Sequence record: NC_005066.1
Length of the DNA: 64,000 bases
DNA from: Escherichia phage RB49
Direction: 5' to 3' (one strand)
The notes beneath the pieces were generated by a model that worked only from the letters and a program-made list of their open reading frames with translations, was not told the origin of the DNA and did no database searches. Positions 1 to 64,000 of this stretch are shown one piece after another (the stretch's first letter is position 1; every line of letters starts with the position of its first letter). A program made the translations under genes and the position numbers.

Positions 1-846
1 ATTCGTTTCTATAGCGATTGTGCATCGGTAGAATACTTTGAAGATAAAAACACCGAAATTTCGTCTACCTCTATGCAGTTTGACAAGTGGCAAGTTAATG
101 TAGGTTCTCGTAAACTGAAAACCTCGTTCACGACCGAATTGATGCAGGATCTTGAGGCAAGCCAAATCAACTCTGAAAACTCTGTAATTGATCTTCTGGC
201 TACTGTTGCTTCCGAAGAGATCAACAAAGATATTATTCAGAAGTTGATCACTGTATCATCTCGCTATAAAATTAAAGGGATCACCCCTGATGGCGTACTT
301 TCTCTCGTTAGCGTTCAGGATGCACCAACACAAGCGCGTGAACTTTACCGCTATGCTTGCGAAATGAGCAATCAAATGTTGCGGACTTCCTCCTTTGCTG
401 GTACATACGTTTTGGCGTCTTCTCGCGTGGTTGGCCTCCTGCAATCTTCCGGTTGGATGGAAGAAACCGACAATGCTCTAAGCGAAGGTCGTCTACGTTG
501 CGGTCTGGAAGTGTACGCAGACACGACAACACCTTTCGATTATATGCTCGTTGGTTGTAAGCACATGATCGGTGATATGGAGAGTGTAGGTTCTCTGTTC
601 TACTCCCCATATACAGAAGCAGACGGCGCTGGCGCGTATAAGAGCGTAATTGACCCTAATAGCTTCCAGCATCATGTAGCTATTATGAATCGTTATTCAC
701 TCTCTGTCAACCCATACACATCAAAAGTTGATCAGGAAGAACACCAGGTCATCAAGGGTGACGATTGGGGTAAAATGGCTGGACGTTCAGAAATGTCCTA
801 CATTTTAGGAATCGAACTGCCACCGCTTGAGATTGACAACGCTTAA
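1..846 (+). CDS. 24: Capsid protein of the gp23/gp24 family, C-terminal part (5' end lies outside the window); position upstream of hoc suggests gp24 head vertex protein
   Basis: Frame is open from base 1 with no stop before the listed Met at 73; sits immediately upstream of the hoc/inh block as gene 24 does in T4. Confidence 0.55.
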   Translation: MRFYSDCASVEYFEDKNTEISSTSMQFDKWQVNVGSRKLKTSFTTELMQDLEASQINSENSVIDLLATVASEEINKDIIQKLITVSSRYKIKGITPDGVLSLVSVQDAPTQARELYRYACEMSNQMLRTSSFAGTYVLASSRVVGLLQSSGWMEETDNALSEGRLRCGLEVYADTTTPFDYMLVGCKHMIGDMESVGSLFYSPYTEADGAGAYKSVIDPNSFQHHVAIMNRYSLSVNPYTSKVDQEEHQVIKGDDWGKMAGRSEMSYILGIELPPLEIDNA

Positions 847-1434
847 CTAAATATCTAACCAAGACAAGTCAGATCCGCCCAAGATTTTTTCGACGGCGGA
901 TCTATTTTCTTGATGATATAAGTTAAAACATGGTATCCCATGTCTACGGGCAACATAAACAGCAATTCGAGTTCCTCCCGAAACAATCCCATTAACTTCT
1001 TTCGCCCAAAATATCACACAATCTACAGGGTCATCAAGTGTCTCACCTAAAACTTGAGCAACATTTCTGGAAAACAGATTTTGCATGTATAACGGTATCG
1101 AACGAGGATTATCATAAACGTGTTCTAATTCATCCATCGCCAGATTTTTTTGTTCTAAGGTTTGCCATGCAATCACATCATGACCGTTATGCTTGTGGTC
1201 ATAAAACTTCCAATTTGGAATGAAAATTTTTCTATAATCTGGATCGTAATACTTCATGAAAGCATTGTCCATACCATAAGCCCCTCCAGAATGCGCTACA
1301 ACGCGATTTTCTGACAATACCCTCCCAATGGTACTAGCCATTATCAAAATGTCGCTAGGCGCTTTTCTAGAGCCTATTAAAGCACATCTACGAAGTGGTT
1401 TTACTCCAAATAGATCTTGTAACTGGTCAAACAT
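847..1434 (-). CDS. SLOG/DprA-like Rossmann-fold protein
   Basis: 195 aa; motifs LIGSRKAP ... VVAHSGGAYGMD ... GGTRIAVYVARRHG resemble the DprA/Smf-SLOG nucleotide-binding fold; GGAGG RBS upstream. Confidence 0.45.
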   Translation of the reverse strand: MFDQLQDLFGVKPLRRCALIGSRKAPSDILIMASTIGRVLSENRVVAHSGGAYGMDNAFMKYYDPDYRKIFIPNWKFYDHKHNGHDVIAWQTLEQKNLAMDELEHVYDNPRSIPLYMQNLFSRNVAQVLGETLDDPVDCVIFWAKEVNGIVSGGTRIAVYVARRHGIPCFNLYHQENRSAVEKILGGSDLSWLDI

Positions 1435-1812
1435 AATATTTCCTCCATAGAAAGCAATATCATACTACAAGTTAATAACAAATACAAGTATCCGCGTAGC
1501 GGAAGCGAGCACAGCGAGCAATAAAACACTTCTAGTAATTGATTAATAAATGTTCGAAACAAATTTTTATTATTCTATAAGATAAGTCTTCGTTTTGATC
1601 ATAATTTAATCATACATGTAAAAACTACACAAAAGGATATCGCTTCGCGAACTCCTACGGAGTATAACATTTGTGTTACAATATGTAGTGATTAATAATT
1701 AACCAAAGATACATTTTCTATGTTCTAAAGATCTTTCTTCGTTTTGATCATAATTTAATCAAACAGTATTAATATTGTGCACATGTAAACTAAAATTATG
1801 TTAATAACAGAT

Positions 1813-1839
1813 ACAAAAAAGCCGTCCCGAAGGACGGCT
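1813..1839 (-). terminator. Rho-independent terminator
   Basis: Hairpin gccgtcc-cgaa-ggacggc followed by a T-run on the minus strand, directly after the stop of the 1848..2285 gene. Confidence 0.6.
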
Positions 1840-1847
1840 AATGTTAA

Positions 1848-2285
1848 TTATTTGTTGATAACGATCTGATTTCGGCGAATGGTAACATTACTCTTAGAGA
1901 TGATCAGATCATCCGGCACTACGTTAGTTTTGTATGGTTGGAAGCGAACAAGCATCTGATTGCGTTTAGACCCTTCCTTAATCTTGATTTCCATCTGGAT
2001 ATTGTTTCCTACGTGAGCAACCGCAATTTCACCTTTATTCTCATAGACCCACTTGCTGGTAACGTCTCCAGCAAAAGCCTTAATAACTTGCAATGCTTCG
2101 TCGTATGCGGTAGAGCTGTGAACTTTCAAAAGGCCAGCCGTAGCAAGACGGGAGCAGGTGATCGCCGGAGATTGCCAAACATCAACATTAATTTGCTCAA
2201 TCAGAGTAACACCGCCATGATCAACTGCTTTGAATGCTTCAAACATTGCCTTTTTCATTGCTACGTGGTTTTTACGGAATTTCAT
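1848..2285 (-). CDS. Hypothetical protein
   Basis: 145 aa ORF, terminator immediately downstream. Confidence 0.5.
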   Translation of the reverse strand: MKFRKNHVAMKKAMFEAFKAVDHGGVTLIEQINVDVWQSPAITCSRLATAGLLKVHSSTAYDEALQVIKAFAGDVTSKWVYENKGEIAVAHVGNNIQMEIKIKEGSKRNQMLVRFQPYKTNVVPDDLIISKSNVTIRRNQIVINK

Positions 2286-2331
2286 AATTAGTCACCTCTA
2301 TTGATTAGTTATTCAGAATATCAATTACAAA

Positions 2332-2715
2332 TCAGGACATTGCCCGTTTGAATGCGTCCATTATAACAGTGTTATTTGGCTTGTCAACACGTTTTTGAAC
2401 TTTATTTTTAAATTTTTTGTTGATGTGGTGTTTACGATAAACAACCTTTTCACGGTTGGCGTAAGCCTCTCGTGCGTCTTTTACCATCAACCATGCCTTA
2501 GCCGCATCTTGTCCGCTGATCCCGCCAATCTTCTTAGCAATATCAACAAAATTAAGACCGTGGTCTTCGCGTAGCATGTAAACCATTAACGCTGTTTTCT
2601 TGTCCATCACTTCGCCCCATTGACGATTAACAGGATAGTGATCAGCACCGGAAACTGGATCATGATAGTGCCAATAAACCGGATAAATGCATTTTCTGAC
2701 TTCCACACATGACAT
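2332..2715 (-). CDS. Hypothetical protein, possible HTH DNA-binding
   Basis: 127 aa ORF; segment LNFVDIAKKIGGISGQDAAKAW resembles a helix-turn-helix. Confidence 0.4.
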   Translation of the reverse strand: MSCVEVRKCIYPVYWHYHDPVSGADHYPVNRQWGEVMDKKTALMVYMLREDHGLNFVDIAKKIGGISGQDAAKAWLMVKDAREAYANREKVVYRKHHINKKFKNKVQKRVDKPNNTVIMDAFKRAMS

Positions 2716-2964
2716 GCGACTAGCTGATAGACCATTGTTGAAACCAGAACTAGGATATAAACCGAAAGCGGTGTAACTTCGATTAGTCGGGAAATCTCAT
2801 TCATACTTCACCTCATACATTCATAAACACAACAACGAATAATACAGTAACAGTTATCAACGCCATTTTCAACCCCATATTCATAATATTTTCTTCGCCT
2901 CACGATGGACAGTAGCATGTCGATTCGTGCCATTATAGTCATCTAAATCGCTCTGTCAAGAACA

Positions 2965-2996
2965 AAAAAACAAAAAAGCCACCCCGAAGGATGGCT
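2965..2996 (-). terminator. Rho-independent terminator after hoc
   Basis: Imperfect hairpin agccacccc-gaagg-atggct with a flanking A/T run, 12 bp below the hoc stop. Confidence 0.45.
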
Positions 2997-3007
2997 GATA
3001 GATTTCA

Positions 3008-4222
3008 TTAAGCAGGATGCGTTTCACGAATGCGTAGAACTCGCTCTAACGTCTCTCGGTCCAGTTTATGTAACTCTTTAGACTGATACATGAAACCATT
3101 GCGAGATTCCATGCATGTGCAATCACTATATTTTTCTTCCGCTGCTGCGATCGTCTCCAGATCTTTGGCGTACTTGCTGGTTGAATAAACTTCTCGATCA
3201 CGCCACTCTAACCCAGCCTCATTGAATTTAACAATCTCGTCAAATACCCACCATCCAATGTAGATAAATGAAGTTTTGCGCCACGGGATCGGGTGTACGT
3301 AACGAAACATTTTAACAACTTCCATTGAACATTTTCGGCTTGTACTTGCTGCAACTTCTACTGTTTCATCTTCGATCTGTTGATATAGTTTAGCAACACA
3401 CCAGAATTTGGCTGTGTCATCGTAAGTAGCACTCTCTTTGAACAGATGACCGTCTGGAGTGATAGAAAATCCTTCCAGTGCTTCGCCGACCTCACTACCG
3501 ATCAGAGTCGGTGACAGTTGCCCTTCGCGCTGCAAATACCAGTTATATTTGATCGTCAAATTAGGCATACCGCTAGAATCGCCTACAATGTCCTCTGACA
3601 CAACATAATTAAGTGAGATCTCATTACCTAGTGCCACGGTCTTTGATTCCACCACATCCTGATCTACGTTCATTGTTGCCAGCATGATTTTAGTCGATGC
3701 GCTAGCGGCTGAATCTTCCGACTCTCCCCACACTTTTACAGTATACACGCCGTTTTTATCTGCTGTAAATTCTTGGATCGTAATATCCTGTGTTGTGTCT
3801 ATAACGTCTTCGCCCTTACTCCAACTATAATGTAGTTCATAGTTGTCTGCTGGAGTCTTCCCACCAGAAAATTTTACTGTTGCATGTAATTCTACGTCTG
3901 TTTGTGATGATACGTAGAAATGCTGCGGTTCGGTGATATTTACGATTAACTCAGCTTCTTCCATGAGGAAAACTTCAGATTCTACTGATGTCATCGTATC
4001 GGTATCTTGTACCGTGACTTTATAGCTACCCGCATTTTCACTTGTTGCGTCTGCTACAGTTAGCGTAGCTGTGTTATTTTCATGTGGTTGGTCGTCTTTT
4101 GTCCATGTATATGTCAAATTGCTGGGTAATGGTTCGTCACCCGCTACAGTCGCTGTTAAGGTGAAACCATCTCCAGCAAGAAAACATCTTTTGTTAGATT
4201 GTATTGATACTGTGAAAGCCAT
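3008..4222 (-). CDS. hoc: Hoc, highly immunogenic outer capsid protein with Ig-like domains
   Basis: 404 aa; C-terminal YVHPIPW...GWWVFDEIVK...ESRNG matches the T4 Hoc capsid-binding region as recalled; tandem Ig-like repeats at the N-terminus. Confidence 0.8.
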   Translation of the reverse strand: MAFTVSIQSNKRCFLAGDGFTLTATVAGDEPLPSNLTYTWTKDDQPHENNTATLTVADATSENAGSYKVTVQDTDTMTSVESEVFLMEEAELIVNITEPQHFYVSSQTDVELHATVKFSGGKTPADNYELHYSWSKGEDVIDTTQDITIQEFTADKNGVYTVKVWGESEDSAASASTKIMLATMNVDQDVVESKTVALGNEISLNYVVSEDIVGDSSGMPNLTIKYNWYLQREGQLSPTLIGSEVGEALEGFSITPDGHLFKESATYDDTAKFWCVAKLYQQIEDETVEVAASTSRKCSMEVVKMFRYVHPIPWRKTSFIYIGWWVFDEIVKFNEAGLEWRDREVYSTSKYAKDLETIAAAEEKYSDCTCMESRNGFMYQSKELHKLDRETLERVLRIRETHPA

Positions 4223-4391
4223 ATAAAGCCACTCCCATCGAAAATCCGAATTTAATTAATTGAAATAGTTGATTGTCATCAACCAGATAACCATTGCGAG
4301 ATTCCAATACATGAGTATTAGAATAGTGATGCAACGAGGCCGAAATAGTATCGATCTCGTCTGGGTATTTGTTCTGTTTGATGTAATACAT
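4194..4391 (-). CDS. Small ORF with a Hoc-like ESRNGY motif
   Basis: 65 aa; contains ESRNGYLVDD resembling the Hoc C-terminus; overlaps the hoc start by 29 nt; weak RBS. Confidence 0.25.
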   Translation of the reverse strand: MYYIKQNKYPDEIDTISASLHHYSNTHVLESRNGYLVDDNQLFQLIKFGFSMGVALYGFHSINTI

Positions 4392-4486
4392 TGATTTTGT
4401 TAGACATGTAGTATCCTCTTTTTAATTGCATAACGGAACTACAATTAAAATTATAACAAATATTTCACAACTTTTATCACCCAAAA

Positions 4487-5215
4487 TTACTTGAGTGTGT
4501 GGAATTGGCTATGTTTAGTCTCTCGCACCTTGACAGACCCATCGCGTTTGATATAATAGATCAGTGACTTGAGGGTGTCGTGTACATACGCGTGCGGGAA
4601 ACGCTCTGGATACTTCTTCCAATCTGGAGTATTAACGATCCAGTCGAAAATCCACCACGGGCAGGAGTAGTAACCACGACCGCCACCGATCAAGCAAATG
4701 GTCGGACGGAAGCCAGTAAGATCGCAAAATGAATCAGTGTCATGTGCTGGGGAACGATGTTCTGCTTCGTCAGAGAAAATGTTGGCTACCGGAGATTCCA
4801 CTTTAACTTCCGGTACATCTACAACTTCAATTGTAACTGGTACTGTGTGTGGTTTGGCTTCTTCTACAACTTCAATTGTAATTGGTTCTTCTTTTTGTTC
4901 TGGTTCTTTCATTGCTTCAACCAGAGACGGATCAACTTCGTCGAATACCACTTTATCATCTACGGTGTCTGCTGCCAGAATAAGATCGTTAATACTGGTT
5001 CCTTCTGCCGGAGTTTCTTCTTCCATTTCGGAAGCCAGTTTAGTTAATTCGGTTTCTACGAACTCGATCATGTTCTCTAGTGATAAAGTCTTTTTGACCT
5101 TAATATCAAATTGTTTTGCGTAGTCAGCTAATTCTGTTTTAGCTGTTTTCTGTGCTTCTTTGTCGTCGGACGCCGCAATAGCGCGGAGTTCTTCGAAATA
5201 TTCTTTATCAAACAT
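4487..5215 (-). CDS. inh: Inh-like capsid-associated protein (prohead protease inhibitor homologue, tentative)
   Basis: 242 aa, located between hoc and uvsW as inh is in T4; acidic repetitive N-terminus and a C-terminal PWWIFDWIV motif similar to Hoc WWVFDEIV. Confidence 0.45.
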   Translation of the reverse strand: MFDKEYFEELRAIAASDDKEAQKTAKTELADYAKQFDIKVKKTLSLENMIEFVETELTKLASEMEEETPAEGTSINDLILAADTVDDKVVFDEVDPSLVEAMKEPEQKEEPITIEVVEEAKPHTVPVTIEVVDVPEVKVESPVANIFSDEAEHRSPAHDTDSFCDLTGFRPTICLIGGGRGYYSCPWWIFDWIVNTPDWKKYPERFPHAYVHDTLKSLIYYIKRDGSVKVRETKHSQFHTLK

Positions 5216-5241
5216 GTTATTCTCCTGAATGGGGGTGTTTG

Positions 5242-5249
5242 TATAAATA
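5242..5249 (+). promoter_or_regulatory. T4-type late promoter box TATAAATA
   Basis: Exact TATAAATA about 22 bp upstream of the uvsW start. Confidence 0.5.
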
Positions 5250-5270
5250 TTTGTATACTGTATTTATTGA

Positions 5271-6788
5271 GTGAGGCTATTCGCTATGCAAGATATTAAA
5301 ATTCACTTTCTGAACTACTCCCATGTTCAAATTGAATGTAGCGATTCAATTTTATTAGAAATGCGAGATTATTTTAGTTTTGAAGTCGAGGGAGCGCGGT
5401 TTCAAAAAAGATTTAAGTATGGTGGATGGGATGGGCGTATTCGTCTTTTAGATTACAACGGAAAGCTGCCAATCGGCCTAACTAAAACCGTGGGAATCTT
5501 CGCTAAAAATATGGGCTATAGCGTATGGGTAGATCCTCGCTTATTCGAAAAAGAACAAGTTACAGAAGAAGAAATTACAAAATGGTGTAATGACTTAGAA
5601 TTATATTCCGGTGCTAACAGGATCACCCCGCACTGGTATCAATCAAAGGCTGTCTTTGAAGGTATTCATCATAAACGCCGTATGTTAGTTTTGCCTACGT
5701 CCGCTGGTAAATCTGCGATTGCTTGTATGTTGTCTCGTTGGTACTTAGAGAACTACGAAGGGAAAGTGCTGATCATCGTTCCTACCACGTCGCTAGTGCT
5801 GCAAATGCGTGATGATTTTGTTGATTATCGCCAGTTTCCGTATGAAGCAATTCATACTATCATGAGCGGTACTAGTAAACACGTAGGTGATCGCCTGATC
5901 GTTGTTAGTACGTGGCAATCAGCATGTAAACAGCCGAGTGAATGGTTCCAGCAATTTGGGATGGTTATTGTTGATGAATGTCACAAGGCCACTGCTAAAA
6001 ACCTGCTAAACATCGTTACTGATATGGATCATTGCCAGTTTAAGATCGGTATGACTGGTTCCCCTCGTGACGGGAAAGCTAACATGATGCAGTATGTCGG
6101 TCTTTTCGGTGATATTTCTAAGATCGTGAGTATTGACCGCCTGATGGAAGAAGGTCAAGTGACGAAACTGAAAATCAACTGTCTTTTCCTTCGTTATACC
6201 GATGAGGAATGTAGCGCGGTTAAGGGTAGAGAATATGCGGAAGAGATCAAGTATATTACGTCTAACCCACGACGTAATAAGTTTGCTTGTAATTTGGCGC
6301 TAAAACTCGCTAAGAAGGGCGAAAACGTATTCCTGATGTTCCGCAATACTAAGCACGGAAAACTTATGTATGATGCGTTACAGAAGGTACACGACAAGGT
6401 TTATTATATTGACGGTGGAGTTAAGACAGAAGAACGTGATGAATTTAAGAAATTAGCGGAAGGGGAAACAGGGATCATTTGCGTTGCATCCTATGGTGTG
6501 TTCTCTACTGGTGTTTCAATTAAGAACTTGCACCATGTTATTTTCGGTCATCCAGTGAAGGAATCAACTATCGTTCGTCAGAGTATCGGTCGTGCATTGC
6601 GTAAACATGGTTCTAAGGATATTGCAACGGTCTGGGATCTTATAGATCATCTGGCGGTGAAGACAAAGAGCAAGAATGCTAAGAAACAGTTTAGCCACCT
6701 TAATTATGCTCTTAAACATGCCCTTGAAAGAATAAAAATTTACAACACCGATCGATTCGAATATGTCACGAAAACCATCGAGATTTAA
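5271..6788 (+). CDS. uvsW: UvsW DNA helicase (SF2, RNA-DNA and branched-DNA helicase)
   Basis: 505 aa; strongly resembles T4 UvsW as recalled (HWYQ, LPTSAGKS Walker A, VDECH DEAD-like box, VASYGVFSTG). Confidence 0.9.
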   Translation: MRLFAMQDIKIHFLNYSHVQIECSDSILLEMRDYFSFEVEGARFQKRFKYGGWDGRIRLLDYNGKLPIGLTKTVGIFAKNMGYSVWVDPRLFEKEQVTEEEITKWCNDLELYSGANRITPHWYQSKAVFEGIHHKRRMLVLPTSAGKSAIACMLSRWYLENYEGKVLIIVPTTSLVLQMRDDFVDYRQFPYEAIHTIMSGTSKHVGDRLIVVSTWQSACKQPSEWFQQFGMVIVDECHKATAKNLLNIVTDMDHCQFKIGMTGSPRDGKANMMQYVGLFGDISKIVSIDRLMEEGQVTKLKINCLFLRYTDEECSAVKGREYAEEIKYITSNPRRNKFACNLALKLAKKGENVFLMFRNTKHGKLMYDALQKVHDKVYYIDGGVKTEERDEFKKLAEGETGIICVASYGVFSTGVSIKNLHHVIFGHPVKESTIVRQSIGRALRKHGSKDIATVWDLIDHLAVKTKSKNAKKQFSHLNYALKHALERIKIYNTDRFEYVTKTIEI

Positions 6789-6793
6789 TAAAT

Positions 6794-6817
6794 AGGGGCT
6801 TTAATGCCCCTTTATTC
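6794..6817 (+). terminator. Rho-independent terminator or attenuator after uvsW
   Basis: Hairpin aggggc-tttaat-gcccct followed by tttatt. Confidence 0.5.
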
Positions 6818-6831
6818 TACGGAGATTAAAA

Positions 6832-7068
6832 ATGATTAGCTTTAAACGTTTTTTGGTTGAGGCCGCTATTGACGGTTTCATGAGTAAGATTTATTCTTGT
6901 AATACTATCGAGGGATTAAATGAACTTGAGGCATATTATGAGAAGCGCAAGAAAGAAACAGAATTGAAACCTGCTGATGATATTTCGATCCGTGATGCCA
7001 TCGCTGGACGCCGTAAGCAATTGGAAGCGGACAACGAGCCAGAAGAGGAGCCGGAAGAGGATTTTTAA
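6832..7068 (+). CDS. uvsW.1: UvsW.1-like small acidic protein
   Basis: 78 aa ORF directly downstream of uvsW with an AGGAG-like RBS; same position and size as T4 uvsW.1. Confidence 0.6.
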   Translation: MISFKRFLVEAAIDGFMSKIYSCNTIEGLNELEAYYEKRKKETELKPADDISIRDAIAGRRKQLEADNEPEEEPEEDF

Positions 7069-7072
7069 GATA

Positions 7073-7097
7073 TAAAAAAGCCCCATCATTGATGGGG
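7073..7097 (-). terminator. Rho-independent terminator (bidirectional position)
   Basis: Hairpin gccccatc-attg-atggggc with an A-run on plus / T-run on minus, between the convergent uvsW.1 and uvsY-region genes. Confidence 0.6.
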
Positions 7098-7131
7098 CAA
7101 AATAAACCAATTAAAATCGGTTATCAACAAA

Positions 7132-7308
7132 TTACATTAACAGCATTGTTTGCTCTACGAGTTGTTCTTGTTCTTCGCCGTTCGCATCTTCACTAATCGA
7201 ACGTTCTGTTACTAGCTGTAAGCAGTAGCCAGTATGAACAACGCCGTTTTCTGTCTGGACGGATAACGCATCCTCGACAGGTTGTTTACAACAAATACAG
7301 ATTTTCAT
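7132..7308 (-). CDS. Small Cys-rich protein, uvsY.-2-like by position
   Basis: 58 aa ORF (MKICICCKQP...) not in the ORF track because it is under 60 aa; hand-translated, sits between uvsW.1 and uvsY. Confidence 0.4.
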   Translation of the reverse strand: MKICICCKQPVEDALSVQTENGVVHTGYCLQLVTERSISEDANGEEQEQLVEQTMLLM

Positions 7309-7329
7309 AAAAATTCCTCCTGCATGTAT

Positions 7330-7737
7330 TTAGCGACCAGATTCCAGCATACGCAATTCTATAGCATTCTTGATCGCAAAGCCACGAGATTTAACGATAT
7401 CAAGTGCGCGACCAGCAAAATCCATTACCATCTGGTAATATGCAATTTTCGTATCAAGCGGTAAGATCTCGTCGTCTGCTGCCATGACAACTTTCAATTC
7501 TGATTTCTCATATTCAGCACGACACCAGTCATCACTACGGTTAGTGTAAAAGTCAAGACGATTTTTCATAGCCTTTTTCTTTTTAGCCTCAAGAGCAATC
7601 GTCTCTCTTTTCGCCTCGCTGTAAATCCTTAACCACTTTGAGTATACTACCGGATTATTCAGCGCCTCCCATTGCAACTTAGTCGCATCGATCTTCATGT
7701 CAGCTTCTAATTGTTCTTTCAAATCGTTTAGGTCCAT
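7330..7737 (-). CDS. uvsY: UvsY recombination mediator protein
   Basis: 135 aa; matches T4 UvsY as recalled (TKLQWEALNN, KSRGFAIKN). Confidence 0.85.
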   Translation of the reverse strand: MDLNDLKEQLEADMKIDATKLQWEALNNPVVYSKWLRIYSEAKRETIALEAKKKKAMKNRLDFYTNRSDDWCRAEYEKSELKVVMAADDEILPLDTKIAYYQMVMDFAGRALDIVKSRGFAIKNAIELRMLESGR

Positions 7738-7784
7738 AATATCCCCTTATTCACACTAAGACCTATATCATATCACACACAAAA

Positions 7785-8183
7785 TCACTTTGCAAGTCTT
7801 ATGCGTAGTTGTTCAAGATCATCTGGGTTGTCTATTACTGAAAAGTAGATTGATACTATGATTGAGTTATCGTCGTACTGCGGAGTTACTTCTACTGTCA
7901 GGTTTCGGACCCGTGGTTCATAGTTTCGGATCGCCTCATTGATGTTTTTTGATAAGGTATCCACCGTCAGTGGGTTCATGTTCTCAAACAAAGATTTATT
8001 GAGATCGCATCCAAACAGTGGATCAAATGGACGAGATCCCTTGCGAGTAGTCACGATCAGTAGAATAGAATCCTTAACCGCTTTAATCCCTATGTTCTTT
8101 TTAACGTCGTTATTCCACGATCTGGATATATTGAGATCCAAATCAGTATACATCTGATTAATAGTTGCCATGTTATACCTCAA
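7785..8183 (-). CDS. 25: gp25 baseplate wedge protein (lysozyme-like fold)
   Basis: 132 aa; TTRKGSRPFDP-FGCDL ... RNYEPR ... SVIDNPDD matches T4 gp25 as recalled. Confidence 0.85.
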   Translation of the reverse strand: MRYNMATINQMYTDLDLNISRSWNNDVKKNIGIKAVKDSILLIVTTRKGSRPFDPLFGCDLNKSLFENMNPLTVDTLSKNINEAIRNYEPRVRNLTVEVTPQYDDNSIIVSIYFSVIDNPDDLEQLRIRLAK

Positions 8184-8809
8184 AGAATTTTAAGGAAACT
8201 GGATAGACCTGATAATGAATATACACCAGATTCCCCGCATTCGCACTTGATCGGTACTGCCAGCGTGATTTGATTTCTTGTTAGCTCGTCGATCACTTCT
8301 TCCACTTTATCCGTGGTAAGCATATCCAGCACGCGGTCAAAGTCCTGTGCGTTCAGGTCGTCTATATTGAATTGCTGATCGCCGATCACGATATATTCGA
8401 TACATGCAATTACCATCTGCATAATATCAACATCTTCTGTAAACTTAGGTTGACGAAACTTGATTTTTACTTGTCCTAAGTCCAGAATATACGGTTCAAC
8501 TTCTGGTATCTGTGTGCGTGAAACATCAAGAGAGTATACTTTCTCTTTATTGCATACACCACACACCCAAGTAGCATCAAATTTCATCTTATTGAGGCTG
8601 TGACACCATAAGAGAAGAAAAATATATTCTGCTTCGCATTTCTCTAGCTCTAATGCATTGATCCCCGTACATTCATGTATGATCTCTATAACAACCTCTG
8701 ACAGCTTGCCAGTCTCTTTTGCTGCTACCAGTTTTTGAAATTCGCCGAAGGTGAAAGCACGGGCGTGTATCAACTTTTCGCCTAATTGGATCTTGAAAAA
8801 GTATTGCAT
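8180..8809 (-). CDS. 26: gp26 baseplate hub subunit
   Basis: 209 aa ORF in the syntenic position between gp25 and gp51, divergent from gp51; T4 gp26 is about the same size. Confidence 0.6.
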   Translation of the reverse strand: MQYFFKIQLGEKLIHARAFTFGEFQKLVAAKETGKLSEVVIEIIHECTGINALELEKCEAEYIFLLLWCHSLNKMKFDATWVCGVCNKEKVYSLDVSRTQIPEVEPYILDLGQVKIKFRQPKFTEDVDIMQMVIACIEYIVIGDQQFNIDDLNAQDFDRVLDMLTTDKVEEVIDELTRNQITLAVPIKCECGESGVYSLSGLSSFLKIL

Positions 8810-8851
8810 AATAAAACACCCTTTATAAACACATAGAATTATTTAGTATTT

Positions 8852-8859
8852 TATAAATA
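8852..8859 (+). promoter_or_regulatory. T4-type late promoter box TATAAATA
   Basis: Exact TATAAATA about 21 bp upstream of the gene 51 start, in the divergent 26/51 intergenic region. Confidence 0.5.
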
Positions 8860-8879
8860 CCCGAAAGGGGGATTATACC

Positions 8880-9650
8880 ATGAATATTATCCGAATAAAA
8901 CTACCGGAAGGTGTGCAGAGATTTAAACCGTTCACGGTAAAAGATTATAGAGATTTCCTTCTGGTGTCAACTGAAATTAAGATGAATCCAGAAGAAGAAC
9001 AAACGATTCTTGATGAGCTATTAGAAGAAATATATCCAGACGTAGACCCGGCATTTCGTGAATATATTTTCCTGAATGTCTTTACTAGTTCAATTGGTAA
9101 AACTAAGATACCGCTTTGTTTTACTTGCCCGACTTGCAACAAAGAAAGAAAAATGTTGCTTAACTTACAGGTTGAAGCACTAAAACCAATCGTTCTAGAG
9201 GCCGCAGGGCTTAAAATAACTTTCCGGTATGTTAAACCATCAACCGACTATGCAAAAACGTTTCTGGATGCGATAGAGCGTGTATCTGATGGTATTAATG
9301 ATTATCTATGGACTGAATTACCGGAAGAAGTTAGAGAACAGGTTATAGATTCAATCTCATTTGCTGAATTTGAAGAAGTTGTTAAGCAGATGCACACAAT
9401 CAAGATCGAACAAAAGATATCTTGTTGTGAAAGTCATGACCTGAAATACATAGGTCTTCTTCCATTGTTCAAATTGTTGTTGAATCCAGATGAGTTATTC
9501 ATCTTTTATCGAATAAACCATCTATTGGCAAAATCAAATTATTCTATCAGTGATCTTATGGATATGTTACCGATTGAGAGAAACATTGCACTGACACTGG
9601 TCGAGAAAGACGTAAAAGAGGCAAATAATGCAAAGAACGGGGTTTCCTAA
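8880..9650 (+). CDS. 51: gp51 baseplate hub assembly catalyst
   Basis: 256 aa; position and size as T4 gp51; CxxC pairs. Confidence 0.6.
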   Translation: MNIIRIKLPEGVQRFKPFTVKDYRDFLLVSTEIKMNPEEEQTILDELLEEIYPDVDPAFREYIFLNVFTSSIGKTKIPLCFTCPTCNKERKMLLNLQVEALKPIVLEAAGLKITFRYVKPSTDYAKTFLDAIERVSDGINDYLWTELPEEVREQVIDSISFAEFEEVVKQMHTIKIEQKISCCESHDLKYIGLLPLFKLLLNPDELFIFYRINHLLAKSNYSISDLMDMLPIERNIALTLVEKDVKEANNAKNGVS

Positions 9651-10737
9651 TGTCTCAATAAAACTTTATCAGGATTATGAGGCATTTCTAAATCATCGCT
9701 TTATAGAGTTGGGTGCTACCTTTGTTACAATGACTCTGCGTGATTCGATTCGTGGGGTGAACGAAGGATTGTTGCAATTCTATGATAATAAGGTGATGCA
9801 TACAAAATTAAACGGGAGAGAGATCATTCAGATTTCGCTATCCACTGCTAATACAGATGAAGTGTTTAACCGAATCTATGGGATCTCTCATAGTAATGTA
9901 ACAATTGACCAAAAATCCGACAATATTTTAACATTCCAGTTAAAGAGCTATCACGAAACATTAAACCTTAAATTTTCTCGCTCATTGACAAATAACGCGG
10001 TTAATAACGTAACTAGCATGATTGATGCCATCTATAAGGAAGTTCCTTTATGGAAACCTACTATAAAGGGTGATAACGTTGTTATTCCTCGTTGTCCGTG
10101 GGTTAGTACCATAAATGACTATATGGATTTTGTGAGGGCATACGGGCAAAGCGTAGAAACAGAGTCTTTCGTGTATTGCTGGGAAGATTTTGATGGTATA
10201 ACGATCGCTGGACACGATACAATATTAAAAAATGAGCCAATACCAGCTATAATCTGTGAGCCTAGACTCATGGGGCAGTTTATTGATATGTCGCCTAATC
10301 TGATGGTTTTTAATTTCGAGTGGCAGACTAAGAGTAATGCTAAAGTTAAAAATTCATTTAGCAATGTGACATACACAACTATTGATTTTGTTACTAAGCA
10401 GTATAATAAAATTGTTGTTGGTAATGGGGATAATATTGCACACTTTGCTCATGGTGGCGCTTATGGTAATTTAACTTATAAGAATGCGTTTTTGGAAGGT
10501 TCTAAACTTGCCACAATAGAACAATATGATTCATATGCTACCGCCGTGTGTCACGGTAATTTTTCGTTGCGCCCCGGTATGGTTATTCGATTCTTTGATG
10601 AGAAACAACAAGCACGCAATGATTTTATTGTTGACGAAGTTGTGCATGAAATTAGCCGAGAGCAATCATTAACTCACCTGTATATGATCGGTAACAGCGA
10701 AGAATTACAGGAAGTCAAATTTGAAGGTAAGATATAA
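9628..10737 (+). CDS. 27: gp27 baseplate hub subunit
   Basis: 369 aa; position and size in the 51-27-28-29-48-54 block. Confidence 0.65.
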   Translation: MQRTGFPNVSIKLYQDYEAFLNHRFIELGATFVTMTLRDSIRGVNEGLLQFYDNKVMHTKLNGREIIQISLSTANTDEVFNRIYGISHSNVTIDQKSDNILTFQLKSYHETLNLKFSRSLTNNAVNNVTSMIDAIYKEVPLWKPTIKGDNVVIPRCPWVSTINDYMDFVRAYGQSVETESFVYCWEDFDGITIAGHDTILKNEPIPAIICEPRLMGQFIDMSPNLMVFNFEWQTKSNAKVKNSFSNVTYTTIDFVTKQYNKIVVGNGDNIAHFAHGGAYGNLTYKNAFLEGSKLATIEQYDSYATAVCHGNFSLRPGMVIRFFDEKQQARNDFIVDEVVHEISREQSLTHLYMIGNSEELQEVKFEGKI

Positions 10738-11255
10738 TGACAGAAACTAAACCTATGTTAAAATTTGTTGTTCCTGTAAAAAAATTAGAGATAAACGGGA
10801 AACATATTAAGATCCCAAAAATGGGGATTAAGCAACATCGATTATTAAAAGATGTTCGTAGCTGTGATGAAACATTAAAGATTCTTCTTGATTCAATCTG
10901 TCCTGGGTTAAACGCTGCCGAGTCTGAATTGGTTATGCTTAACCTTTGTGCGTTTAATGGTAAGTGTCTGGAAGAAAAAGATGGTCTTAAGCTGTCTGAT
11001 GTGTATATTTGTACAGAGACCGAATTTACTTTAAATGGTAAAGTCTTTAAATTTAAAAATCCAATGTATACTTCTGACCCCATTATCGATGACGCTGATT
11101 TCTTGAGTCATCATTATCACGATCCTAGCGTAGACTTCCATGATTTCCCAGCTTTTATTATGGATTGGGCTACAGGATTAAGAAAAACTATTGCACTGGA
11201 TACACCGGAAGGTACTATCTATGGTGGAATTAACATATTGGATCGCCTATCATGA
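10737..11255 (+). CDS. 28: gp28 baseplate hub distal subunit
   Basis: 172 aa; position and size. Confidence 0.6.
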   Translation: MTETKPMLKFVVPVKKLEINGKHIKIPKMGIKQHRLLKDVRSCDETLKILLDSICPGLNAAESELVMLNLCAFNGKCLEEKDGLKLSDVYICTETEFTLNGKVFKFKNPMYTSDPIIDDADFLSHHYHDPSVDFHDFPAFIMDWATGLRKTIALDTPEGTIYGGINILDRLS

Positions 11256-12985
11256 ATGACGCATTAACATCATTTCGCGGGATGCGCAAGGAAGCGGAAG
11301 AAAACCCGATTGATAAACTTAACAAATTAGATAAACTTGATTCTATTGATAATTTGCAAGCCGCTACCGAATTGGTGGCAGAGACAGTAGAACAAAAATC
11401 TAATGAAGTTGTTGGTGCGGTAGAGGATAACACCGCAGCCAATGAATTGACGGCCGAGAATACCCAATCTACCGCTGGCAATACCCAAAAAACTTATGAA
11501 GAATTGCAAAAACTCAATAATTTCTCTTCTCAGATGAATGAGAAATTACGTGGTTTTGGTGTTATGATGGAACGTAGATTTGGTGTTGTCAGTAAAATGG
11601 CTAGCGGTATTGGTGCGATTGAAGAAGCACTGAAAAAACCGGAACAACCGCAAACAATGCCATCACCTCAGCCATTTTTGCCTACTGTACCGGAACAGCC
11701 TAATAATGACAACTATCAAGGTCTTCCAAAGAAAAAACCGGATGTTGATGACCGAAAGAAAAAGAACGCCACAGATAAGCGTAATGCTGATTCTATGGAA
11801 AATCTTCTTAAAGTTGTTCGTGGAGGATTTAAAGAAACCATAGGTATCTCTAATAAGGTCTTAGGGATGTTATTTAAGATCACTTTGACCGCTATGGCAG
11901 AAGCCGCAAAATGGGGTGCTATTTTGATGGGTATTGTTTTTGTCATTGATACCCTGATGGTTCATTTCAGATATTGGAGTGATTTATTCGAAACAAAATT
12001 CAAGGAATTTATGGATAAGGCCGGAGGATGGGCTGGTCCTATTAGCGATATTTTAACTACTGTTCGTCAGGTTCGAGATTATTGGTCTAAAGGAGAATAT
12101 AAAGAATTAATTAAATCTCTGGTTATGGGTATTGGTGATGCGTTCTATAAAACCTTTATCCAACTTGATCGAATTATCACTACTGGTATTGCTAAAATTC
12201 TTCGCATGATCCCTGGTATGGGTGATTATGCCGATAATTTAGAATACGGTGCTTTAAAGTCTGCTGTTGCTAAAGGCTATAAGCCAAATGAAAGAGAACT
12301 CGAATTAATGGATAAGGTCGAGTCTGAACACGAAGAAGACAAATATGGAGAGCGCACAGGATGGACAGGAAAAGCCCGTGATATTGGCGAGGCCATAGGC
12401 GAATCTATTAAAGATAAATTTAATGAAGGTCTTGTTAGTCTGGGCTGGAGAGATCAAAAGGATGTTGACGCAGAGAAACGACAAGAAGAATTAAAACGCG
12501 GGGAATACAAGTCTGTTTCTGCTGAACAACGATCTGCTAGTCGTAAACTTAAAATTAAAAGCGAGGGAGCGATCAATAATATTAATGAAGTTATGGAGAA
12601 TTTGAGCGGTGACTATGACAAAGAAAGAATGGAAGAGTTGAAAAAGGATATTGATGTTTACCGTGAACAAGTTCAAGATCCTACATTAGTTGAAAGTGAT
12701 CGTTCTCAGTTAGAGCGTCTTATTGAAAAATTTGATGAGATGTATGCTGATAAAACTAATGGTGTGGTTCCAACTAACCCTGTTCCTGCAACTGAAACGG
12801 AAACAGCAAAACAAGCGGAACGTACTGAACAAATGCAGAAACAAGCTGCAATCCAGCAACAAACGACAAATCAGACCTCAAACGTAAATAATACACAAAT
12901 TGTAACAAACAATAGAACTATTAAACAGGGTGCACCAACAACTAGAATTGATGCCCCTGGTACAATTAATATGGGGAACTTTTAA
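11252..12985 (+). CDS. 29: gp29 baseplate hub / tail tape-measure protein
   Basis: 577 aa; position and size; coiled-coil-rich. Confidence 0.65.
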   Translation: MNDALTSFRGMRKEAEENPIDKLNKLDKLDSIDNLQAATELVAETVEQKSNEVVGAVEDNTAANELTAENTQSTAGNTQKTYEELQKLNNFSSQMNEKLRGFGVMMERRFGVVSKMASGIGAIEEALKKPEQPQTMPSPQPFLPTVPEQPNNDNYQGLPKKKPDVDDRKKKNATDKRNADSMENLLKVVRGGFKETIGISNKVLGMLFKITLTAMAEAAKWGAILMGIVFVIDTLMVHFRYWSDLFETKFKEFMDKAGGWAGPISDILTTVRQVRDYWSKGEYKELIKSLVMGIGDAFYKTFIQLDRIITTGIAKILRMIPGMGDYADNLEYGALKSAVAKGYKPNERELELMDKVESEHEEDKYGERTGWTGKARDIGEAIGESIKDKFNEGLVSLGWRDQKDVDAEKRQEELKRGEYKSVSAEQRSASRKLKIKSEGAINNINEVMENLSGDYDKERMEELKKDIDVYREQVQDPTLVESDRSQLERLIEKFDEMYADKTNGVVPTNPVPATETETAKQAERTEQMQKQAAIQQQTTNQTSNVNNTQIVTNNRTIKQGAPTTRIDAPGTINMGNF

Positions 12986-14043
12986 TGAAAATTAGTGTTA
13001 TCAATGATGCCGTTGATAGCTTTAAAGCGGGGGTTAAAACCTCCGCTGGTTTTACCTCAAAAAATAAAGGGAAAACATTAACCGCTCAATTCCCCGCTGA
13101 ACGTGCTAGCGGTAATGATGCTAGCGGTTATTATATCAACGACTTATATAATAATGGTCTGTTATTCACTGCATACGATTATACATCTCGTACTACCGGA
13201 TCGTTGCGTGATTTCAGGAAAAAGAAAAATGTTGCTAGCGGTTTTGGTGGTAGCGTTAATATCGCTGGTTTTGATTTAAATTTGGGTGGGAGAAATGCTG
13301 CATTTGACCGAGAGGCAATTGCTAATATTCTTCTTCCTCGTAGTCAATCTGACGTTGACGCTGCCAGCCATAAGTTTAATGATGTTGGTGAATCTGTTAT
13401 TTCTCGCGGCGGTGGTACTTTAGGCGGTGCTCTTTCTAATATGGCATCTACTGCCGTTTTTGGTGGTATCGAAAGTATTACTGGTGGATACCTTGCCGAT
13501 CACGGTGAACAGATTTATAATACTGCGCGAAGCATGTATGCGGGTGCTGACGCACGAACGAAAAACTACGTATGGCATCTAACCCCACGTAGTATTGAAG
13601 ACCTTCGCAATATTCTGATCATATACGAAACGTTTTTAGAATTGTCTTATGGTTCTAGTGGTATTTCCAGCACCGCAAAAGAATTAAAAGCGGAAGTTGA
13701 TGCGTGGTATAAAAATACACTATTGAGAAAATCCACTCCAGAGGAAGCGAAGAGAAATGATACTCTGTTTGAAGGGATCACCGATTTTCTATCAAACGTA
13801 ATTACTGTATCTAACCCGACAATATGGATGATCTCTAACTTCGGCAAGCGTACATCGTTTGAAGGGCGTAGCGATGCATTTGGTCCCGCTCAGATCTCAA
13901 GTGTACGTCTGGACAAGTCGCCTGATGGTAAGTTTAATGGCCTTGCTATTTCTCCTAACTTGCCGAGTACCTTTGTTCTGGAAGTAACATTTAGAGAGAT
14001 CTTGACACTTTCCCGTGGTACTATATTTGGGAGTGCGGCATAA
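12985..14043 (+). CDS. 48: gp48 baseplate tail-tube cap
   Basis: 352 aa; position and size. Confidence 0.65.
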   Translation: MKISVINDAVDSFKAGVKTSAGFTSKNKGKTLTAQFPAERASGNDASGYYINDLYNNGLLFTAYDYTSRTTGSLRDFRKKKNVASGFGGSVNIAGFDLNLGGRNAAFDREAIANILLPRSQSDVDAASHKFNDVGESVISRGGGTLGGALSNMASTAVFGGIESITGGYLADHGEQIYNTARSMYAGADARTKNYVWHLTPRSIEDLRNILIIYETFLELSYGSSGISSTAKELKAEVDAWYKNTLLRKSTPEEAKRNDTLFEGITDFLSNVITVSNPTIWMISNFGKRTSFEGRSDAFGPAQISSVRLDKSPDGKFNGLAISPNLPSTFVLEVTFREILTLSRGTIFGSAA

Positions 14044-14975
14044 TGTTTGATTTAAATGACTTTAACGAACAAGCCGCTAACCTTGACTTTCAGCGATCGA
14101 ACTTATTCAGTGTGGCATTTGCCACCACTCCAAGTAATAAGACACAAGCGATCCTAGAAAGTATGGGTGGTGCGGTATATGATATTATACCAAATGCATT
14201 AAATGACTATTTCGGGATTACTCGTGGTGATTATACTGACGCATTAACAAATCTTGCTGTACAGGGTGTTAGGCGTGCTGTTGATTCATCTGGTGTCAAA
14301 AAGTATCTTTTAGGTGCAATGTCATCCCGCGTAGTTCAATCTCTTCTGGGGCAATTTGATGTTGGTACGTATGCGCTTGACTGGTTCAATATGGCATATA
14401 AGACAAGCGGTCTTCTGGTGTATGCTGTTAAGGTTCCAGAAAACAGATTGAATTATGAAATGGACCGTAACCACAATGCGCCAAACATTCGAATTACCGG
14501 ACGTGATTTTGATCCGCTTGTATTGAGCTTTAGAATGGACTCTAGCGCATCAAACTATAGAGCAATGCAGGATTGGGTTAACTCAGTAGAAGACCCCGTT
14601 ACAGGGCTTCGTGCGCTTCCTGTTGACGTTGAAGCAGATATTCAGGTCAACTTACATAACCGAATGGGAGTTCCTCACACGATCATGATGTTTAATGGTT
14701 GTGTTCCTGTTGGTGTGAGTGCACCGGAATTAAACTATGAAAACAACAACGAAATCACAACATTCGATGTTACTTTTGCGTATAGGACTATGCAAACTGG
14801 TGCTGTAGGAGAGCAAGCCGCGCGAGAATGGATTGAGGATAAGGCAATAAACGCAATAACAAACACTTTCGGTAATAATTTACTTGATAGTGGGTTATCT
14901 GCTGCTGGTAATGCTTTATCGCGTCTAAATGGCGTTGGTGGGCGTGTGGTGAATACTGTTACTAACTGGTTCTGA
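14043..14975 (+). CDS. 54: gp54 baseplate tail-tube initiator
   Basis: 310 aa; position and size; ATGA start/stop overlap with gp48. Confidence 0.65.
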   Translation: MFDLNDFNEQAANLDFQRSNLFSVAFATTPSNKTQAILESMGGAVYDIIPNALNDYFGITRGDYTDALTNLAVQGVRRAVDSSGVKKYLLGAMSSRVVQSLLGQFDVGTYALDWFNMAYKTSGLLVYAVKVPENRLNYEMDRNHNAPNIRITGRDFDPLVLSFRMDSSASNYRAMQDWVNSVEDPVTGLRALPVDVEADIQVNLHNRMGVPHTIMMFNGCVPVGVSAPELNYENNNEITTFDVTFAYRTMQTGAVGEQAAREWIEDKAINAITNTFGNNLLDSGLSAAGNALSRLNGVGGRVVNTVTNWF

Positions 14976-14981
14976 TAAGCG

Positions 14982-15014
14982 AAAGGCGGGGATAATCCCC
15001 GCCTTTTTATTTTG
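14982..15014. terminator. Bidirectional rho-independent terminator
   Basis: Hairpin aaaggcgggga-taa-tccccgccttt flanked by A- and T-runs between convergent genes 54 and the lipoprotein gene. Confidence 0.65.
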
Positions 15015-15492
15015 CTAAATCATTGCAATATTTTAGTGCCTTAGTTTGAAATTCTGCGCTGTTAAGTTCTTCATAACGGTCATAATCACCGTTTAATGCT
15101 GCCTTTCTTGCTTCTTGCTCTATCTGCATGTCAGACATGATAATACAGCGATCCCGCGCTTTCATCTTCTCAAGTTGTATAGACTCTTCTTTCTGCTTGC
15201 GCAATTCTTCTTGACGCTTCTTTTCTTCTTGTGCTTTCTCTTCCCGCGCTTCTTTGATTGCATCCTTGAACATCTGCGTTTGTGGTGCTAAACCAACTTT
15301 AACTCGATCTACGTCTCGACGTTCCATTTTAGAAATAAAGCATGATTCGATCTGATCATCACTTGCATATGCTGCTTTACATTCACGAAGCAAGAAAACC
15401 GGATCTGATTTAGCATTCATCATAGCTTCCATGTTGGCACAACCAGTAAGCATGAATACAGCCGCAAGACCAATCAGTTTAATCATTTTCAT
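15007..15492 (-). CDS. Putative lipoprotein with a charged coiled-coil region
   Basis: 161 aa; N-terminal signal with lipobox LTGC; start overlaps the stop of the upstream ADP-ribosyltransferase gene. Confidence 0.55.
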   Translation of the reverse strand: MKMIKLIGLAAVFMLTGCANMEAMMNAKSDPVFLLRECKAAYASDDQIESCFISKMERRDVDRVKVGLAPQTQMFKDAIKEAREEKAQEEKKRQEELRKQKEESIQLEKMKARDRCIIMSDMQIEQEARKAALNGDYDRYEELNSAEFQTKALKYCNDLAK

Positions 15493-16313
15493 TTAGTCAC
15501 CTCACCGAAAATTGTAAATTGTCTACGATTCTCATCGCCGAAAGATTCTACTACGTCGTTTACCTTGACGCAAGTCCCGCGCGGTAAAATTACTTCACAT
15601 TCGCAAGGGTTCCATGCAATGGACCCAACAACAAAACCTTTATGATCTTTTACGTCAATTACCCATGATACATTACAAGAATGTTGCATCTTTCCGGTCA
15701 TTGATTCATATCGATTCTCACAATAAAGGCTAGTGCTGTTTGATAGCCATCCTCCAAAGATGATCGGTGTCATGCTGGTTGACACAAAGTTTTTAAAGGT
15801 AAATTCCTTATCTTCAATAATACGCTCTATTGTCTGAATGTCAAGATGTTGACCGCGATAAAGAGTACCGTTTAACTTTTCGGTTTTATCCATGACGCAA
15901 TCCATCAAATCAACAATCTCTGATATCTCATCGGTCATGTCTTCTTCCCCTAAGAGAGCACCATTTACCCATTCGTATTGCTCAGACACATAATCACAGA
16001 TTGCATTATATTCTGCTGGTGTTATGTTGTTATGTTTGTAATGTTTGAATACATTATCTCCAAAGTCTTCGGAGTGTACTTCATACATCACATTAATGAT
16101 TTTCTTGACAAATCCATAATCTTGTGTCTCACGCTCAAGGAAGCGGATAACCTTCACATAATCATCAAAGTTAATCTGATCGCTGATCATCTCAGTGATC
16201 ATGTAACCATTAATCCCCTCAATGTCATATGTTTCAATATAATTGTCCATACGTTCCATCATTGATTCGCGTGATTCTTCCGAAAGACGAAAATCCTGTA
16301 ATTTCTTGAACAT
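15489..16313 (-). CDS. ADP-ribosyltransferase, Alt/Mod-like R-S-E class, short paralogue
   Basis: 274 aa; LYRG...FVSTS...ECEVILPRG motifs, parallel to the C-terminus of the adjacent Alt. Confidence 0.7.
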   Translation of the reverse strand: MFKKLQDFRLSEESRESMMERMDNYIETYDIEGINGYMITEMISDQINFDDYVKVIRFLERETQDYGFVKKIINVMYEVHSEDFGDNVFKHYKHNNITPAEYNAICDYVSEQYEWVNGALLGEEDMTDEISEIVDLMDCVMDKTEKLNGTLYRGQHLDIQTIERIIEDKEFTFKNFVSTSMTPIIFGGWLSNSTSLYCENRYESMTGKMQHSCNVSWVIDVKDHKGFVVGSIAWNPCECEVILPRGTCVKVNDVVESFGDENRRQFTIFGEVTK

Positions 16314-16336
16314 TTTAAACCTCCCATATAACAGAA

Positions 16337-16367
16337 AACGGGGCTAGTATAAAACTAGTCCCCGTTT
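16337..16367 (-). terminator. Rho-independent terminator between alt and the downstream ART gene
   Basis: Hairpin aaacggggctagt-ataaa-actagtccccgttt. Confidence 0.5.
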
Positions 16368-16390
16368 GAGTCAACCATTATTTCTTAAAA

Positions 16391-18442
16391 TTACATTTTA
16401 AATTTATCTGGCATTGCGTCTACAGATACCAGATCAGCGATAAGCTGACGTAGAGTTGCCTTATCTGCTTTCTTACGTTCGGTTTTAGCTTCGCTAATGA
16501 AGCTGGAGAAAGACAGGTCAGAAGCAGGTTTAACAACACCTTCACGGATGAATGCATCACCGTCCGCGATCATCTCGCCAGATTCTTGTAATGCTGCCAG
16601 TTCATTTTTGTTCATAATATGTGCCTCAATGTAATAAGTTTCTTGTGAATCCGTCGATGCCGTAGCACGAGTTACCGTATCAAAGGATAACACAACACCG
16701 CGAGGAAGTAAAATCTCGCATTCTTTGTAAGCAAATGCTTTGTTACCTACTGGCAAGACAGGGATGTTTTCCGCGCCAGCAATGGAGAAAGCAACATTGG
16801 CGCCACCTTCACCGCGAGAGCCAGCCATAGAATCAACACCAGCAACGGCACTAGCCACGTTTGCATTCCAGCCGCCAAAAATGTTAGGTGCAAGGGAAGT
16901 GCTCACATAGTTTTTAAAGTAAAACGCTTTTTGCTTACGTGCAGTTTCCCACATTTGCGACCGGAAGTCCATACCACGATACAGAATAGTACCCGGATCA
17001 AGTTTAACGCCATAGTTGGAGAAGGCATTATCCAGTGCATCGCACATCTTGACCAATTCTTCTGGATCTGATATGCCTTCAAACTCTTCCAGCTTGCGGT
17101 CGGTTAGGAAGTTGTTCATATTGATGTATGCTGCATCGGCATATTCGCTCAACACAAAACCTTCCGCGCCTGGCAGATCAAGATCAATATCTGCCATCAT
17201 TTCACCCATGTTGCTAGCAATTGCTTCAAACATACCGGAAGCAACATTACGTAGGGCATCGGTTTTAATCTGGGTGATATGACTACGCAGCATTTCAGCT
17301 TTTACATCTGCTGGCATAGACTGGTCTACTCGATCCATTGCCAGGGCGGTGATCTTGTTTTCGAATACTTCCTCGCTCATGATTTCTTTTAAGCGTTTGA
17401 CCGAGGCTGCGATAACTTCCGCAGACAACGGATCATATTGATCCTGAACTTTTACCAGTTCGCTTACTGCGTATTTTGCATCGGCTTCGCTTTCAAAAAT
17501 AGTACGCATGAAACCATAGCGAGTGATAATATCACTTGTCCAGTCATTCAGAGAACGGGCGGTTGAACGTTCTAAGGCTTGACGGTCAATCAGAGTATTA
17601 AACTGTTTCTTAGGTTCGGCTTCGGTGATATCTTCTTCCGGTTTAAGATTAATTTTTTCTGGATGATTCACATAGTCGCTGTTATAGGTCGCTTGAGTTT
17701 TCAGCATTTCTTCTTTAGTCAAACGAGATTTAGCCGCTACGCGTTGTTCTGCTTCCGCGTTTCGTTCTTCTTCTGACACAAGACTAGCCGCATACGCTTC
17801 ATCTTTAGTCAGAGATTCACCAGTAGCCTTAGATACCCAGCGATCACCTAAATCACTTTCTACTTTAGTGAACAAGGATTCATCAAGTTTAATCCCTTTA
17901 ATCTTATCAATCGCCATCCCGCGACGCTTGACAACAACTAAAGCGATCTTTTTGCTGGTCATTACTTCCTGCTGGAATACTTCAAACTTCGGTGTACGAC
18001 GCACCAAACGCTCTATAACGCGCTTAACCAGTTCGGTCTTACCTTTCATGCGGGATACGTTAAAACGGAACATAACAGCGTCTAATTGCGATTTACGGGC
18101 TGTTTCCATAACCACATCAAAAGCACTTGCCATGACTGCAATCGGGTTATCGCCTAGACCATTTTTAAGCTGTACAATACGACCGCTTTTGTTCATTTCG
18201 CACAGTACAACATGTGCGGTCTTGTCACCCATACGAATGATTTTAGGTGTTTTGTTGGTGAAGTTACAAAGACGGACAATCACATCTTTATCGCGTGTCT
18301 GTACTGCAAAAAGCTGTTTAGGATTCTGCTTAGGCTTTAAGCACTGTACCGGAGCAATACTGCCAAAGTTTTCTTCCTCTTCCGTCAACAGCCATTTCTC
18401 GAAAGATTCAATCATTAGATCGTCGATTTCTAAGTTAAACAT
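16391..18442 (-). CDS. alt: Alt ADP-ribosyltransferase (packaged, modifies host RNA polymerase)
   Basis: 683 aa (T4 Alt is about the same); C-terminal ART motifs LYRG, YVSTS, ECEILLPRG. Confidence 0.8.
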   Translation of the reverse strand: MFNLEIDDLMIESFEKWLLTEEEENFGSIAPVQCLKPKQNPKQLFAVQTRDKDVIVRLCNFTNKTPKIIRMGDKTAHVVLCEMNKSGRIVQLKNGLGDNPIAVMASAFDVVMETARKSQLDAVMFRFNVSRMKGKTELVKRVIERLVRRTPKFEVFQQEVMTSKKIALVVVKRRGMAIDKIKGIKLDESLFTKVESDLGDRWVSKATGESLTKDEAYAASLVSEEERNAEAEQRVAAKSRLTKEEMLKTQATYNSDYVNHPEKINLKPEEDITEAEPKKQFNTLIDRQALERSTARSLNDWTSDIITRYGFMRTIFESEADAKYAVSELVKVQDQYDPLSAEVIAASVKRLKEIMSEEVFENKITALAMDRVDQSMPADVKAEMLRSHITQIKTDALRNVASGMFEAIASNMGEMMADIDLDLPGAEGFVLSEYADAAYINMNNFLTDRKLEEFEGISDPEELVKMCDALDNAFSNYGVKLDPGTILYRGMDFRSQMWETARKQKAFYFKNYVSTSLAPNIFGGWNANVASAVAGVDSMAGSRGEGGANVAFSIAGAENIPVLPVGNKAFAYKECEILLPRGVVLSFDTVTRATASTDSQETYYIEAHIMNKNELAALQESGEMIADGDAFIREGVVKPASDLSFSSFISEAKTERKKADKATLRQLIADLVSVDAMPDKFKM

Positions 18443-18485
18443 TTTATATCCTCTAGTTGATAACCTATAAACCTATATTTATGAA

Positions 18486-18507
18486 AAGGGGGCTTAACGC
18501 CCCCTTT
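18486..18507 (-). terminator. Rho-independent terminator
   Basis: Hairpin gggggc-ttaa-cgccccc with a T-run on the minus strand after the 18509..18721 gene. Confidence 0.55.
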
Positions 18508-18508
18508 A

Positions 18509-18721
18509 TTATAATGCACCATCGAGCAATTGCTCTAAGGTGTATCCTGAATAGTCTTTTTCAATCAGGGTATATTTTCCTACTCGTTTAATCCAGCCAC
18601 GCATTTCAACGTATTCTGCGTAGTTGATGGTGCGAGTTGTTCCATCTTCTAGCAAAGCAGTACCGATTTCGTTAATGCGGTCATAAGTTACGTCGGTAAT
18701 GATGATTTCGATGTTAGCCAT
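18509..18721 (-). CDS. Hypothetical small early protein
   Basis: 70 aa ORF preceded by a promoter cassette and GGAG RBS. Confidence 0.55.
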   Translation of the reverse strand: MANIEIIITDVTYDRINEIGTALLEDGTTRTINYAEYVEMRGWIKRVGKYTLIEKDYSGYTLEQLLDGAL

Positions 18722-18786
18722 TTGATACTCCTTAGTAGTTCGTTTCGGTATGGGTGTATTATGATATACACCCTCTGTTATGTCAA
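18722..18786 (-). promoter_or_regulatory. Early promoter cassette (sigma70-like -35 TTGACA / -10 cATAAT plus conserved leader)
   Basis: Minus strand reads TTGACA-17 bp-CATAAT-ACACCCATACCGAAACGAA-GGAG-ATG; the same architecture recurs more than 20 times in the window. Confidence 0.6.
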
Positions 18787-18792
18787 CAACTT

Positions 18793-18972
18793 TTAGAACA
18801 TTTTTGAAATTAATTCTGCTTTGATTTCGCAGAGAACATCTAAAGATTTCTCGTCACCTGCTTTTGCGGCTTCTGTTTGCATTTTTGAAATGGCTTCAAT
18901 GTCAGTGCAATTATAAGCCGCTTGAACTTTAGCGATTGCGATGATTGCCGATTCGATGGTTAAGTGTTTCAT
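18793..18972 (-). CDS. Hypothetical small early protein
   Basis: 59 aa ORF (MKHLTIESAI...), hand-translated; promoter cassette and RBS upstream. Confidence 0.45.
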   Translation of the reverse strand: MKHLTIESAIIAIAKVQAAYNCTDIEAISKMQTEAAKAGDEKSLDVLCEIKAELISKMF

Positions 18973-19033
18973 GTTTGATTCTCCTTTCGTTTCGGTATGG
19001 GTGCATTATAGGGGATCGGTGACCCCCTGTCAA
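18973..19033 (-). promoter_or_regulatory. Early promoter cassette with palindromic spacer
   Basis: TTGACA, spacer containing GGGGTCACCGATCCCC, TATAAT-like box, conserved leader. Confidence 0.6.
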
Positions 19034-19040
19034 CAACTTT

Positions 19041-19595
19041 TTAGTTATTTTTTAATTGTTCATCTTGCAATAATGCAATCACATGCTGGCGATGTTCTTC
19101 CGATTGAGACACACCGAAAAAGTTTGTTTTGTAGAAATACTCTAATCGGTCTTCTCGTGTGCTCTCTTCCATCATGATCGCGGGTAGTCCGAGATTTCGG
19201 AAACGTCGCTTTTCTGCTGGCGTAAAATCACTGTAATACAACATAGAATCATCATTACAAGCAATGCTAAACTCATCCTTCATAAAGGAGAATATTGCGT
19301 TTAAACGCTGTTTACCGTCCACGATTTCGATCTCATAGCGAGAGCCATCATCAATCTTAGCCATTGCGATAGCACCAACCGGAAAATCATTAATCAGGTT
19401 TTCGATAAACATACGTTTGTTTTCGGTGTCCCATACTAAAGGACGCTGATAATCTGGGTTCATGTTGATATAGCCATCTTCTAACCATGCTTCATAAACA
19501 GAGATAACAAAGTTTTTAGTATTGGTATAGTAACGGCGTTTAGGCGTTAAACGGTTCATGTTATAGTCTCCTGAATGGATCATCACGTAAATCAA
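19041..19595 (-). CDS. DUF262 / ParB-like nuclease-NTPase domain protein
   Basis: 184 aa; DYQRPLVWD and VDGKQRL motifs match the DUF262 signatures (IPxFQRxYxW, DGQQR) known from GmrSD-type proteins. Confidence 0.6.
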   Translation of the reverse strand: MIYVMIHSGDYNMNRLTPKRRYYTNTKNFVISVYEAWLEDGYINMNPDYQRPLVWDTENKRMFIENLINDFPVGAIAMAKIDDGSRYEIEIVDGKQRLNAIFSFMKDEFSIACNDDSMLYYSDFTPAEKRRFRNLGLPAIMMEESTREDRLEYFYKTNFFGVSQSEEHRQHVIALLQDEQLKNN

Positions 19596-19890
19596 TATCT
19601 TTTAAGAACTCATCCCATGAATGGCGGATATTGTTCTTAATTCTCCAGATAAGAGCAGGGATTGAACGCTCTCCCATCTGGAAGTATGGATCATATGATC
19701 CGTATGCCCAATATGCTACTACAATTCCACAATCAGCGCAATAGTATTCTATTTCACTTGCTGGCGACCAAAGTCCATCAATATGATCGGTGATCTTGCT
19801 TTCGATGTTATGGCTATGACAATCAGGGCAACGGATGCAATGACCTTGTTTATCGTAATTTGACGTTAGCGAATACTTAAACAATCTCAT
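19561..19890 (-). CDS. Zinc-ribbon protein
   Basis: 109 aa; CIRCPDCHSH ... YCADCG cysteine pairs; overlaps both neighbours (operon). Confidence 0.5.
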   Translation of the reverse strand: MRLFKYSLTSNYDKQGHCIRCPDCHSHNIESKITDHIDGLWSPASEIEYYCADCGIVVAYWAYGSYDPYFQMGERSIPALIWRIKNNIRHSWDEFLKDIDLRDDPFRRL

Positions 19891-20606
19891 TATAGATCCT
19901 TATTTGCTTCAAATACTGCCTTTGCGAATCCTCGCGGGGTAAGTGACCTGATAGTCTTTGTTTTCGTTCCTTTCCCGCCTAGCTTAGAATGCTGTTTACT
20001 GTACCCTTTATTAATCTGCAAAGGTTTCTTTTCTGGCATTATAAAGCCTTGTCCGGTCCATAAGCAAGTCTTTTTCGGGTACATATCACGGGCGGCAATA
20101 TACTCAGGAAAAGTAGGATGTTTATCATCTTCCGGCAAATAACCGCCATATTCCCACGGATGGAACATATAATCAGGCTTACGCCACATGCTAGAGATAA
20201 CGCTTACAGGATTCTCTATCATGTAGGGAACTCCTATCCATTCACCCAAATAAGCGGTTATTTTAGCTGCCCTTACATCATGAACTTGAATCAATGGTCC
20301 TTGTTCTAGTTTCTTTCGTTCAAAGTGCGCAGCGCCACTAACAGCTAAATTGGTGCACGGTGGGAATGCAAAGATAATATCCGGTTTCCCCCATTCAAGG
20401 TCCATTGCTCTTTCCAGCCAGTTCAAATCAATCCAGGTGTTTACATAGGTAATGTTTGGATGTTCAAATCTGGTATTATATTTTTTGTATGTACCGTGGT
20501 CGCCATCGTCAGCATTAAAGCAGATCACCTTATGACCCGCTTTAGCCCATTCTAACCCCATTATCCCCGACCCGTCAAAGTTGCAGAATATTAATTTTTG
20601 TTTCAT
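19890..20606 (-). CDS. Compact C5-cytosine methyltransferase-like protein
   Basis: 238 aa; motif I-like FDGSGIMG, motif IV-like FPPCTNLAVSGA (Pro-Cys catalytic dipeptide), motif VI-like MIENPV at canonical spacings; only about 100 aa remain where a target-recognition domain would sit. Confidence 0.45.
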   Translation of the reverse strand: MKQKLIFCNFDGSGIMGLEWAKAGHKVICFNADDGDHGTYKKYNTRFEHPNITYVNTWIDLNWLERAMDLEWGKPDIIFAFPPCTNLAVSGAAHFERKKLEQGPLIQVHDVRAAKITAYLGEWIGVPYMIENPVSVISSMWRKPDYMFHPWEYGGYLPEDDKHPTFPEYIAARDMYPKKTCLWTGQGFIMPEKKPLQINKGYSKQHSKLGGKGTKTKTIRSLTPRGFAKAVFEANKDL

Positions 20607-20848
20607 ATACGCCCCTTTAATCCAACACAGATTTTAGAAGGTTCTTTGCCGTGCCACATTAAGTAAAGTCCGTTAATGCGGCCTTGTTTTGTATATGATT
20701 CTTTTCTGATCTTCTTATAGTGTCGTGTTTCCTCTACCGATTGTTTAGAATACCAATCATAAAGGAAGAGGAACAAAGGCCAACCATTAGCAACCTTAAT
20801 GCAGTTATTCAAAAATTCCTTATTTCGTTTAATTAATTTTCTTTTCAC
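20603..20848 (-). CDS. Hypothetical protein
   Basis: 81 aa ORF, overlaps neighbours by 4 nt on each side. Confidence 0.45.
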   Translation of the reverse strand: MKRKLIKRNKEFLNNCIKVANGWPLFLFLYDWYSKQSVEETRHYKKIRKESYTKQGRINGLYLMWHGKEPSKICVGLKGRI

Positions 20849-21096
20849 GCTGCCCCCATTGGTTTGATAGTAACAGAATCTAAAAGACCTTTGTTAGCCA
20901 GTTCGCGGCAAGTTTTCAGATCCGCAACTTCCCAGCCAGCCGCAATCAGGTTATCAATGAGGCTGTTAGCAACTTCTTCGCTCATGAAAGAGCACTGTTT
21001 GCCGATGGTGTAGCGTACACGCTGTAATTTCAGTTTACGGAAGCCTTTAACGTTCAGGTCTTTAGCGATTTTCTTTGCGGTTTCGATGTTAGCCAT
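20845..21096 (-). CDS. Hypothetical protein, first gene of the operon
   Basis: 83 aa ORF with promoter cassette and GGAGAATC RBS upstream. Confidence 0.5.
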   Translation of the reverse strand: MANIETAKKIAKDLNVKGFRKLKLQRVRYTIGKQCSFMSEEVANSLIDNLIAAGWEVADLKTCRELANKGLLDSVTIKPMGAA

Positions 21097-21165
21097 TGTT
21101 TGATTCTCCTAAGTGGTATCTCGTCTTGATGGTTGTATTGTAGGGGAGTTATCCTCCCCTGTCAA
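21097..21165 (-). promoter_or_regulatory. Early promoter cassette with palindromic spacer
   Basis: TTGACA then GGGGAGGATAACTCCCC palindrome; heads the 21096 down to 19041 operon. Confidence 0.55.
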
Positions 21166-21179
21166 CACTTTTTATAAAA

Positions 21180-21347
21180 TTATTTGTTAATTTCTGGTGC
21201 GTTGCTAGGATAGTAACCTTCTTTAACTCCGAGGTATTTCGCAACCATCCCTACAATCTTCTGTGCTACTACAATGTCAAATTTCAGATAATCTTCGCCG
21301 TGGGTTTCAACGATATATGCTTCACATGCTGCTTTAGTCTCGAACAT
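21180..21347 (-). CDS. Hypothetical small protein, duplicate of 25506..25673
   Basis: 55 aa (MFETKAACEAYIVETHGEDYLKFDIVVAQKIVGMVAKYLGVKEGYYPSNAPEINK), near-identical in DNA and protein to the ORF at 25506..25673. Confidence 0.55.
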   Translation of the reverse strand: MFETKAACEAYIVETHGEDYLKFDIVVAQKIVGMVAKYLGVKEGYYPSNAPEINK

Positions 21348-21350
21348 TTT

Positions 21351-21409
21351 GATTCTCCTATTTCGTTTCGGTATGTGTGTATTATAGGGGATCTCCCGAT
21401 CCCCGTCAA
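21351..21409 (-). promoter_or_regulatory. Early promoter cassette with palindromic spacer
   Basis: TTGACg-GGGATCGGGAGATCCCC-TATAAT-conserved leader. Confidence 0.6.
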
Positions 21410-21422
21410 CAACTTTTTTAGA

Positions 21423-21899
21423 TTATTTGCACCACACTGTAATTTTCTTATCATGTTGGTAGTGAATCCATCGAATATCATCTTTATCAATCATGACAGT
21501 AACATACCCATTTACTAGTGATTTGTCAAAACGGTTATGTAACAGTGCAATATATTGAAAGAATGGTTCTTTTGTATTTGAATATATTCCCTTACCATCA
21601 AACGTCATGACATTTTTGTGAACTTTAAATTCATTACGAAGAACAGCCGTCATTGTCCCGTCTTCATTAGTTTTGAGTTTTAATTCGGATTCTTTGTAAA
21701 AATATGCGTCACGGGCTTTACTTTCTTCCCCGTCTTGTACTCTTACTTCACTAGCATAATCACACTGATAGGTCTTATCTACATTTTCGATCTTTTCTTG
21801 TGTCATATCAAAAAGCGGTGCGACCTTTTTCTTGGCCGCGTGTGCTACGTTGGTCATGGACAGTGCTGCAACAACCGCAATAGCAATAATCTTCTTCAT
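21423..21899 (-). CDS. Secreted/periplasmic hypothetical protein
   Basis: 158 aa; N-terminal signal peptide MKKIIAIAVVAALSMTNVAHA. Confidence 0.55.
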   Translation of the reverse strand: MKKIIAIAVVAALSMTNVAHAAKKKVAPLFDMTQEKIENVDKTYQCDYASEVRVQDGEESKARDAYFYKESELKLKTNEDGTMTAVLRNEFKVHKNVMTFDGKGIYSNTKEPFFQYIALLHNRFDKSLVNGYVTVMIDKDDIRWIHYQHDKKITVWCK

Positions 21900-21962
21900 A
21901 GTATTCTCCTTTTGTTTTGTGTTGGGAGTATCTTAGCGACACTCCCGTTATTTTTCAAATCT
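21900..21962 (-). promoter_or_regulatory. Early promoter cassette, GGGAGT/ACTCCC-palindrome class
   Basis: TTGAAA-17 bp-TAAGAT with inverted repeat GGGAGTgtcgcTAAGATACTCCC spanning the -10. Confidence 0.45.
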
Positions 21963-21964
21963 TT

Positions 21965-22246
21965 TTATTCGTGATTAGTTTCGATGTTGTGCATTTTGCA
22001 CCAGTTCAACCAATCGCCCAGATCTTGATAGTTGATGCTTTTATCTGCTGCCATCGTTTTTGTCTTGATACCCATATGTGCGTTATGAGTAAGCATTTTT
22101 ACAGTGAACTCAATTTTATCACCTTTAGCTTTAACATCAACCAGTTTGGTCCACTGGCTACCAGCGCCGCGAATGTTCATACCAACGATGTTTCCGATGT
22201 ATGCTTCTTTGTTTTTCAGGATTTCGGTTGCTTTGATGAATTTCAT
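21965..22246 (-). CDS. Hypothetical protein
   Basis: 93 aa ORF with promoter cassette and RBS. Confidence 0.5.
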   Translation of the reverse strand: MKFIKATEILKNKEAYIGNIVGMNIRGAGSQWTKLVDVKAKGDKIEFTVKMLTHNAHMGIKTKTMAADKSINYQDLGDWLNWCKMHNIETNHE

Positions 22247-22308
22247 TTTTGATTCTCCAGTTCGTTTCGGTATGGGTGTATTATGCTATGTTCTTACTTT
22301 GGTGTCAA
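22247..22308 (-). promoter_or_regulatory. Early promoter cassette
   Basis: TTGACA ... CATAAT ... conserved ACACCCATACCGAAACGAA leader. Confidence 0.6.
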
Positions 22309-22315
22309 CAACTTT

Positions 22316-22585
22316 TTAGATATTTTCAGAAATAAATTTTAAAACTTGACGTAAATGTTTCTCATCTTTGATAGTCGCCGGAAGTTCTTCTTTTACTTCC
22401 TGTGCAAGATAGATATTTCCGTTCCAAGTGAAAGATCCGTCTTCGTTTACGCGATAGCTGAACATCCACTCGCAATCATTTTCGATTTCATATACACACA
22501 GAAGGGTGTAATCGTTAAAGCTAGTGATTTCAAGGTCGAAGCCGTGACGTTTTGCAAAGTTGGTAGTGGTTTTAGTCAGTGCCAT
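22316..22585 (-). CDS. Hypothetical protein
   Basis: 89 aa ORF with promoter cassette and RBS. Confidence 0.5.
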   Translation of the reverse strand: MALTKTTTNFAKRHGFDLEITSFNDYTLLCVYEIENDCEWMFSYRVNEDGSFTWNGNIYLAQEVKEELPATIKDEKHLRQVLKFISENI

Positions 22586-22654
22586 TGTTTGATTCTCCTA
22601 AGTGGTATCTCGTCTTGATGGGTGTATTATGCTATAGTCGTGATCTGGTGTCAA
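22586..22654 (-). promoter_or_regulatory. Early promoter cassette
   Basis: TTGACA ... CATAAT ... conserved leader; preceded on the minus strand by a terminator hairpin. Confidence 0.6.
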
Positions 22655-22684
22655 CAACTTTTTTAAATTTTTGGAAATAAAAAA

Positions 22685-22702
22685 GCCGACACTAAGGTCG
22701 GC
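22685..22702 (-). terminator. Stem-loop terminator (stem-loop half of the cassette)
   Basis: gccgac-actaag-gtcggc followed by a T-run on the minus strand; the same hairpin recurs at 23189..23206. Confidence 0.55.
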
Positions 22703-22707
22703 ACATT

Positions 22708-23019
22708 TTAAAAATTCTTGCTATATATGCAAGCCTCATAATCTAGAGGATGACCGCCAATCCTACCAGGCTTAATATTCCAACCGCATCGATATTTTCT
22801 GACCATGCTAACCGTTTCGGTTCTTAGAGCATTTCTTTGCAAATCATACCCCCTAAATTCTTGTCTATAAGGACAGTCCGCTTTGCAAGTTGGCGGTTCT
22901 ACGTCATTTAGCGGGTCGGAAGCAGTTGGCTTTATTATCAATTCTTTGTTTGCAATAATCATAAGCACATCCCATTGAAGACAATTTAACATCTTCGCAA
23001 TAAGTGTTGAATCCGTCAA
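22708..23019 (-). CDS. Hypothetical protein (start uncertain; overlaps 22904..23095 in another frame)
   Basis: 103 aa ORF; the upstream half overlaps the better-supported 22904..23095 gene, so the true start may be internal or non-ATG. Confidence 0.3.
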   Translation of the reverse strand: MTDSTLIAKMLNCLQWDVLMIIANKELIIKPTASDPLNDVEPPTCKADCPYRQEFRGYDLQRNALRTETVSMVRKYRCGWNIKPGRIGGHPLDYEACIYSKNF

Positions 23020-23095
23020 ATACGATCACTTCGTATTTGACTCCATCAGCGATAGCTTTTACTTTATACCATCCATGCTTGTATAAAATCTTCAT
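22904..23095 (-). CDS. Hypothetical small protein
   Basis: 63 aa with GAGGAAA RBS and promoter cassette upstream. Confidence 0.5.
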   Translation of the reverse strand: MKILYKHGWYKVKAIADGVKYEVIVFDGFNTYCEDVKLSSMGCAYDYCKQRIDNKANCFRPAK

Positions 23096-23157
23096 CTTTA
23101 TTTCCTCAATCTCGTTTCGATGGGTGTATTATGCTATAGGCTAGACCAGGTTGTCAA
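23096..23157 (-). promoter_or_regulatory. Early promoter cassette
   Basis: TTGACA-17/18 bp-CATAAT-ACACCCATCGAAACGA. Confidence 0.6.
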
Positions 23158-23188
23158 CAACTTTTTTAATTTTTTGGGAAATAAAAAA

Positions 23189-23206
23189 GCCGACGCTAAG
23201 GTCGGC
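23189..23206 (-). terminator. Stem-loop terminator
   Basis: gccgac-gctaag-gtcggc with T-run on the minus strand, after the 23215..23523 gene. Confidence 0.55.
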
Positions 23207-23214
23207 TAATAAAA

Positions 23215-23523
23215 TCATTTGGACAAATAATCATTCTGTGCAATCCGGTCGGCGTATGCTGGTGTTATGTCAATCGCCAGCACTTTAACGCGTGCTTTCT
23301 TGCGACCTGGGTTTTCTCGTAACCAGTGCTCATGACCGTGAACATTTTTATACTTTGATGCTTCTTCAAATGTACGGATCGGACCTGGGTAATCAGCGTA
23401 AAGGATCTCTAGGTCTTCGGTGATGTAAAAATATACATCGTAATTACTGTTCTCTAGTTTAAGCAGAGAGTTGCGAAATTGTGGTAAATTCTCGCGGGTA
23501 AATTCAACTACAAGATTTTTCAT
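23215..23523 (-). CDS. HxHW-family small protein, paralogue A
   Basis: 102 aa; shares YxYITEDL...HGHEHW...VKVLAIDI pattern with five other ORFs in this region. Confidence 0.55.
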   Translation of the reverse strand: MKNLVVEFTRENLPQFRNSLLKLENSNYDVYFYITEDLEILYADYPGPIRTFEEASKYKNVHGHEHWLRENPGRKKARVKVLAIDITPAYADRIAQNDYLSK

Positions 23524-23548
23524 AGTGATATCCTCATTCAGATAGATT

Positions 23549-23569
23549 AAAAGGGGCTTAACGCCCCCC
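23549..23569 (-). terminator. Rho-independent terminator
   Basis: Hairpin ggggc-ttaa-cgcccc with flanking T-run on the minus strand. Confidence 0.5.
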
Positions 23570-23574
23570 GTATA

Positions 23575-23862
23575 TTAAAACAGTCCTTCCTGTACACCGT
23601 AGTAGAGTTCGTCACTGATAATTTCATTAATGCGACGGTGTGCATATTCCTGATTTGCGAAGTTATCAGCAAGTTCTACTTTAGTTTCGCCGTCATGAGT
23701 CCATTTAGTGATAACTTTACCATCTGCAAATTTGAAGTTGAACTCTTTAGCTACTGCATCGCGTACCAGACGTGCGAACTTGTTGTTACGGATGGCATTA
23801 TCGGTTTCGTGTGCAGCGTGAGCGAATTTGTTAACTTTCAGAGTGATAGTAATGTATGCCAT
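23575..23862 (-). CDS. Hypothetical protein, paralogue of 26891..27220
   Basis: 95 aa; VRDAVAKEFNFKF resembles VRKALAKEFNTKI in the 26891..27220 product. Confidence 0.5.
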   Translation of the reverse strand: MAYITITLKVNKFAHAAHETDNAIRNNKFARLVRDAVAKEFNFKFADGKVITKWTHDGETKVELADNFANQEYAHRRINEIISDELYYGVQEGLF

Positions 23863-23937
23863 AATTTGATTCTCCTAGTTAGAAAGTGTATCTCGTTTCG
23901 ATGGGGATATTATGCTATATCCCCGATCCGGTGTCAA
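23863..23937 (-). promoter_or_regulatory. Early promoter cassette
   Basis: TTGACA ... GGGGATAT-AGCATAAT ... conserved leader. Confidence 0.55.
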
Positions 23938-23943
23938 CACTTT

Positions 23944-24237
23944 TTATAAAATAATTTTTTGATATTTTTCTATGATGTTTGTGTAGGTCACGTCAACCGC
24001 TAGCACCGTTGCTTCGAATCCACCGTTTAGCCAATGGCTATGATCATGATCGTGAAAGAAACCTAGACCAGTACGAAGACCTTCTTTATATTCTGCGCGT
24101 ACATTCAGTTTGTCGTCGATAAACAGATAAAACCATGAATTTTTACTAGGATTGATGATACAACCTTTCAGATTAGGAAGAATATCACGACTAAGAATAA
24201 ACTTATCACCTACTTTGAACATAATATTAGTCCTCAC
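23944..24237 (-). CDS. HxHW-family small protein, paralogue B
   Basis: 97 aa; FYLFIDDKL ... HDHSHW ... TVLAVDV. Confidence 0.55.
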   Translation of the reverse strand: MRTNIMFKVGDKFILSRDILPNLKGCIINPSKNSWFYLFIDDKLNVRAEYKEGLRTGLGFFHDHDHSHWLNGGFEATVLAVDVTYTNIIEKYQKIIL

Positions 24238-24628
24238 TTATAAGGTCAAACCAATTGTTTTTCGCATAATGCTTAATGCGTGCTTGATCTGCTTCCGCTG
24301 GTGATAGATTCCATGCAACCACTACAACTTCTGACGCATCGTCATCCGTTTCTGATACCCAATGATTGTGATTCATACAGTTATTTGCTATCGAGTGAGC
24401 AAATGATTTCATCACTGGAGACGTATAATCATAGTAACGGATTTTCAGATTTTCATCAACGTACAAGTAGATCGTATACGGCTTATATTCAGTAACCAGT
24501 AACAGACAGTTACGCAATTCTGGGAAAATCTTTTTAGTTAATTTCATTTTATAATCCTCGGTCTCGGCTATAGTACACGGTACGCCATACAATTTCATGT
24601 TTCGTGTCGCTCCAGCACACGATCTCAT
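24227..24628 (-). CDS. HxHW-family small protein, paralogue C (start probably internal Met)
   Basis: 133 aa ORF; LYVDENLKIRYYDY ... HNHW ... VVVVAW. Confidence 0.5.
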   Translation of the reverse strand: MRSCAGATRNMKLYGVPCTIAETEDYKMKLTKKIFPELRNCLLLVTEYKPYTIYLYVDENLKIRYYDYTSPVMKSFAHSIANNCMNHNHWVSETDDDASEVVVVAWNLSPAEADQARIKHYAKNNWFDLISED

Positions 24629-24788
24629 TTACTCTTAAATCTTTGTTATCAACAAAAGATGAACATTGTGACGCTTCTTTCATCATTTTATCTGCTGTTT
24701 TCTCATCAAATACAGCACAGATTTCTTTATACACTCGATAATCTTTGAATTGACTCTGAATACCCATAATTAACACCATTCCAACCAA
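24549..24788 (-). CDS. Hypothetical protein, paralogue of 24727..24990
   Basis: 79 aa ORF; SQFKDYRVYKEICAVFDEKTADKMMKEASQCSSF parallels the neighbouring gene. Confidence 0.45.
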   Translation of the reverse strand: MVGMVLIMGIQSQFKDYRVYKEICAVFDEKTADKMMKEASQCSSFVDNKDLRVNEIVCWSDTKHEIVWRTVYYSRDRGL

Positions 24789-24990
24789 TTGTTTTTGAGA
24801 AAACGTTTATCCACTGTTGAGTGTAGCATGTTTCTTTCCATGATACAATACGAGTGGAATAATGGTTTTTGTTTCCAGAAAAGGACGGGCATTTTGATGC
24901 ATCTTCCATCATCTTTTCGGCGAACTCTGGTGCGTATACTCGCAGGATCTGTTGATATGCTTTGTATTCTTTAAATTTGCTCATAATCAT
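24727..24990 (-). CDS. Hypothetical protein, paralogue of 24549..24788
   Basis: 87 aa ORF; SKFKEYKAYQQILRVYAPEFAEKMMEDASKCPSF. Confidence 0.45.
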   Translation of the reverse strand: MIMSKFKEYKAYQQILRVYAPEFAEKMMEDASKCPSFSGNKNHYSTRIVSWKETCYTQQWINVFSKTIGWNGVNYGYSESIQRLSSV

Positions 24991-25249
24991 TCACTACCTT
25001 ATCAGCTTCTTTTGTTGTTTTTACATCAACTGCGATAACTCGTAAAGGTTCGTCATGGTTCCACCAGTGGTCATGAATATCAGCTTGTGATTTATCACCA
25101 AAGGAATCACGAATATCATTTTTACATTTATAGCTAATGTGACCTTCATAGTCAACATAAAGGTAATTATCGAAAATCGGCGTTTTTAAGATCATACCGA
25201 AAAATCTTTCTTTGTGTGTCTTATCCAGCGTTGCAGTAATTCGCATCAT
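24971..25249 (-). CDS. HxHW-family small protein, paralogue D
   Basis: 92 aa; YLYVDYEGH ... HDHWW ... RVIAVDV. Confidence 0.55.
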   Translation of the reverse strand: MMRITATLDKTHKERFFGMILKTPIFDNYLYVDYEGHISYKCKNDIRDSFGDKSQADIHDHWWNHDEPLRVIAVDVKTTKEADKVVNDYEQI

Positions 25250-25261
25250 AATATATTCCTC

Positions 25262-25441
25262 TTAGAAAGGGATGGTCATTTCTTGAGCTTGTACATTCTC
25301 GTTAGGATTAAACTTCATCCAGCCGATATTGTCTACCAGCATATGCACATTTTTATCATATCCTACGTGAGTAGTCAACACTAAATGTGCTTTACCTTCA
25401 ATGATGAGTTCCATGTACTTCTGAACTTCGATAGCTTTCAT
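25262..25441 (-). CDS. Hypothetical small protein, first gene of a six-gene operon
   Basis: 59 aa ORF (MKAIEVQKYM...), hand-translated; promoter cassette and GGAGAATC RBS upstream. Confidence 0.4.
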   Translation of the reverse strand: MKAIEVQKYMELIIEGKAHLVLTTHVGYDKNVHMLVDNIGWMKFNPNENVQAQEMTIPF

Positions 25442-25443
25442 TT

Positions 25444-25502
25444 TGATTCTCCGTTTGTTGTCTTGATGGGAGTATCTTACTACTCCATTTAATCATTGTC
25501 AA
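25444..25502 (-). promoter_or_regulatory. Early promoter cassette, GGGAGTA/TACTCCC-palindrome class
   Basis: TTGACA-17 bp-TAAGAT with inverted repeat GGAGTAGTAAGATACTCCC. Confidence 0.5.
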
Positions 25503-25505
25503 CTA

Positions 25506-25673
25506 TTATTTGTTAATTTCTGGTGCGTTGCTCGGATAGTAACCTTCTTTAACACCTAGATATTTTGCAACCATTCCGGTGATCTTCTGTGCTACTACGA
25601 TATCGAATTTCAGGTAGTCTTCACCGTGGTTTGCTACAATGTATGCTTCGCATTCTGCTTTAGTCTGGAACAT
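25506..25673 (-). CDS. Hypothetical small protein, duplicate of 21180..21347
   Basis: 55 aa from the internal Met of the listed 25506..25709 ORF (the 5' extension covers the promoter). Confidence 0.55.
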   Translation of the reverse strand: MFQTKAECEAYIVANHGEDYLKFDIVVAQKITGMVAKYLGVKEGYYPSNAPEINK

Positions 25674-25736
25674 TTTTGATTCTCCTATATCTCGTTGGTA
25701 TGTGTGCATTATAGGGGATCACCGATCCCCTGTCAA
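25674..25736 (-). promoter_or_regulatory. Early promoter cassette with palindromic spacer
   Basis: TTGACA-GGGGATCGGTGATCCCC-TATAAT-conserved leader. Confidence 0.6.
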
Positions 25737-25741
25737 CAACT

Positions 25742-26092
25742 TTATAATGCTTTATATGCGTATTTCATAAATTTGTCTGCCACTTCATTGGCATGTTCAG
25801 ATTCTACGCCTGATTCGAGAACAATAGCTAGGTCGGTTTCGTCATTCCCGCCGTACCAATGATTTGATGTTCGATTTTTTTCAATTGGAAATTGGTCACT
25901 TTTATCTGTGCGACAAAATACATCTAAATGCTCGTCGATGTAAAAGATCCAATCTTCATAAAGAATAACGGTATTAGCAAGATTTTTATTGCCTTCAACG
26001 AAAGGTTCCGCGACAAATAGCTTAGTTTGTTCCATAGTAATTTCCTCAAAATTATACAGTTTCGTAAACTTCCCAATGTTCAGCGCCAACAC
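25742..26092 (-). CDS. HxHW-family small protein, paralogue E (likely starts at internal Met near 26035)
   Basis: 116 aa ORF; FYIDEHLDVF ... SNHWYGG ... LAIVLESG. Confidence 0.5.
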   Translation of the reverse strand: MLALNIGKFTKLYNFEEITMEQTKLFVAEPFVEGNKNLANTVILYEDWIFYIDEHLDVFCRTDKSDQFPIEKNRTSNHWYGGNDETDLAIVLESGVESEHANEVADKFMKYAYKAL

Positions 26093-26243
26093 GCTTAACG
26101 AAAAGGTTTTCTTTGATGTTATTCATAAACGTCTGGATGGATTTAATGCGGTTTGAAGGTTTCCATTCTTCGTTGGCATTGCGTCGATACATCATAACAT
26201 TACCAGTTCGCTTATATTCAGCAACCATTTTAAGACCACACAT
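26052..26243 (-). CDS. Hypothetical small protein
   Basis: 63 aa ORF; possible promoter (TTGACA at 26316..26321) upstream. Confidence 0.4.
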   Translation of the reverse strand: MCGLKMVAEYKRTGNVMMYRRNANEEWKPSNRIKSIQTFMNNIKENLFVKRVGAEHWEVYETV

Positions 26244-26300
26244 AATATTATCCTCAATTTGTGGGAGAGTATTACCCCTCCCAATGATTGTTATGTTATA

Positions 26301-26621
26301 TCACACAAAATGGCGTGTCAATGCTTCTTTTGCGGTTCCGCTAAGACTTTCAATCTCGCCTGGCATAACATCAACCGCCAGAACTTCTACAACATCCTCG
26401 GACCCTAACCAGTGAGTATGGCCTTTGTAGAACTTGATAACCAGACCACCTTCCTCGTCCCATTTAACGCTATCGCTAGCCCACCACACATCACCGTCGA
26501 TAAAGTTGATGTAAAGCACACTACGCCACATTGAATTAATTACTTTCAATACTGCGCCTTTCATCTCTTCCACGGTATGGTCTTCCATTTTGAAGACCTC
26601 ACCTACCTGAACTTTTGCCAT
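26301..26621 (-). CDS. HxHW-family small protein, paralogue F
   Basis: 106 aa; YINFIDGDVW ... GHTHW ... VEVLAVDV. Confidence 0.55.
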   Translation of the reverse strand: MAKVQVGEVFKMEDHTVEEMKGAVLKVINSMWRSVLYINFIDGDVWWASDSVKWDEEGGLVIKFYKGHTHWLGSEDVVEVLAVDVMPGEIESLSGTAKEALTRHFV

Positions 26622-26638
26622 TTAGTCACCTCTCTTTA

Positions 26639-26818
26639 TTACATAACAATCACGCCAGCCGTTGAAAGTTGATGTTTCAACTGAGCATTTTCTGCTACCG
26701 TCAAATCAATGATTTCTTGTGACGCTGCAATCATATAGCCATTGGTGATATTGTTTTGCATCAGTTCAATGGTTTCTTCGTTGTAGCGGATTTTAGCGAT
26801 GATTTCGTTGAAGTTCAT
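26639..26818 (-). CDS. Hypothetical small protein
   Basis: 59 aa from the internal Met (MNFNEIIAKI...) of the listed ORF; the 5' extension overlaps the promoter cassette. Confidence 0.5.
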   Translation of the reverse strand: MNFNEIIAKIRYNEETIELMQNNITNGYMIAASQEIIDLTVAENAQLKHQLSTAGVIVM

Positions 26819-26881
26819 AATTGATTCTCCTAGTTCGTTTCGGTATGTGTGTAGTATAGGGGATCGGTGATCCCCTGTCAA
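26819..26881 (-). promoter_or_regulatory. Early promoter cassette with palindromic spacer
   Basis: TTGACA-GGGGATCACCGATCCCC-TATACT-ACACACATACCGAAACGAA. Confidence 0.6.
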
Positions 26882-26890
26882 CAACTTTTT

Positions 26891-27220
26891 TTAAAGTTTT
26901 TCCATGATAACGGTCATAATTACATCTTCTGCGCGAGCTGTCAGATTATCAGCGTCAGCATGTGGGCGGTTGGTTGTTACAGAGATAACACCGTTGCGCA
27001 CTGGTTTGATATTGATATCAAGATGATCCGCGAAACGTTCGTGATCCGCGAAACGTTCGCCAGTTACAGAATGAATTTTGGTGTTAAATTCTTTTGCCAG
27101 TGCCTTGCGAACTTCACGAATCAGGATAGCGTTTTTCAGTTGGTTCTCCGCGCTCATGGTCTTCTGGGTGTTCATGGTTCCGTCGAAGTCAATCATTGGC
27201 AGCGTTACGATGTATTTCAT
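26891..27220 (-). CDS. Hypothetical protein, paralogue of 23575..23862, containing an in-frame 18-bp tandem duplication
   Basis: 109 aa; ERFADH-ERFADH encoded by a tandem 18-mer at 27025..27060. Confidence 0.5.
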   Translation of the reverse strand: MKYIVTLPMIDFDGTMNTQKTMSAENQLKNAILIREVRKALAKEFNTKIHSVTGERFADHERFADHLDINIKPVRNGVISVTTNRPHADADNLTARAEDVIMTVIMEKL

Positions 27221-27294
27221 TTTTGATTCTCCGTTTAAGAAAGTGTGTTTCGTTTTGATGTGTGTAGTATAGGGGATACGTGATCCCCTGTCAA
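27221..27294 (-). promoter_or_regulatory. Early promoter cassette
   Basis: TTGACA-GGGGATCACGTATCCCC-TATACT-leader. Confidence 0.55.
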
Positions 27295-27307
27295 CAACTT
27301 TTTTGAA

Positions 27308-27652
27308 TTATTTTTTCATGAGCTTAATGGCTTCTTCCATAGCCAGCACATTTCGATAGTTAGGGTATCGTGTTAGATCGTCATACATTCGCTTAAGGGT
27401 GGAAACTTCCTCAAACTCTGGGTTTTCTAGATACAGTTGAACAAATTGTTTCTCTACCATCTCTGCTTTTAGCTTGTCTGCTTGTTCCTGTTCATATGAT
27501 TTAGTTGGACCCAACACCAACAAAATGATAAAGGTGATCAACGGGCTAATGATCAACGATAGGAGAACATAACCGATAACGCTACGGTTTAAACGGCTTG
27601 CGTACATGCCTACTAGGAAAACAAAAAGGATATAGATAAACAGAAAGAACAT
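27308..27652 (-). CDS. Small membrane protein
   Basis: 114 aa; two hydrophobic helices at the N-terminus. Confidence 0.5.
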   Translation of the reverse strand: MFFLFIYILFVFLVGMYASRLNRSVIGYVLLSLIISPLITFIILLVLGPTKSYEQEQADKLKAEMVEKQFVQLYLENPEFEEVSTLKRMYDDLTRYPNYRNVLAMEEAIKLMKK

Positions 27653-27659
27653 ATAATGG

Positions 27660-28133
27660 TTACTCCTTATTTTCTCGCTCGTACTTTTCGAAATAAAATT
27701 CTACTGGCTGGTCATGAATTGACAGCAAGCCAAAGCGTTTAGCCGCTCGCAATCCCATATTGCGCTGAATGTACTTCTGGAAGTTCTCGCGTATACACTT
27801 ACGCCAGTATTCTAAGCCCATACAGCTTTTATAAAGATTGCATTGCACACACGCCGGATTCATGTTATCAAGTATATCATGTTCCGGTTTATGCATTCCT
27901 ACAACCTTATACTTCCACGATCCATCATCATTACGGGCAATTCGTCCATTTTCATCATAGACTACCTTTGAGCGTCGCAATACTGGTTTGATGTGGTCTG
28001 CGTGCCAGCGATCCCCTAGTTCCTCGCCACAATAGGCACAACGTCCACCATATTTCATTTTCAGGATCTGGCGTTGCTCTTTCTTTGACAATTTTTTAGG
28101 TTTAGGGGCTTTCGCCCCTTCATTATCACACAT
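27660..28133 (-). CDS. HNH endonuclease (free-standing, homing-endonuclease-like)
   Basis: 157 aa; CAYCGEEL ... HADHIKP ... CVQCN HNH zinc-finger motif; start overlaps the DNA ligase stop. Confidence 0.7.
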   Translation of the reverse strand: MCDNEGAKAPKPKKLSKKEQRQILKMKYGGRCAYCGEELGDRWHADHIKPVLRRSKVVYDENGRIARNDDGSWKYKVVGMHKPEHDILDNMNPACVQCNLYKSCMGLEYWRKCIRENFQKYIQRNMGLRAAKRFGLLSIHDQPVEFYFEKYERENKE

Positions 28134-29628
28134 CGAATACCTCTTTTACTGTATTTGCAGTGGTCTTGTCGTAGCGAATACGTTTGATGATTGGGAGAAA
28201 TAAAGAGAACTCCGGTTCATCTTCTTTACGTGATTTGCTGCGGATATACCCGTTGCATGTCATCTCAATGACTTTTCCAATCAGGTTATGACGGTCAGTC
28301 CATAACATTTCTCGGTCGAGTTCATTTCGACGATCGAACGGAATTACACGTTCAGTACCATCATCACCTTTTTCGGTTGTAGTGTCGGTTAATCCCGATC
28401 CGGTGTTAGTCATCATTCGTCCGCACGCACTACGGACAGTAAAACCGCCTACCTTATTGGGGTCTTTACTATGCGGATATACATCAACAATTTCCGCGTC
28501 GAAGTCAATCACTTCTTTAAATTTAACCTGATCTTTACTACGGCGATCTTCAAATACACCATGTAAATTTTTAAGGATAATACCTTCTAAGCCCATGTTT
28601 ACATAGCGATGATATACTTCGCGAGCTTCATCTATATTGTTAACTACAGTGTTTTCGATTATCTGAACACGAGGATCGTTAAGTTCTTCAACAATCTGTT
28701 TTAGTTCTTCGAATCGATCTTTATATTGCTTCGTTGCTTTCTCATTTCCGTAATACACATCACGGTCGATAACATCCCAGACAGTATAAACAATACATTG
28801 GGCTTCTTCTTTTGGAATAGTTCCTTTAAGTGATTTGTTGAGGATACCATTTCCAGTCTGACGGTCTGCAACAACGGATTCTTTCACTGCTTCCGCTACT
28901 GGCGTTAATGGCATTTCCTCTTCTTCAAATATCCATGACAGAGTACCATCATAAACGCTCTCAACGAAGTTCTGCGCTGGTGTTTGCGAAAGGGTAGGCA
29001 TATATACCAATTCGCCATCTAGAACAATTCCACGGCCTCGTAGACGCTCTAAAACCGCAAACAAATCATCAAGCCCTTGATAGGTATTACCTGAGCGGGT
29101 ATAGATTGCTAATGTTTCCCCGTCAATATCAGCCATACCACGAGCGCCATCGCTTTTAAGTTGTGCATACGCCGGATATTTGATATTGGCAATGGTCTTA
29201 TCAGAACATGACGATGCAAGGTGGCACGGCTGCTGGGGGATCAGTTTCTTCCATACCTTGTTTGCAGTGGTAGCGGAACAACCGCATTCCAGGTCACGAT
29301 TCAGGACCATCATTGCAACTTTAGCATCATCTTCTGACAAGCAAGTCAGAGTATCGGTAACTAGCTGTAATGCTGCATTACCAGTTACTTGACGTGTTGC
29401 AAGTTTATTTTTAAAGACCTGCAATGCACCGGATAAAGACAATACAGACGAATAGCGAGACGGTTTATCGTATTTCTTTACGCCAAACGTAACCTGTTTG
29501 CAATATGCCAGATAAAAGCATTCTTTCAGCGTTTCATTGCTCGCGGATTCTTTCAGAATCTTTTCTTTCAGCGATGTTTTGTCTGTTGCTGCAAGCTGAT
29601 TAATGATATTAAGAATTGACATTTTCAC
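28126..29628 (-). CDS. 30: ATP-dependent DNA ligase
   Basis: 500 aa; adenylation motif LKSDGAR (KxDGxR) and ligase motifs; T4 gp30 is a similar size. Confidence 0.8.
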   Translation of the reverse strand: MKMSILNIINQLAATDKTSLKEKILKESASNETLKECFYLAYCKQVTFGVKKYDKPSRYSSVLSLSGALQVFKNKLATRQVTGNAALQLVTDTLTCLSEDDAKVAMMVLNRDLECGCSATTANKVWKKLIPQQPCHLASSCSDKTIANIKYPAYAQLKSDGARGMADIDGETLAIYTRSGNTYQGLDDLFAVLERLRGRGIVLDGELVYMPTLSQTPAQNFVESVYDGTLSWIFEEEEMPLTPVAEAVKESVVADRQTGNGILNKSLKGTIPKEEAQCIVYTVWDVIDRDVYYGNEKATKQYKDRFEELKQIVEELNDPRVQIIENTVVNNIDEAREVYHRYVNMGLEGIILKNLHGVFEDRRSKDQVKFKEVIDFDAEIVDVYPHSKDPNKVGGFTVRSACGRMMTNTGSGLTDTTTEKGDDGTERVIPFDRRNELDREMLWTDRHNLIGKVIEMTCNGYIRSKSRKEDEPEFSLFLPIIKRIRYDKTTANTVKEVFDV

Positions 29629-30088
29629 CTCGTTTTGTTAAACGTTCACGAATATCATTGAGGATACTACAAAATTCCGATTCAGTCAATATAGTCTTTA
29701 ACGGATCAGTTCCACCTATGCTATGACGTAATTTCTTATTTCCGGTCGCGAGTAATGCTTTACAAAATTCTGGGTTATTCCGTGCCATCGTAACAAATGC
29801 CAGATGTACCAGTCTGTAATAATGCTCACTCATTCGATGAATCGGGCGACCCTGAAAATATAACATGTGATTCTCAATCTTTTCAGTTCTTCCGGTTCTT
29901 TTTGCTTTGCCGCCGTGCATCAAAAAGATTTCTCTTTGTCTCTGAGGGTTCTTAAATCTTAGCCCCTGTAAAAATCCTTCTGTGCTGTTAATATCGCAAC
30001 CAAATAGACGGAATGGTCTTTTATTGAAATTACTCAATTCACCCGATGGATAAGGTCCACCCGCATAGATATCAATTTCAGAAGTCAT
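29609..30088 (-). CDS. NADAR (YbiA-like) domain protein
   Basis: 159 aa; pattern IYAGGPYPSGELSNF ... STEGFLQGLRF ... GKAKRTGR ... ALLATGNKKL resembles the NADAR/DUF1768 family. Confidence 0.5.
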   Translation of the reverse strand: MTSEIDIYAGGPYPSGELSNFNKRPFRLFGCDINSTEGFLQGLRFKNPQRQREIFLMHGGKAKRTGRTEKIENHMLYFQGRPIHRMSEHYYRLVHLAFVTMARNNPEFCKALLATGNKKLRHSIGGTDPLKTILTESEFCSILNDIRERLTKRGENVNS

Positions 30089-30294
30089 TGAAACTAATCT
30101 CGCTAATCAGAGAGAACGGATCATAATCGTCATTAGGAATATCGATAGTAATCGAATGAGGATTTACCCATACACCAAACTGGTCTTCTTCGGTGAATAC
30201 TTCGGTATGGATTTCGTGGATGTTTACATTCATAGTTTTCATAATAAAATTCCTTAATAATCAATAACTTACAAAATCATATAGCCAAAATATA

Positions 30295-30312
30295 GGCGGG
30301 ATTATTTCCCGC
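30295..30312 (-). terminator. Rho-independent terminator after gene 31
   Basis: Hairpin ggcggga-ttattt-cccgcc with a T-rich tail on the minus strand. Confidence 0.5.
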
Positions 30313-30324
30313 CGTTTAAAATAA

Positions 30325-30648
30325 TTAACCGTAAACTACCACAATATTCTGTTTGTGCGTTACAGTCCATTTCAGGTCGATCTCTTCTTCCTTCTTAACG
30401 CCGTTAATAACGTCTGGATGAGGAACTTTATTCATCTTGCCATGTGGCAGTAAAACAGTTTTACCCAGCAATTCTTTATCTACCGTCTCGCCAATATCAA
30501 TAATCTTACCTACCAGCGGAATCTCACCCATAGTGCGCTTTTGCTCAATAATGATCCCCATAGAGCTTTTTACTTCGGTCCCTGCGCTTTCTGCTTTAGC
30601 TTCGATAATTACATAATCACCAAGTGCTTTAGGAGTTTTAACGGTCAT
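30325..30648 (-). CDS. 31: gp31 co-chaperonin (GroES analogue for capsid folding)
   Basis: 107 aa; GDYVIIEA and NKVPHP resemble T4 gp31 as recalled; syntenic position. Confidence 0.7.
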   Translation of the reverse strand: MTVKTPKALGDYVIIEAKAESAGTEVKSSMGIIIEQKRTMGEIPLVGKIIDIGETVDKELLGKTVLLPHGKMNKVPHPDVINGVKKEEEIDLKWTVTHKQNIVVVYG

Positions 30649-30689
30649 AATTTTATTACCTCTTCAAATCAATACAGTTTAATGATGAA

Positions 30690-31010
30690 TTATTTATAAA
30701 TTTCGACGATCTGCGCTGGAGTCAGCCCATCTACATTAATCAGACTATCAAGCCCAAAACTACGGAAACCTTCAACTGCAATTTCATATACTGGCAAAGA
30801 TGTTTCTGATTCTTTACGCGGTTTTTCAACATTCGGAACTAACCACTTTTCGTATGTTTCAAACGGCATCAGTGCCGGATCTCGCGTGGCGATCATCTCG
30901 CGGACAGTACCATCTTTCTTAGTAAACTGCAAAGAGTGAGTACCGACCGAGAACATTTTCTTTAGTGCTTCACGAAGTGCGATATTATCAATTTGTTCAG
31001 TCATTATCAA
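30690..31010 (-). CDS. Hypothetical protein
   Basis: 106 aa ORF. Confidence 0.45.
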   Translation of the reverse strand: MIMTEQIDNIALREALKKMFSVGTHSLQFTKKDGTVREMIATRDPALMPFETYEKWLVPNVEKPRKESETSLPVYEIAVEGFRSFGLDSLINVDGLTPAQIVEIYK

Positions 31011-31503
31011 TACCCTTCAAATCAGTCAATAATGCTTTTGGAATACGCGTAACCGTAATGTCGGCTTTATCCAAAATATCAGCCCAATCACGCCCACCGT
31101 TTCGGTCGTATGTATCGCAATAGTATAGATGTTTAATACCACTGTTTGCAATTGCTTTAGCGCAATCTGGACACGGTGAAGCAGTACACCACATACTAGC
31201 GCCTTCAATCGATACACCATTACGGGCAGCAAACAAAATAGCATTTAATTCAGCGTGGATCTCGTTTTTCTGTGACCATGCACTATGTTCTGGTCGTTTT
31301 TCTGGGATCATTTTACCGTCATCATCCAGCCAACCGCTTTTATGTGCATGACAGCTACAATTTACTTGCCCTGCTGGAGTGCCGTTAAATCCAGTAGAAA
31401 TGATTCGCCCGTCTTTTTCGATCAGTGCGCCTACCTTCCACGAAACACATTTAGAGTTCTTTGCGATCAGATAGGCGATCTGCATGTAAGTTTGTGACAA
31501 CAT
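30997..31503 (-). CDS. cd: dCMP deaminase
   Basis: 168 aa; zinc-binding HAELNAI and PCPDC motifs of the cytidine/dCMP deaminase family. Confidence 0.8.
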   Translation of the reverse strand: MLSQTYMQIAYLIAKNSKCVSWKVGALIEKDGRIISTGFNGTPAGQVNCSCHAHKSGWLDDDGKMIPEKRPEHSAWSQKNEIHAELNAILFAARNGVSIEGASMWCTASPCPDCAKAIANSGIKHLYYCDTYDRNGGRDWADILDKADITVTRIPKALLTDLKGIDND

Positions 31504-31524
31504 AATATAATCCTCACATAGTAA

Positions 31525-31728
31525 TTAACCGTATACGCGAAAGTATTCTACTGATCCGTCGCTATACTGTTTTACATTGAATGTATTCACACCATGATTA
31601 TTTCTCATGATGACATATACACTGCGACGTTCATCGCTAAACGGCATAACTGGCGCTGGTTCAATATCAACACTAAAACCACGTTTAGCAAGTGCTTCGC
31701 CTAATTGCTTGAGTTTATCGGTAAACAT
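31525..31728 (-). CDS. Hypothetical small protein
   Basis: 67 aa ORF. Confidence 0.4.
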   Translation of the reverse strand: MFTDKLKQLGEALAKRGFSVDIEPAPVMPFSDERRSVYVIMRNNHGVNTFNVKQYSDGSVEYFRVYG

Positions 31729-32627
31729 TAAAATTCTCCGTAGTTAACCTGAAAACATTCTACACCAATTGAGCGGTACATGTCAACCACTTGATCACGG
31801 TCATCTACCGCCAAAACAACATGATAACGCGGTGCAATTTCAGAGAAGAAGATCTCTTTCTTCACTTCATGATCAGGACGACGATCATTAGTTTCACGTT
31901 GAAAGTGATCACTAGGTTCAATACCCTGTTCACGCAACCATTGCAGAGTATCTTCTTCGCAAACATCCTCACGCCCTGAGCATGTGATGATACGATAGCC
32001 ATTATCACGATACAGTTTAAGCATTTCGACCACTTGCGGACGAGGTTTATCTTCTTTGACCTTTGTCCAGTCAAACGGATGACGACCGCCCTTATCCGCT
32101 AATGTTCCATCAATATCAAAGATCACTGCCTTTGGCAGCATAGTATTCGGTTTGTATACTTCTTGACCCATATATTCCTGCATCAGATAAAATTGGTTAC
32201 GCAAATGAGAAAGTGGAATTGCTTTCTCGCCGCGATAGAAATTACGTTTCTTTAGTGTCTCAAACGGTTCATTGAACACTTGTTCAGTATACACCGCGTT
32301 AAATTCTTTTGCAAGTTCTTTGTAGAATACACGATGTTTTTCTTTCAGATTAGTATCAGAGATAATGATACTTAATCCGCGTGATAGAGTCTCACGAGCA
32401 ATCATTCTCTGAATAGACTCTACCAGCTTTTCTTTTTCCTTAGTATACTTGTATTTCAAATGTGAGTCAACACCAAACAACATAAGACGAAGATCATCGC
32501 GATTCACATTACGATAATTACTAAACCGTTTACATGTTTCCATCGCCCATGTAGTTTTACCGGACCCAGAACAACCAACGGTTAAAATCACTTCACATTT
32601 CGGCATTATTTCTCCTTCGGTTTGCAC
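31728..32627 (-). CDS. pseT: Polynucleotide kinase / 3'-phosphatase
   Basis: 299 aa; P-loop GCSGSGKT and HAD-type phosphatase motif VIFDIDGTLAD, as in T4 Pnk. Confidence 0.85.
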   Translation of the reverse strand: MQTEGEIMPKCEVILTVGCSGSGKTTWAMETCKRFSNYRNVNRDDLRLMLFGVDSHLKYKYTKEKEKLVESIQRMIARETLSRGLSIIISDTNLKEKHRVFYKELAKEFNAVYTEQVFNEPFETLKKRNFYRGEKAIPLSHLRNQFYLMQEYMGQEVYKPNTMLPKAVIFDIDGTLADKGGRHPFDWTKVKEDKPRPQVVEMLKLYRDNGYRIITCSGREDVCEEDTLQWLREQGIEPSDHFQRETNDRRPDHEVKKEIFFSEIAPRYHVVLAVDDRDQVVDMYRSIGVECFQVNYGEF

Positions 32628-33058
32628 CGTTCCTCATTAAGTTCTTTTCGATAATAACACATGATCAACTTACTTTCAAGTGTATATCTCTTAATATCCG
32701 CAAGCCAGACTCTGAATTTTTGGGAGTCCTCCCACGACATAGAAACTCTAGGTTTACCGTCTATTGTATCCACTTTCAGGTTAATGTCAACTTTTTCTAT
32801 TGGTGCTGGTAGTGGAGGATGTAATTTCGGTTCCTGTGAATAATGGTCCATTGTACACGAAGAAAGAGCAAATACAATAGGCACAGCGAAGACATGGATT
32901 ATGGCGGTCTGAAAATTCTTATGTGCTTTCTTAAACATCCAGTGTATCACGAAAATTGAAAACACCATCAGGATAATAATGCTTGCACCTATCCCCAGAT
33001 AATCAACCAGATTAAAATTGCTTATCTGCTCTTGTGTAGGCAATATTTCTATGCTCAT
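32606..33058 (-). CDS. Putative outer-membrane spanin (Rz1-like lipoprotein; true start may be the internal Met)
   Basis: Signal-like MFKKAHKNFQTAIIHVFAVPIVFALSSC with lipobox LSSC, then Pro-rich PPLPAP; follows the putative i-spanin in the pseT.3/pseT.2 position. Confidence 0.45.
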   Translation of the reverse strand: MSIEILPTQEQISNFNLVDYLGIGASIIILMVFSIFVIHWMFKKAHKNFQTAIIHVFAVPIVFALSSCTMDHYSQEPKLHPPLPAPIEKVDINLKVDTIDGKPRVSMSWEDSQKFRVWLADIKRYTLESKLIMCYYRKELNEERCKPKEK

Positions 33059-33429
33059 TTAGTAGCCTCCTTTAATTCTTCGGTAAACTCCTTAAATGAA
33101 TCATTAAGCTGTTTCTCTACCAACTTGGGTTTTTGTGCTACTACATAGCCTCGTGTAGCGTCTTTCATTGCTTTGTTTTGTTCTTCTGCAAACTTAGTTC
33201 TTATTCCGTACATCTCCTTTTGTAGCGAGTCTACAATCTTCATCTTATCATCTGTCTTTTTCTTATACTCTGTAAATTCCTGATTCAGTCGATCTACCTC
33301 CTTTTTATTTTCCCACCACATATTGCCACCCACCCCCAGCAATACAGATATGATAACAATGTATATCAGCTTTGACATATTACCCCCAACGACAAAAGGC
33401 GGGGAACTAGCCCCGCTTATTATTACCAA
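33055..33429 (-). CDS. Putative inner-membrane spanin (Rz-like: N-terminal TM plus coiled coil)
   Basis: 124 aa; TM helix LIYIVIISVLLGVGG then charged coiled-coil periplasmic domain. Confidence 0.45.
   Translation of the reverse strand: MVIISGASSPPFVVGGNMSKLIYIVIISVLLGVGGNMWWENKKEVDRLNQEFTEYKKKTDDKMKIVDSLQKEMYGIRTKFAEEQNKAMKDATRGYVVAQKPKLVEKQLNDSFKEFTEELKEATK
33398..33416 (-). terminator. Stem-loop (attenuator/terminator candidate)
   Basis: ggcgggg-aactag-ccccgc hairpin at the rnlA/spanin junction. Confidence 0.35.
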
Positions 33430-34592
33430 TCAATCTTATCAGCCGGAATAAGTTTCTTATAATTCCGTAGATAGTAAGTTTTCATTGAATCCATAATACG
33501 GTCATAATCAAGACCATCAAATGCAATCATCAGACACATGAAAATATATGCGTGTGCATCACCGTGTTTACGTGATTCGATAGTCGCATTTGATGCATAT
33601 GTCTTTCTGTCTTCTCCCGCGTGTGCGTTATAAAATTCTGTTGCTGTCGTGAAGGCATTGCGAAGAATAGACCTGAATGCTTCCTCGAATAGCTCGATTC
33701 GTTCCAGTGCTTCCGGTTCGCCTTCATATGCAGCACGCAAATCATCGGTTTCGCTTTCTACGACATAGTAGATCAGGTTATTAGGAAACATCGATGTGTT
33801 TTTAATGTTATGCACACCAATATACCATTCACTCTTCACCTTGAACATTTGACCGTCTTTAGTGCGTGCAACAATTCCTTCGATACCTTCTGCGATCCGA
33901 ACTTCATCAAGAATATTGCTAAAACGCGCTGAATCAACCTGTAACGCATTTACCAGATGAGGACGTAGGATTGCGTCAGCAAATAGCATTTGATGCGGTA
34001 CGTACTCTCCTGTGACGTTATGGCGTACATTCAGAAGTGTTAGCGACGGTTCAGAATATTCTACAACAATTCGGTTGCTGGGTGCTGTATATTCAAAGTT
34101 GAAAGTATAATCAGACCCAATATCAGCAATCTTAGCGCGTAGATCCGCATACTTCTCTGAATACAGAAGACCGTTTGCTCTCTCTGCCTGGCTTGAGTAC
34201 AAGGCCGCTTTAGACTTCAACTGAACATAGCCATTATCAATGTATGTGCTTACTAGACTACCGTCCATTTTGTCCATGACCATTTCCACATCTTCCGGCT
34301 TAAAGCGAGCGCGATCATTCTCACCCAAATTAAAAAACTTCTCCATAGGACGAGATGCAATGCGGACCGGACGACCTTTATCGTCAATTTCAAACATGAT
34401 CCCGCGACACTCTAACGCATCTGGTTTATTCCACATTTCCGGTTTGCTCAAGTACAGATAGCTAAAAATGCGCATACGGGTTTGCATCGCCGTAATTTCA
34501 TCTTTGTAATAGAACGTATCAGATCCGTCACATAGTGCCATCAGATTTTTGAACAATGCTAAAACTTTTTTGTTGTTTTCTTTTGTTGACAT
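33423..34592 (-). CDS. rnlA: RNA ligase 1
   Basis: 389 aa; RIFSY ... PDALECRGIMFE ... VRIASRPMEKFFNL and the KMDGSLVSTY adenylation-lysine motif match T4 Rnl1 as recalled. Confidence 0.85.
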   Translation of the reverse strand: MSTKENNKKVLALFKNLMALCDGSDTFYYKDEITAMQTRMRIFSYLYLSKPEMWNKPDALECRGIMFEIDDKGRPVRIASRPMEKFFNLGENDRARFKPEDVEMVMDKMDGSLVSTYIDNGYVQLKSKAALYSSQAERANGLLYSEKYADLRAKIADIGSDYTFNFEYTAPSNRIVVEYSEPSLTLLNVRHNVTGEYVPHQMLFADAILRPHLVNALQVDSARFSNILDEVRIAEGIEGIVARTKDGQMFKVKSEWYIGVHNIKNTSMFPNNLIYYVVESETDDLRAAYEGEPEALERIELFEEAFRSILRNAFTTATEFYNAHAGEDRKTYASNATIESRKHGDAHAYIFMCLMIAFDGLDYDRIMDSMKTYYLRNYKKLIPADKIDW

Positions 34593-34989
34593 AATTTGTG
34601 TTCCATTCTGGTTTAAATTTGGTGATCAAAACAGGTTCTTCGATATCGGCAGTGCTTATAATATCCTTACCCGTTGGATTCTCGATGTACAACTCAAAGC
34701 ACTGTCGGTAATAGAATGTTACTGTCTTACCTTCCTCTAGCGCCTTATGAATATTCTTACTCTTGCGAGTATCCGCTGTTGGTGTTTGTCTGTTAATGCT
34801 AGTCCGGTAATAATTGATCCGCTTTCTGAGATTGACAGTCTGACCAATATATACCAGTTCATCATCAACAACAATAGCGTAAAGAACATTTAAACGGTTC
34901 TTCTGAGGCGGTAGAATCACATCACCATCTTTACACTCTAAACATGAATATTTAACGAATCCATAGTTTTCTATTAGCTCATTAATCAT
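34528..34989 (-). CDS. denA: Endonuclease II (GIY-YIG)
   Basis: 153 aa; NVLYAIVVDDELVYIGQTVNLRKRINYYRT GIY-YIG motif, close to T4 DenA as recalled. Confidence 0.8.
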   Translation of the reverse strand: MINELIENYGFVKYSCLECKDGDVILPPQKNRLNVLYAIVVDDELVYIGQTVNLRKRINYYRTSINRQTPTADTRKSKNIHKALEEGKTVTFYYRQCFELYIENPTGKDIISTADIEEPVLITKFKPEWNTNYVNKRKQQKSFSIVQKSDGTM

Positions 34990-35014
34990 TATCCTTTCCT
35001 CACGTCACAACAAA

Positions 35015-35033
35015 GGCGGGATTTCTCCCGCCC
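35015..35033 (-). terminator. Rho-independent terminator
   Basis: ggcggga-tttc-tcccgcc hairpin downstream of the 35040..35438 gene. Confidence 0.5.
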
Positions 35034-35039
35034 ACCTTA

Positions 35040-35438
35040 TTAACTTTCCAGAATATCGCGAGCTTCGTTACGCTCCTTGATGATTTTCAGGACAAATTCC
35101 AGTTTTTCTTTGTTCAGCGTTCCATTTTCCATTGCTTCTTTGACGGTAAACACTCCGCCACCTTGCCCGTATACAGTGACAGTGATTTCACCTAACATCG
35201 TGGTATGAAAACCGCCAATTTTCGGTGATTCGAAAGAAACAATTACCTCGCGGACAGTATTACCGTCGTTGATTTCTGAGAGGGTAATGTCGTTTTTGTA
35301 GGCGGTTGCTTTAACCATACGGATCAGCATAGTCTGATCTGGGGAGATGGTCATTTTGTCCATTGCATGTTGCAATGCAGCGTAACCGAAAACTTTAACG
35401 AAGTCCAGAACGTCTTTGCGAGTTTGAAATTTAATCAT
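35040..35438 (-). CDS. Hypothetical protein
   Basis: 132 aa ORF with promoter cassette upstream. Confidence 0.5.
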   Translation of the reverse strand: MIKFQTRKDVLDFVKVFGYAALQHAMDKMTISPDQTMLIRMVKATAYKNDITLSEINDGNTVREVIVSFESPKIGGFHTTMLGEITVTVYGQGGGVFTVKEAMENGTLNKEKLEFVLKIIKERNEARDILES

Positions 35439-35500
35439 CTTGATACTCCTTAGTTGTTTTGGTATGGGAGTATCTTACTACTCCCGTGATATGCTGTCAA
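35439..35500 (-). promoter_or_regulatory. Early promoter cassette, GGGAGTA/TACTCCC class
   Basis: TTGACA-17 bp-TAAGAT with GGGAGTAGTAAGATACTCCC inverted repeat. Confidence 0.5.
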
Positions 35501-35508
35501 CTGCTTTT

Positions 35509-35658
35509 TTATGCAACCGCAAACATCAACATTTGAACATTCTTGGCTGTCTGGCTTTCAAAGTTCTGACATTCTTTGATAATGTCCTCTACTTTCTCGC
35601 CGGAGATCTCCGCGTAAGTTTCGATTGCCATTTTCAGTACCGCGTCAAAGTTGTTCAT
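35509..35658 (-). CDS. Hypothetical small protein
   Basis: 49 aa (MNNFDAVLKMAIETYAEISG...), hand-translated; cassette and GGAGAATC RBS upstream. Confidence 0.4.
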   Translation of the reverse strand: MNNFDAVLKMAIETYAEISGEKVEDIIKECQNFESQTAKNVQMLMFAVA

Positions 35659-35662
35659 TTGA

Positions 35663-35725
35663 TTCTCCTTAAAGTGTATTTCGTTTCGATGGGGGTATAT
35701 TACTACCCCCGTTTCATGCTGTCAA
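35663..35725 (-). promoter_or_regulatory. Early promoter cassette
   Basis: TTGACA-17 bp-TAATAT-ACCCCCATCGAAACGAAA. Confidence 0.55.
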
Positions 35726-35944
35726 CTACTTTTTAATGACAAGTTCGAATTTTGCTACCTTGCGTCCTCGTTTATTGAAAGCAACCCACGGACGGTTTTC
35801 AATGTAGAACAATTCTTCACCAATAATGAATACTGGCTGATTGTAAAGGCGACCCATCAGGTCACGCTGGCGAATGGTAGTAGATTCGTATACTTCGCCT
35901 ACTACAAAGTGTTTGCTGATAGAGTCGGTGCAAGTAAATTTCAT
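35726..35944 (-). CDS. Hypothetical small protein
   Basis: 72 aa ORF. Confidence 0.5.
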   Translation of the reverse strand: MKFTCTDSISKHFVVGEVYESTTIRQRDLMGRLYNQPVFIIGEELFYIENRPWVAFNKRGRKVAKFELVIKK

Positions 35945-36006
35945 TTTGATTCTCCTTTGTTTCGTTTCGATGGGAGTATCTTACTACCCCCGTTATTCAG
36001 TGTCAA
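35945..36006 (-). promoter_or_regulatory. Early promoter cassette, GGGAGTA class
   Basis: TTGACA-17 bp-TAAGAT-ACTCCCATCGAAACGAAAC. Confidence 0.5.
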
Positions 36007-36013
36007 CTACTTT

Positions 36014-36232
36014 TTACTTGTTGTATTCATTCCACCATTGGGTGAGCTTATCAATTATTTTTGTGTTTCTATCCAACTTCTCCCACCGTTTTCTAGGGTT
36101 TATCAACCGGAATAGGTAAGGTGTACTTGTTAAGTGGACTCGGTCAATGTAGTGATTGATGTACTGCTTTTCAATTCTAAGTTTCATCTTTTTACGATGA
36201 AAATATGCAATGACTTGTTCTTCTGTTTCCAT
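36014..36232 (-). CDS. Hypothetical small protein
   Basis: 72 aa ORF. Confidence 0.5.
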   Translation of the reverse strand: METEEQVIAYFHRKKMKLRIEKQYINHYIDRVHLTSTPYLFRLINPRKRWEKLDRNTKIIDKLTQWWNEYNK

Positions 36233-36285
36233 ATGTTCCTCCGTTTCGATGTGCGTATTATGCTATGGCAAGATCAGATTGTCAA
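36233..36285 (-). promoter_or_regulatory. Early promoter cassette
   Basis: TTGACA-17 bp-CATAAT-ACGCACATCGAAACGGAGG. Confidence 0.55.
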
Positions 36286-36300
36286 CACCCAATAACAAAA

Positions 36301-36322
36301 AAGTCGCCACTATGGGCGACTT
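36301..36322 (-). terminator. Stem-loop terminator immediately upstream of the promoter cassette
   Basis: aagtcgcc-actatg-ggcgactt followed by TTTTTT on the minus strand, then TTGACA. Confidence 0.55.
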
Positions 36323-36332
36323 TGAACAAACA

Positions 36333-36809
36333 TTAATCATGACCGTGATTTGCAATATCCGCTCGCGTCTTATCTTTGTGATTTCCTACGTCAAAGACAC
36401 GATAACCATTTTCACGCAAAACTTTAATCACTTCTGGGTTATCCTCAAAGACTCCGACAACTTCATCTTTATCAAAGGATTTAATTACCTCTAATTTGAT
36501 GTGATAGTCTTTACGGGAATCGGTACGGCCTCTCATAAAGATTTTATCAAAACACACCCCGTTAGAAATTAACCAATCAATTGTTTCCATGTAAGCATGT
36601 GAACTTCGTCCGGTGAGGATGTAAATCAAATGCCCGTTGTCGGAAAGAGCATTAATAACACGAATTACATCGTAAATGGGGGAATCTCCCCCACATGCCT
36701 TGTTATATTCGATCCATGACTCAACTTTATCAAGATTTTCGGTTGGCATCTTTGCTAGTCGATGTGTTGGATCTGTGATCGTAAAATCTAAATCGACAAA
36801 ATATATCAT
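36333..36809 (-). CDS. HAD-superfamily phosphatase-like protein (possible deoxynucleotidase)
   Basis: 158 aa; N-terminal FVDLDFTIT (DxDxT) motif; overlaps the nrdB stop. Confidence 0.5.
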   Translation of the reverse strand: MIYFVDLDFTITDPTHRLAKMPTENLDKVESWIEYNKACGGDSPIYDVIRVINALSDNGHLIYILTGRSSHAYMETIDWLISNGVCFDKIFMRGRTDSRKDYHIKLEVIKSFDKDEVVGVFEDNPEVIKVLRENGYRVFDVGNHKDKTRADIANHGHD

Positions 36810-37966
36810 AGATATTTCCCGAATCGGTTGTAGTCTTCGTCTGTTAAATCGGTATTAACCTGAGATACCAGATACATAATCTCTACTTCCTGCGCTGCAT
36901 TCTGTACTTCGTCAGAGTTCAACCATTTACGCATCCACGGTAACGGATGACGACGAACACTAAACGGGCTTTTCAGTCCGGCAGCGCGCATACGGGAATC
37001 TGCCAGGTATTCTACATAGGTTTTCAGAATTTCCGGTGACAGGTTAGGAATTGCCCCCATTGCGAATAAGTGGTCTACCCATTCTTTTTCTTGCTCGACA
37101 ACATCCAGAAAGATTTTCGTTGCTTCGCCTTCAAGTTCTTCCGCAATCTGTTTCCACTCATCACCATCAACCCCCGTTTGCCATTGACGAATAATGTATT
37201 GTGTGCCTTTTAAGTGAAGTTGTTCATCACGCGCAATAAATTTCATGATCTTCGCGTTACCTTCCAGTAAACCACGTTCGGCAAAGCTGAAAGTACATGC
37301 AAAGGACACATAAAAACGGATTGCTTCCAGTGCATTTACGCAGTGTGCACACAGATAAATCGAAGCCATCAGATCTCGTTTTGTGTCTTCAAAAAATCTT
37401 CGCGCATCATCTAATGCTGTCTGGTCGTCTCGTTCTTCCCAATAGCGGAGATCTTCTTTTGCATTCTCATACTTACGAATCCAATAAAGAACATCATCAT
37501 AATATTTCCCGATAGATTCCGCTCGCTTCATGATAGCAGGGTTATCGATGATCTGGTCGAACTCACTAGCCGGATCAATGAAACAGTTACGCATAATGTG
37601 TGTATAGCTTCGGCTATGAATCGTTTCGCTGAATGTCCATGTTTGCAACCATGTATCGAGAGTTGGATCAGATACAATTGGACCAAATGCTGCGGACGGT
37701 GCGCGACCTTGAATAGAATCAAGTAATGTCTGATACTTCAAGTTTTCAGTAAAGAAACGCTTTTCAACGTCACCCATATTAAGATATTGAATACGGTCGG
37801 TTGCAAGTGAAATTTCTTCTGGACGCCAGAAAAATGACAATTGCTTTTCGATCAGTTCTTCAAATACTTGATGACGCTGAATATCATAGCGAGCGATACC
37901 CAACCCACTACCCAGAAACATTGGTTCGTTCATAATATCAACATGTTCGCGGTTAAATACGCTCAT
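36806..37966 (-). CDS. nrdB: Ribonucleotide reductase small (beta) subunit; no intron
   Basis: 386 aa; diiron-tyrosyl radical family features; continuous ORF. Confidence 0.85.
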   Translation of the reverse strand: MSVFNREHVDIMNEPMFLGSGLGIARYDIQRHQVFEELIEKQLSFFWRPEEISLATDRIQYLNMGDVEKRFFTENLKYQTLLDSIQGRAPSAAFGPIVSDPTLDTWLQTWTFSETIHSRSYTHIMRNCFIDPASEFDQIIDNPAIMKRAESIGKYYDDVLYWIRKYENAKEDLRYWEERDDQTALDDARRFFEDTKRDLMASIYLCAHCVNALEAIRFYVSFACTFSFAERGLLEGNAKIMKFIARDEQLHLKGTQYIIRQWQTGVDGDEWKQIAEELEGEATKIFLDVVEQEKEWVDHLFAMGAIPNLSPEILKTYVEYLADSRMRAAGLKSPFSVRRHPLPWMRKWLNSDEVQNAAQEVEIMYLVSQVNTDLTDEDYNRFGKYL

Positions 37967-37981
37967 TAATTCACCTCACTA

Positions 37982-38149
37982 TCACTTTTTAACACAAAAG
38001 AACTTAGTATTTCTGTTTATTTCGCTATCCTGCTGCAATTCCTGCACAGCTTCAAAACAATTTTGATATGATGAAAACTCTACGCTGGTAACAGTTCCTT
38101 TATTATATACGCCGACGCTAACGGAAAGCAATAACCATAATGTAGCCAT
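37982..38149 (-). CDS. Small protein with hydrophobic N-terminus, paralogue 1
   Basis: 55 aa (MATLWLLLSVSVGVYNKG...), hand-translated; TAATG overlap with the upstream paralogue. Confidence 0.4.
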   Translation of the reverse strand: MATLWLLLSVSVGVYNKGTVTSVEFSSYQNCFEAVQELQQDSEINRNTKFFCVKK

Positions 38150-38322
38150 TAGTTCACCTTTTGTTTTTCAACGCAATATAGATTCATAAAGCGTTTATTG
38201 TCTTCGCGGATAATCTCGCGAGCTTTAACGCAATCCTGCTTTGTTGCAAACTCAATGCTTGACATATTTCCGTAATTATACATTGAATTGCTTATTGCAA
38301 TCAATAACCATACAGTAGCCAT
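38149..38322 (-). CDS. Small protein with hydrophobic N-terminus, paralogue 2
   Basis: 57 aa (MATVWLLIAISNSMYNYG...), hand-translated; tandem duplicate of the preceding gene. Confidence 0.4.
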   Translation of the reverse strand: MATVWLLIAISNSMYNYGNMSSIEFATKQDCVKAREIIREDNKRFMNLYCVEKQKVN

Positions 38323-38489
38323 TATCCGACAACCTCAAAACATTTATCATCAGGAAGAATCGCCCATTCTACACCGTATTCATCCTCGACGTAGTAGCAA
38401 GTCCCATCATGTCGAGCATCATATTCATCACCAACAACAAAGCTATCAGCTAGTTCAAAATCTACAGCAACACATTTTAATTTGGTCAT
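38322..38489 (-). CDS. Hypothetical small protein
   Basis: 55 aa from the internal Met (MTKLKCVAVDFE...) of the listed 76 aa ORF; promoter cassette upstream. Confidence 0.45.
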   Translation of the reverse strand: MTKLKCVAVDFELADSFVVGDEYDARHDGTCYYVEDEYGVEWAILPDDKCFEVVG

Positions 38490-38549
38490 AATAAAATCCT
38501 CACTTGTTTTTGATGGTTGTATTATAGCGGGGATTTCTCCCCGCGTCAA
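38490..38549 (-). promoter_or_regulatory. Early promoter cassette with palindromic spacer
   Basis: TTGACg-CGGGGAGAAATCCCCGC-TATAAT. Confidence 0.6.
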
Positions 38550-38557
38550 CACTTATT

Positions 38558-40801
38558 TTACAGCTTGCAAGATGAGCACTCGCTAGCGTCTTCCGTACCA
38601 TCAGCACCATCACGCACGTTAGCGTAATACAGGGTTTTCAGACCGTAATATTGAGCAAACAGCATATCATCTAACACATCAGCAATATCGACTTTACCAG
38701 TCTTATAAGTGCTTGGATCGTATGATGTATTGGAACTAATCGCCTGATCCACAAACTTCTGCATGATCGCTGCCAGTGTCAGATAAGGCTTGTTACCTTT
38801 CTTGATCAGTGTCCAAAGCAGGTCAATAACATCAGCATTATTCTCTACGTTCGGAATAACCTGATTAAATTGCCCTTCTTTCGATCCTTTAACCGATACA
38901 ATCCCGCGAGGCGGTTCAATACCATTTGTGCTGTTAGACACCTGAGAGGACGACTCACAAGGCATCAGCGCCGACAGTGTACTGTTACGAATGCCATATT
39001 TTTTCAGGTCTTTGCGCAGTTCTTCCCAATCCATCTCATACACCGGATCAACCAGTTCATCTACTGTCTTTTTGTACCAGTCGATAGGCAGTTCACCGCG
39101 TCCATAACGTGTTTCGTGCATCAGTTCGCAAGCACCCTTCTCTTTAGCCAGTTGCACACTAGCCTTAATCAGAGCATATTGCAAGCGTTCAAACGTTTTA
39201 TGCGTAAACTCGTTAGCGTCTTCATATGTGAAGAAATTATCCGCTAGATATGACGCAAAGTTAGTCACACCAACACCCAGAGAGCGACGTTTTTTGGCTG
39301 TTAGAGCTTGTTCTACAGGATAATCCTGATAATCTAACAGGTTGTCCAGTGCACGCACCATAACCATAGCAATGCGTTCTACTTCTTCCATATTTTCGAT
39401 ATCGAAATTACCTAAAACATATGCTGCCAAAGTACATAGGCTAATTTCTGAATCATCACGACCCATCGGTTTAGTAGGCAGTGCAATTTCACAACACAGG
39501 TTAGATTGTTTAATCGGTGCTACATTACGAATAAACGCCCCGTGATTGTTCATGTTGTCTGTGAACGTTGGGTAGATTCGACCAGTGTTAAAACGTTCAA
39601 TTGCCACCGCTAAAAACAGGTCTTCGGCTTTAACACGAGTTTTACGAACACTCGGATCTTTTTCCAGTTTTTCGTAAAGCTGGCGGAAACCTTCCTCATC
39701 TCGGAAGTATAGATCCCACAACAAGCCACCCGCAACATCTGGACTAAACAGAGTAATGTAATCCCGTTTAAGGAATCGCTCTACCATCAGGTTATTAATC
39801 TGTACGCCGTAATCAAGATGACGAATGCGGTTATCTTCCACCCCCTTATTGTTCTTTAACACAATCAGACTTTCAAACTCTAAATGCCACATTGGGTAAT
39901 AGAGAGTCGCCGCCCCGCCACGAATACCGCCTTGTGAGCATGACTTAACGGCAGTCTGAAAATGTTTCCAGAATGGGATAACGCCAGTATGACGAACTTC
40001 ACCATGCCCGATCTTAGATCCTTCCGCGCGAATCATACCAGCGTTGATACCGATGCCAGCACGCTTGCTAATATACTTGATGATTGCATTTGCTGTTTCG
40101 TTGATGCCCTGCAATGAGTCATCACTTTCAATCACCACGCACGAACTAAATTGTCGTGTTGGAGTACGCACACCCGCCATAATCGGAGTAGGCAGAGAGA
40201 TTTGCTTATTCGCAACAGCATTATAAAAATCAATCACATGTTCAAGTCTATTTTCTGTCTCTTCTTGATGTAAGCACATACCGATCAGCATATACGCAAA
40301 TTGCGGTGTTTCGATGATTTTCTTAGTGCTGCGATCCTGAACAAGATATTTCTCTTTTAACTGCATCGCACCAGCATAGGTCATTTTAAAATCAAGTTTA
40401 TGGTCGATGAATTTCTCCAGATATTCCACTTCTTCACGGGAATACTTTTGCAGAATTTCGCGATCATATTTTCCGGTTGCAATATTACGCTCAATATGGC
40501 TGTAAAAATCAATCGGTTGGAATTGACCGTATACTGATTTGCGAAGCGCGAACATTGCAAGGTTACTTGCTACATATTGATAATCGGGCGTTTCTACCGT
40601 GATGTTATCTGCGGCGACCTTAATCAATACTTTCTGGATATCATTGGTAGACATACCTTCTGTCAGAAGTGGTTCAACCATATCAAACAATTCATATGGA
40701 TCAACGTTATGACCTTCGGCTGCCGCTTCCAGAATTTTCATTACTTTTTCTTTTTCAAACGGAACAGTCAGACCGGAAGACTTAACAACATTTTTAATCA
40801 T
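38558..40801 (-). CDS. nrdA: Ribonucleotide reductase large (alpha) subunit
   Basis: 747 aa; ATP-cone N-terminus and class I RNR catalytic region; C-terminal CSSCKL-like tail. Confidence 0.85.
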   Translation of the reverse strand: MIKNVVKSSGLTVPFEKEKVMKILEAAAEGHNVDPYELFDMVEPLLTEGMSTNDIQKVLIKVAADNITVETPDYQYVASNLAMFALRKSVYGQFQPIDFYSHIERNIATGKYDREILQKYSREEVEYLEKFIDHKLDFKMTYAGAMQLKEKYLVQDRSTKKIIETPQFAYMLIGMCLHQEETENRLEHVIDFYNAVANKQISLPTPIMAGVRTPTRQFSSCVVIESDDSLQGINETANAIIKYISKRAGIGINAGMIRAEGSKIGHGEVRHTGVIPFWKHFQTAVKSCSQGGIRGGAATLYYPMWHLEFESLIVLKNNKGVEDNRIRHLDYGVQINNLMVERFLKRDYITLFSPDVAGGLLWDLYFRDEEGFRQLYEKLEKDPSVRKTRVKAEDLFLAVAIERFNTGRIYPTFTDNMNNHGAFIRNVAPIKQSNLCCEIALPTKPMGRDDSEISLCTLAAYVLGNFDIENMEEVERIAMVMVRALDNLLDYQDYPVEQALTAKKRRSLGVGVTNFASYLADNFFTYEDANEFTHKTFERLQYALIKASVQLAKEKGACELMHETRYGRGELPIDWYKKTVDELVDPVYEMDWEELRKDLKKYGIRNSTLSALMPCESSSQVSNSTNGIEPPRGIVSVKGSKEGQFNQVIPNVENNADVIDLLWTLIKKGNKPYLTLAAIMQKFVDQAISSNTSYDPSTYKTGKVDIADVLDDMLFAQYYGLKTLYYANVRDGADGTEDASECSSCKL

Positions 40802-40847
40802 ATTACCTCACTTCATATTTTAGCAGGAACAAGTTTATCCTCCATAT

Positions 40848-40865
40848 TGGGGGCTTTCGCCCCCT
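40848..40865 (-). terminator. Rho-independent terminator downstream of td
   Basis: gggggc-tttc-gccccc hairpin with flanking T-run. Confidence 0.5.
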
Positions 40866-40869
40866 TTGT

Positions 40870-42102
40870 TTATACTGCCATTTGAGCGGTGATTGCTGGA
40901 TGGCTTTGATAGTTGTGAATTTTAAAATCTTTCGGAGTCTTTGTCAATACCTCATCTAAAGATTTAAATTCCGGCAACTCAATTGTTGGTTTATCAAACG
41001 GAACACGGCTTAACTGTTCCATAACTTGATCAAAATGGTTTTTGTAAATGTGAGTATCTCCACCAGAGAAAATCAGTTCTCCTACCTCAAGATCACACAT
41101 TTTCGCTATGATGTGAGTTAACAGCGCATAGCTGGCGACGTTAAAGGGCAAGCCCAAAAAGCTGTCTACGCTTCGCTGAAACCACATACAAGACAGTTTA
41201 CCTTCATTGACGTAGAATTGTACGAACGGATGACATACACCCAACACAGCATTATGTGTTCCTTGTACGTTCCATGAGTCAATAATGATCCGGCGATCCG
41301 TTGGATTGTTTTTAATTTGTTCAATCACGTTTTGTAACTGGTCTTCCCAAATCTTCGGGCGATAGACATATTCTTCATCGTCTTTAGTGCTCGATGTGTC
41401 TACGTCCATACTAGCAAAGATCGTGGTATCTGGTGCTAAAATATCCCCACCCAGATAATCACTATCAAGCAGATAACCGAAATAACCATCATCTACCCAT
41501 TCCTGGAATCCCCACAAGCAATATGCATCATTAACAAAATTAGATTGAGTCTTCCAGTGGTCTGCTACTAAGAATAGATTATACTCAGAATCAAACTCTT
41601 CATAACGCATACCACGCCAGATAGCACATAAACGGTCTTCTGTTTCATTGGTTGGCGTAAAGTCTTCTACCCACGGGTGTTTAAATGTATGTGTATATTT
41701 GCTCTTAACGCGCTTAATTTTGATTTCACCGTGTGGATGAATCGGTTTGCGTCGCCATGCCATACCATACATATTACCGACATTATAACCATTGAATCGC
41801 AAAGGATTCTTTTCTTTCATATCAAGACAGTTGCCGCGCCAAATATCAAAGGCTTCCTCGTCAAACTTACCGCGTGTAATTTCCTGTAAGCGACGGCGGT
41901 CAAGTGATCCCTCCATAAACCATAGCAACTCGCCAATTACAGAGGCTGTAGCCATCTTTTTAGTGGTCAGTAAGGGGAAACCCTTGCTTAAATCAATTCG
42001 CATCTCTGCGCCGAATTTAGAGAGCGTACCTACCCCCGTGCGGTCTTCACGAGGCCAACCATTATCAAGAACATCACGCAATAGTTTCAAATATTCTTTC
42101 AT
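40870..42102 (-). CDS. td: Thymidylate synthase with a ~130 aa internal insertion
   Basis: 410 aa; ThyA motifs DRTGVGT, YGMAWRR, DRRIIIDSWN, CHPFVQFYV, LGLPFNVASYALL; extra segment between the YGxxWR motif and the DxRRII motif. Confidence 0.8.
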   Translation of the reverse strand: MKEYLKLLRDVLDNGWPREDRTGVGTLSKFGAEMRIDLSKGFPLLTTKKMATASVIGELLWFMEGSLDRRRLQEITRGKFDEEAFDIWRGNCLDMKEKNPLRFNGYNVGNMYGMAWRRKPIHPHGEIKIKRVKSKYTHTFKHPWVEDFTPTNETEDRLCAIWRGMRYEEFDSEYNLFLVADHWKTQSNFVNDAYCLWGFQEWVDDGYFGYLLDSDYLGGDILAPDTTIFASMDVDTSSTKDDEEYVYRPKIWEDQLQNVIEQIKNNPTDRRIIIDSWNVQGTHNAVLGVCHPFVQFYVNEGKLSCMWFQRSVDSFLGLPFNVASYALLTHIIAKMCDLEVGELIFSGGDTHIYKNHFDQVMEQLSRVPFDKPTIELPEFKSLDEVLTKTPKDFKIHNYQSHPAITAQMAV

Positions 42103-42370
42103 CCCACATCACCTTTTTCTTGTTGATTGCTTTCTTACGCAGTTTTGCTACTGTCTCGTCAATATCGATAAAGACAACGCCACGGTCGAATACAGTAGCA
42201 GGTCTTGAAATGTCGCTATTTTCCTGTACTGGAAGCCATGATGCGCTCGCTTCATCATAGAGATATTGTAAACCATAATAATCTACGGCTACTGCGTAGT
42301 TTTCACTGGTAGCCGTCCATAATTGAATAATACCGACTTTCATTATTGTTCCCGTCCGCAATGTAAGCAC
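42074..42370 (-). CDS. Hypothetical protein (start possibly internal Met)
   Basis: 98 aa ORF between td and frd. Confidence 0.4.
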   Translation of the reverse strand: MLTLRTGTIMKVGIIQLWTATSENYAVAVDYYGLQYLYDEASASWLPVQENSDISRPATVFDRGVVFIDIDETVAKLRKKAINKKKVMWDERIFETIA

Positions 42371-42436
42371 CGACTACCAGCAAACATCAAAGATTCACCA
42401 CAATGTTTGCACTCATAATCTGTAAGAATTTTCATG

Positions 42437-43006
42437 TTACGCCTTCTTACGTTCTAAGATTTGTTCGCTGATCAGGTAATCATCAAGGAAGTAATTATGT
42501 TCTTCTTTTGTTGCAAAGTCAAAATATAATTCCTGAATCATTTCCTTAGAAATACCAACATCATATTCAAATGGATCGTTGATTCCTGAACGTTGAACAT
42601 ACGTTAACACAATACGGTCCGCAAAGTCAACTGCTTTTTCAATCAGGGAAGGTCCACCAATAACACTTACCAAACCTTGCGTTTTCTCCAGGACTTTTAA
42701 CAGATCCTTTAATTCAATTCCAGTATACACATTAGGCTGGTCGCCGTTTTTGGCTTTCGGTGTCGGCTTGCTGGCATCGGTACTAATAACCACATTAAGA
42801 CGACCTTCCAGTGCTTTAGGCAGACTTTCAAAGGTATTACGTCCCATTACAACCGCCGCAAGTTCAACATCTCCCATAGTGCGCATTTTAAAGTTTTCCA
42901 TGTCCTTTTTGATTGGACGACCCCACGGTAAACCGCCTTTAAAACCAAAAGCCCAATTTTCATCTGACATTTTAGTGTCACCAATCGCAAATACACATTG
43001 AATCAT
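42437..43006 (-). CDS. frd: Dihydrofolate reductase
   Basis: 189 aa; N-terminal IGDTKMSDENWAFGFKGGLPW DHFR signature; position adjacent to td. Confidence 0.8.
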   Translation of the reverse strand: MIQCVFAIGDTKMSDENWAFGFKGGLPWGRPIKKDMENFKMRTMGDVELAAVVMGRNTFESLPKALEGRLNVVISTDASKPTPKAKNGDQPNVYTGIELKDLLKVLEKTQGLVSVIGGPSLIEKAVDFADRIVLTYVQRSGINDPFEYDVGISKEMIQELYFDFATKEEHNYFLDDYLISEQILERKKA

Positions 43007-43021
43007 AATATAAATCTCCCA

Positions 43022-43351
43022 TCAAATCAGTTTGAAATAGTTTTCGTTTACATTTTCTTCTGTGATTGCGGTCTTAAATTCTTGACCGTTATCCGGTGTG
43101 ATGAAATAACGGTCAGAATAATCACGAAAACGTTTTAAGTGAGATACCCCAACATTAACACCATTTTCCCAGAAACGAAAGGTAATCATTTTTGGTTCAT
43201 ATCGATAGTCGCTGGTTAACACAGTACCATCACCGCGACGGGCTTCATAAACCGTAATACATTCACGATTAGCGGCTTTTAGGCATTCTTCAATAGTGCC
43301 ACATGAGATAATACTTACTTTTTCATCTACGATTTGTTCTACAGTCCACAT
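43022..43351 (-). CDS. Hypothetical protein
   Basis: 109 aa ORF with promoter cassette upstream. Confidence 0.5.
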   Translation of the reverse strand: MWTVEQIVDEKVSIISCGTIEECLKAANRECITVYEARRGDGTVLTSDYRYEPKMITFRFWENGVNVGVSHLKRFRDYSDRYFITPDNGQEFKTAITEENVNENYFKLI

Positions 43352-43410
43352 AATATAGTCCTCACTTTGATTCGATGTTTGTATTATACACTGTTGCGTT
43401 ACGCTGTCAA
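43352..43410 (-). promoter_or_regulatory. Early promoter cassette
   Basis: TTGACA-16 bp-TATAAT on the minus strand. Confidence 0.5.
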
Positions 43411-44856
43411 CTCTTTTTCAAAAGATTTTACGATATACATGATAGTGCTCAATTCAGACGGCGCTACTGTCTCTGTCCAACCATCCGGCATATCTTCTTT
43501 CGAGATATAGGAAGTTTTACCTTTCATCGCTTCCTTGATCTTGTTCTCTAAGTCTAAGATCTTTTGACCGTCTTGTAAAGTCAGTTCATAAAAGATCTCG
43601 TGGTCGAATTTAGAAACGTTAGATTGCTGTTTCATTCTTTCTTGTGTTGTTTTATTTGTTATACCAAATTTAATTCCCACCAAGAAAGAATCTTTAATTA
43701 TTTTCTGTATATACAATACGCCTTTTTTGGATGGTCTAAATCCATAATGTGCACAATTCGGACATCCTTTACCAGATAAAAAATTTTGTGCGGATGTTGT
43801 ATATTCTCCACAATTAGAACACAACAATTTTAGATTTTTTACTTTTCCTCCTTTATAACCAGAATCAAAGCATACAAATGTTATATTATCACGGTCTTTA
43901 GATTCTTTAATAATATCGAGCATGGCTTCTTCTTCGGTTTTTAATCCAACCCCAGCACATTTAGCACACCCGTTTCTTCCATTTTTAATAGAATTTAATG
44001 ATGTTGTATACTCACCGTGTCGGTGACAACTAACTACCAAATTTTTTGTGTTTATATTTTTATAGCCATCAATAAAACCAACAACAGTTAAACCGAGTTG
44101 ATCTGCACACTCTTTTGCAAAATTAATAGCGTCTTCTTCTGAAAATGTTCTCTTAGACACTGCTTTATTTTTACTACATATAGGACAGCCACGACCCAAC
44201 CTACAGAAATTGTAATAACTGGTTTTAAATTCACCATGAATAAAACATTCAACAATTAAATTTCTCTCATTGTTTTTTACATACCCACCTTCAAATCCGA
44301 CAACTACACAATTTCCTAGTATATTTGCACGTTCGACCGCTTCTAGTGTAACAATGTTTATGTCATATTTTGGTGTTCCTTTGCATTTAGGACAACCACG
44401 CCCTTGCATATATTTGTTATGCGAAGTTTTATATTCTCCATGATGTTTACAGTTCACTATAAGATTTCTGTATGCGCTTGTTTTATATCCACCGTCGAAT
44501 CCTATAATATCTTCGGTTTCTCTTTTCTGAGACTCCATCAAAACATCGGCAAGTGCTTTATTAGTTGAGTTTCTTCTGATTTCAGCAACTCTATTGGTTG
44601 CACATTTTTTACAGCCATAGTTTTTTTCGTAATTTCCGATATTTGACGTGAAGATGTTTTTACATTTGCATAATATACATGCTTTTGTTTTAACAGAATT
44701 CCATTCACCAATAAAGCCAAGATATATATGTTTTTTGGATAATGATATTTTAATAAATCTTTTCTCATATTCCATAGGAGAAATAGCACTAGATGTTTTT
44801 CCAGTCCATTGAATGTCTTTAGCATATCTAAGAATTGTCATTGATTTAATTTTCAT
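43399..44856 (-). CDS. Multi-zinc-ribbon repeat protein with C-terminal T5orf172/GIY-YIG-like domain (putative homing-endonuclease-like)
   Basis: 485 aa; five repeats of about 40 aa of form GF.GGYK...NL.V.C..HGEY.TS.......G.GCP.C, then GVLYIQKI...FLVGIKFGITNKTTQERMKQ. Confidence 0.5.
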   Translation of the reverse strand: MKIKSMTILRYAKDIQWTGKTSSAISPMEYEKRFIKISLSKKHIYLGFIGEWNSVKTKACILCKCKNIFTSNIGNYEKNYGCKKCATNRVAEIRRNSTNKALADVLMESQKRETEDIIGFDGGYKTSAYRNLIVNCKHHGEYKTSHNKYMQGRGCPKCKGTPKYDINIVTLEAVERANILGNCVVVGFEGGYVKNNERNLIVECFIHGEFKTSYYNFCRLGRGCPICSKNKAVSKRTFSEEDAINFAKECADQLGLTVVGFIDGYKNINTKNLVVSCHRHGEYTTSLNSIKNGRNGCAKCAGVGLKTEEEAMLDIIKESKDRDNITFVCFDSGYKGGKVKNLKLLCSNCGEYTTSAQNFLSGKGCPNCAHYGFRPSKKGVLYIQKIIKDSFLVGIKFGITNKTTQERMKQQSNVSKFDHEIFYELTLQDGQKILDLENKIKEAMKGKTSYISKEDMPDGWTETVAPSELSTIMYIVKSFEKELTA

Positions 44857-44913
44857 ATTTTATCCTCCGTTGTTTCGATGTTTGTATTATACATTACCAC
44901 ATAGTCATGTCAA
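44857..44913 (-). promoter_or_regulatory. Early promoter cassette
   Basis: TTGACA ... TATAAT-like box upstream of the zinc-ribbon repeat gene. Confidence 0.45.
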
Positions 44914-44945
44914 CACCTTTTTCATAAATTTTTAGGCAATAAAAA

Positions 44946-44965
44946 AGCCTCCCCGAAGGGAGGCT
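44946..44965 (-). terminator. Rho-independent terminator after gene 32
   Basis: agcctccc-cgaa-gggaggct followed by TTTTTT on the minus strand. Confidence 0.65.
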
Positions 44966-44975
44966 GTAAAATTCA

Positions 44976-45950
44976 TTACATCGCTAACAGAGAGTCCAGG
45001 TCATCCAGATCAGAAGCGGAGGAAGTACCGCCACCCAGATCCAGTGATGCCATCAGGTCATCAGCAGAAGAATCTGCCGCCGTGCTAGCTGCGTTAATAC
45101 CAACTACAGTGCTAGCTGCGGCAATACCAGAATCGAATGCATTTAAAGCAGCGTCAAAATCGTCAAGCTGGCTGTTAATCGCTGCCGCAGCACTGGAAGC
45201 CGCAGCACCAGCTACCATAGAAACGCCCATAGTTTTCTTAAATTTGGTTTCCAGTTCATCGAACGGTTTAAACTGGCTAGGCGCTACAATCTCACTCAGA
45301 TCAACCATGTTTTCCATCAGATATTTCTGATATGCTTCGTCTTCAATTTTCGGAAGCTGTGATTGCTGCATGAAACGAGAATCATCATAGTTCTGGTGTT
45401 TATCAACCTTCTTAGCTTTCAGGAGGAAGTTAGCACCGGAGAACACACAAGTTACATCTACCGGAACTTCGCCCATGTCGGTATTCACGTTCACCATTGC
45501 AACGATCTTATCATAAATTTTCTGACCGAAGCGGAATTTGAATACCTTACCTTCATTTTCTGGTGCTTGAGGATCTTTCAGTACCAGAATATTTGCGTAG
45601 TAAGAGGCTTTACGCTTAATCAGTTGCCATTCTGTTTTATCGGTATTGTACAGATCTTTTTCGTTAATATATTTGCACACAGGGCAAGAATCAAAATCAC
45701 CGTGGGTGCTGGAGCAGTTTTCCCAATACCATTTACCATTAACTTTGAAGGAATGGTTTACCAGTTTCACAATCGGCAGACCGTCTTCTGTCTTAGACGG
45801 CAGGAAGCGAATCAGGGCTTCACCGTTACCTGCTGCATCAGTCTTAATCTTCCACTCTTTCGGATCTTCTTTGGAGAAACCGTTGCCACCTTTCAGTGCG
45901 GCCAGTTGAGCTTGCAGTTTGGAAGAATCTTGGCGTTTAAACATATTCAC
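44976..45950 (-). CDS. 32: gp32 single-stranded DNA-binding protein
   Basis: 324 aa; ALIRFLPSK ... KWYWEN ... [12 protein letters not shown] matches T4 gp32 as recalled; acidic Ala/Ser-rich C-terminal tail. Confidence 0.85.
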
Positions 45951-46004
45951 TATTCCTTCTTTTGATTAATTTACTAGACTATTATACAGATTTAAATTTA
46001 CTTG

Positions 46005-46685
46005 TCAACTATTTGTTTCGACTTTTAATTGAGATATTTCTTTACACTCTTTAACTACTTTAACAAATAATGCTCTTGCTTTTGCGGCGTCAATAACAAG
46101 TAGTTTCTTATACGCCTTCATTTTAACACTATAAGTTTGCCAAATCAAGTCTTTGGCTACCTTGTCGTGTTCGTCGATTATATTTAGAAAGCTATCTAAC
46201 AACATAAACGACTCAAACGATATAATCCGATTTTGCAGTAGTTTAAAGATACCGCTAGTTTCGGTTGCGGGATTGTATGTAATTAGCTCTTTAAGAGTAA
46301 CCCCGCGTTTCTCGGAGAAGTATACCAGACTTTTAATGTCATCGTCAAATCGTGTTGCCGCATCAGTGATTTTACCGATGTACTCCATGTAAAACCCGTA
46401 TGCGTCAACATCGGTGATTTCACCTACCCATGCATCGGTATTAGCTACCAGATTGCTTAGGAATAGGAAGTATAATTCTCTTAGATTGTACTTTTCCGCT
46501 AATTTTGCGAAATAATACTTATCTCTGCGTTTATTGAATGCGGCATCAGACAACCGCATCCTCCAATTGTATTTTACGCAATCATAACGCCCGTTCATAT
46601 GAGCTTTCATCATGCAATATAACATATACACAGATTTAGCATTAATTCGCATATCTGGATCTGGAGGAAGACGGTTTCTGATCAT
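46005..46685 (-). CDS. 59: gp59 helicase loader
   Basis: 226 aa; KSVYMLYCMMKAHMNGRYD ... KYNWRMRLSDAAFNKRRDKYYF close to T4 gp59 as recalled. Confidence 0.85.
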   Translation of the reverse strand: MIRNRLPPDPDMRINAKSVYMLYCMMKAHMNGRYDCVKYNWRMRLSDAAFNKRRDKYYFAKLAEKYNLRELYFLFLSNLVANTDAWVGEITDVDAYGFYMEYIGKITDAATRFDDDIKSLVYFSEKRGVTLKELITYNPATETSGIFKLLQNRIISFESFMLLDSFLNIIDEHDKVAKDLIWQTYSVKMKAYKKLLVIDAAKARALFVKVVKECKEISQLKVETNS

Positions 46686-46694
46686 ACATACCCC

Positions 46695-46964
46695 TTAAAT
46701 ATCGAGAGTGTTGGTCGGTTCGTCGATCACTCCCTTCCTGAGCGTTCTATTTACTATACATTCTTGTGTGATCTTGTCAATAATGGACACCGGAATATAC
46801 TTCTGATAGTGACCATATTCTATAGAGTTTTCCTCTACAAACTGAGTGGTCGCTTCAAGATAAGTCAATCCCTCTTCAACAACCAGTTTTTCGATTGCAA
46901 GACCGTTTGCTGTTTTGTTCGCGGCTTTTACCGCATGTTCATTAAGCATTGAACACCCGATCAT
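46695..46964 (-). CDS. 33: gp33 late transcription accessory protein
   Basis: 89 aa; C-terminal IDEPTNTLD-like motif and position between 59 and dsbA. Confidence 0.6.
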   Translation of the reverse strand: MIGCSMLNEHAVKAANKTANGLAIEKLVVEEGLTYLEATTQFVEENSIEYGHYQKYIPVSIIDKITQECIVNRTLRKGVIDEPTNTLDI

Positions 46965-47217
46965 AGAGTTCTACCGCTTCATCGCGTTCTGCTTCGAAGG
47001 TTTCGCGCTGTTGCTGGTGATACAGTTTAAACAGAATGCCCCACATTTTACCATCTACGCCTAATTCTTCTTTAGCACGCTGTTTGATCTCTTTGATCTT
47101 ATCGCCATATGCTTCTTGAATGGTTTTCTGATCGCTGGCTTCTTTAATCAGTTGTGCCAGGGTATTTCCGTGCACTGCTTCGTCAAATACTACTTTTTCT
47201 TTTTTCTGTTCAGTCAT
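46942..47217 (-). CDS. dsbA: DsbA double-stranded DNA-binding protein
   Basis: 91 aa; KEIKQRAKEELGVDGK ... QRETFEAE resembles T4 DsbA as recalled. Confidence 0.7.
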   Translation of the reverse strand: MTEQKKEKVVFDEAVHGNTLAQLIKEASDQKTIQEAYGDKIKEIKQRAKEELGVDGKMWGILFKLYHQQQRETFEAERDEAVELYDRVFNA

Positions 47218-47221
47218 AATA

Positions 47222-47818
47222 TTAACCCTCTTTAGTCATTAATTGAAAACCACGTTCAGCTTTTGAGATTTCGCTAGGACTTAAATCGTCACCCACATAT
47301 TCTAGCATCATTTCTCGGATAATGTCAAGTGCTTTTTCATCACCTGATTTTAACTCGAACTCAAGTTCATAGTGAGCATCTCCCATTACTTCGCCGACTT
47401 TGCAATAATAGAAAGTGTCTTTGCACATTTCCACTATAGCACCCTCAAGGTCAATTGTCAATGACTTGCGGTATGTCATTACTTGAAGTAAAGGAACGAT
47501 AAGGTCGGAGTTTACGCCTAGACTATCAACATAATGATAGAAATCATCCATTGTTGAAAAAGTAATTTCTTCTCGGTTGAAGAGTCCAGATTCACTATCA
47601 CCTATTTTGACCATGATCAATGATCTATTAACGTCAAGTCGAGCATAAATTCCTTTTCGACGCAGTGCATGATCTTCGGTATCATAATAAAATTCGTGTT
47701 TTAGAGTGTTAGCACGATCTACTAGATTGTACCCGTCATACATTGCTACCCACAAATCACAGATTGTTTCGACGCCAATTTGTGAGTGTGCATAGTATTT
47801 TAATTCAAGTTCTTTCAT
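47222..47818 (-). CDS. CYTH-domain (triphosphate tunnel metalloenzyme) protein
   Basis: 198 aa; N-terminal ELELKY (ExExK), EFYYDTEDHALRRKG, TYRK and C-terminal ELEFELK match CYTH signature positions. Confidence 0.6.
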   Translation of the reverse strand: MKELELKYYAHSQIGVETICDLWVAMYDGYNLVDRANTLKHEFYYDTEDHALRRKGIYARLDVNRSLIMVKIGDSESGLFNREEITFSTMDDFYHYVDSLGVNSDLIVPLLQVMTYRKSLTIDLEGAIVEMCKDTFYYCKVGEVMGDAHYELEFELKSGDEKALDIIREMMLEYVGDDLSPSEISKAERGFQLMTKEG

Positions 47819-47828
47819 ATGTCAACCC

Positions 47829-48776
47829 TTAGAACTCACCAATTTTCTGCAACATTTTAACTAACGCATTTGTTACAAAATAGTTATAAATTTTACCGCG
47901 TGGTGCTGGTTTAGATTTTTCCCATGACTCCAGAATCTGATTCTGAATATCATCTGGGATGTAATCGAAATCAATAAGTTCGCGGTTTTCGTCAAATCGT
48001 CGTGCTTCTTCCTCTGTCATCAAAGACTTTGGGTCTTCGGCATCGAAAATTTGCTCTAACCATTTGGTTGCAACTGGTTTAGCTCGTTCCCCTTCCAGTC
48101 GAGAGATAATGAAATCACTACGACACTTGACAGAAGCCACACCGTCTTTTGCGTCACCCTTAACACATTTTACCATAAGGTCTTTGTAAGGGCTACCATA
48201 TTTGCATTTCTTCCATGCTTTCTGTACTGGCGCCCACTGTTTCACGTTTTTGTATTTGTGCAACTGTGTGTAGTCTCCATCACCGGAGTTGATCAGCACC
48301 TGGCGACCTTCTACAGAAAACTTTTTAGTTAACACAGCGATTATATCATCCGCTTCAACTTTGTCAACCTTAATAACGTGATAGGGCATATTCTCTTTAA
48401 ACTCTTCGGTGATCTTATTGATCGCAGCAAAGATCATCTCCCAATCACGCGGATCTGCGTCTCGCTTTTCCTTACGGTTGCGTTTATAGTAAGGTGCGAT
48501 ATCACGTCGCCAGTAACCTTTGCTTGAATCAAAAGCAAGTACCGTAATAGGGTATTGCTCTTTGAATTTTGTCATATTATAACGCATGGTGTCAAGAATA
48601 AGATGACGGATCATGCCTTCATTAATAGGATCTTCCGGTTTAAAGGTATGCGAGATAGTAGCAATCATAAGCTGCGACATATCAATCAAATGCACACCTT
48701 CCGGCAGTTTATCTTCTGGATCATCAAAGAAATCATTAAGTGTAGCGGTAGTTTTTGTAAACGGGTTATACGTCAT
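47829..48776 (-). CDS. rnh: RNase H / 5'-3' flap exonuclease (FEN family)
   Basis: 315 aa; acidic metal-binding clusters (VEADDIIAVL, INSGDGDYTQL) typical of T4 RNase H. Confidence 0.8.
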   Translation of the reverse strand: MTYNPFTKTTATLNDFFDDPEDKLPEGVHLIDMSQLMIATISHTFKPEDPINEGMIRHLILDTMRYNMTKFKEQYPITVLAFDSSKGYWRRDIAPYYKRNRKEKRDADPRDWEMIFAAINKITEEFKENMPYHVIKVDKVEADDIIAVLTKKFSVEGRQVLINSGDGDYTQLHKYKNVKQWAPVQKAWKKCKYGSPYKDLMVKCVKGDAKDGVASVKCRSDFIISRLEGERAKPVATKWLEQIFDAEDPKSLMTEEEARRFDENRELIDFDYIPDDIQNQILESWEKSKPAPRGKIYNYFVTNALVKMLQKIGEF

Positions 48777-48778
48777 AA

Positions 48779-48964
48779 TTAAGTTCTCTCCACTCTCACA
48801 ACAACATATTCGCCAAACGAGTTAGATACTTCACGATCATACCCATATTTCTCCATAACTCGCAGAATTGCATTGTTTAATTCGGCGCGGAAATAATTGT
48901 AATCCTTATCAGGGATTCTGTCAACTACCCATTTTGCACCTTCTGACAAATCAACTTTAACCAT
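48779..48964 (-). CDS. Hypothetical small protein
   Basis: 61 aa ORF upstream of rnh. Confidence 0.4.
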   Translation of the reverse strand: MVKVDLSEGAKWVVDRIPDKDYNYFRAELNNAILRVMEKYGYDREVSNSFGEYVVVRVERT

Positions 48965-49002
48965 AATATATCATCCTCTTTTGTTTCTATCAAGCCTTAT
49001 TT

Positions 49003-49010
49003 TATAAATA
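49003..49010 (+). promoter_or_regulatory. T4-type late promoter box TATAAATA
   Basis: Exact TATAAATA about 29 bp upstream of the gene 34 start. Confidence 0.55.
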
Positions 49011-49038
49011 TGAACATACTATAAAAGGAGACCCAATA

Positions 49039-52000
49039 ATGGCAGATTTTTCTCAACATTTCAAGGCCACATTTGGCTTTGACGCTGGTAATGAAAAGGT
49101 CGTCAATGTAGCATTGGCTGATAAGAATGTCAACACCGATGCGGTCAACGTTGAATTTTTCAATTACCATAATGGCATTACTCAGTATGACACAACTCGC
49201 GGTTATGATCAATACGGAACTACAATTTATCAAAACCGTCCATATTATGCAAAAGAAGATATCACAAAGCCAGCAGGTGATTTTGACCCGACTAAATGGC
49301 AAGCACTGCGCACGGACCCACGTTGGGATTATATTGCAGCAACTTCCGGTGATACTCCTTTAAAGTCTGGTGATTATATCGCAGCAGATGGTCAATTTGC
49401 AAACTTGACTTTCTCTATGCCAACTAAACCAGCAGAGGGAGACACTATAACAGTAAAAGATATCGGTGGCAAGTGTGGTGTTAACGAATTATCGTTCTTG
49501 AGTTCAGGACATGAGTTTTACCATAACGGTAATGTGTATAACCGAAAATGGTATTGCACTACCCCGTATGCAATGAACTATTTCATCTTTGTTCGGAATC
49601 GTTGGCATGTTTATCAGACGGGAACAGAGCCGCGCGGTGTGTACGCACAGCCAGCGATTGATGCTATTCAAATGCAGAATGGTGATCAGGTATTTCGTCG
49701 TAGTTCGTTGGGTAATATTACCTTAGTGCTTCCTAAGTTTGCCAACAATGGCGACATGATCCAGACTACAGACCTTGACGGATTAACCGCAACCAACCAC
49801 GTTACGGTTAAAGTTCATGAGCACGCAGAAGAACAATCAATTGGCACGTCCGGTCTAAAAGAGATTATCGGTAAGCGTAGCGGTCATGGTGTATTCATCT
49901 TTGACAAACCGGAAAACTTATGGCGTTTGTGGGATGGTGATCAGTCTGTTCGTCTTAAACCGATCATCGATGACACTCGCTTGCAACCTAATAGCTATGT
50001 TGCTGTATTTGGTGATCGTGATGTTACTCTGACTCTACCGACCAATGTTGAGCCGGGTGATCGTATTCAAGTTTCTATGCAGTATATGCACGGAAACCAG
50101 AATTGCCGTATTATCACCGCCACAGAGGATACAAAAATCCTTATGTCGAAAAACATGGTTCAGTTTCCGAAGCGTAGCGAGTACCCATTCAACGGGACCG
50201 ACACATGGAAGGAAGTGTCTGAATTGTCGTTCAATGCGGCTAGTGATTATGTACCTTATCTGGAGTTCTCTTATTCAGAAGGTGATGATGGTAAGAAACA
50301 TTGGCTGGTAGCACACTCTCATCCGATCGTCGAACGAGTAGACCCTACTCGTAAAGATCGTGTTGGTGTAATTGCACTGGCTACCCAGACTGAAACGAAT
50401 AAAAACCATGAAGAGAATCCTAGCGACGAAGTTGCGGTAACACCAAAAATGCTGGCTAATAAAACCGCCAACGAAACTCGACGCGGTATTGCTCGCATTG
50501 CGACTCAAGCGGAAACGCATCAAGATACTGGTTCCAACTTCCTGGATGATGTTATCGTTACGCCTAAAAAGTTAAATGATTGTGTTGCTACCGAAGCCCG
50601 TCGTGGCGTGATGGAAATTGCAACCCAGCACGAAACCAATGAAGGTTTAGACGATACCCGCGCTATTACACCTAAGAAATTAGAAGAACGTCGCGCTTCC
50701 GAAGATCTCGCTGGTATTGCTGAAATTGTTCAGGCTGGCGGTAGTGCTGCCGCTCGACGTGGCGAAGCTGGTACAGGGATCTATAACATCAACGACCATG
50801 TTAAAATTGTTACGCCACAAAACATCAACGAAGTCAAGGCGACCGAAACTTCCCGTGGTGTTGGCTATCTGGCAACTGACGCGGAAGTGCAAGGGGCTAC
50901 AGAATCAACCCCGCAAGATGCTTTACTAATCACGACTCGCACGCTAACGAAACGTACTGCTACCGAATCGCGCACTGGTATCGCTGAAATTGCAACTCAG
51001 GAAGAAACAAACTTAGGTCAAAGTGATAACCATATCATCACGCCTAAAAAGCTGCATACTCGCCGCGCAACGGAAACTTTACACGGTTTAGCAGAAATTG
51101 CAACTCAGCCGGAATTTGACGCAGGTCTTGACGATGCTCGCATTTCTACCCCATTGAAGATTAAAACCTTCTTTGAGAATGCACAGCGTTTGAAAGTAGA
51201 TCCGACTCAGGGGCTTAACCTTACTGGTGATTTGTGGCAAGGTATCATGATCAGCGGTCTGGATGCAACCGAAGACACAAAGGGTGTCGCTAAAGTTGCT
51301 ACTACTCAGCTTACGGATGCTGGTCAAGATGATACTACAATCATCACGCCTAAAAAGCTGCAAGGCAAAAAAGCCACCGAAGGTAAAGAAGGTATTATCC
51401 GCGTTGGTACTCAAGCCGAAACCGTGGCTGGTACACTGGCTAATGTAGCAATTTCTCCGAAGAACTTCAAATATGTTGTTCAGACAGAGGATACATGGAA
51501 AGCAACCGAAGCGCGTCGTGGATTCTTGAAAGTTGCTACTCAGGAAAACTGTTTTGTTGGTGATAATCTGCAAGGTTCTACTCAAGAACTAGGAAACTAC
51601 CAGCATGACGGAATTGCTGTTACTCCGAAAGGATTAAACTACGCACTTGCTAATTTCTTACCTAAGATGGCAACCGCTCAGAATAGTTTGAAATTGGGTA
51701 ACGTAGAGGCCGCTAAATGGGCGCGTAGAGACATTGACCAGACCATAGAGAGCAATTACACGTTTAATAAAAACGTTAACGTGAAGGGCGATTTAGAGTG
51801 CTTAAAATCTGGTTCCTTTGAAACTCTGTCTGTGACTAAGAACTCAACCGATGATCCGAGTAATGGTCATCTGGTGTTGGGTGAGCGTGGAGTTGACGGT
51901 CACACCGGAATTACTCTGCATGGCACAACCGCATCGGAAGGCATGAAAAACTCGTGGTCTATTATCGTTGGTGGTACTGGAACAGCGCAAGTTGTTGATA

Positions 52001-52779
52001 GTGATGCTATCGCTTTCGGTAAAATCAATGATGGTGGAGTCGTCGAGCATTACGCCTTTGCTATGAAACACAATGGCGACGCGACAGCATATAGAGACTT
52101 TATTGCAGGTCGCAACCTGTATGCGAAACAAGGCGGTTTATACATTGTTGACCAGTCTAATCCGGCAATGACTCGTTCCCCAGATGGTATGCTGAATATC
52201 GGTCACGGTGGAAGTGTTAACATCAAGGCAGGTCATCAAACGTTAACTACAGAGATCGCCGGACAGAAATATCAGATCGTACACGCAGGAAACGCTGACG
52301 AAGTTCTTAACCGTCAGTTTGTTAAGAATGCTGGCGATACAATGGTCGGTAAGCTGACTATGGATAATGCGCCTATTGTTTCTGTTAAGCATGAAGCTAG
52401 CGCGGCAACCGCTCCAGCAATCGGTAACATCGGTTTCTGGAATATGCGAGTTACTACCCAGAACATCAAAGAAACTTATCCAGAGAAGAAAAACGGTACT
52501 CTGATGCAATGGGGTACTGACGCGGACGGGCTTACCCAGCTTTGGTCCCCTGATGGTACTCATAAACATTATATCCGTTCCGGTACTGGTGGTCAATGGA
52601 CCGCATGGGGTGAAATTTACACCAAACAGAACAAACCTACCGCCCAGGAAATCGGGGCAGTGGTTGCAGAAGGTGGTTTAATGAACTCTATGACGGTTCG
52701 TGATTGGATCAAAGTTGGTAATGTTAAAATCATCGCCAATAATCTGACTCGTACCGTAGACTTTATCTGGGAAGACTAA
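49039..52779 (+). CDS. 34: gp34 long tail fibre proximal subunit
   Basis: 1246 aa; position ahead of 35-36-37; internal repeats GIAEIATQ.ET...D..ITPKKL. Confidence 0.8.
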   Translation: MADFSQHFKATFGFDAGNEKVVNVALADKNVNTDAVNVEFFNYHNGITQYDTTRGYDQYGTTIYQNRPYYAKEDITKPAGDFDPTKWQALRTDPRWDYIAATSGDTPLKSGDYIAADGQFANLTFSMPTKPAEGDTITVKDIGGKCGVNELSFLSSGHEFYHNGNVYNRKWYCTTPYAMNYFIFVRNRWHVYQTGTEPRGVYAQPAIDAIQMQNGDQVFRRSSLGNITLVLPKFANNGDMIQTTDLDGLTATNHVTVKVHEHAEEQSIGTSGLKEIIGKRSGHGVFIFDKPENLWRLWDGDQSVRLKPIIDDTRLQPNSYVAVFGDRDVTLTLPTNVEPGDRIQVSMQYMHGNQNCRIITATEDTKILMSKNMVQFPKRSEYPFNGTDTWKEVSELSFNAASDYVPYLEFSYSEGDDGKKHWLVAHSHPIVERVDPTRKDRVGVIALATQTETNKNHEENPSDEVAVTPKMLANKTANETRRGIARIATQAETHQDTGSNFLDDVIVTPKKLNDCVATEARRGVMEIATQHETNEGLDDTRAITPKKLEERRASEDLAGIAEIVQAGGSAAARRGEAGTGIYNINDHVKIVTPQNINEVKATETSRGVGYLATDAEVQGATESTPQDALLITTRTLTKRTATESRTGIAEIATQEETNLGQSDNHIITPKKLHTRRATETLHGLAEIATQPEFDAGLDDARISTPLKIKTFFENAQRLKVDPTQGLNLTGDLWQGIMISGLDATEDTKGVAKVATTQLTDAGQDDTTIITPKKLQGKKATEGKEGIIRVGTQAETVAGTLANVAISPKNFKYVVQTEDTWKATEARRGFLKVATQENCFVGDNLQGSTQELGNYQHDGIAVTPKGLNYALANFLPKMATAQNSLKLGNVEAAKWARRDIDQTIESNYTFNKNVNVKGDLECLKSGSFETLSVTKNSTDDPSNGHLVLGERGVDGHTGITLHGTTASEGMKNSWSIIVGGTGTAQVVDSDAIAFGKINDGGVVEHYAFAMKHNGDATAYRDFIAGRNLYAKQGGLYIVDQSNPAMTRSPDGMLNIGHGGSVNIKAGHQTLTTEIAGQKYQIVHAGNADEVLNRQFVKNAGDTMVGKLTMDNAPIVSVKHEASAATAPAIGNIGFWNMRVTTQNIKETYPEKKNGTLMQWGTDADGLTQLWSPDGTHKHYIRSGTGGQWTAWGEIYTKQNKPTAQEIGAVVAEGGLMNSMTVRDWIKVGNVKIIANNLTRTVDFIWED

Positions 52780-52784
52780 TTAAA

Positions 52785-52800
52785 GGGGGCGAAAGCCCCC
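52785..52800 (+). terminator. Stem-loop between genes 34 and 35 (attenuator candidate)
   Basis: gggggc-gaaa-gccccc hairpin; no clear T-run. Confidence 0.3.
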
Positions 52801-52812
52801 TATGGGGTTATT

Positions 52813-53952
52813 ATGACACAAGATATAGAATTACGCAACACTGGAATTAGGTTTGCGCATTTCGACGAAGACTCTGCGACATTTACCAGCATTTCAGAAA
52901 ATAACTCTGTGATGTATAAGCTGGAAGTGCGCGGATCTAATGCGGATTCTACCAAACCAGCAAGAATTCGATTTAATGGAGTGGAGATCGTTGGCACTGG
53001 CTATGAAAATGGCCTAAATTTTAAAGTTCTTACTCCAACTGGACAACTACACGAAGAAAAGGTATTCTATGGTCGCGGTGCTGTTTTGGCAATGCGTGAT
53101 TATCTTTCTTTGCTGAAAGGTGATTATATCATTGCGATGGCAACTCATGGAGAATTGTTTGCAGATCCGATAAGTGATGTTGTATTTTCTAAGATGGGAT
53201 CTGTATCATTCCCGAATCACATTTTGTTACAGCAAATGCCTCGTGTATCATATGCAGCAATTTATTCTACTAAAATGGGTAAAATTGTGTGCGAAGGGAT
53301 GCAAGCAACTCACGGGGAAGGACAAGATTCATCTATACAAATTGAGAAAGTCTATGATACTATAGATGATCTTGCTATAACAGGAACACCACAACGATTT
53401 TTAGATTATCCGGTTGAGTATGTTAGCGAAGATGCCGAACATTTCGAGCTAATACAATGGCCTCATGATGAGATCAGCGCACCACTTGAATATTTTAACA
53501 TAAAGGCAGGTGACAAACTATCATTATCATTTGAATTGTTCCGTGATAGTGCCGCAGCCGCAGCCAACGTAACAGCGCGTTTCTATCACAACTATTTTAC
53601 TGATGGACAATACAAAACTGGCGTTCGATACAATGCCAGCAAAAAAGATCAATGGGAAAAGTTTGAAGCCGTCTATACCGTGCCGGAAGGTGTCGATAGT
53701 GTAGTAACTGGTTGTATCAGATATCCAACCAACTCAAATGAAGGTATTGTTAAAATTAGAAACATACTAATAACGCCGATCAGTGGAGTCGTCAAAACTA
53801 CTGGTCCTACTTCATTTGGTGTTAATGGTGTTAGAACAACTCATATTCAGGATAACGGTGATTTTACTAACCCTGTAATGAGTCTTCTTAAACTTCCTAG
53901 AGATAATAAACACATCACATCCAACAACTTTAAAGAGTTCGATGTTGATTAA
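52813..53952 (+). CDS. 35: gp35 long tail fibre hinge
   Basis: 379 aa; position and size. Confidence 0.65.
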   Translation: MTQDIELRNTGIRFAHFDEDSATFTSISENNSVMYKLEVRGSNADSTKPARIRFNGVEIVGTGYENGLNFKVLTPTGQLHEEKVFYGRGAVLAMRDYLSLLKGDYIIAMATHGELFADPISDVVFSKMGSVSFPNHILLQQMPRVSYAAIYSTKMGKIVCEGMQATHGEGQDSSIQIEKVYDTIDDLAITGTPQRFLDYPVEYVSEDAEHFELIQWPHDEISAPLEYFNIKAGDKLSLSFELFRDSAAAAANVTARFYHNYFTDGQYKTGVRYNASKKDQWEKFEAVYTVPEGVDSVVTGCIRYPTNSNEGIVKIRNILITPISGVVKTTGPTSFGVNGVRTTHIQDNGDFTNPVMSLLKLPRDNKHITSNNFKEFDVD

Positions 53953-54114
53953 CATTTTTAACAAGCCGATCCATGTGGTCGGCTTTATTTTTTATACAGT
54001 TGGTTAAAATGTAACCAAAACGAAGAAAGATCTTTAGAATAATAGAAAATTTGTTTCGGTTAAAAATTAGTCAGTGCCTACGGCACGTCGCGAAGCGATA
54101 TTTTGTTAACATTC

Positions 54115-54122
54115 TATAAATA
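54115..54122 (+). promoter_or_regulatory. T4-type late promoter box TATAAATA
   Basis: Exact TATAAATA about 34 bp upstream of the gene 36 start. Confidence 0.55.
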
Positions 54123-54155
54123 CTCGGAACTATAACTAATTTTTGAGGTTACTTT

Positions 54156-55646
54156 ATGGCAGATTTGAAACATGGATCTACTGTAGGCGGATCTCCCATT
54201 TGGACGCAAGGAAACTTGACGATCCAGCCAGCGGGGGATCAGCTTTTCTACAAAGGTCATAAAATCTATACCGCTTTTGATAGACCTTCGGCTACCGATT
54301 TTGATGCTGTTAGTGCATCCGAAGGTGGAACATTTCAAAAGCAAGTTCATTTCGAGGAAGGTTTAAGCGTAGGTAGCGCATCGGCTGGAGAAACCAAAAA
54401 GAATGGTATCTTTAAAGGCCAGAGTGATGCTGCTAATTTTGACGGCGTAAGCTGGGGTTTGCATTCATGGAAGTCAATCGGCTTTGTTAATGCCCGTGAT
54501 GGCGTTATTATGGCTTATATTGACACCACAACGGGCGAATTTAAGTCTAAAGGGACTATCGAAGGGACAACCATTAAAGATACAGGTCAACGCGTCTATA
54601 GCCCTGTTAATAAACCAACGAATAATGATTTAGATTTGGTGTCTCGTCGCGGTGATACCCTAACAGGAACATATAATTTAAACACTGTCACAGTTAAACT
54701 ATCGGTTGATTCGAAATTAATTGCAAGGGAACGTGATTTAATTAATTTTGATGCGACTAAGATCTATTATGGTAACGTTCTTGATACGTTGGTATTCCGA
54801 AGTAAAGATGAGCCTACCATTTTTGTTAATGGCAAAGAAGGTCGTTTTTATCACACCAACAATAAACCGACTAAAGCCGATGTTGGACTAGGCAATGTCA
54901 CCAATGATGCACAGGTTAAACGTGCTGGTGATATTATGGAAGGTAACTTGCAAGCGCCTAGAATGTTGGCGACAAACGATCCTGCTGGTCCTAATGAATT
55001 GGTTCGTTTGAGCTACTTTGAGAGAAAATCAATGGTAGCAAATCCAACCATCATTGGAAACGTTGATTGGAACACTCTTATTAATCGCGGTATCTATCGT
55101 GTGGAAAATGCTGGGTCGGGCACTAATAAACCGTCTGATAGCTATTATAATGGCGTTTTGATGGTATATCGCCCAGAAGATGCGGTCGGTACTCGTCGAA
55201 TTGTTCAGGTGTATTATCCTGAATCTATTGACCATCCGATGTGCTGGCGTTCGTGTTCTAATGAATCATGGACTGCATGGAACTATGTAGATCACCGTAA
55301 ATTAGCCGATATTCGCTATGTTAACGTAACTGGCGATACCATGACAGGACCGTTAACTGTTCCGGCTGCAAACGGTGTTAGAACAGCTAAAACTAACTAT
55401 AACGGGGATAACTGTTATGCGGCGTTAAGCGGTGCTGATGGTACTGCTATGATTCACCGCATTAGTGATATTAAAGGGACCGAAAAGCTGGGGATCACCC
55501 ACGACTCAAAGGTCGTGTTTTTCCGTTCTAGAAACAATACTCAAACCGTGGACCGCTATCAGCTTTATCATGAAGGTAATAAACCTACTCCGGCTGATGT
55601 TGGAGCGGTTCCACTTAATGCGGTGATTGATTTTGGTACTTTCTAA
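54156..55646 (+). CDS. 36: gp36 long tail fibre distal connector (enlarged)
   Basis: 496 aa; N-terminus MADLKHGSTVGGSPIWTQGNL matches the T4 gp36 N-terminus as recalled; longer than T4 gp36. Confidence 0.7.
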   Translation: MADLKHGSTVGGSPIWTQGNLTIQPAGDQLFYKGHKIYTAFDRPSATDFDAVSASEGGTFQKQVHFEEGLSVGSASAGETKKNGIFKGQSDAANFDGVSWGLHSWKSIGFVNARDGVIMAYIDTTTGEFKSKGTIEGTTIKDTGQRVYSPVNKPTNNDLDLVSRRGDTLTGTYNLNTVTVKLSVDSKLIARERDLINFDATKIYYGNVLDTLVFRSKDEPTIFVNGKEGRFYHTNNKPTKADVGLGNVTNDAQVKRAGDIMEGNLQAPRMLATNDPAGPNELVRLSYFERKSMVANPTIIGNVDWNTLINRGIYRVENAGSGTNKPSDSYYNGVLMVYRPEDAVGTRRIVQVYYPESIDHPMCWRSCSNESWTAWNYVDHRKLADIRYVNVTGDTMTGPLTVPAANGVRTAKTNYNGDNCYAALSGADGTAMIHRISDIKGTEKLGITHDSKVVFFRSRNNTQTVDRYQLYHEGNKPTPADVGAVPLNAVIDFGTF

Positions 55647-55651
55647 TTTTA

Positions 55652-55674
55652 GCGGGGATTATCTCCCCGCTTTT
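55652..55674 (+). terminator. Rho-independent terminator after gene 36
   Basis: gcggggat-tat-ctccccgc followed by TTTT. Confidence 0.55.
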
Positions 55675-55716
55675 CTAAATAATATTATTCTAATAACCGT
55701 TTAAGGATTTTATAAA

Positions 55717-58656
55717 ATGGCAGATTTAAGCAGAATCCAATTTAAACGCACTAGCACTAAAGGTCGTCGACCTGATGCTGGTACGATGAATCCGGGGGAA
55801 TTGGCAATCAACCTTGCGGATCAATATCTTCTTACTAAAAATGATTTCGGTGCTATTATCAATTTAAGTTGTCCTCCGGTTTATGACCGCGATGTTACAA
55901 TGGCAGGTAAGGTTAAAGGTAATAATTATATCTTAAGTAAAACCGCTAACTATCTGGAAGATCAGACAGCGCGAGATCTTAATTACTTTGGTGCTTTCCG
56001 TACCAATGGTCTTGATGGTCTTCTCGAACTCACGCTAAACGTTCCTCATTCTTCTGGTGTTCAGCATGGTCGAGGATTTACTTTCCAGTATGGACATACT
56101 GGATCACGAGTAGAAACCTATGGCTATAATAGAGAAGGTCAAAAAGCATTTAGTTATAAAATGTATCACGAAGGCGATAAACCTACACCATCGGAATTGA
56201 ACGTTTACAGCAAACAAGAAATTGACCGTATGTTTGTTAAGAACGTTAAAATGGTTGTTCCTTCTGGTGGTGCAACCCGTGGTTATTTTAAAATTGCATC
56301 CGCAATGATCCCGCAGAGTGGTCGGATGGTGTTTCTGCGAATCTATGATGGTAATGGATATAATGTAAACTCATATGATCAAGTTGATTTTCTTGAAATT
56401 GTTATTCGTAGTGGTAATAATAACCCTAAAGGTGTTAGTATTGCTGCTTATCGTCGAAATGCTCTGAACGTTCATCAAGTATTTGCGGTTAATACTTCCG
56501 GTGATAACTACGATATCTACGTTAACTACGGTCGTTACACCGATAACGTTATTGTCGAATACGGTAAAACTAATGATGTTACTCTGACAGTACATGATGT
56601 TCCTGAATTAACTCTCGTTAAACCTTCTGTTGGTGTTACCGATGCTCGTGTTATTACAATGTTCAACACCGAAAACAAAGCCGGAACGTTGATGTTTGAT
56701 AATAACCCGCAAGGGACTTACGATATTATCAGTTTGAGTAATGCTGCTGATAATAATAGAAATTATCTGCGTAAATTCCGAAGCAAAGCTAGTGAAATGG
56801 TTTGGCATGAAACCGTTCAGGGTGCTGTATATCGTCTTGCTACTGGTGCTACAGATTCTACAGAAGTTATTAGAATTGATTCTAATAGTGCAATACCGGG
56901 TAATTATAAAGGATATGTAATTACTGGTAAAATGGAATTGCACGGTAGTGGTAATGCGATGACTTTACATCGACAGACTGGTCAAGCTGCATATATGGCG
57001 TGGTGGGATCGTCGTGATGGTAAAAACCAACGTAGTGGTTATATCGGTCATGCGGATGGTACTAGTGATGGTTTTGTGTGGCGTAATGATGTTGGTGCTA
57101 ACTCATTTGATTTGGAAGGTAGTGGACAAGTAAATTTGACTACAGGAAAAACAAAAATTGTATATACCAATGGTCAATATTATTCCGCTAACGCCGATGC
57201 ATACCGTATGATCTTTGGTAATTACGGTGCATTCTGGCGTAATGACGGCACTAAAGTTTATCTTCTGTCTACTGCTGAAAATGATAAGTATGGTGGATGG
57301 AATGCCTATCGTCCATTCATTTATGATTTAACTTCCGGTAACGTTCAATTAGGCGGTGATGGTAACGAAGAAGCATTAACGTTAGAACGTGCTTCTCGTG
57401 CCGCTCGCTTTAGTAATGACGTTTACATTAAGAAAGGGCATTTGACTTTCGACGCTGGGCGATTAAATTCCCGCGATTACTTCCGGTTTAACCATTGGGG
57501 TGATAGTAATAATGCTCGTGATAACATCTTACAGCTTGACGATAGCAAGGGTGCTCATTTTACCACTGAACGTACTTTAGCAACTGGTGCAATTAAAACT
57601 AAATTCTTCGGTGATTTGGAATCTGCTGGTCAAATTAAATGGGGTAAAGGGACCGCCACATCTACGTTTACTCTACGTGTATGGGGTAACGATAGTCGTA
57701 AACAAATATTTGAATGCGGCGATGAAAGCGGGTGGCATTGGTATACCCAACGAGCGGGGGGTCCTGGTACAAATGAGATTATATTCAATGTTAACGGGAA
57801 ATTTCAATCTCGGGATTTTGAGACTTCCGGTAATATTAAGATAACTGGTCCAGACATTGAGTTTCGTCGCACTGGTAATAAGCACATCTGGTTTAGAGAT
57901 CCGAACGGTTTAGAATTAGGTTTGATGTACTGCGATGATGCTGGTGCTATTCGCTTCCGTGGTCAGAAACAAGCCCAGACGTGGAAACTTGCGGATAAGA
58001 TGATTCATCTTGAGGCGGGGACTGTCGGCGGATCTGATAAAGGTTTGATTCGTGGTAGTGTTGCTGGTGGTAGCTGGGCTAGCTGGCGTGATCGTTCTGC
58101 CGGAATCCTCGTAGACTGTCCTCAATCAACCGATTCCGCTCATAACATCTGGAAAGCGACTCATTGGGGAAAATATCATATTGCGGCAATGGGTGTACAC
58201 GTTCCTGGCGGCACTATAGGTAATGCTATAGCACGCCTAAACGTTAATGACGCAAACTTTGAATTTAGCGCCTCCGGTGACATGTCGGCAGGACGTAACG
58301 GTAGCTTTAACGATGTGTATATTCGTTCTGATGCTCGACTTAAAATCAATAAGGAAGAGTATAAAGAGAATGCCACCGATAAAGTTAATCGCTTGACTGT
58401 ATACACCTATGATAAGGTTAAATCTTTAACCGACCGTACTGTCATTGCCCACGAAGTTGGTATTATTGCACAGGATCTTGAGAAAGAATTGCCGGAAGCA
58501 GTAACAACTTCTAAGGTTGGCGATCCTGATAAGCCAGAAGAAATCTTAACAATTTCTAACTCTGCTGTCAACGCTCTTTTAATTAAGGCGTTCCAGGAAA
58601 TGAGCGAAGAACTTAAAGCCGTTAAAGCTGAACTAGAGGAACTTAAAAAGAATTAA
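55717..58656 (+). CDS. 37: gp37 long tail fibre distal subunit with C-terminal intramolecular chaperone (peptidase S74-like) domain
   Basis: 979 aa; N-terminus IQFKRTSTKGRRPDAGTMNPGELAINL parallels T4 gp37; C-terminal YIRSDARLKINKEEY ... coiled-coil tail matches the SDxRLK auto-cleaving chaperone motif. Confidence 0.75.
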   Translation: MADLSRIQFKRTSTKGRRPDAGTMNPGELAINLADQYLLTKNDFGAIINLSCPPVYDRDVTMAGKVKGNNYILSKTANYLEDQTARDLNYFGAFRTNGLDGLLELTLNVPHSSGVQHGRGFTFQYGHTGSRVETYGYNREGQKAFSYKMYHEGDKPTPSELNVYSKQEIDRMFVKNVKMVVPSGGATRGYFKIASAMIPQSGRMVFLRIYDGNGYNVNSYDQVDFLEIVIRSGNNNPKGVSIAAYRRNALNVHQVFAVNTSGDNYDIYVNYGRYTDNVIVEYGKTNDVTLTVHDVPELTLVKPSVGVTDARVITMFNTENKAGTLMFDNNPQGTYDIISLSNAADNNRNYLRKFRSKASEMVWHETVQGAVYRLATGATDSTEVIRIDSNSAIPGNYKGYVITGKMELHGSGNAMTLHRQTGQAAYMAWWDRRDGKNQRSGYIGHADGTSDGFVWRNDVGANSFDLEGSGQVNLTTGKTKIVYTNGQYYSANADAYRMIFGNYGAFWRNDGTKVYLLSTAENDKYGGWNAYRPFIYDLTSGNVQLGGDGNEEALTLERASRAARFSNDVYIKKGHLTFDAGRLNSRDYFRFNHWGDSNNARDNILQLDDSKGAHFTTERTLATGAIKTKFFGDLESAGQIKWGKGTATSTFTLRVWGNDSRKQIFECGDESGWHWYTQRAGGPGTNEIIFNVNGKFQSRDFETSGNIKITGPDIEFRRTGNKHIWFRDPNGLELGLMYCDDAGAIRFRGQKQAQTWKLADKMIHLEAGTVGGSDKGLIRGSVAGGSWASWRDRSAGILVDCPQSTDSAHNIWKATHWGKYHIAAMGVHVPGGTIGNAIARLNVNDANFEFSASGDMSAGRNGSFNDVYIRSDARLKINKEEYKENATDKVNRLTVYTYDKVKSLTDRTVIAHEVGIIAQDLEKELPEAVTTSKVGDPDKPEEILTISNSAVNALLIKAFQEMSEELKAVKAELEELKKN

Positions 58657-58698
58657 GGAAAATTCCCAGGGAAGGGAAACTACTAAGGAGAAACGGCT

Positions 58699-58938
58699 GT
58701 GGTCTATAATATCATCATTGGTGCTTTGTCTAATTTCGGAATGAAATTATTGTCAAAGTTAATTAGTGAAAAGATGCTCACTAAAATTTTCTTCTATTGC
58801 GCTCGTCGTCTTGCGGCTTATACCAATACGCCAATTGATGATCGTTTTGTGGAAGAACTTTATAAGGAGTTTAATAAAGATCAGTCAGAAGATAGTAACG
58901 AGCAAGATAAACCTAGTGATAGTCAACTACCTAAATAA
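58699..58938 (+). CDS. Small membrane protein in the gp38 position (GTG start)
   Basis: 79 aa; strong AAGGAG RBS 8 nt upstream of the GTG; hydrophobic N-terminus; sits between gene 37 and holin t. Confidence 0.45.
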   Translation: MVYNIIIGALSNFGMKLLSKLISEKMLTKIFFYCARRLAAYTNTPIDDRFVEELYKEFNKDQSEDSNEQDKPSDSQLPK

Positions 58939-58971
58939 GAGTACACTGTCATAGTTATCTTAGGGCATTAT

Positions 58972-59628
58972 ATGCAAGTTTCTGAAAAAGGGAAAGACTT
59001 TGCTATCTCAAATGTCCTGCGCGCTATTTTCACAACTAAAAGCACGGAGTTGCTCGTACTTCGTGTTTTTGCTGCCGTCGTGTTGTCCATATTAGCATTT
59101 GTCGTTTATAGTAAAAACGAGTTATTTGCGCTTTATAAAGAGACTCGTTATGAGACTTATGCTCACATTCTCCAGGTAGAGAAAGACCGCAATTTTGATA
59201 ATGCAGCACAGGAGCAGTTACAGATAGTTCATGTGTCGGCTGATGCCGATTTTTCTGCTGTTTTTAGTTTTCGTCCGAAAAACCTAAACTATTTTGTTGA
59301 TTTGGTGGCATATGAAGGAAAGCTACCGCACACAATCGATGAAAAAAATTTAGGCGGATTCCCTATCAATAAAACGAGTGAAGAATATCGTAGGCATCTT
59401 TTAGGTAAATCCTATTTTACCGATAAAGATTTCCAGTATATTCCATCAAGAGAAAAGAAATTAGAGAATATCGATATAGGTTTCATGTATTCTTGTCCTA
59501 TATTCAATCTCGATAATGTCTATTCTGGTAGTATCGCCATTTCATGGAAGAATAAACCGGATATTGACATTGAGAATTTAGATACTCTTTGCAATCAATC
59601 TGCCAGAATCCTCGGAAGGATTAGATAA
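58972..59628 (+). CDS. t: Holin T
   Basis: 218 aa; QLQIVHVSADADFSAVFSFRPKNLNYFVDLVAYEGKLP ... MYSCPIFNLDNVY ... ARILGR matches T4 holin as recalled. Confidence 0.85.
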   Translation: MQVSEKGKDFAISNVLRAIFTTKSTELLVLRVFAAVVLSILAFVVYSKNELFALYKETRYETYAHILQVEKDRNFDNAAQEQLQIVHVSADADFSAVFSFRPKNLNYFVDLVAYEGKLPHTIDEKNLGGFPINKTSEEYRRHLLGKSYFTDKDFQYIPSREKKLENIDIGFMYSCPIFNLDNVYSGSIAISWKNKPDIDIENLDTLCNQSARILGRIR

Positions 59629-59633
59629 CTTAA

Positions 59634-59657
59634 AGGGGAAGCCTTTCGGCCTCCCCT
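59634..59657. terminator. Bidirectional rho-independent terminator
   Basis: aggggaagcc-tttc-ggcctcccct followed by TCTTTTTATT; between the convergent t and 59663..59911 genes. Confidence 0.6.
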
Positions 59658-59662
59658 TCTTT

Positions 59663-59911
59663 TTATTGGCGCATAGAAGCCCCTGAATCGCATTTTGACG
59701 CTGTATGATGAAAACAGGTAGCGTACCAGTCATCGGCTTGTTTGTCTTCGTCAGAAAACGCGTAATTTCGTTGTATGCCGTTTTCTACTTTGACAAGTGC
59801 AATAGCTGTTTCTGGAAGATCAATCAATCGGACAAAATCACCATCTTCCCACTCTACACGAGCAATATCATAGCCCATCTCAAAGTATACAATCGCTTGT
59901 TCTAATTTCAT
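59663..59911 (-). CDS. Hypothetical protein
   Basis: 82 aa ORF. Confidence 0.45.
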   Translation of the reverse strand: MKLEQAIVYFEMGYDIARVEWEDGDFVRLIDLPETAIALVKVENGIQRNYAFSDEDKQADDWYATCFHHTASKCDSGASMRQ

Positions 59912-60237
59912 TCTGGAAACTTCCCGTAAACATTCTCTGCCAGCTTACGTGCATCTTTTACAATATCTTTCATATAATGACTATAATTTTTAGCTAGATC
60001 AATGATGCAATCAACAAAGAAGTAATAGCGTCGCAGTGCTACCAGCTCAACATCTTCAAGATGACCATTTTCTCCAATCGCTGAAATATGTTTAAATTCC
60101 TTTCGGATCGCGTCCATCGCTACATTAACTTCTTTTATAATATCTTTCGTATTATATGCACCTCGACTAATCAAAATTTTGGTTAGGTCTTCTGCTTTTT
60201 CATGAAAGTTGTCAATTTCAAACTCGATCATAATCAC
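59908..60237 (-). CDS. Hypothetical protein, paralogue of 60346..60678
   Basis: 109 aa; C-terminal ENVYGKF parallels ENIFGKF in the next gene. Confidence 0.45.
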   Translation of the reverse strand: MIMIEFEIDNFHEKAEDLTKILISRGAYNTKDIIKEVNVAMDAIRKEFKHISAIGENGHLEDVELVALRRYYFFVDCIIDLAKNYSHYMKDIVKDARKLAENVYGKFPE

Positions 60238-60345
60238 CTCTCATAGTTTCACGCTGTTGTGTCAACATTTTTTCGTGGTTTACTAATTCTATACATTGTA
60301 ATAGCATAACCAGTGAAATTTTCAATGATTCATCATCTTTCATAA

Positions 60346-60678
60346 TCAAAATTTACCGAAAATATTCTCTGTCATAATTCTTGCTTCGTCGATTATTTTC
60401 GTCATGTTCATGGTGTAGTTATGACCATTTAGTGCCTTAATAACAACGAGCAAGGAATCTAAAAACACTCGATACCGGGTATATTCTACGCTATTTGTGA
60501 ATACCGATGTTTTCTCTACTTTATCGATCAGATAGCCTAAAGCCGATAGCGCCTCGTTTACTTCCCTTGTTACTTTATCGGCGCTAAACAACACCGGATA
60601 AAGACGCGGTGTGATTAACCGCGCTGCCTCTTTCAATTCGGTCGCTTTCCATGATTCATATTTGTCATAGTTAAACAT
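60346..60678 (-). CDS. Hypothetical protein, paralogue of 59908..60237
   Basis: 110 aa ORF. Confidence 0.45.
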   Translation of the reverse strand: MFNYDKYESWKATELKEAARLITPRLYPVLFSADKVTREVNEALSALGYLIDKVEKTSVFTNSVEYTRYRVFLDSLLVVIKALNGHNYTMNMTKIIDEARIMTENIFGKF

Positions 60679-60690
60679 TGTATAGTCCCC

Positions 60691-61023
60691 TTACAGATGA
60701 AAACCTGTTACGATCACCGCATCGATCATACCGCTAGGAATAAACGGTTCACCCTCTTTTATTTCAACTTTGAATTGATGCCATTTCGCTAATACTTCTT
60801 CCGGTACACCCAGCGATTCGGCGTCTGCTTTAGTTTCATCCATAATCCAACTAGGCTGCATGAGAGCATAGTTTACATAGTCCATTTCTGGGGTCATGTC
60901 ATCAATGTTAATATATTTGCAGTTGACGCGTTTCAGAATTTCAAATTCTTTATTGTCAACCTGTACCATGTATAATTCAGTAGTTTCTGGAATCAGTTCC
61001 CACACAATCAGTACATTTTTCAT
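60691..61023 (-). CDS. Hypothetical protein
   Basis: 110 aa ORF. Confidence 0.45.
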   Translation of the reverse strand: MKNVLIVWELIPETTELYMVQVDNKEFEILKRVNCKYINIDDMTPEMDYVNYALMQPSWIMDETKADAESLGVPEEVLAKWHQFKVEIKEGEPFIPSGMIDAVIVTGFHL

Positions 61024-61031
61024 AGTTCACC

Positions 61032-61400
61032 TCACTTAACAAAGATTTTCTTTAATGCTTTCAGGATCGTTGCTTCCGGCGCTTCTTCCGGTGGAGGAAG
61101 CAATTCTACCACTTCCTCTTCCAACTCGATATAGTCTACCAGATATTCTACATAGAATGCAAGTGCTTCCATGAAATTAGATGCTACATCCGATTCACCA
61201 CAAGCGCCTACATGCATTGTATAAACATCACTGCGATCAAGTTTGTGGATGCTTCCCAGATAGTTTCGGTTATACCAGACTTCCCACACTTTCAACTTTC
61301 CGGTTTTTGTTGATGTTTTATAATCGGTTTCGTAATGATGCAATTGACGTTGCAGATCATTGATAATAACACATTTTTCGTAATTGTTTTGAATTTCCAT
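61032..61400 (-). CDS. Hypothetical protein
   Basis: 122 aa ORF. Confidence 0.45.
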   Translation of the reverse strand: MEIQNNYEKCVIINDLQRQLHHYETDYKTSTKTGKLKVWEVWYNRNYLGSIHKLDRSDVYTMHVGACGESDVASNFMEALAFYVEYLVDYIELEEEVVELLPPPEEAPEATILKALKKIFVK

Positions 61401-61410
61401 GATGCAATCC

Positions 61411-61602
61411 TCACTTATCGTTCAGAAGTTCTAAAACTTTCTGTCGTACTTTGTCAATATTAGTTGATTCAAAAACTGTACGGTATCCCCAGCTTTGACC
61501 GTATGATCGCGAGCAATCCCCATATCCCCATTGTTCAATCTGATAGTATTCAAGGAATGGGTGCTGCCGAACTATGATACCATCGCGATTAAAAATTACC
61601 AT
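61411..61602 (-). CDS. Hypothetical small protein
   Basis: 63 aa ORF. Confidence 0.4.
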   Translation of the reverse strand: MVIFNRDGIIVRQHPFLEYYQIEQWGYGDCSRSYGQSWGYRTVFESTNIDKVRQKVLELLNDK

Positions 61603-61625
61603 AATATAATCCTCACGTCAACAAC

Positions 61626-61913
61626 TTATTTTCGGTTGTGGTCACGATATGTTTTAAAATATCCCTCGTACCACGGTAAAATATCTGGATTTTTACCACT
61701 ATACAGACCTTTAACCATCATGTCAATAAGGCCATCTGGTGTTTGATAGTTTCCAGCTTTTATAAGCTCTCTGATTAAAATCTCTCTGTATATGTCTTTC
61801 GGATCTTCGTAATCAACTTGTATTGTGGTTGTGGTCTCATTCAATTTGGTTTCTGGAGTATCTCGCATCGCATCCCACCAATCTTTTGTGATCTTCATGT
61901 TATTGAATTGCAT
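61626..61913 (-). CDS. Hypothetical protein
   Basis: 95 aa ORF. Confidence 0.45.
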   Translation of the reverse strand: MQFNNMKITKDWWDAMRDTPETKLNETTTTIQVDYEDPKDIYREILIRELIKAGNYQTPDGLIDMMVKGLYSGKNPDILPWYEGYFKTYRDHNRK

Positions 61914-61924
61914 AATTTAACCTC

Positions 61925-62683
61925 TTACTTGCAAACGTATTGATCTACATCAATTGCGCCACCGAATGTAGGATGACGTTTTTCGAATCGAATAGTTCCG
62001 TCGTTTGGTTCGAAAACGGAGTATTCATATAGATCTTTCTTGCCAACATTCTTATAAAACCCGCCTTTAGTCATAACGGTTTCTTGTACGTTTGCTTTGT
62101 GTACGTTGTATTCATCAATGTATACAAAATCAACCATCTTCCCATTTTTAATGGTTACTTTAAGATCTCCTGGTTGGTTTCCATATTTTGCATACAGTGG
62201 AGCTTCTTTAATTTTGGTGGAAATTCCATCTTTCATACTCCACTCATAACGAACGGTGCATTGATAGGTAAAAGTTTCGACCTTCGGTTCTTCCACCACT
62301 TTTTCTTCCTGTTTCGGTTGTTCTTCTTCAACCTTCGCAGAAGTCTCTGAATCGCTTTCTGACGCGGTTTCTTCTTTAGGTAATACATTCATCAAGTTTT
62401 GGATTTGAGCGTTGTATACAGCCTCCAGTGGCTGAATCTGCCCGATATTGATCATTGTATCACGAACAGTTTTATTCCAGTTGCGTTGCTCTTGTTTAAG
62501 CGACGGGTCAATCTTAACAGCCTTAACATATACTTCATGAAGTTTAGAATCAAGTGCGGAGATAGACTCATTAGCACAAATAAACTTCTCTGATTTGGTA
62601 GTAGCTTTAGCGCAATCAAAGGACGCAGCGTTAGCACCGAAAGCAGTAGCAGAAAGAACGATAGCAGCGATAATGTTTTTCAT
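61925..62683 (-). CDS. Secreted LprI-like (DUF1311) protein with Cys-containing C-terminal beta domain
   Basis: 252 aa; signal peptide MKNIIAAIVLSATAFGANA; FDCAKATTKSEKFICANESISALDSKLHEVY ... QRNWNKTVRD matches the DUF1311 pattern. Confidence 0.5.
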   Translation of the reverse strand: MKNIIAAIVLSATAFGANAASFDCAKATTKSEKFICANESISALDSKLHEVYVKAVKIDPSLKQEQRNWNKTVRDTMINIGQIQPLEAVYNAQIQNLMNVLPKEETASESDSETSAKVEEEQPKQEEKVVEEPKVETFTYQCTVRYEWSMKDGISTKIKEAPLYAKYGNQPGDLKVTIKNGKMVDFVYIDEYNVHKANVQETVMTKGGFYKNVGKKDLYEYSVFEPNDGTIRFEKRHPTFGGAIDVDQYVCK

Positions 62684-62746
62684 AATATATTCCTCATTGT
62701 TTTGTCTTGATGGGAGTATCTTACTACTCCCTTAATCCGGTGTCAA
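62684..62746 (-). promoter_or_regulatory. Early promoter cassette, GGGAGTA class
   Basis: TTGACA-17 bp-TAAGAT with GGGAGTAGTAAGATACTCCC inverted repeat. Confidence 0.5.
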
Positions 62747-62753
62747 CTACTTT

Positions 62754-62909
62754 TTAAATTTCTTCTACAGTAAAGTCTTCAATGTTGTTGTGCTCGGCGA
62801 ACGTTGCCAGACCAGCATTCCATGCATCATCCTCAGAGAAGAATACACCGTAACGTTCATATCCTTTAGCGCCTTCAAATTTAACCATTAATTTGTGAGT
62901 ATGTTTCAT
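62754..62909 (-). CDS. Hypothetical small protein
   Basis: 51 aa from the internal Met (MKHTHKLMVKFEG...) of the listed ORF; GGAGAATC RBS. Confidence 0.45.
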   Translation of the reverse strand: MKHTHKLMVKFEGAKGYERYGVFFSEDDAWNAGLATFAEHNNIEDFTVEEI

Positions 62910-62969
62910 TTTGATTCTCCTTCGTTGTCTTGATGAGTTTAGTATAGGGGATCGCCGATCCCCTGTCAA
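62910..62969 (-). promoter_or_regulatory. Early promoter cassette with palindromic spacer
   Basis: TTGACA-GGGGATCGGCGATCCCC-TATACT. Confidence 0.6.
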
Positions 62970-62979
62970 CAACTATTTT

Positions 62980-63192
62980 TTAATTTTTACCCGCTCGTGC
63001 ATTAATACGCATTTTCTGCATAGCCATGATCTGGTTTACTGCTTCTTCTTTACGTTCTTGCGTGATAACGTGACCAGATTCCGCAAACTCTCCCGCAACT
63101 TCTTCTACGATCTCGCGAACTTGAGAACGTCCAAAGATGCGGTTTCCTTCGTAGCTCATAAATTCAGTCACTACTTGCTCGATAGATTTCAT
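62980..63192 (-). CDS. Hypothetical small protein
   Basis: 70 aa from the internal Met (MKSIEQVVTEF...) of the listed ORF. Confidence 0.45.
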   Translation of the reverse strand: MKSIEQVVTEFMSYEGNRIFGRSQVREIVEEVAGEFAESGHVITQERKEEAVNQIMAMQKMRINARAGKN

Positions 63193-63253
63193 GTGATTCT
63201 CCTTCTTTCGTTTGGTATGGGAGTATAATACTACTCCCATTTCTTTACGTCAA
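63193..63253 (-). promoter_or_regulatory. Early promoter cassette, GGGAGTA class
   Basis: TTGACg ... GGGAGTAGTATTATACTCCC ... leader. Confidence 0.5.
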
Positions 63254-63256
63254 CAA

Positions 63257-63487
63257 CTATTTTAAATTATTTTCGACCTTCACCCATTCCGCGTATTCTT
63301 GCGCGGCTACTTTCGGATTTAGTCCGTCTTCGTACATTGCATCAAGTAATTCTTTGTCGGTGGGCTTATACCCTAGATAAGCCTCCACCTGATTTTTCCA
63401 AATTTTATACCAGTTCATATTATCACCAGTCAAGAGCGCGTGTCTCTGCGTCTTCCCATGCTTGATCCATAACAGCCTTGAAAACAT
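63257..63487 (-). CDS. Hypothetical small protein (start may be the internal Met at 63418)
   Basis: 76 aa ORF; upstream part overlaps the 63423..63695 gene. Confidence 0.4.
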   Translation of the reverse strand: MFSRLLWIKHGKTQRHALLTGDNMNWYKIWKNQVEAYLGYKPTDKELLDAMYEDGLNPKVAAQEYAEWVKVENNLK

Positions 63488-63695
63488 ATTCTAAAGTATC
63501 ATCTTTAGAGAATCCGAAGACCTTAGACGGAATATCTTCAATTGCTACTCCCGCAACTTCTGCATTACGCGCTTGGCAATAATGCAACTCTAAGTTATCG
63601 AGATAGCGACCGCCTAATTTCTCCATATCATCCCAGCATTTCCAGTAGCCTACTTTATCTGCAATTGCTAACACTTTGCTGTTTTTGTTGCTCAT
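63423..63695 (-). CDS. Hypothetical protein
   Basis: 90 aa from the internal Met (MSNKNSKVLAIADKV...) with GGAGAATC RBS and promoter cassette upstream. Confidence 0.5.
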   Translation of the reverse strand: MSNKNSKVLAIADKVGYWKCWDDMEKLGGRYLDNLELHYCQARNAEVAGVAIEDIPSKVFGFSKDDTLEYVFKAVMDQAWEDAETRALDW

Positions 63696-63755
63696 CTTTG
63701 ATTCTCCTTTTGTCTGGTATGGGTGTATTATGTAGTGTTGGATTCTGTAAGTCAA
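63696..63755 (-). promoter_or_regulatory. Early promoter cassette
   Basis: TTGACt ... CATAAT ... ACACCCATACCAGACAAAAGGAG leader. Confidence 0.5.
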
Positions 63756-63793
63756 CAACTTTTTAAAATAAAAAGCCGACCACAAGGATCGGC

Positions 63794-63814
63794 TTAATAA
63801 TCAGTTACTTACTA
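63794..63814 (-). terminator. Stem-loop terminator upstream of the promoter cassette
   Basis: gccgacc-acaag-gatcggc imperfect hairpin with T-run on the minus strand, just below the stop of the partial gene. Confidence 0.45.
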
Positions 63815-63824
63815 AATTTCTTTT

Positions 63825-64000
63825 TGGCTTCGTCTACCGCATGAGATGCCAGTACCGCAGCCGCATGTGCACTTTTATCTGTGTTGCAGAGAACGCCCAG
63901 ATAAACATCACGCCAAAGTTTAATCATCTCGTAGATCATATCAATATCATTTTCTTGTTTGTTGGCGATGCTATTCGTCGTTATCTGGTAAGGTAACGGC
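63825..64000 (-). CDS. Hypothetical protein, 3' part only (start outside window)
   Basis: Open minus-strand frame from the window edge to a TAA at 63825..63827, hand-translated (...IKLWRDVYLGVLCNTDKSAHAAAVLASHAVDEAKKKFSK). Confidence 0.4.

Follow-up and report, generated by a model that had tools for sequence, protein, structure and literature searches.

A predicted periplasmic DUF1311 protein with an exchangeable C-terminal beta-barrel in Krischviruses and a lambdoid prophage

Why would a T4-like coliphage export a small protein of a family named for lysozyme inhibition, and against what would that protein act? The gene that raises this question lies in a 64,000-nucleotide stretch of DNA (hereafter the window) from a Krischvirus (RB49-like), a T4-like coliphage. 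The original prediction described its product as a secreted, LprI-like protein that could inhibit a lysozyme, such as that of a superinfecting phage tail; it overlooked the division of the gene into a constant N-terminal module and a variable C-terminal cassette. The 252-residue reading frame is not a chance one, as is evident from its full-length match to PHROG 14799 (E 1.8e-156), its presence, intact, in essentially every Krischvirus record (about 58 records), and a dN/dS of 0.02 to 0.19 in the N-terminal module. The product is identical at the amino acid level (100%) to WNA14899.1 of phage MIZ4, and the three PHROG families involved in this analysis are all annotated "unknown function." The features of the gene and its surroundings are as follows.

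61925 to 62683, minus strand: complete coding sequence of 252 residues, comprising signal peptide, DUF1311 module, linker, and beta-barrel (from the open reading frame list)
62627 to 62683, minus strand: predicted signal peptide, residues 1 to 19, MKNIIAAIVLSATAFGANA with cleavage before A, signal peptidase I type without a lipobox (hydropathy and AxA rule, heuristic)
62375 to 62626, minus strand: constant DUF1311/LprI-type helical module, residues 20 to 103, with Cys24 and Cys36
62279 to 62374, minus strand: acidic E/K/P-rich linker, residues 104 to 135, predicted to be disordered (composition; pLDDT below 50)
61925 to 62278, minus strand: variable C-terminal beta-barrel, type A, residues 136 to 252, bracketed by Cys142 and Cys251 (model pLDDT 85 to 91)
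62276 to 62313, minus strand: recombination breakpoints within the linker, nt 371 to 408 of the gene (drop in DNA identity)
61851 to 61929, minus strand: 3' homology arm, in which the stop codon and an 11-nt spacer are joined to the ~21 opening codons of the downstream gene (blastn)
61626 to 61913, minus strand: downstream 95-residue gene, PHROG 15915 (function unknown), which exists in two forms (PHROG match)
62691 to 62695, minus strand: Shine-Dalgarno sequence GAGGA, 8 nt 5' of the ATG (read from the sequence)
62712 to 62746, minus strand: predicted PeSL-type early promoter with -35 TTGACA (62741 to 62746), a 17-nt spacer, and -10 TAAGAT (62718 to 62723) (promoter scan, 10 of 12 matches)

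The N-terminal half of the protein is much as had been anticipated. An AxA-type leader without a lipobox is present and is predicted to direct export; its pattern of MK, a hydrophobic stretch, and ANA followed by A is compatible, on a heuristic reading, with cleavage by signal peptidase I, and its pLDDT in the structural model falls below 50, as is expected of a cleaved leader. The DUF1311-type string FDCAKA...EKFICAN...LDSKL...QRNW is found in the protein, and Pfam assigns PF07007 above the curated cutoff (26.0 versus 22 bits, E 1.3e-5), with an alignment limited to residues 24 to 76 and to profile positions 1 to 71 of 106, about two thirds of the profile. The modeled helical-bundle fold of this module agrees with 3gi7, a solved structure of a DUF1311 protein. 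Cys24 and Cys36 are invariant across all homologs and presumably form a disulfide within the module.

Other secreted PF07007 proteins, among them the T6SS immunity protein Etsi4 of EHEC and the putative immunity proteins with an LprI domain in Pantoea and Salmonella Dublin, share with this protein a signal peptide, a helical module, and a Cys pair. They are periplasmic, and the family has a record of neutralizing periplasm-acting cell-wall toxins: Etsi4, itself a DUF1311 protein, saves cells from the periplasm-acting T6SS toxin Etse4 (PMC12981562), and LprI-domain proteins with signal peptides adjoin lysozyme-like or LysM T6SS effectors (PMC9796082, PMC8867033, PMC12135965). Unlike the PF07007 proteins of T6SS islands, however, the protein described here is phage-borne, is fused to a polymorphic beta-barrel, and has no adjacent effector gene.

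The C-terminal domain is where homologs diverge. The Cys-bracketed, beta-rich domain of the original prediction was recovered as a barrel of about 10 predicted strands (residues 135 to 251, pLDDT 85 to 91) framed by Cys142 and Cys251. Whereas the N-terminal module averages 97.4% identity across homologs, the barrel averages 34.7%, and its sequences fall into at least five types (A to E, with type A in this window) that are 15 to 50% identical to one another. Only Cys142, Cys251, and a single Gly are invariant across the types, and the two cysteines presumably form a disulfide that clamps the barrel. Models of a type A and a type E protein are both two-domain and have the same fold neighbors. 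Among 1.8 billion representative proteins the barrel is a near-orphan whose only genuine relative was a type C allele; three further short matches in that set fell in internally repetitive proteins and were judged spurious. The full-length protein has no sequence match in the PDB at E ≤ 10, and at the same threshold Pfam gave no barrel match, either for the whole protein, searched for MliC/PliC, or for 12 barrel variants. NCBIfam returned signal-peptide noise only. The PADLOC defense profiles gave no meaningful match; a ZorC match in the linker region (E 0.004) was taken as compositional. The predicted fold of the barrel is generic and uninformative as to its ligand.

The boundary between the two halves is sharp at the DNA level. 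Identity of 94 to 98% ends at nt 371, 381, 402, or 408 of the gene, depending on the partner compared, and then resumes downstream, where the 3' arm is 82% shared with the prophage alleles (blastn against L007 and L008). These prophages are lambdoid, ~35 kb in length, and inserted in E. coli hicB; they carry an intact copy of the gene and are present in 26 of 5,426 E. coli genomes. Barrel types B, D, and E are common to Krischvirus contexts and hicB prophages, and dS in the N-terminal module is equal within and between the Krischvirus and prophage lineages. The 3' half of the gene thus acts as an exchangeable cassette, for which homologous recombination could use the ~370- to 410-bp constant module at one end and, at the other, the short arm that spans the stop codon and part of the downstream gene; under 50 bp of homology is enough for recombination of the T4 type (PMC2839356). 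By this route barrels would move among Krischviruses and between Krischviruses and the hicB lambdoid prophage. Repeated recombination could also be a partial cause, besides function, of the constancy of the N-terminal module.

The prophages also retain a relic of the Krischvirus downstream gene, the reading frame MQFNSMKITQKWWDAMKANHQNDIN followed by a stop, which in the L022 prophage is interrupted by an in-frame stop; the presence in the prophage of a truncated relic of a phage gene reveals the direction of transfer. The barrel-encoding gene is the last one before truncated hicB and is followed on its 3' side by a strong terminator-like hairpin and T-run. A promoter-like site of the prophage copy is weak (9 of 12 matches), and promoter counts there were not above those of a shuffled control.

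In the window, the predicted promoter has every element by which PeSLs are defined (PMC2839356): an AT-rich tract, sigma-70 -35 and -10 boxes, a stem-loop at or over the -10 box, and a Shine-Dalgarno sequence. The hairpin GGGAGTA/TACTCCC (62712 to 62731) encloses the -10 box. The accessory region around the gene includes a Tad2-like anti-defense gene. In its hyperplastic setting and its sigma-70 promoter with a stem-loop -10 box, the locus resembles the PeSL and ORFan cassettes of RB49 and phi1 (Arbiol et al. 2010; Comeau et al. 2014). In those cassettes, however, whole reading frames are shuffled between intergenic elements, whereas here the breakpoint lies in the coding sequence of the linker, so that the domain alone is exchanged, and the exchange extends to a temperate phage.

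The family name suggests lysozyme as a target. If the protein were an analog of T4 Spackle or a true lysozyme inhibitor, it would bind gp5 of superinfecting T-even-type phages, with the barrel plugging the active site in the manner of MliC, PliC, or ACP. The protein is predicted to be periplasmic and expressed early, and Spackle (gp61.3), likewise a small early periplasmic phage protein, provides a mechanistic precedent in that it neutralizes the incoming tail lysozyme (PMC7677548). Krischviruses have gp5 but no detectable Spackle: a tblastn search with a verified T4 Spackle query against the window, L001, L011, and L012 yielded only noise inside gene 41. Because the endolysin of Krischviruses carries a peptidase-type annotation, inhibition of lysozyme would be no obstacle to the phage's own lysis. 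In M. tuberculosis LprI (Rv1541c), moreover, a DUF1311 module is joined to a second small beta-barrel domain, MliC, and this separate domain suffices for lysozyme resistance (PMC7933661). Like MliC, PliC, PhiA, and ACP inhibitors, which are small up-and-down beta-barrels of about 90 to 110 residues, the barrel here has cysteines near its first and last strands, as does E. coli MliC, which begins ...YQC and ends ...NNC.

The resemblance does not evidently go beyond that generic class of predicted fold. Rv1541c is a lipoprotein with a true MliC domain (PF09864), whereas the protein here lacks a lipobox, and neither Pfam, hhalign, nor Foldseek gave it an MliC signal: the barrel alignment, compared by hhalign with verified MliC/PliC sequences, scored a probability of 0.3%, and in the fold comparison Cap15, designed barrels, FABPs, and outer-membrane proteins matched the modeled barrel as well as MliC/PliC did. 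The inhibitory motifs SxSGAxY and WxKG, conserved in three solved MliC/PliC homologs, are not apparent in the barrels. The phage's own gp5 was rejected as the barrel target, as its identity stays at 99% or above throughout the 58 Krischvirus records, against at least five types of barrel; the polymorphism does not follow gp5, which argues against the barrel as a gp5-binding part. ScwA, which consists of DUF1311 only, confers no lysozyme protection (PMC7933661), and no experiment links PF07007 directly to the inhibition of lysozyme. Spackle is unrelated in sequence to the Krischvirus protein and shows no comparable constant/variable split, with ~897 of 927 records covering at least 80% of the query. 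In Marfavirus a DUF1311 fusion coexists with Spackle, so one does not simply stand in for the other, and the lack of Spackle in Krischviruses is weakly informative. That lack and the rescue by Etsi4 both favor the original prediction, but circumstantially. In the literature on LprI with prophages or superinfection exclusion, LprI was absent from the top-ranked papers. What we retain is a DUF1311/LprI-family protein that is predicted to be exported by Sec and to carry a beta domain bracketed by cysteines; we do not retain the inhibitor claim, a reading that derives mostly from the family name and that we regard as unlikely.

Three further explanations were considered. The barrel might bind a host envelope component and mask a receptor or entry route, as T5 Llp and Cor do, thereby blocking secondary infection and the inactivation of progeny on debris; T5 Llp is a precedent for exclusion through receptor blocking (PMC9586334). 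Export, early expression, and retention by the prophage as an end gene would suit such a role, and the polymorphism could fit different receptors. Barrel type nonetheless does not track gp37, the adhesin of the phage itself: the closest tips (92% and 90%) occur where the barrel is not of type A, among phages that share an identical type A barrel the tips range from 87% down to 49%, and MIZ4 has a gp37 that is 42% identical overall together with a separate gp38. Masking of the phage's own receptor was accordingly rejected, barrel type showing no covariation with gp37 tip or gp38. Lacking a lipobox, the protein does not belong with Llp and Cor among the outer-membrane lipoproteins. The conservation of E. 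coli envelope proteins on their periplasmic side fits poorly with at least five alleles, and masking in general seems to us quite improbable. Slightly more doubtful still is a ScwA-like modulator of host cell-wall enzymes, in which DUF1311 would bind or stabilize a lytic transglycosylase such as MltD and so tune the turnover of peptidoglycan in the infected cell, for instance lysis timing or lysis inhibition. ScwA is a periplasmic, DUF1311-only protein that raises MltD levels and whose overproduction leads to lysis (PMC7933661); an invariant N-terminal module suits an invariant host partner, and holin t lies ~2 kb from the gene. This explanation, however, leaves the polymorphic barrel unaccounted for, the DUF1311 domain of ScwA is C-terminal in a different architecture (PMC7933661), a lysis-promoting factor would be costly for lysogens to keep, and control of lysis is already in the hands of the phage's rI and holin T.

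A constant N-terminus, a variable C-terminus, and a sharp breakpoint between them are also the layout of a polymorphic secreted toxin, and the gene directly downstream, which varies too, would then encode the cognate immunity protein. That downstream gene has two forms only, form 1 with barrel types A and D and form 2 with types B, C, and E, and hence no one-to-one fit to barrel type. In the prophages the barrel gene is intact while the supposed partner is reduced to a decaying 25-codon relic. The downstream 95-residue protein has no Pfam match, and signal-peptide features were not found in its sequence; the barrels, as noted, are also without a Pfam match. The pairing was rejected on the absence of covariation and the relic in prophages, and we consider it scarcely credible; the downstream gene is linked to the cassette and is not a cognate partner.

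The reading that we favor, tentatively and at somewhat below even chances for its functional step, which we infer, is that the protein is an early periplasmic neutralizer of incoming envelope-attacking proteins in which the barrel provides specificity. That it is a periplasmic protective factor of some kind is probable: the predicted early sigma-70 promoter, the predicted export, and the position as an apparently stand-alone end gene of the prophage all fit a protective or exclusion role in the periplasm. Early expression and Sec export would yield a soluble two-module protein that binds and neutralizes envelope attackers arriving from outside, candidates being entry-associated or peptidoglycan-degrading proteins of competing phages and bacteriocin or T6SS-type effectors, with the result that the infected cell or the lysogen is protected. 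The constant DUF1311 module would supply a conserved activity or anchoring, and the barrel, through the flexible acidic linker, allele-specific recognition of a target that is presumed to be neither the genus's own gp5 lysozyme nor the phage's own receptor. ScwA, for its part, regulates a host lytic transglycosylase and not foreign enzymes (PMC7933661), an observation that runs against a neutralizing role.

We think it rather unlikely, though worth stating, that this is the first polymorphic protein for exclusion or immunity in the periplasm to be described from phages, with a universal DUF1311 scaffold and a small repertoire of interchangeable disulfide-clamped recognition barrels under balancing selection and homologous recombination between virulent T4-type phages and a temperate prophage that share a host. 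If so, phages would share a pool of "specificity cassettes" for inter-phage and inter-bacterial warfare, with a logic like that behind the polymorphism of colicin immunity or CDI, here serving defense in the periplasm. It is usual to regard virulent T4-type and temperate phages as drawing on separate gene pools; at this locus half a gene has passed between the two recently and repeatedly. If the barrels set competitor exclusion, their alleles would predict which phages can coinfect or superinfect, which would bear on the design of therapy cocktails, given that Krischviruses, phi1 and JSE among them, are candidates for therapeutic use. The automatic label "Lysozyme inhibitor LprI family protein," which is attached to all of these genes, exceeds the DUF1311 evidence, and the near-invariant N-terminal module offers a handle for learning what DUF1311, a widespread domain, binds.

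A similar architecture occurs in PHROG 4675, whose members are DUF1311 fusion proteins from Klebsiella Marfavirus, Aeromonas Ceceduovirus, and the lambdoid phage ev099. As here, these proteins are phage-borne, lie in accessory regions, and are 230 to 250 residues long, with a signal peptide, an "ASFDCxKA...E..IC...L..LD" module, a linker, and a C-terminal domain with a Cys pair. That C-terminal domain is common to the members of PHROG 4675 but unrelated in sequence to the barrels described here, and their N-terminal modules are just 37 to 49% identical to the one in this window.

The gene under study belongs to a Krischvirus (RB49-like, Straboviridae) coliphage and lies within the block of small early genes flanked by gene 52 (topoisomerase II) and the holin gene t. 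Its features and those of its product are as follows.

62746-62718 (-): promoter TTGACA-17-TAAGAT upstream of the gene, from a promoter scan
62712-62731 (-): hairpin GGGAGTA/TACTCCC enclosing the -10 box, from the sequence
8 nt upstream of the ORF (-): Shine-Dalgarno GAGGA, from sequence reading
61925-62683 (-): DUF1311-barrel ORF, 252 aa, from the ORF list
Protein N-terminus: predicted leader MKNIIAAIVLSATAFGANA, cleaved before A at an AxA signal peptidase I site, without a lipobox
N-domain: contains Cys24 and Cys36
aa ~104-135: acidic E/K/P-rich linker, by composition
C-domain: bracketed by Cys142 and Cys251

The original prediction of a signal peptide followed by a DUF1311 motif is borne out by this leader and by a match to Pfam PF07007 (LprI/DUF1311) at 26 bits, above the curated cut-off of 22, in an alignment that pairs residues 24-76 with profile positions 1-71 of 106. 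The RB49 orthologue region (RB49ORF260c) was given the DUF1311 label in 2006 at E = 0.2 (PMC1524935), and NCBI labels the Escherichia coli homologs "lysozyme inhibitor LprI family protein." PHROG 14799, annotated "unknown function," matches the protein over its full length. The product is 100% identical to WNA14899.1 of phage MIZ4, and the DNA of the locus is 91-98% identical across 58 phage records. These data establish a real gene, kept universally in Krischvirus, that encodes an exported DUF1311 and barrel protein.

The promoter and hairpin match the published description of the PeSL (promoter-early stem-loop) elements of RB49 and phi1 (PMC2839356), on which basis early expression would be expected. 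Three further TTGACA-17-TATAxT sites (63217-63253, 62941-62969, and 61698-61726, all (-), 10-11/12 matches) look like additional PeSL elements of the RB49/phi1 kind (PMC2839356); the first overlaps the hairpin ATGGGAGTA...TACTCCCAT, and the last lies within the downstream 95-aa ORF.

The AlphaFold2 model, built from a 13-sequence alignment, places four helices at residues 30-100 (pLDDT about 70-79) and a beta domain of ~10 strands at residues 135-251 (pLDDT 85-91), joined by a disordered linker; the beta domain is in keeping with the Cys-bracketed, beta-rich C-domain originally proposed. Designed barrels, FABPs, and outer-membrane barrels score equally in structure comparison, and Foldseek found no PDB match at E ≤ 1e-3, which argues that the barrel, as modeled, is a generic fold class whose likeness to lysozyme inhibitors is real, not specific. 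Pfam searches with the whole protein and 12 barrel variants placed no family on the barrel at E ≤ 10, MliC (PF09864) included. We also used solved structures (verified seed 2f09 YdhA; homologs 3f6z and 4mir) to assemble a small MliC/PliC profile, which hhalign aligned to the barrel alignment with a probability of 0.3%, and the barrel sequences do not visibly contain the SxSGAxY and WxKG motifs conserved in these structures. MliC and the barrel do resemble each other in a "Y-x-C ... C" pattern, with the cysteines close to the first and last strands; given the Pfam, hhalign, and motif results, the barrel as an MliC-type inhibitor is unsupported.

The most distinctive property of the protein is the disparity between its two halves. 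The first ~120 residues are nearly invariant in all homologs, whereas the barrel diverges beyond recognition and keeps only its two cysteines and one glycine; mean pairwise identity is 97.4% for residues 20-103 versus 34.7% for the barrel (minimum 15%). The DNA breakpoint is abrupt and falls inside the linker: identity of 94-98% begins 5 nt before the ATG, ends at nt 371, 381, 402, or 408, and returns downstream among Krischviruses. These features demonstrate a constant/variable cassette with breakpoints in the linker. With a dN/dS of 0.02-0.19, the constant module is apparently under strong purifying selection. The barrels fall into types A (the window, RB49), B/B2, C (phi1), D, and E (JSE), and they are essentially orphans outside this family. 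Because all 11 further loci recovered from IMG/VR with the constant module carry known types, the allele set looks small and finite.

Among 5,426 complete E. coli genomes, 26 also contain the constant module, in each case as a single chromosomal copy. At all seven loci inspected, the gene is the last of a lambdoid prophage (about 35 kb, from IMG/VR contigs) that adjoins hicAB, and hicB is a truncated pseudogene in 3/3 RefSeq-annotated loci. Prophage insertion truncates hicB and leaves hicA intact, and thus a toxin gene without a complete antitoxin gene. Some strains additionally carry an IS (DDE_Tnp_1) in the prophage end region (L002 5738-6850; L002/L004 13939-15171, both E. coli hicB-prophage loci), and insQ (IS200/IS605 TnpB) lies in the flanking chromosome. 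Upstream of the prophage copy, AT-rich DNA contains only a weak promoter-like site, and a strong terminator-like hairpin lies 3' of the gene; this organization would be compatible with a moron.

Prophage barrels are of types E, D, and B, which are also found at the gene 52-holin locus of Krischvirus genomes or Krischvirus-like contigs. In the constant module, synonymous divergence is about as high between phage and prophage (0.07-0.24) as among phages (0.08-0.17) or among prophages (0.08-0.19), so that this module does not appear to separate the two lineages. The alleles are common to lytic phages and the hicB prophage, with recent transfer between them. Directly 3' of prophage alleles D and B, 25 codons of the downstream gene of Krischvirus survive as a relic (MQFNSMKITQKWWDAMKANHQNDIN and a stop), with an in-frame stop already present in one contig (L022); this relic shows transfer from T4-type phage to prophage. 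It also forms a second homology arm (about 80 bp, 82% identity), and less than 50 bp of homology suffices for T4-type recombination (PMC2839356), so a Krischvirus infecting a hicB-prophage lysogen could swap barrels by double crossover.

Three distant relatives, from Klebsiella Marfavirus (250 aa), Aeromonas Ceceduovirus (239 aa), and lambdoid ev099 (232 aa; between ea22 and xis/int), are covered full-length by PHROG 4675. They share the leader, the "ASFDCxKA...E..IC...L..LD" module, and the linker but differ in the C-domain, which has its own Cys pair. The DUF1311 module thus seems to serve as a conserved N-terminal carrier for diverse, putatively disulfide-bonded periplasmic phage domains.

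Family membership is a poor guide to lysozyme inhibition. Mycobacterium tuberculosis LprI has an MliC domain besides PF07007, and MliC alone suffices for lysozyme resistance; the "lysozyme inhibitor" name of PF07007 lacks experimental evidence according to the same study, in which periplasmic, DUF1311-only ScwA gave no lysozyme protection and raised levels of the lytic transglycosylase MltD (PMC7933661). Signal-peptide DUF1311 proteins recur as immunity proteins against cell-wall-targeting T6SS effectors: co-expression of EHEC Etsi4 rescues cells from Etse4, a toxin that acts in the periplasm (PMC12981562), and gene adjacency suggests an immunity role in Pantoea, Salmonella Dublin, and WHIX effector loci (PMC9796082, PMC8867033, PMC12135965). 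What the family evidence supports best is therefore antagonism or regulation of peptidoglycan-active proteins in the periplasm, rather than lysozyme inhibition per se. Our literature search found no experimental work on phage LprI-like proteins.

We tentatively suggest that the protein may act in the periplasm to neutralize incoming proteins that attack the envelope, and that its barrel may determine specificity, a possibility that falls somewhat short of even. In 58/58 Krischvirus records, gp5, the tail lysozyme of the genus, shows at least 99% identity whatever the barrel type, which argues against it as the barrel's target and weakens the originally proposed lysozyme inhibition, a role that none of the available tests supports but that may still apply to the invariant N-module, the likelier gp5 partner should gp5 be bound. 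We also rejected masking of the receptor that the phage itself uses, since barrel type does not track the adhesin: the closest gp37 tips (92% and 90%) are those of AV108 and PHB13, which have a non-A barrel, tips range from 87% down to 49% among phages with identical type-A barrels, and MIZ4, with an identical DUF1311-barrel protein, has a gp37 only 42% identical overall and a separate gp38. A toxin/immunity pair is likewise rejected, as the downstream gene (61626-61913 (-), PHROG 15915) has only two forms, does not follow barrel type, and is dispensable in prophages; a PADLOC search for known defense systems gave no match. Replacement of Spackle (sp/61.3) is a suggestive alternative, since a verified T4 Spackle query that matched 927 phage records detected nothing in the essentially complete Krischvirus genome of phi1, but Klebsiella Marfavirus PWKp18 has Spackle and a 250-aa DUF1311 fusion protein together. 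The phi1 genome has no annotated imm, and the annotation of its endolysin (ORF102) names the D-Ala-D-Ala carboxypeptidase/peptidase class, not a lysozyme; gp5 retains "tail lysozyme."

The distal tail fiber (window 55717-58656 (+) versus MIZ4 L001 12604-16191) differs despite identical DUF1311-barrel proteins: the window encodes a 979-aa gp37 with no ORF of at least 150 aa from there to the holin, and MIZ4 combines a 922-aa gp37 (42% identity) with a 260-aa gp38-type adhesin, a difference that suggests host-range determinants are exchanged as modules within the genus. Adjoining holin t, about 2 kb from the DUF1311-barrel gene, an 82-aa ORF (59663-59911 (-)) matches the Tad2-like (Thoeris anti-defense 2) domain in Pfam above the cut-off (27.9 versus 25 bits, E 3.4e-6), which suggests that this hyperplastic region carries counter-defense genes. 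Three adjacent ORFs of about 110 aa each (59908-60237, 60346-60678, and 60691-61023, (-)) have no Pfam match; the first two look paralogous, with the similar end "A(R/K)...(AE/TE)N(V/I)(Y/F)GKF," and the corresponding block of MIZ4 is one gene shorter. A simple heuristic marks a 161-aa putative lipoprotein (15007-15492 (-), leader ...LTGC) and a 158-aa putatively exported protein (21423-21899 (-), leader ending AHA before A). Three genes upstream of its DUF1311-barrel gene, MIZ4 encodes a 66-aa ORF (L001 8142-8342) whose leader (MKKMIAIALLASACTVNA...) resembles a signal peptide or that of a lipoprotein. This ORF is missing from the window, where other small ORFs take its place, a further presence/absence difference in the hyperplastic region.
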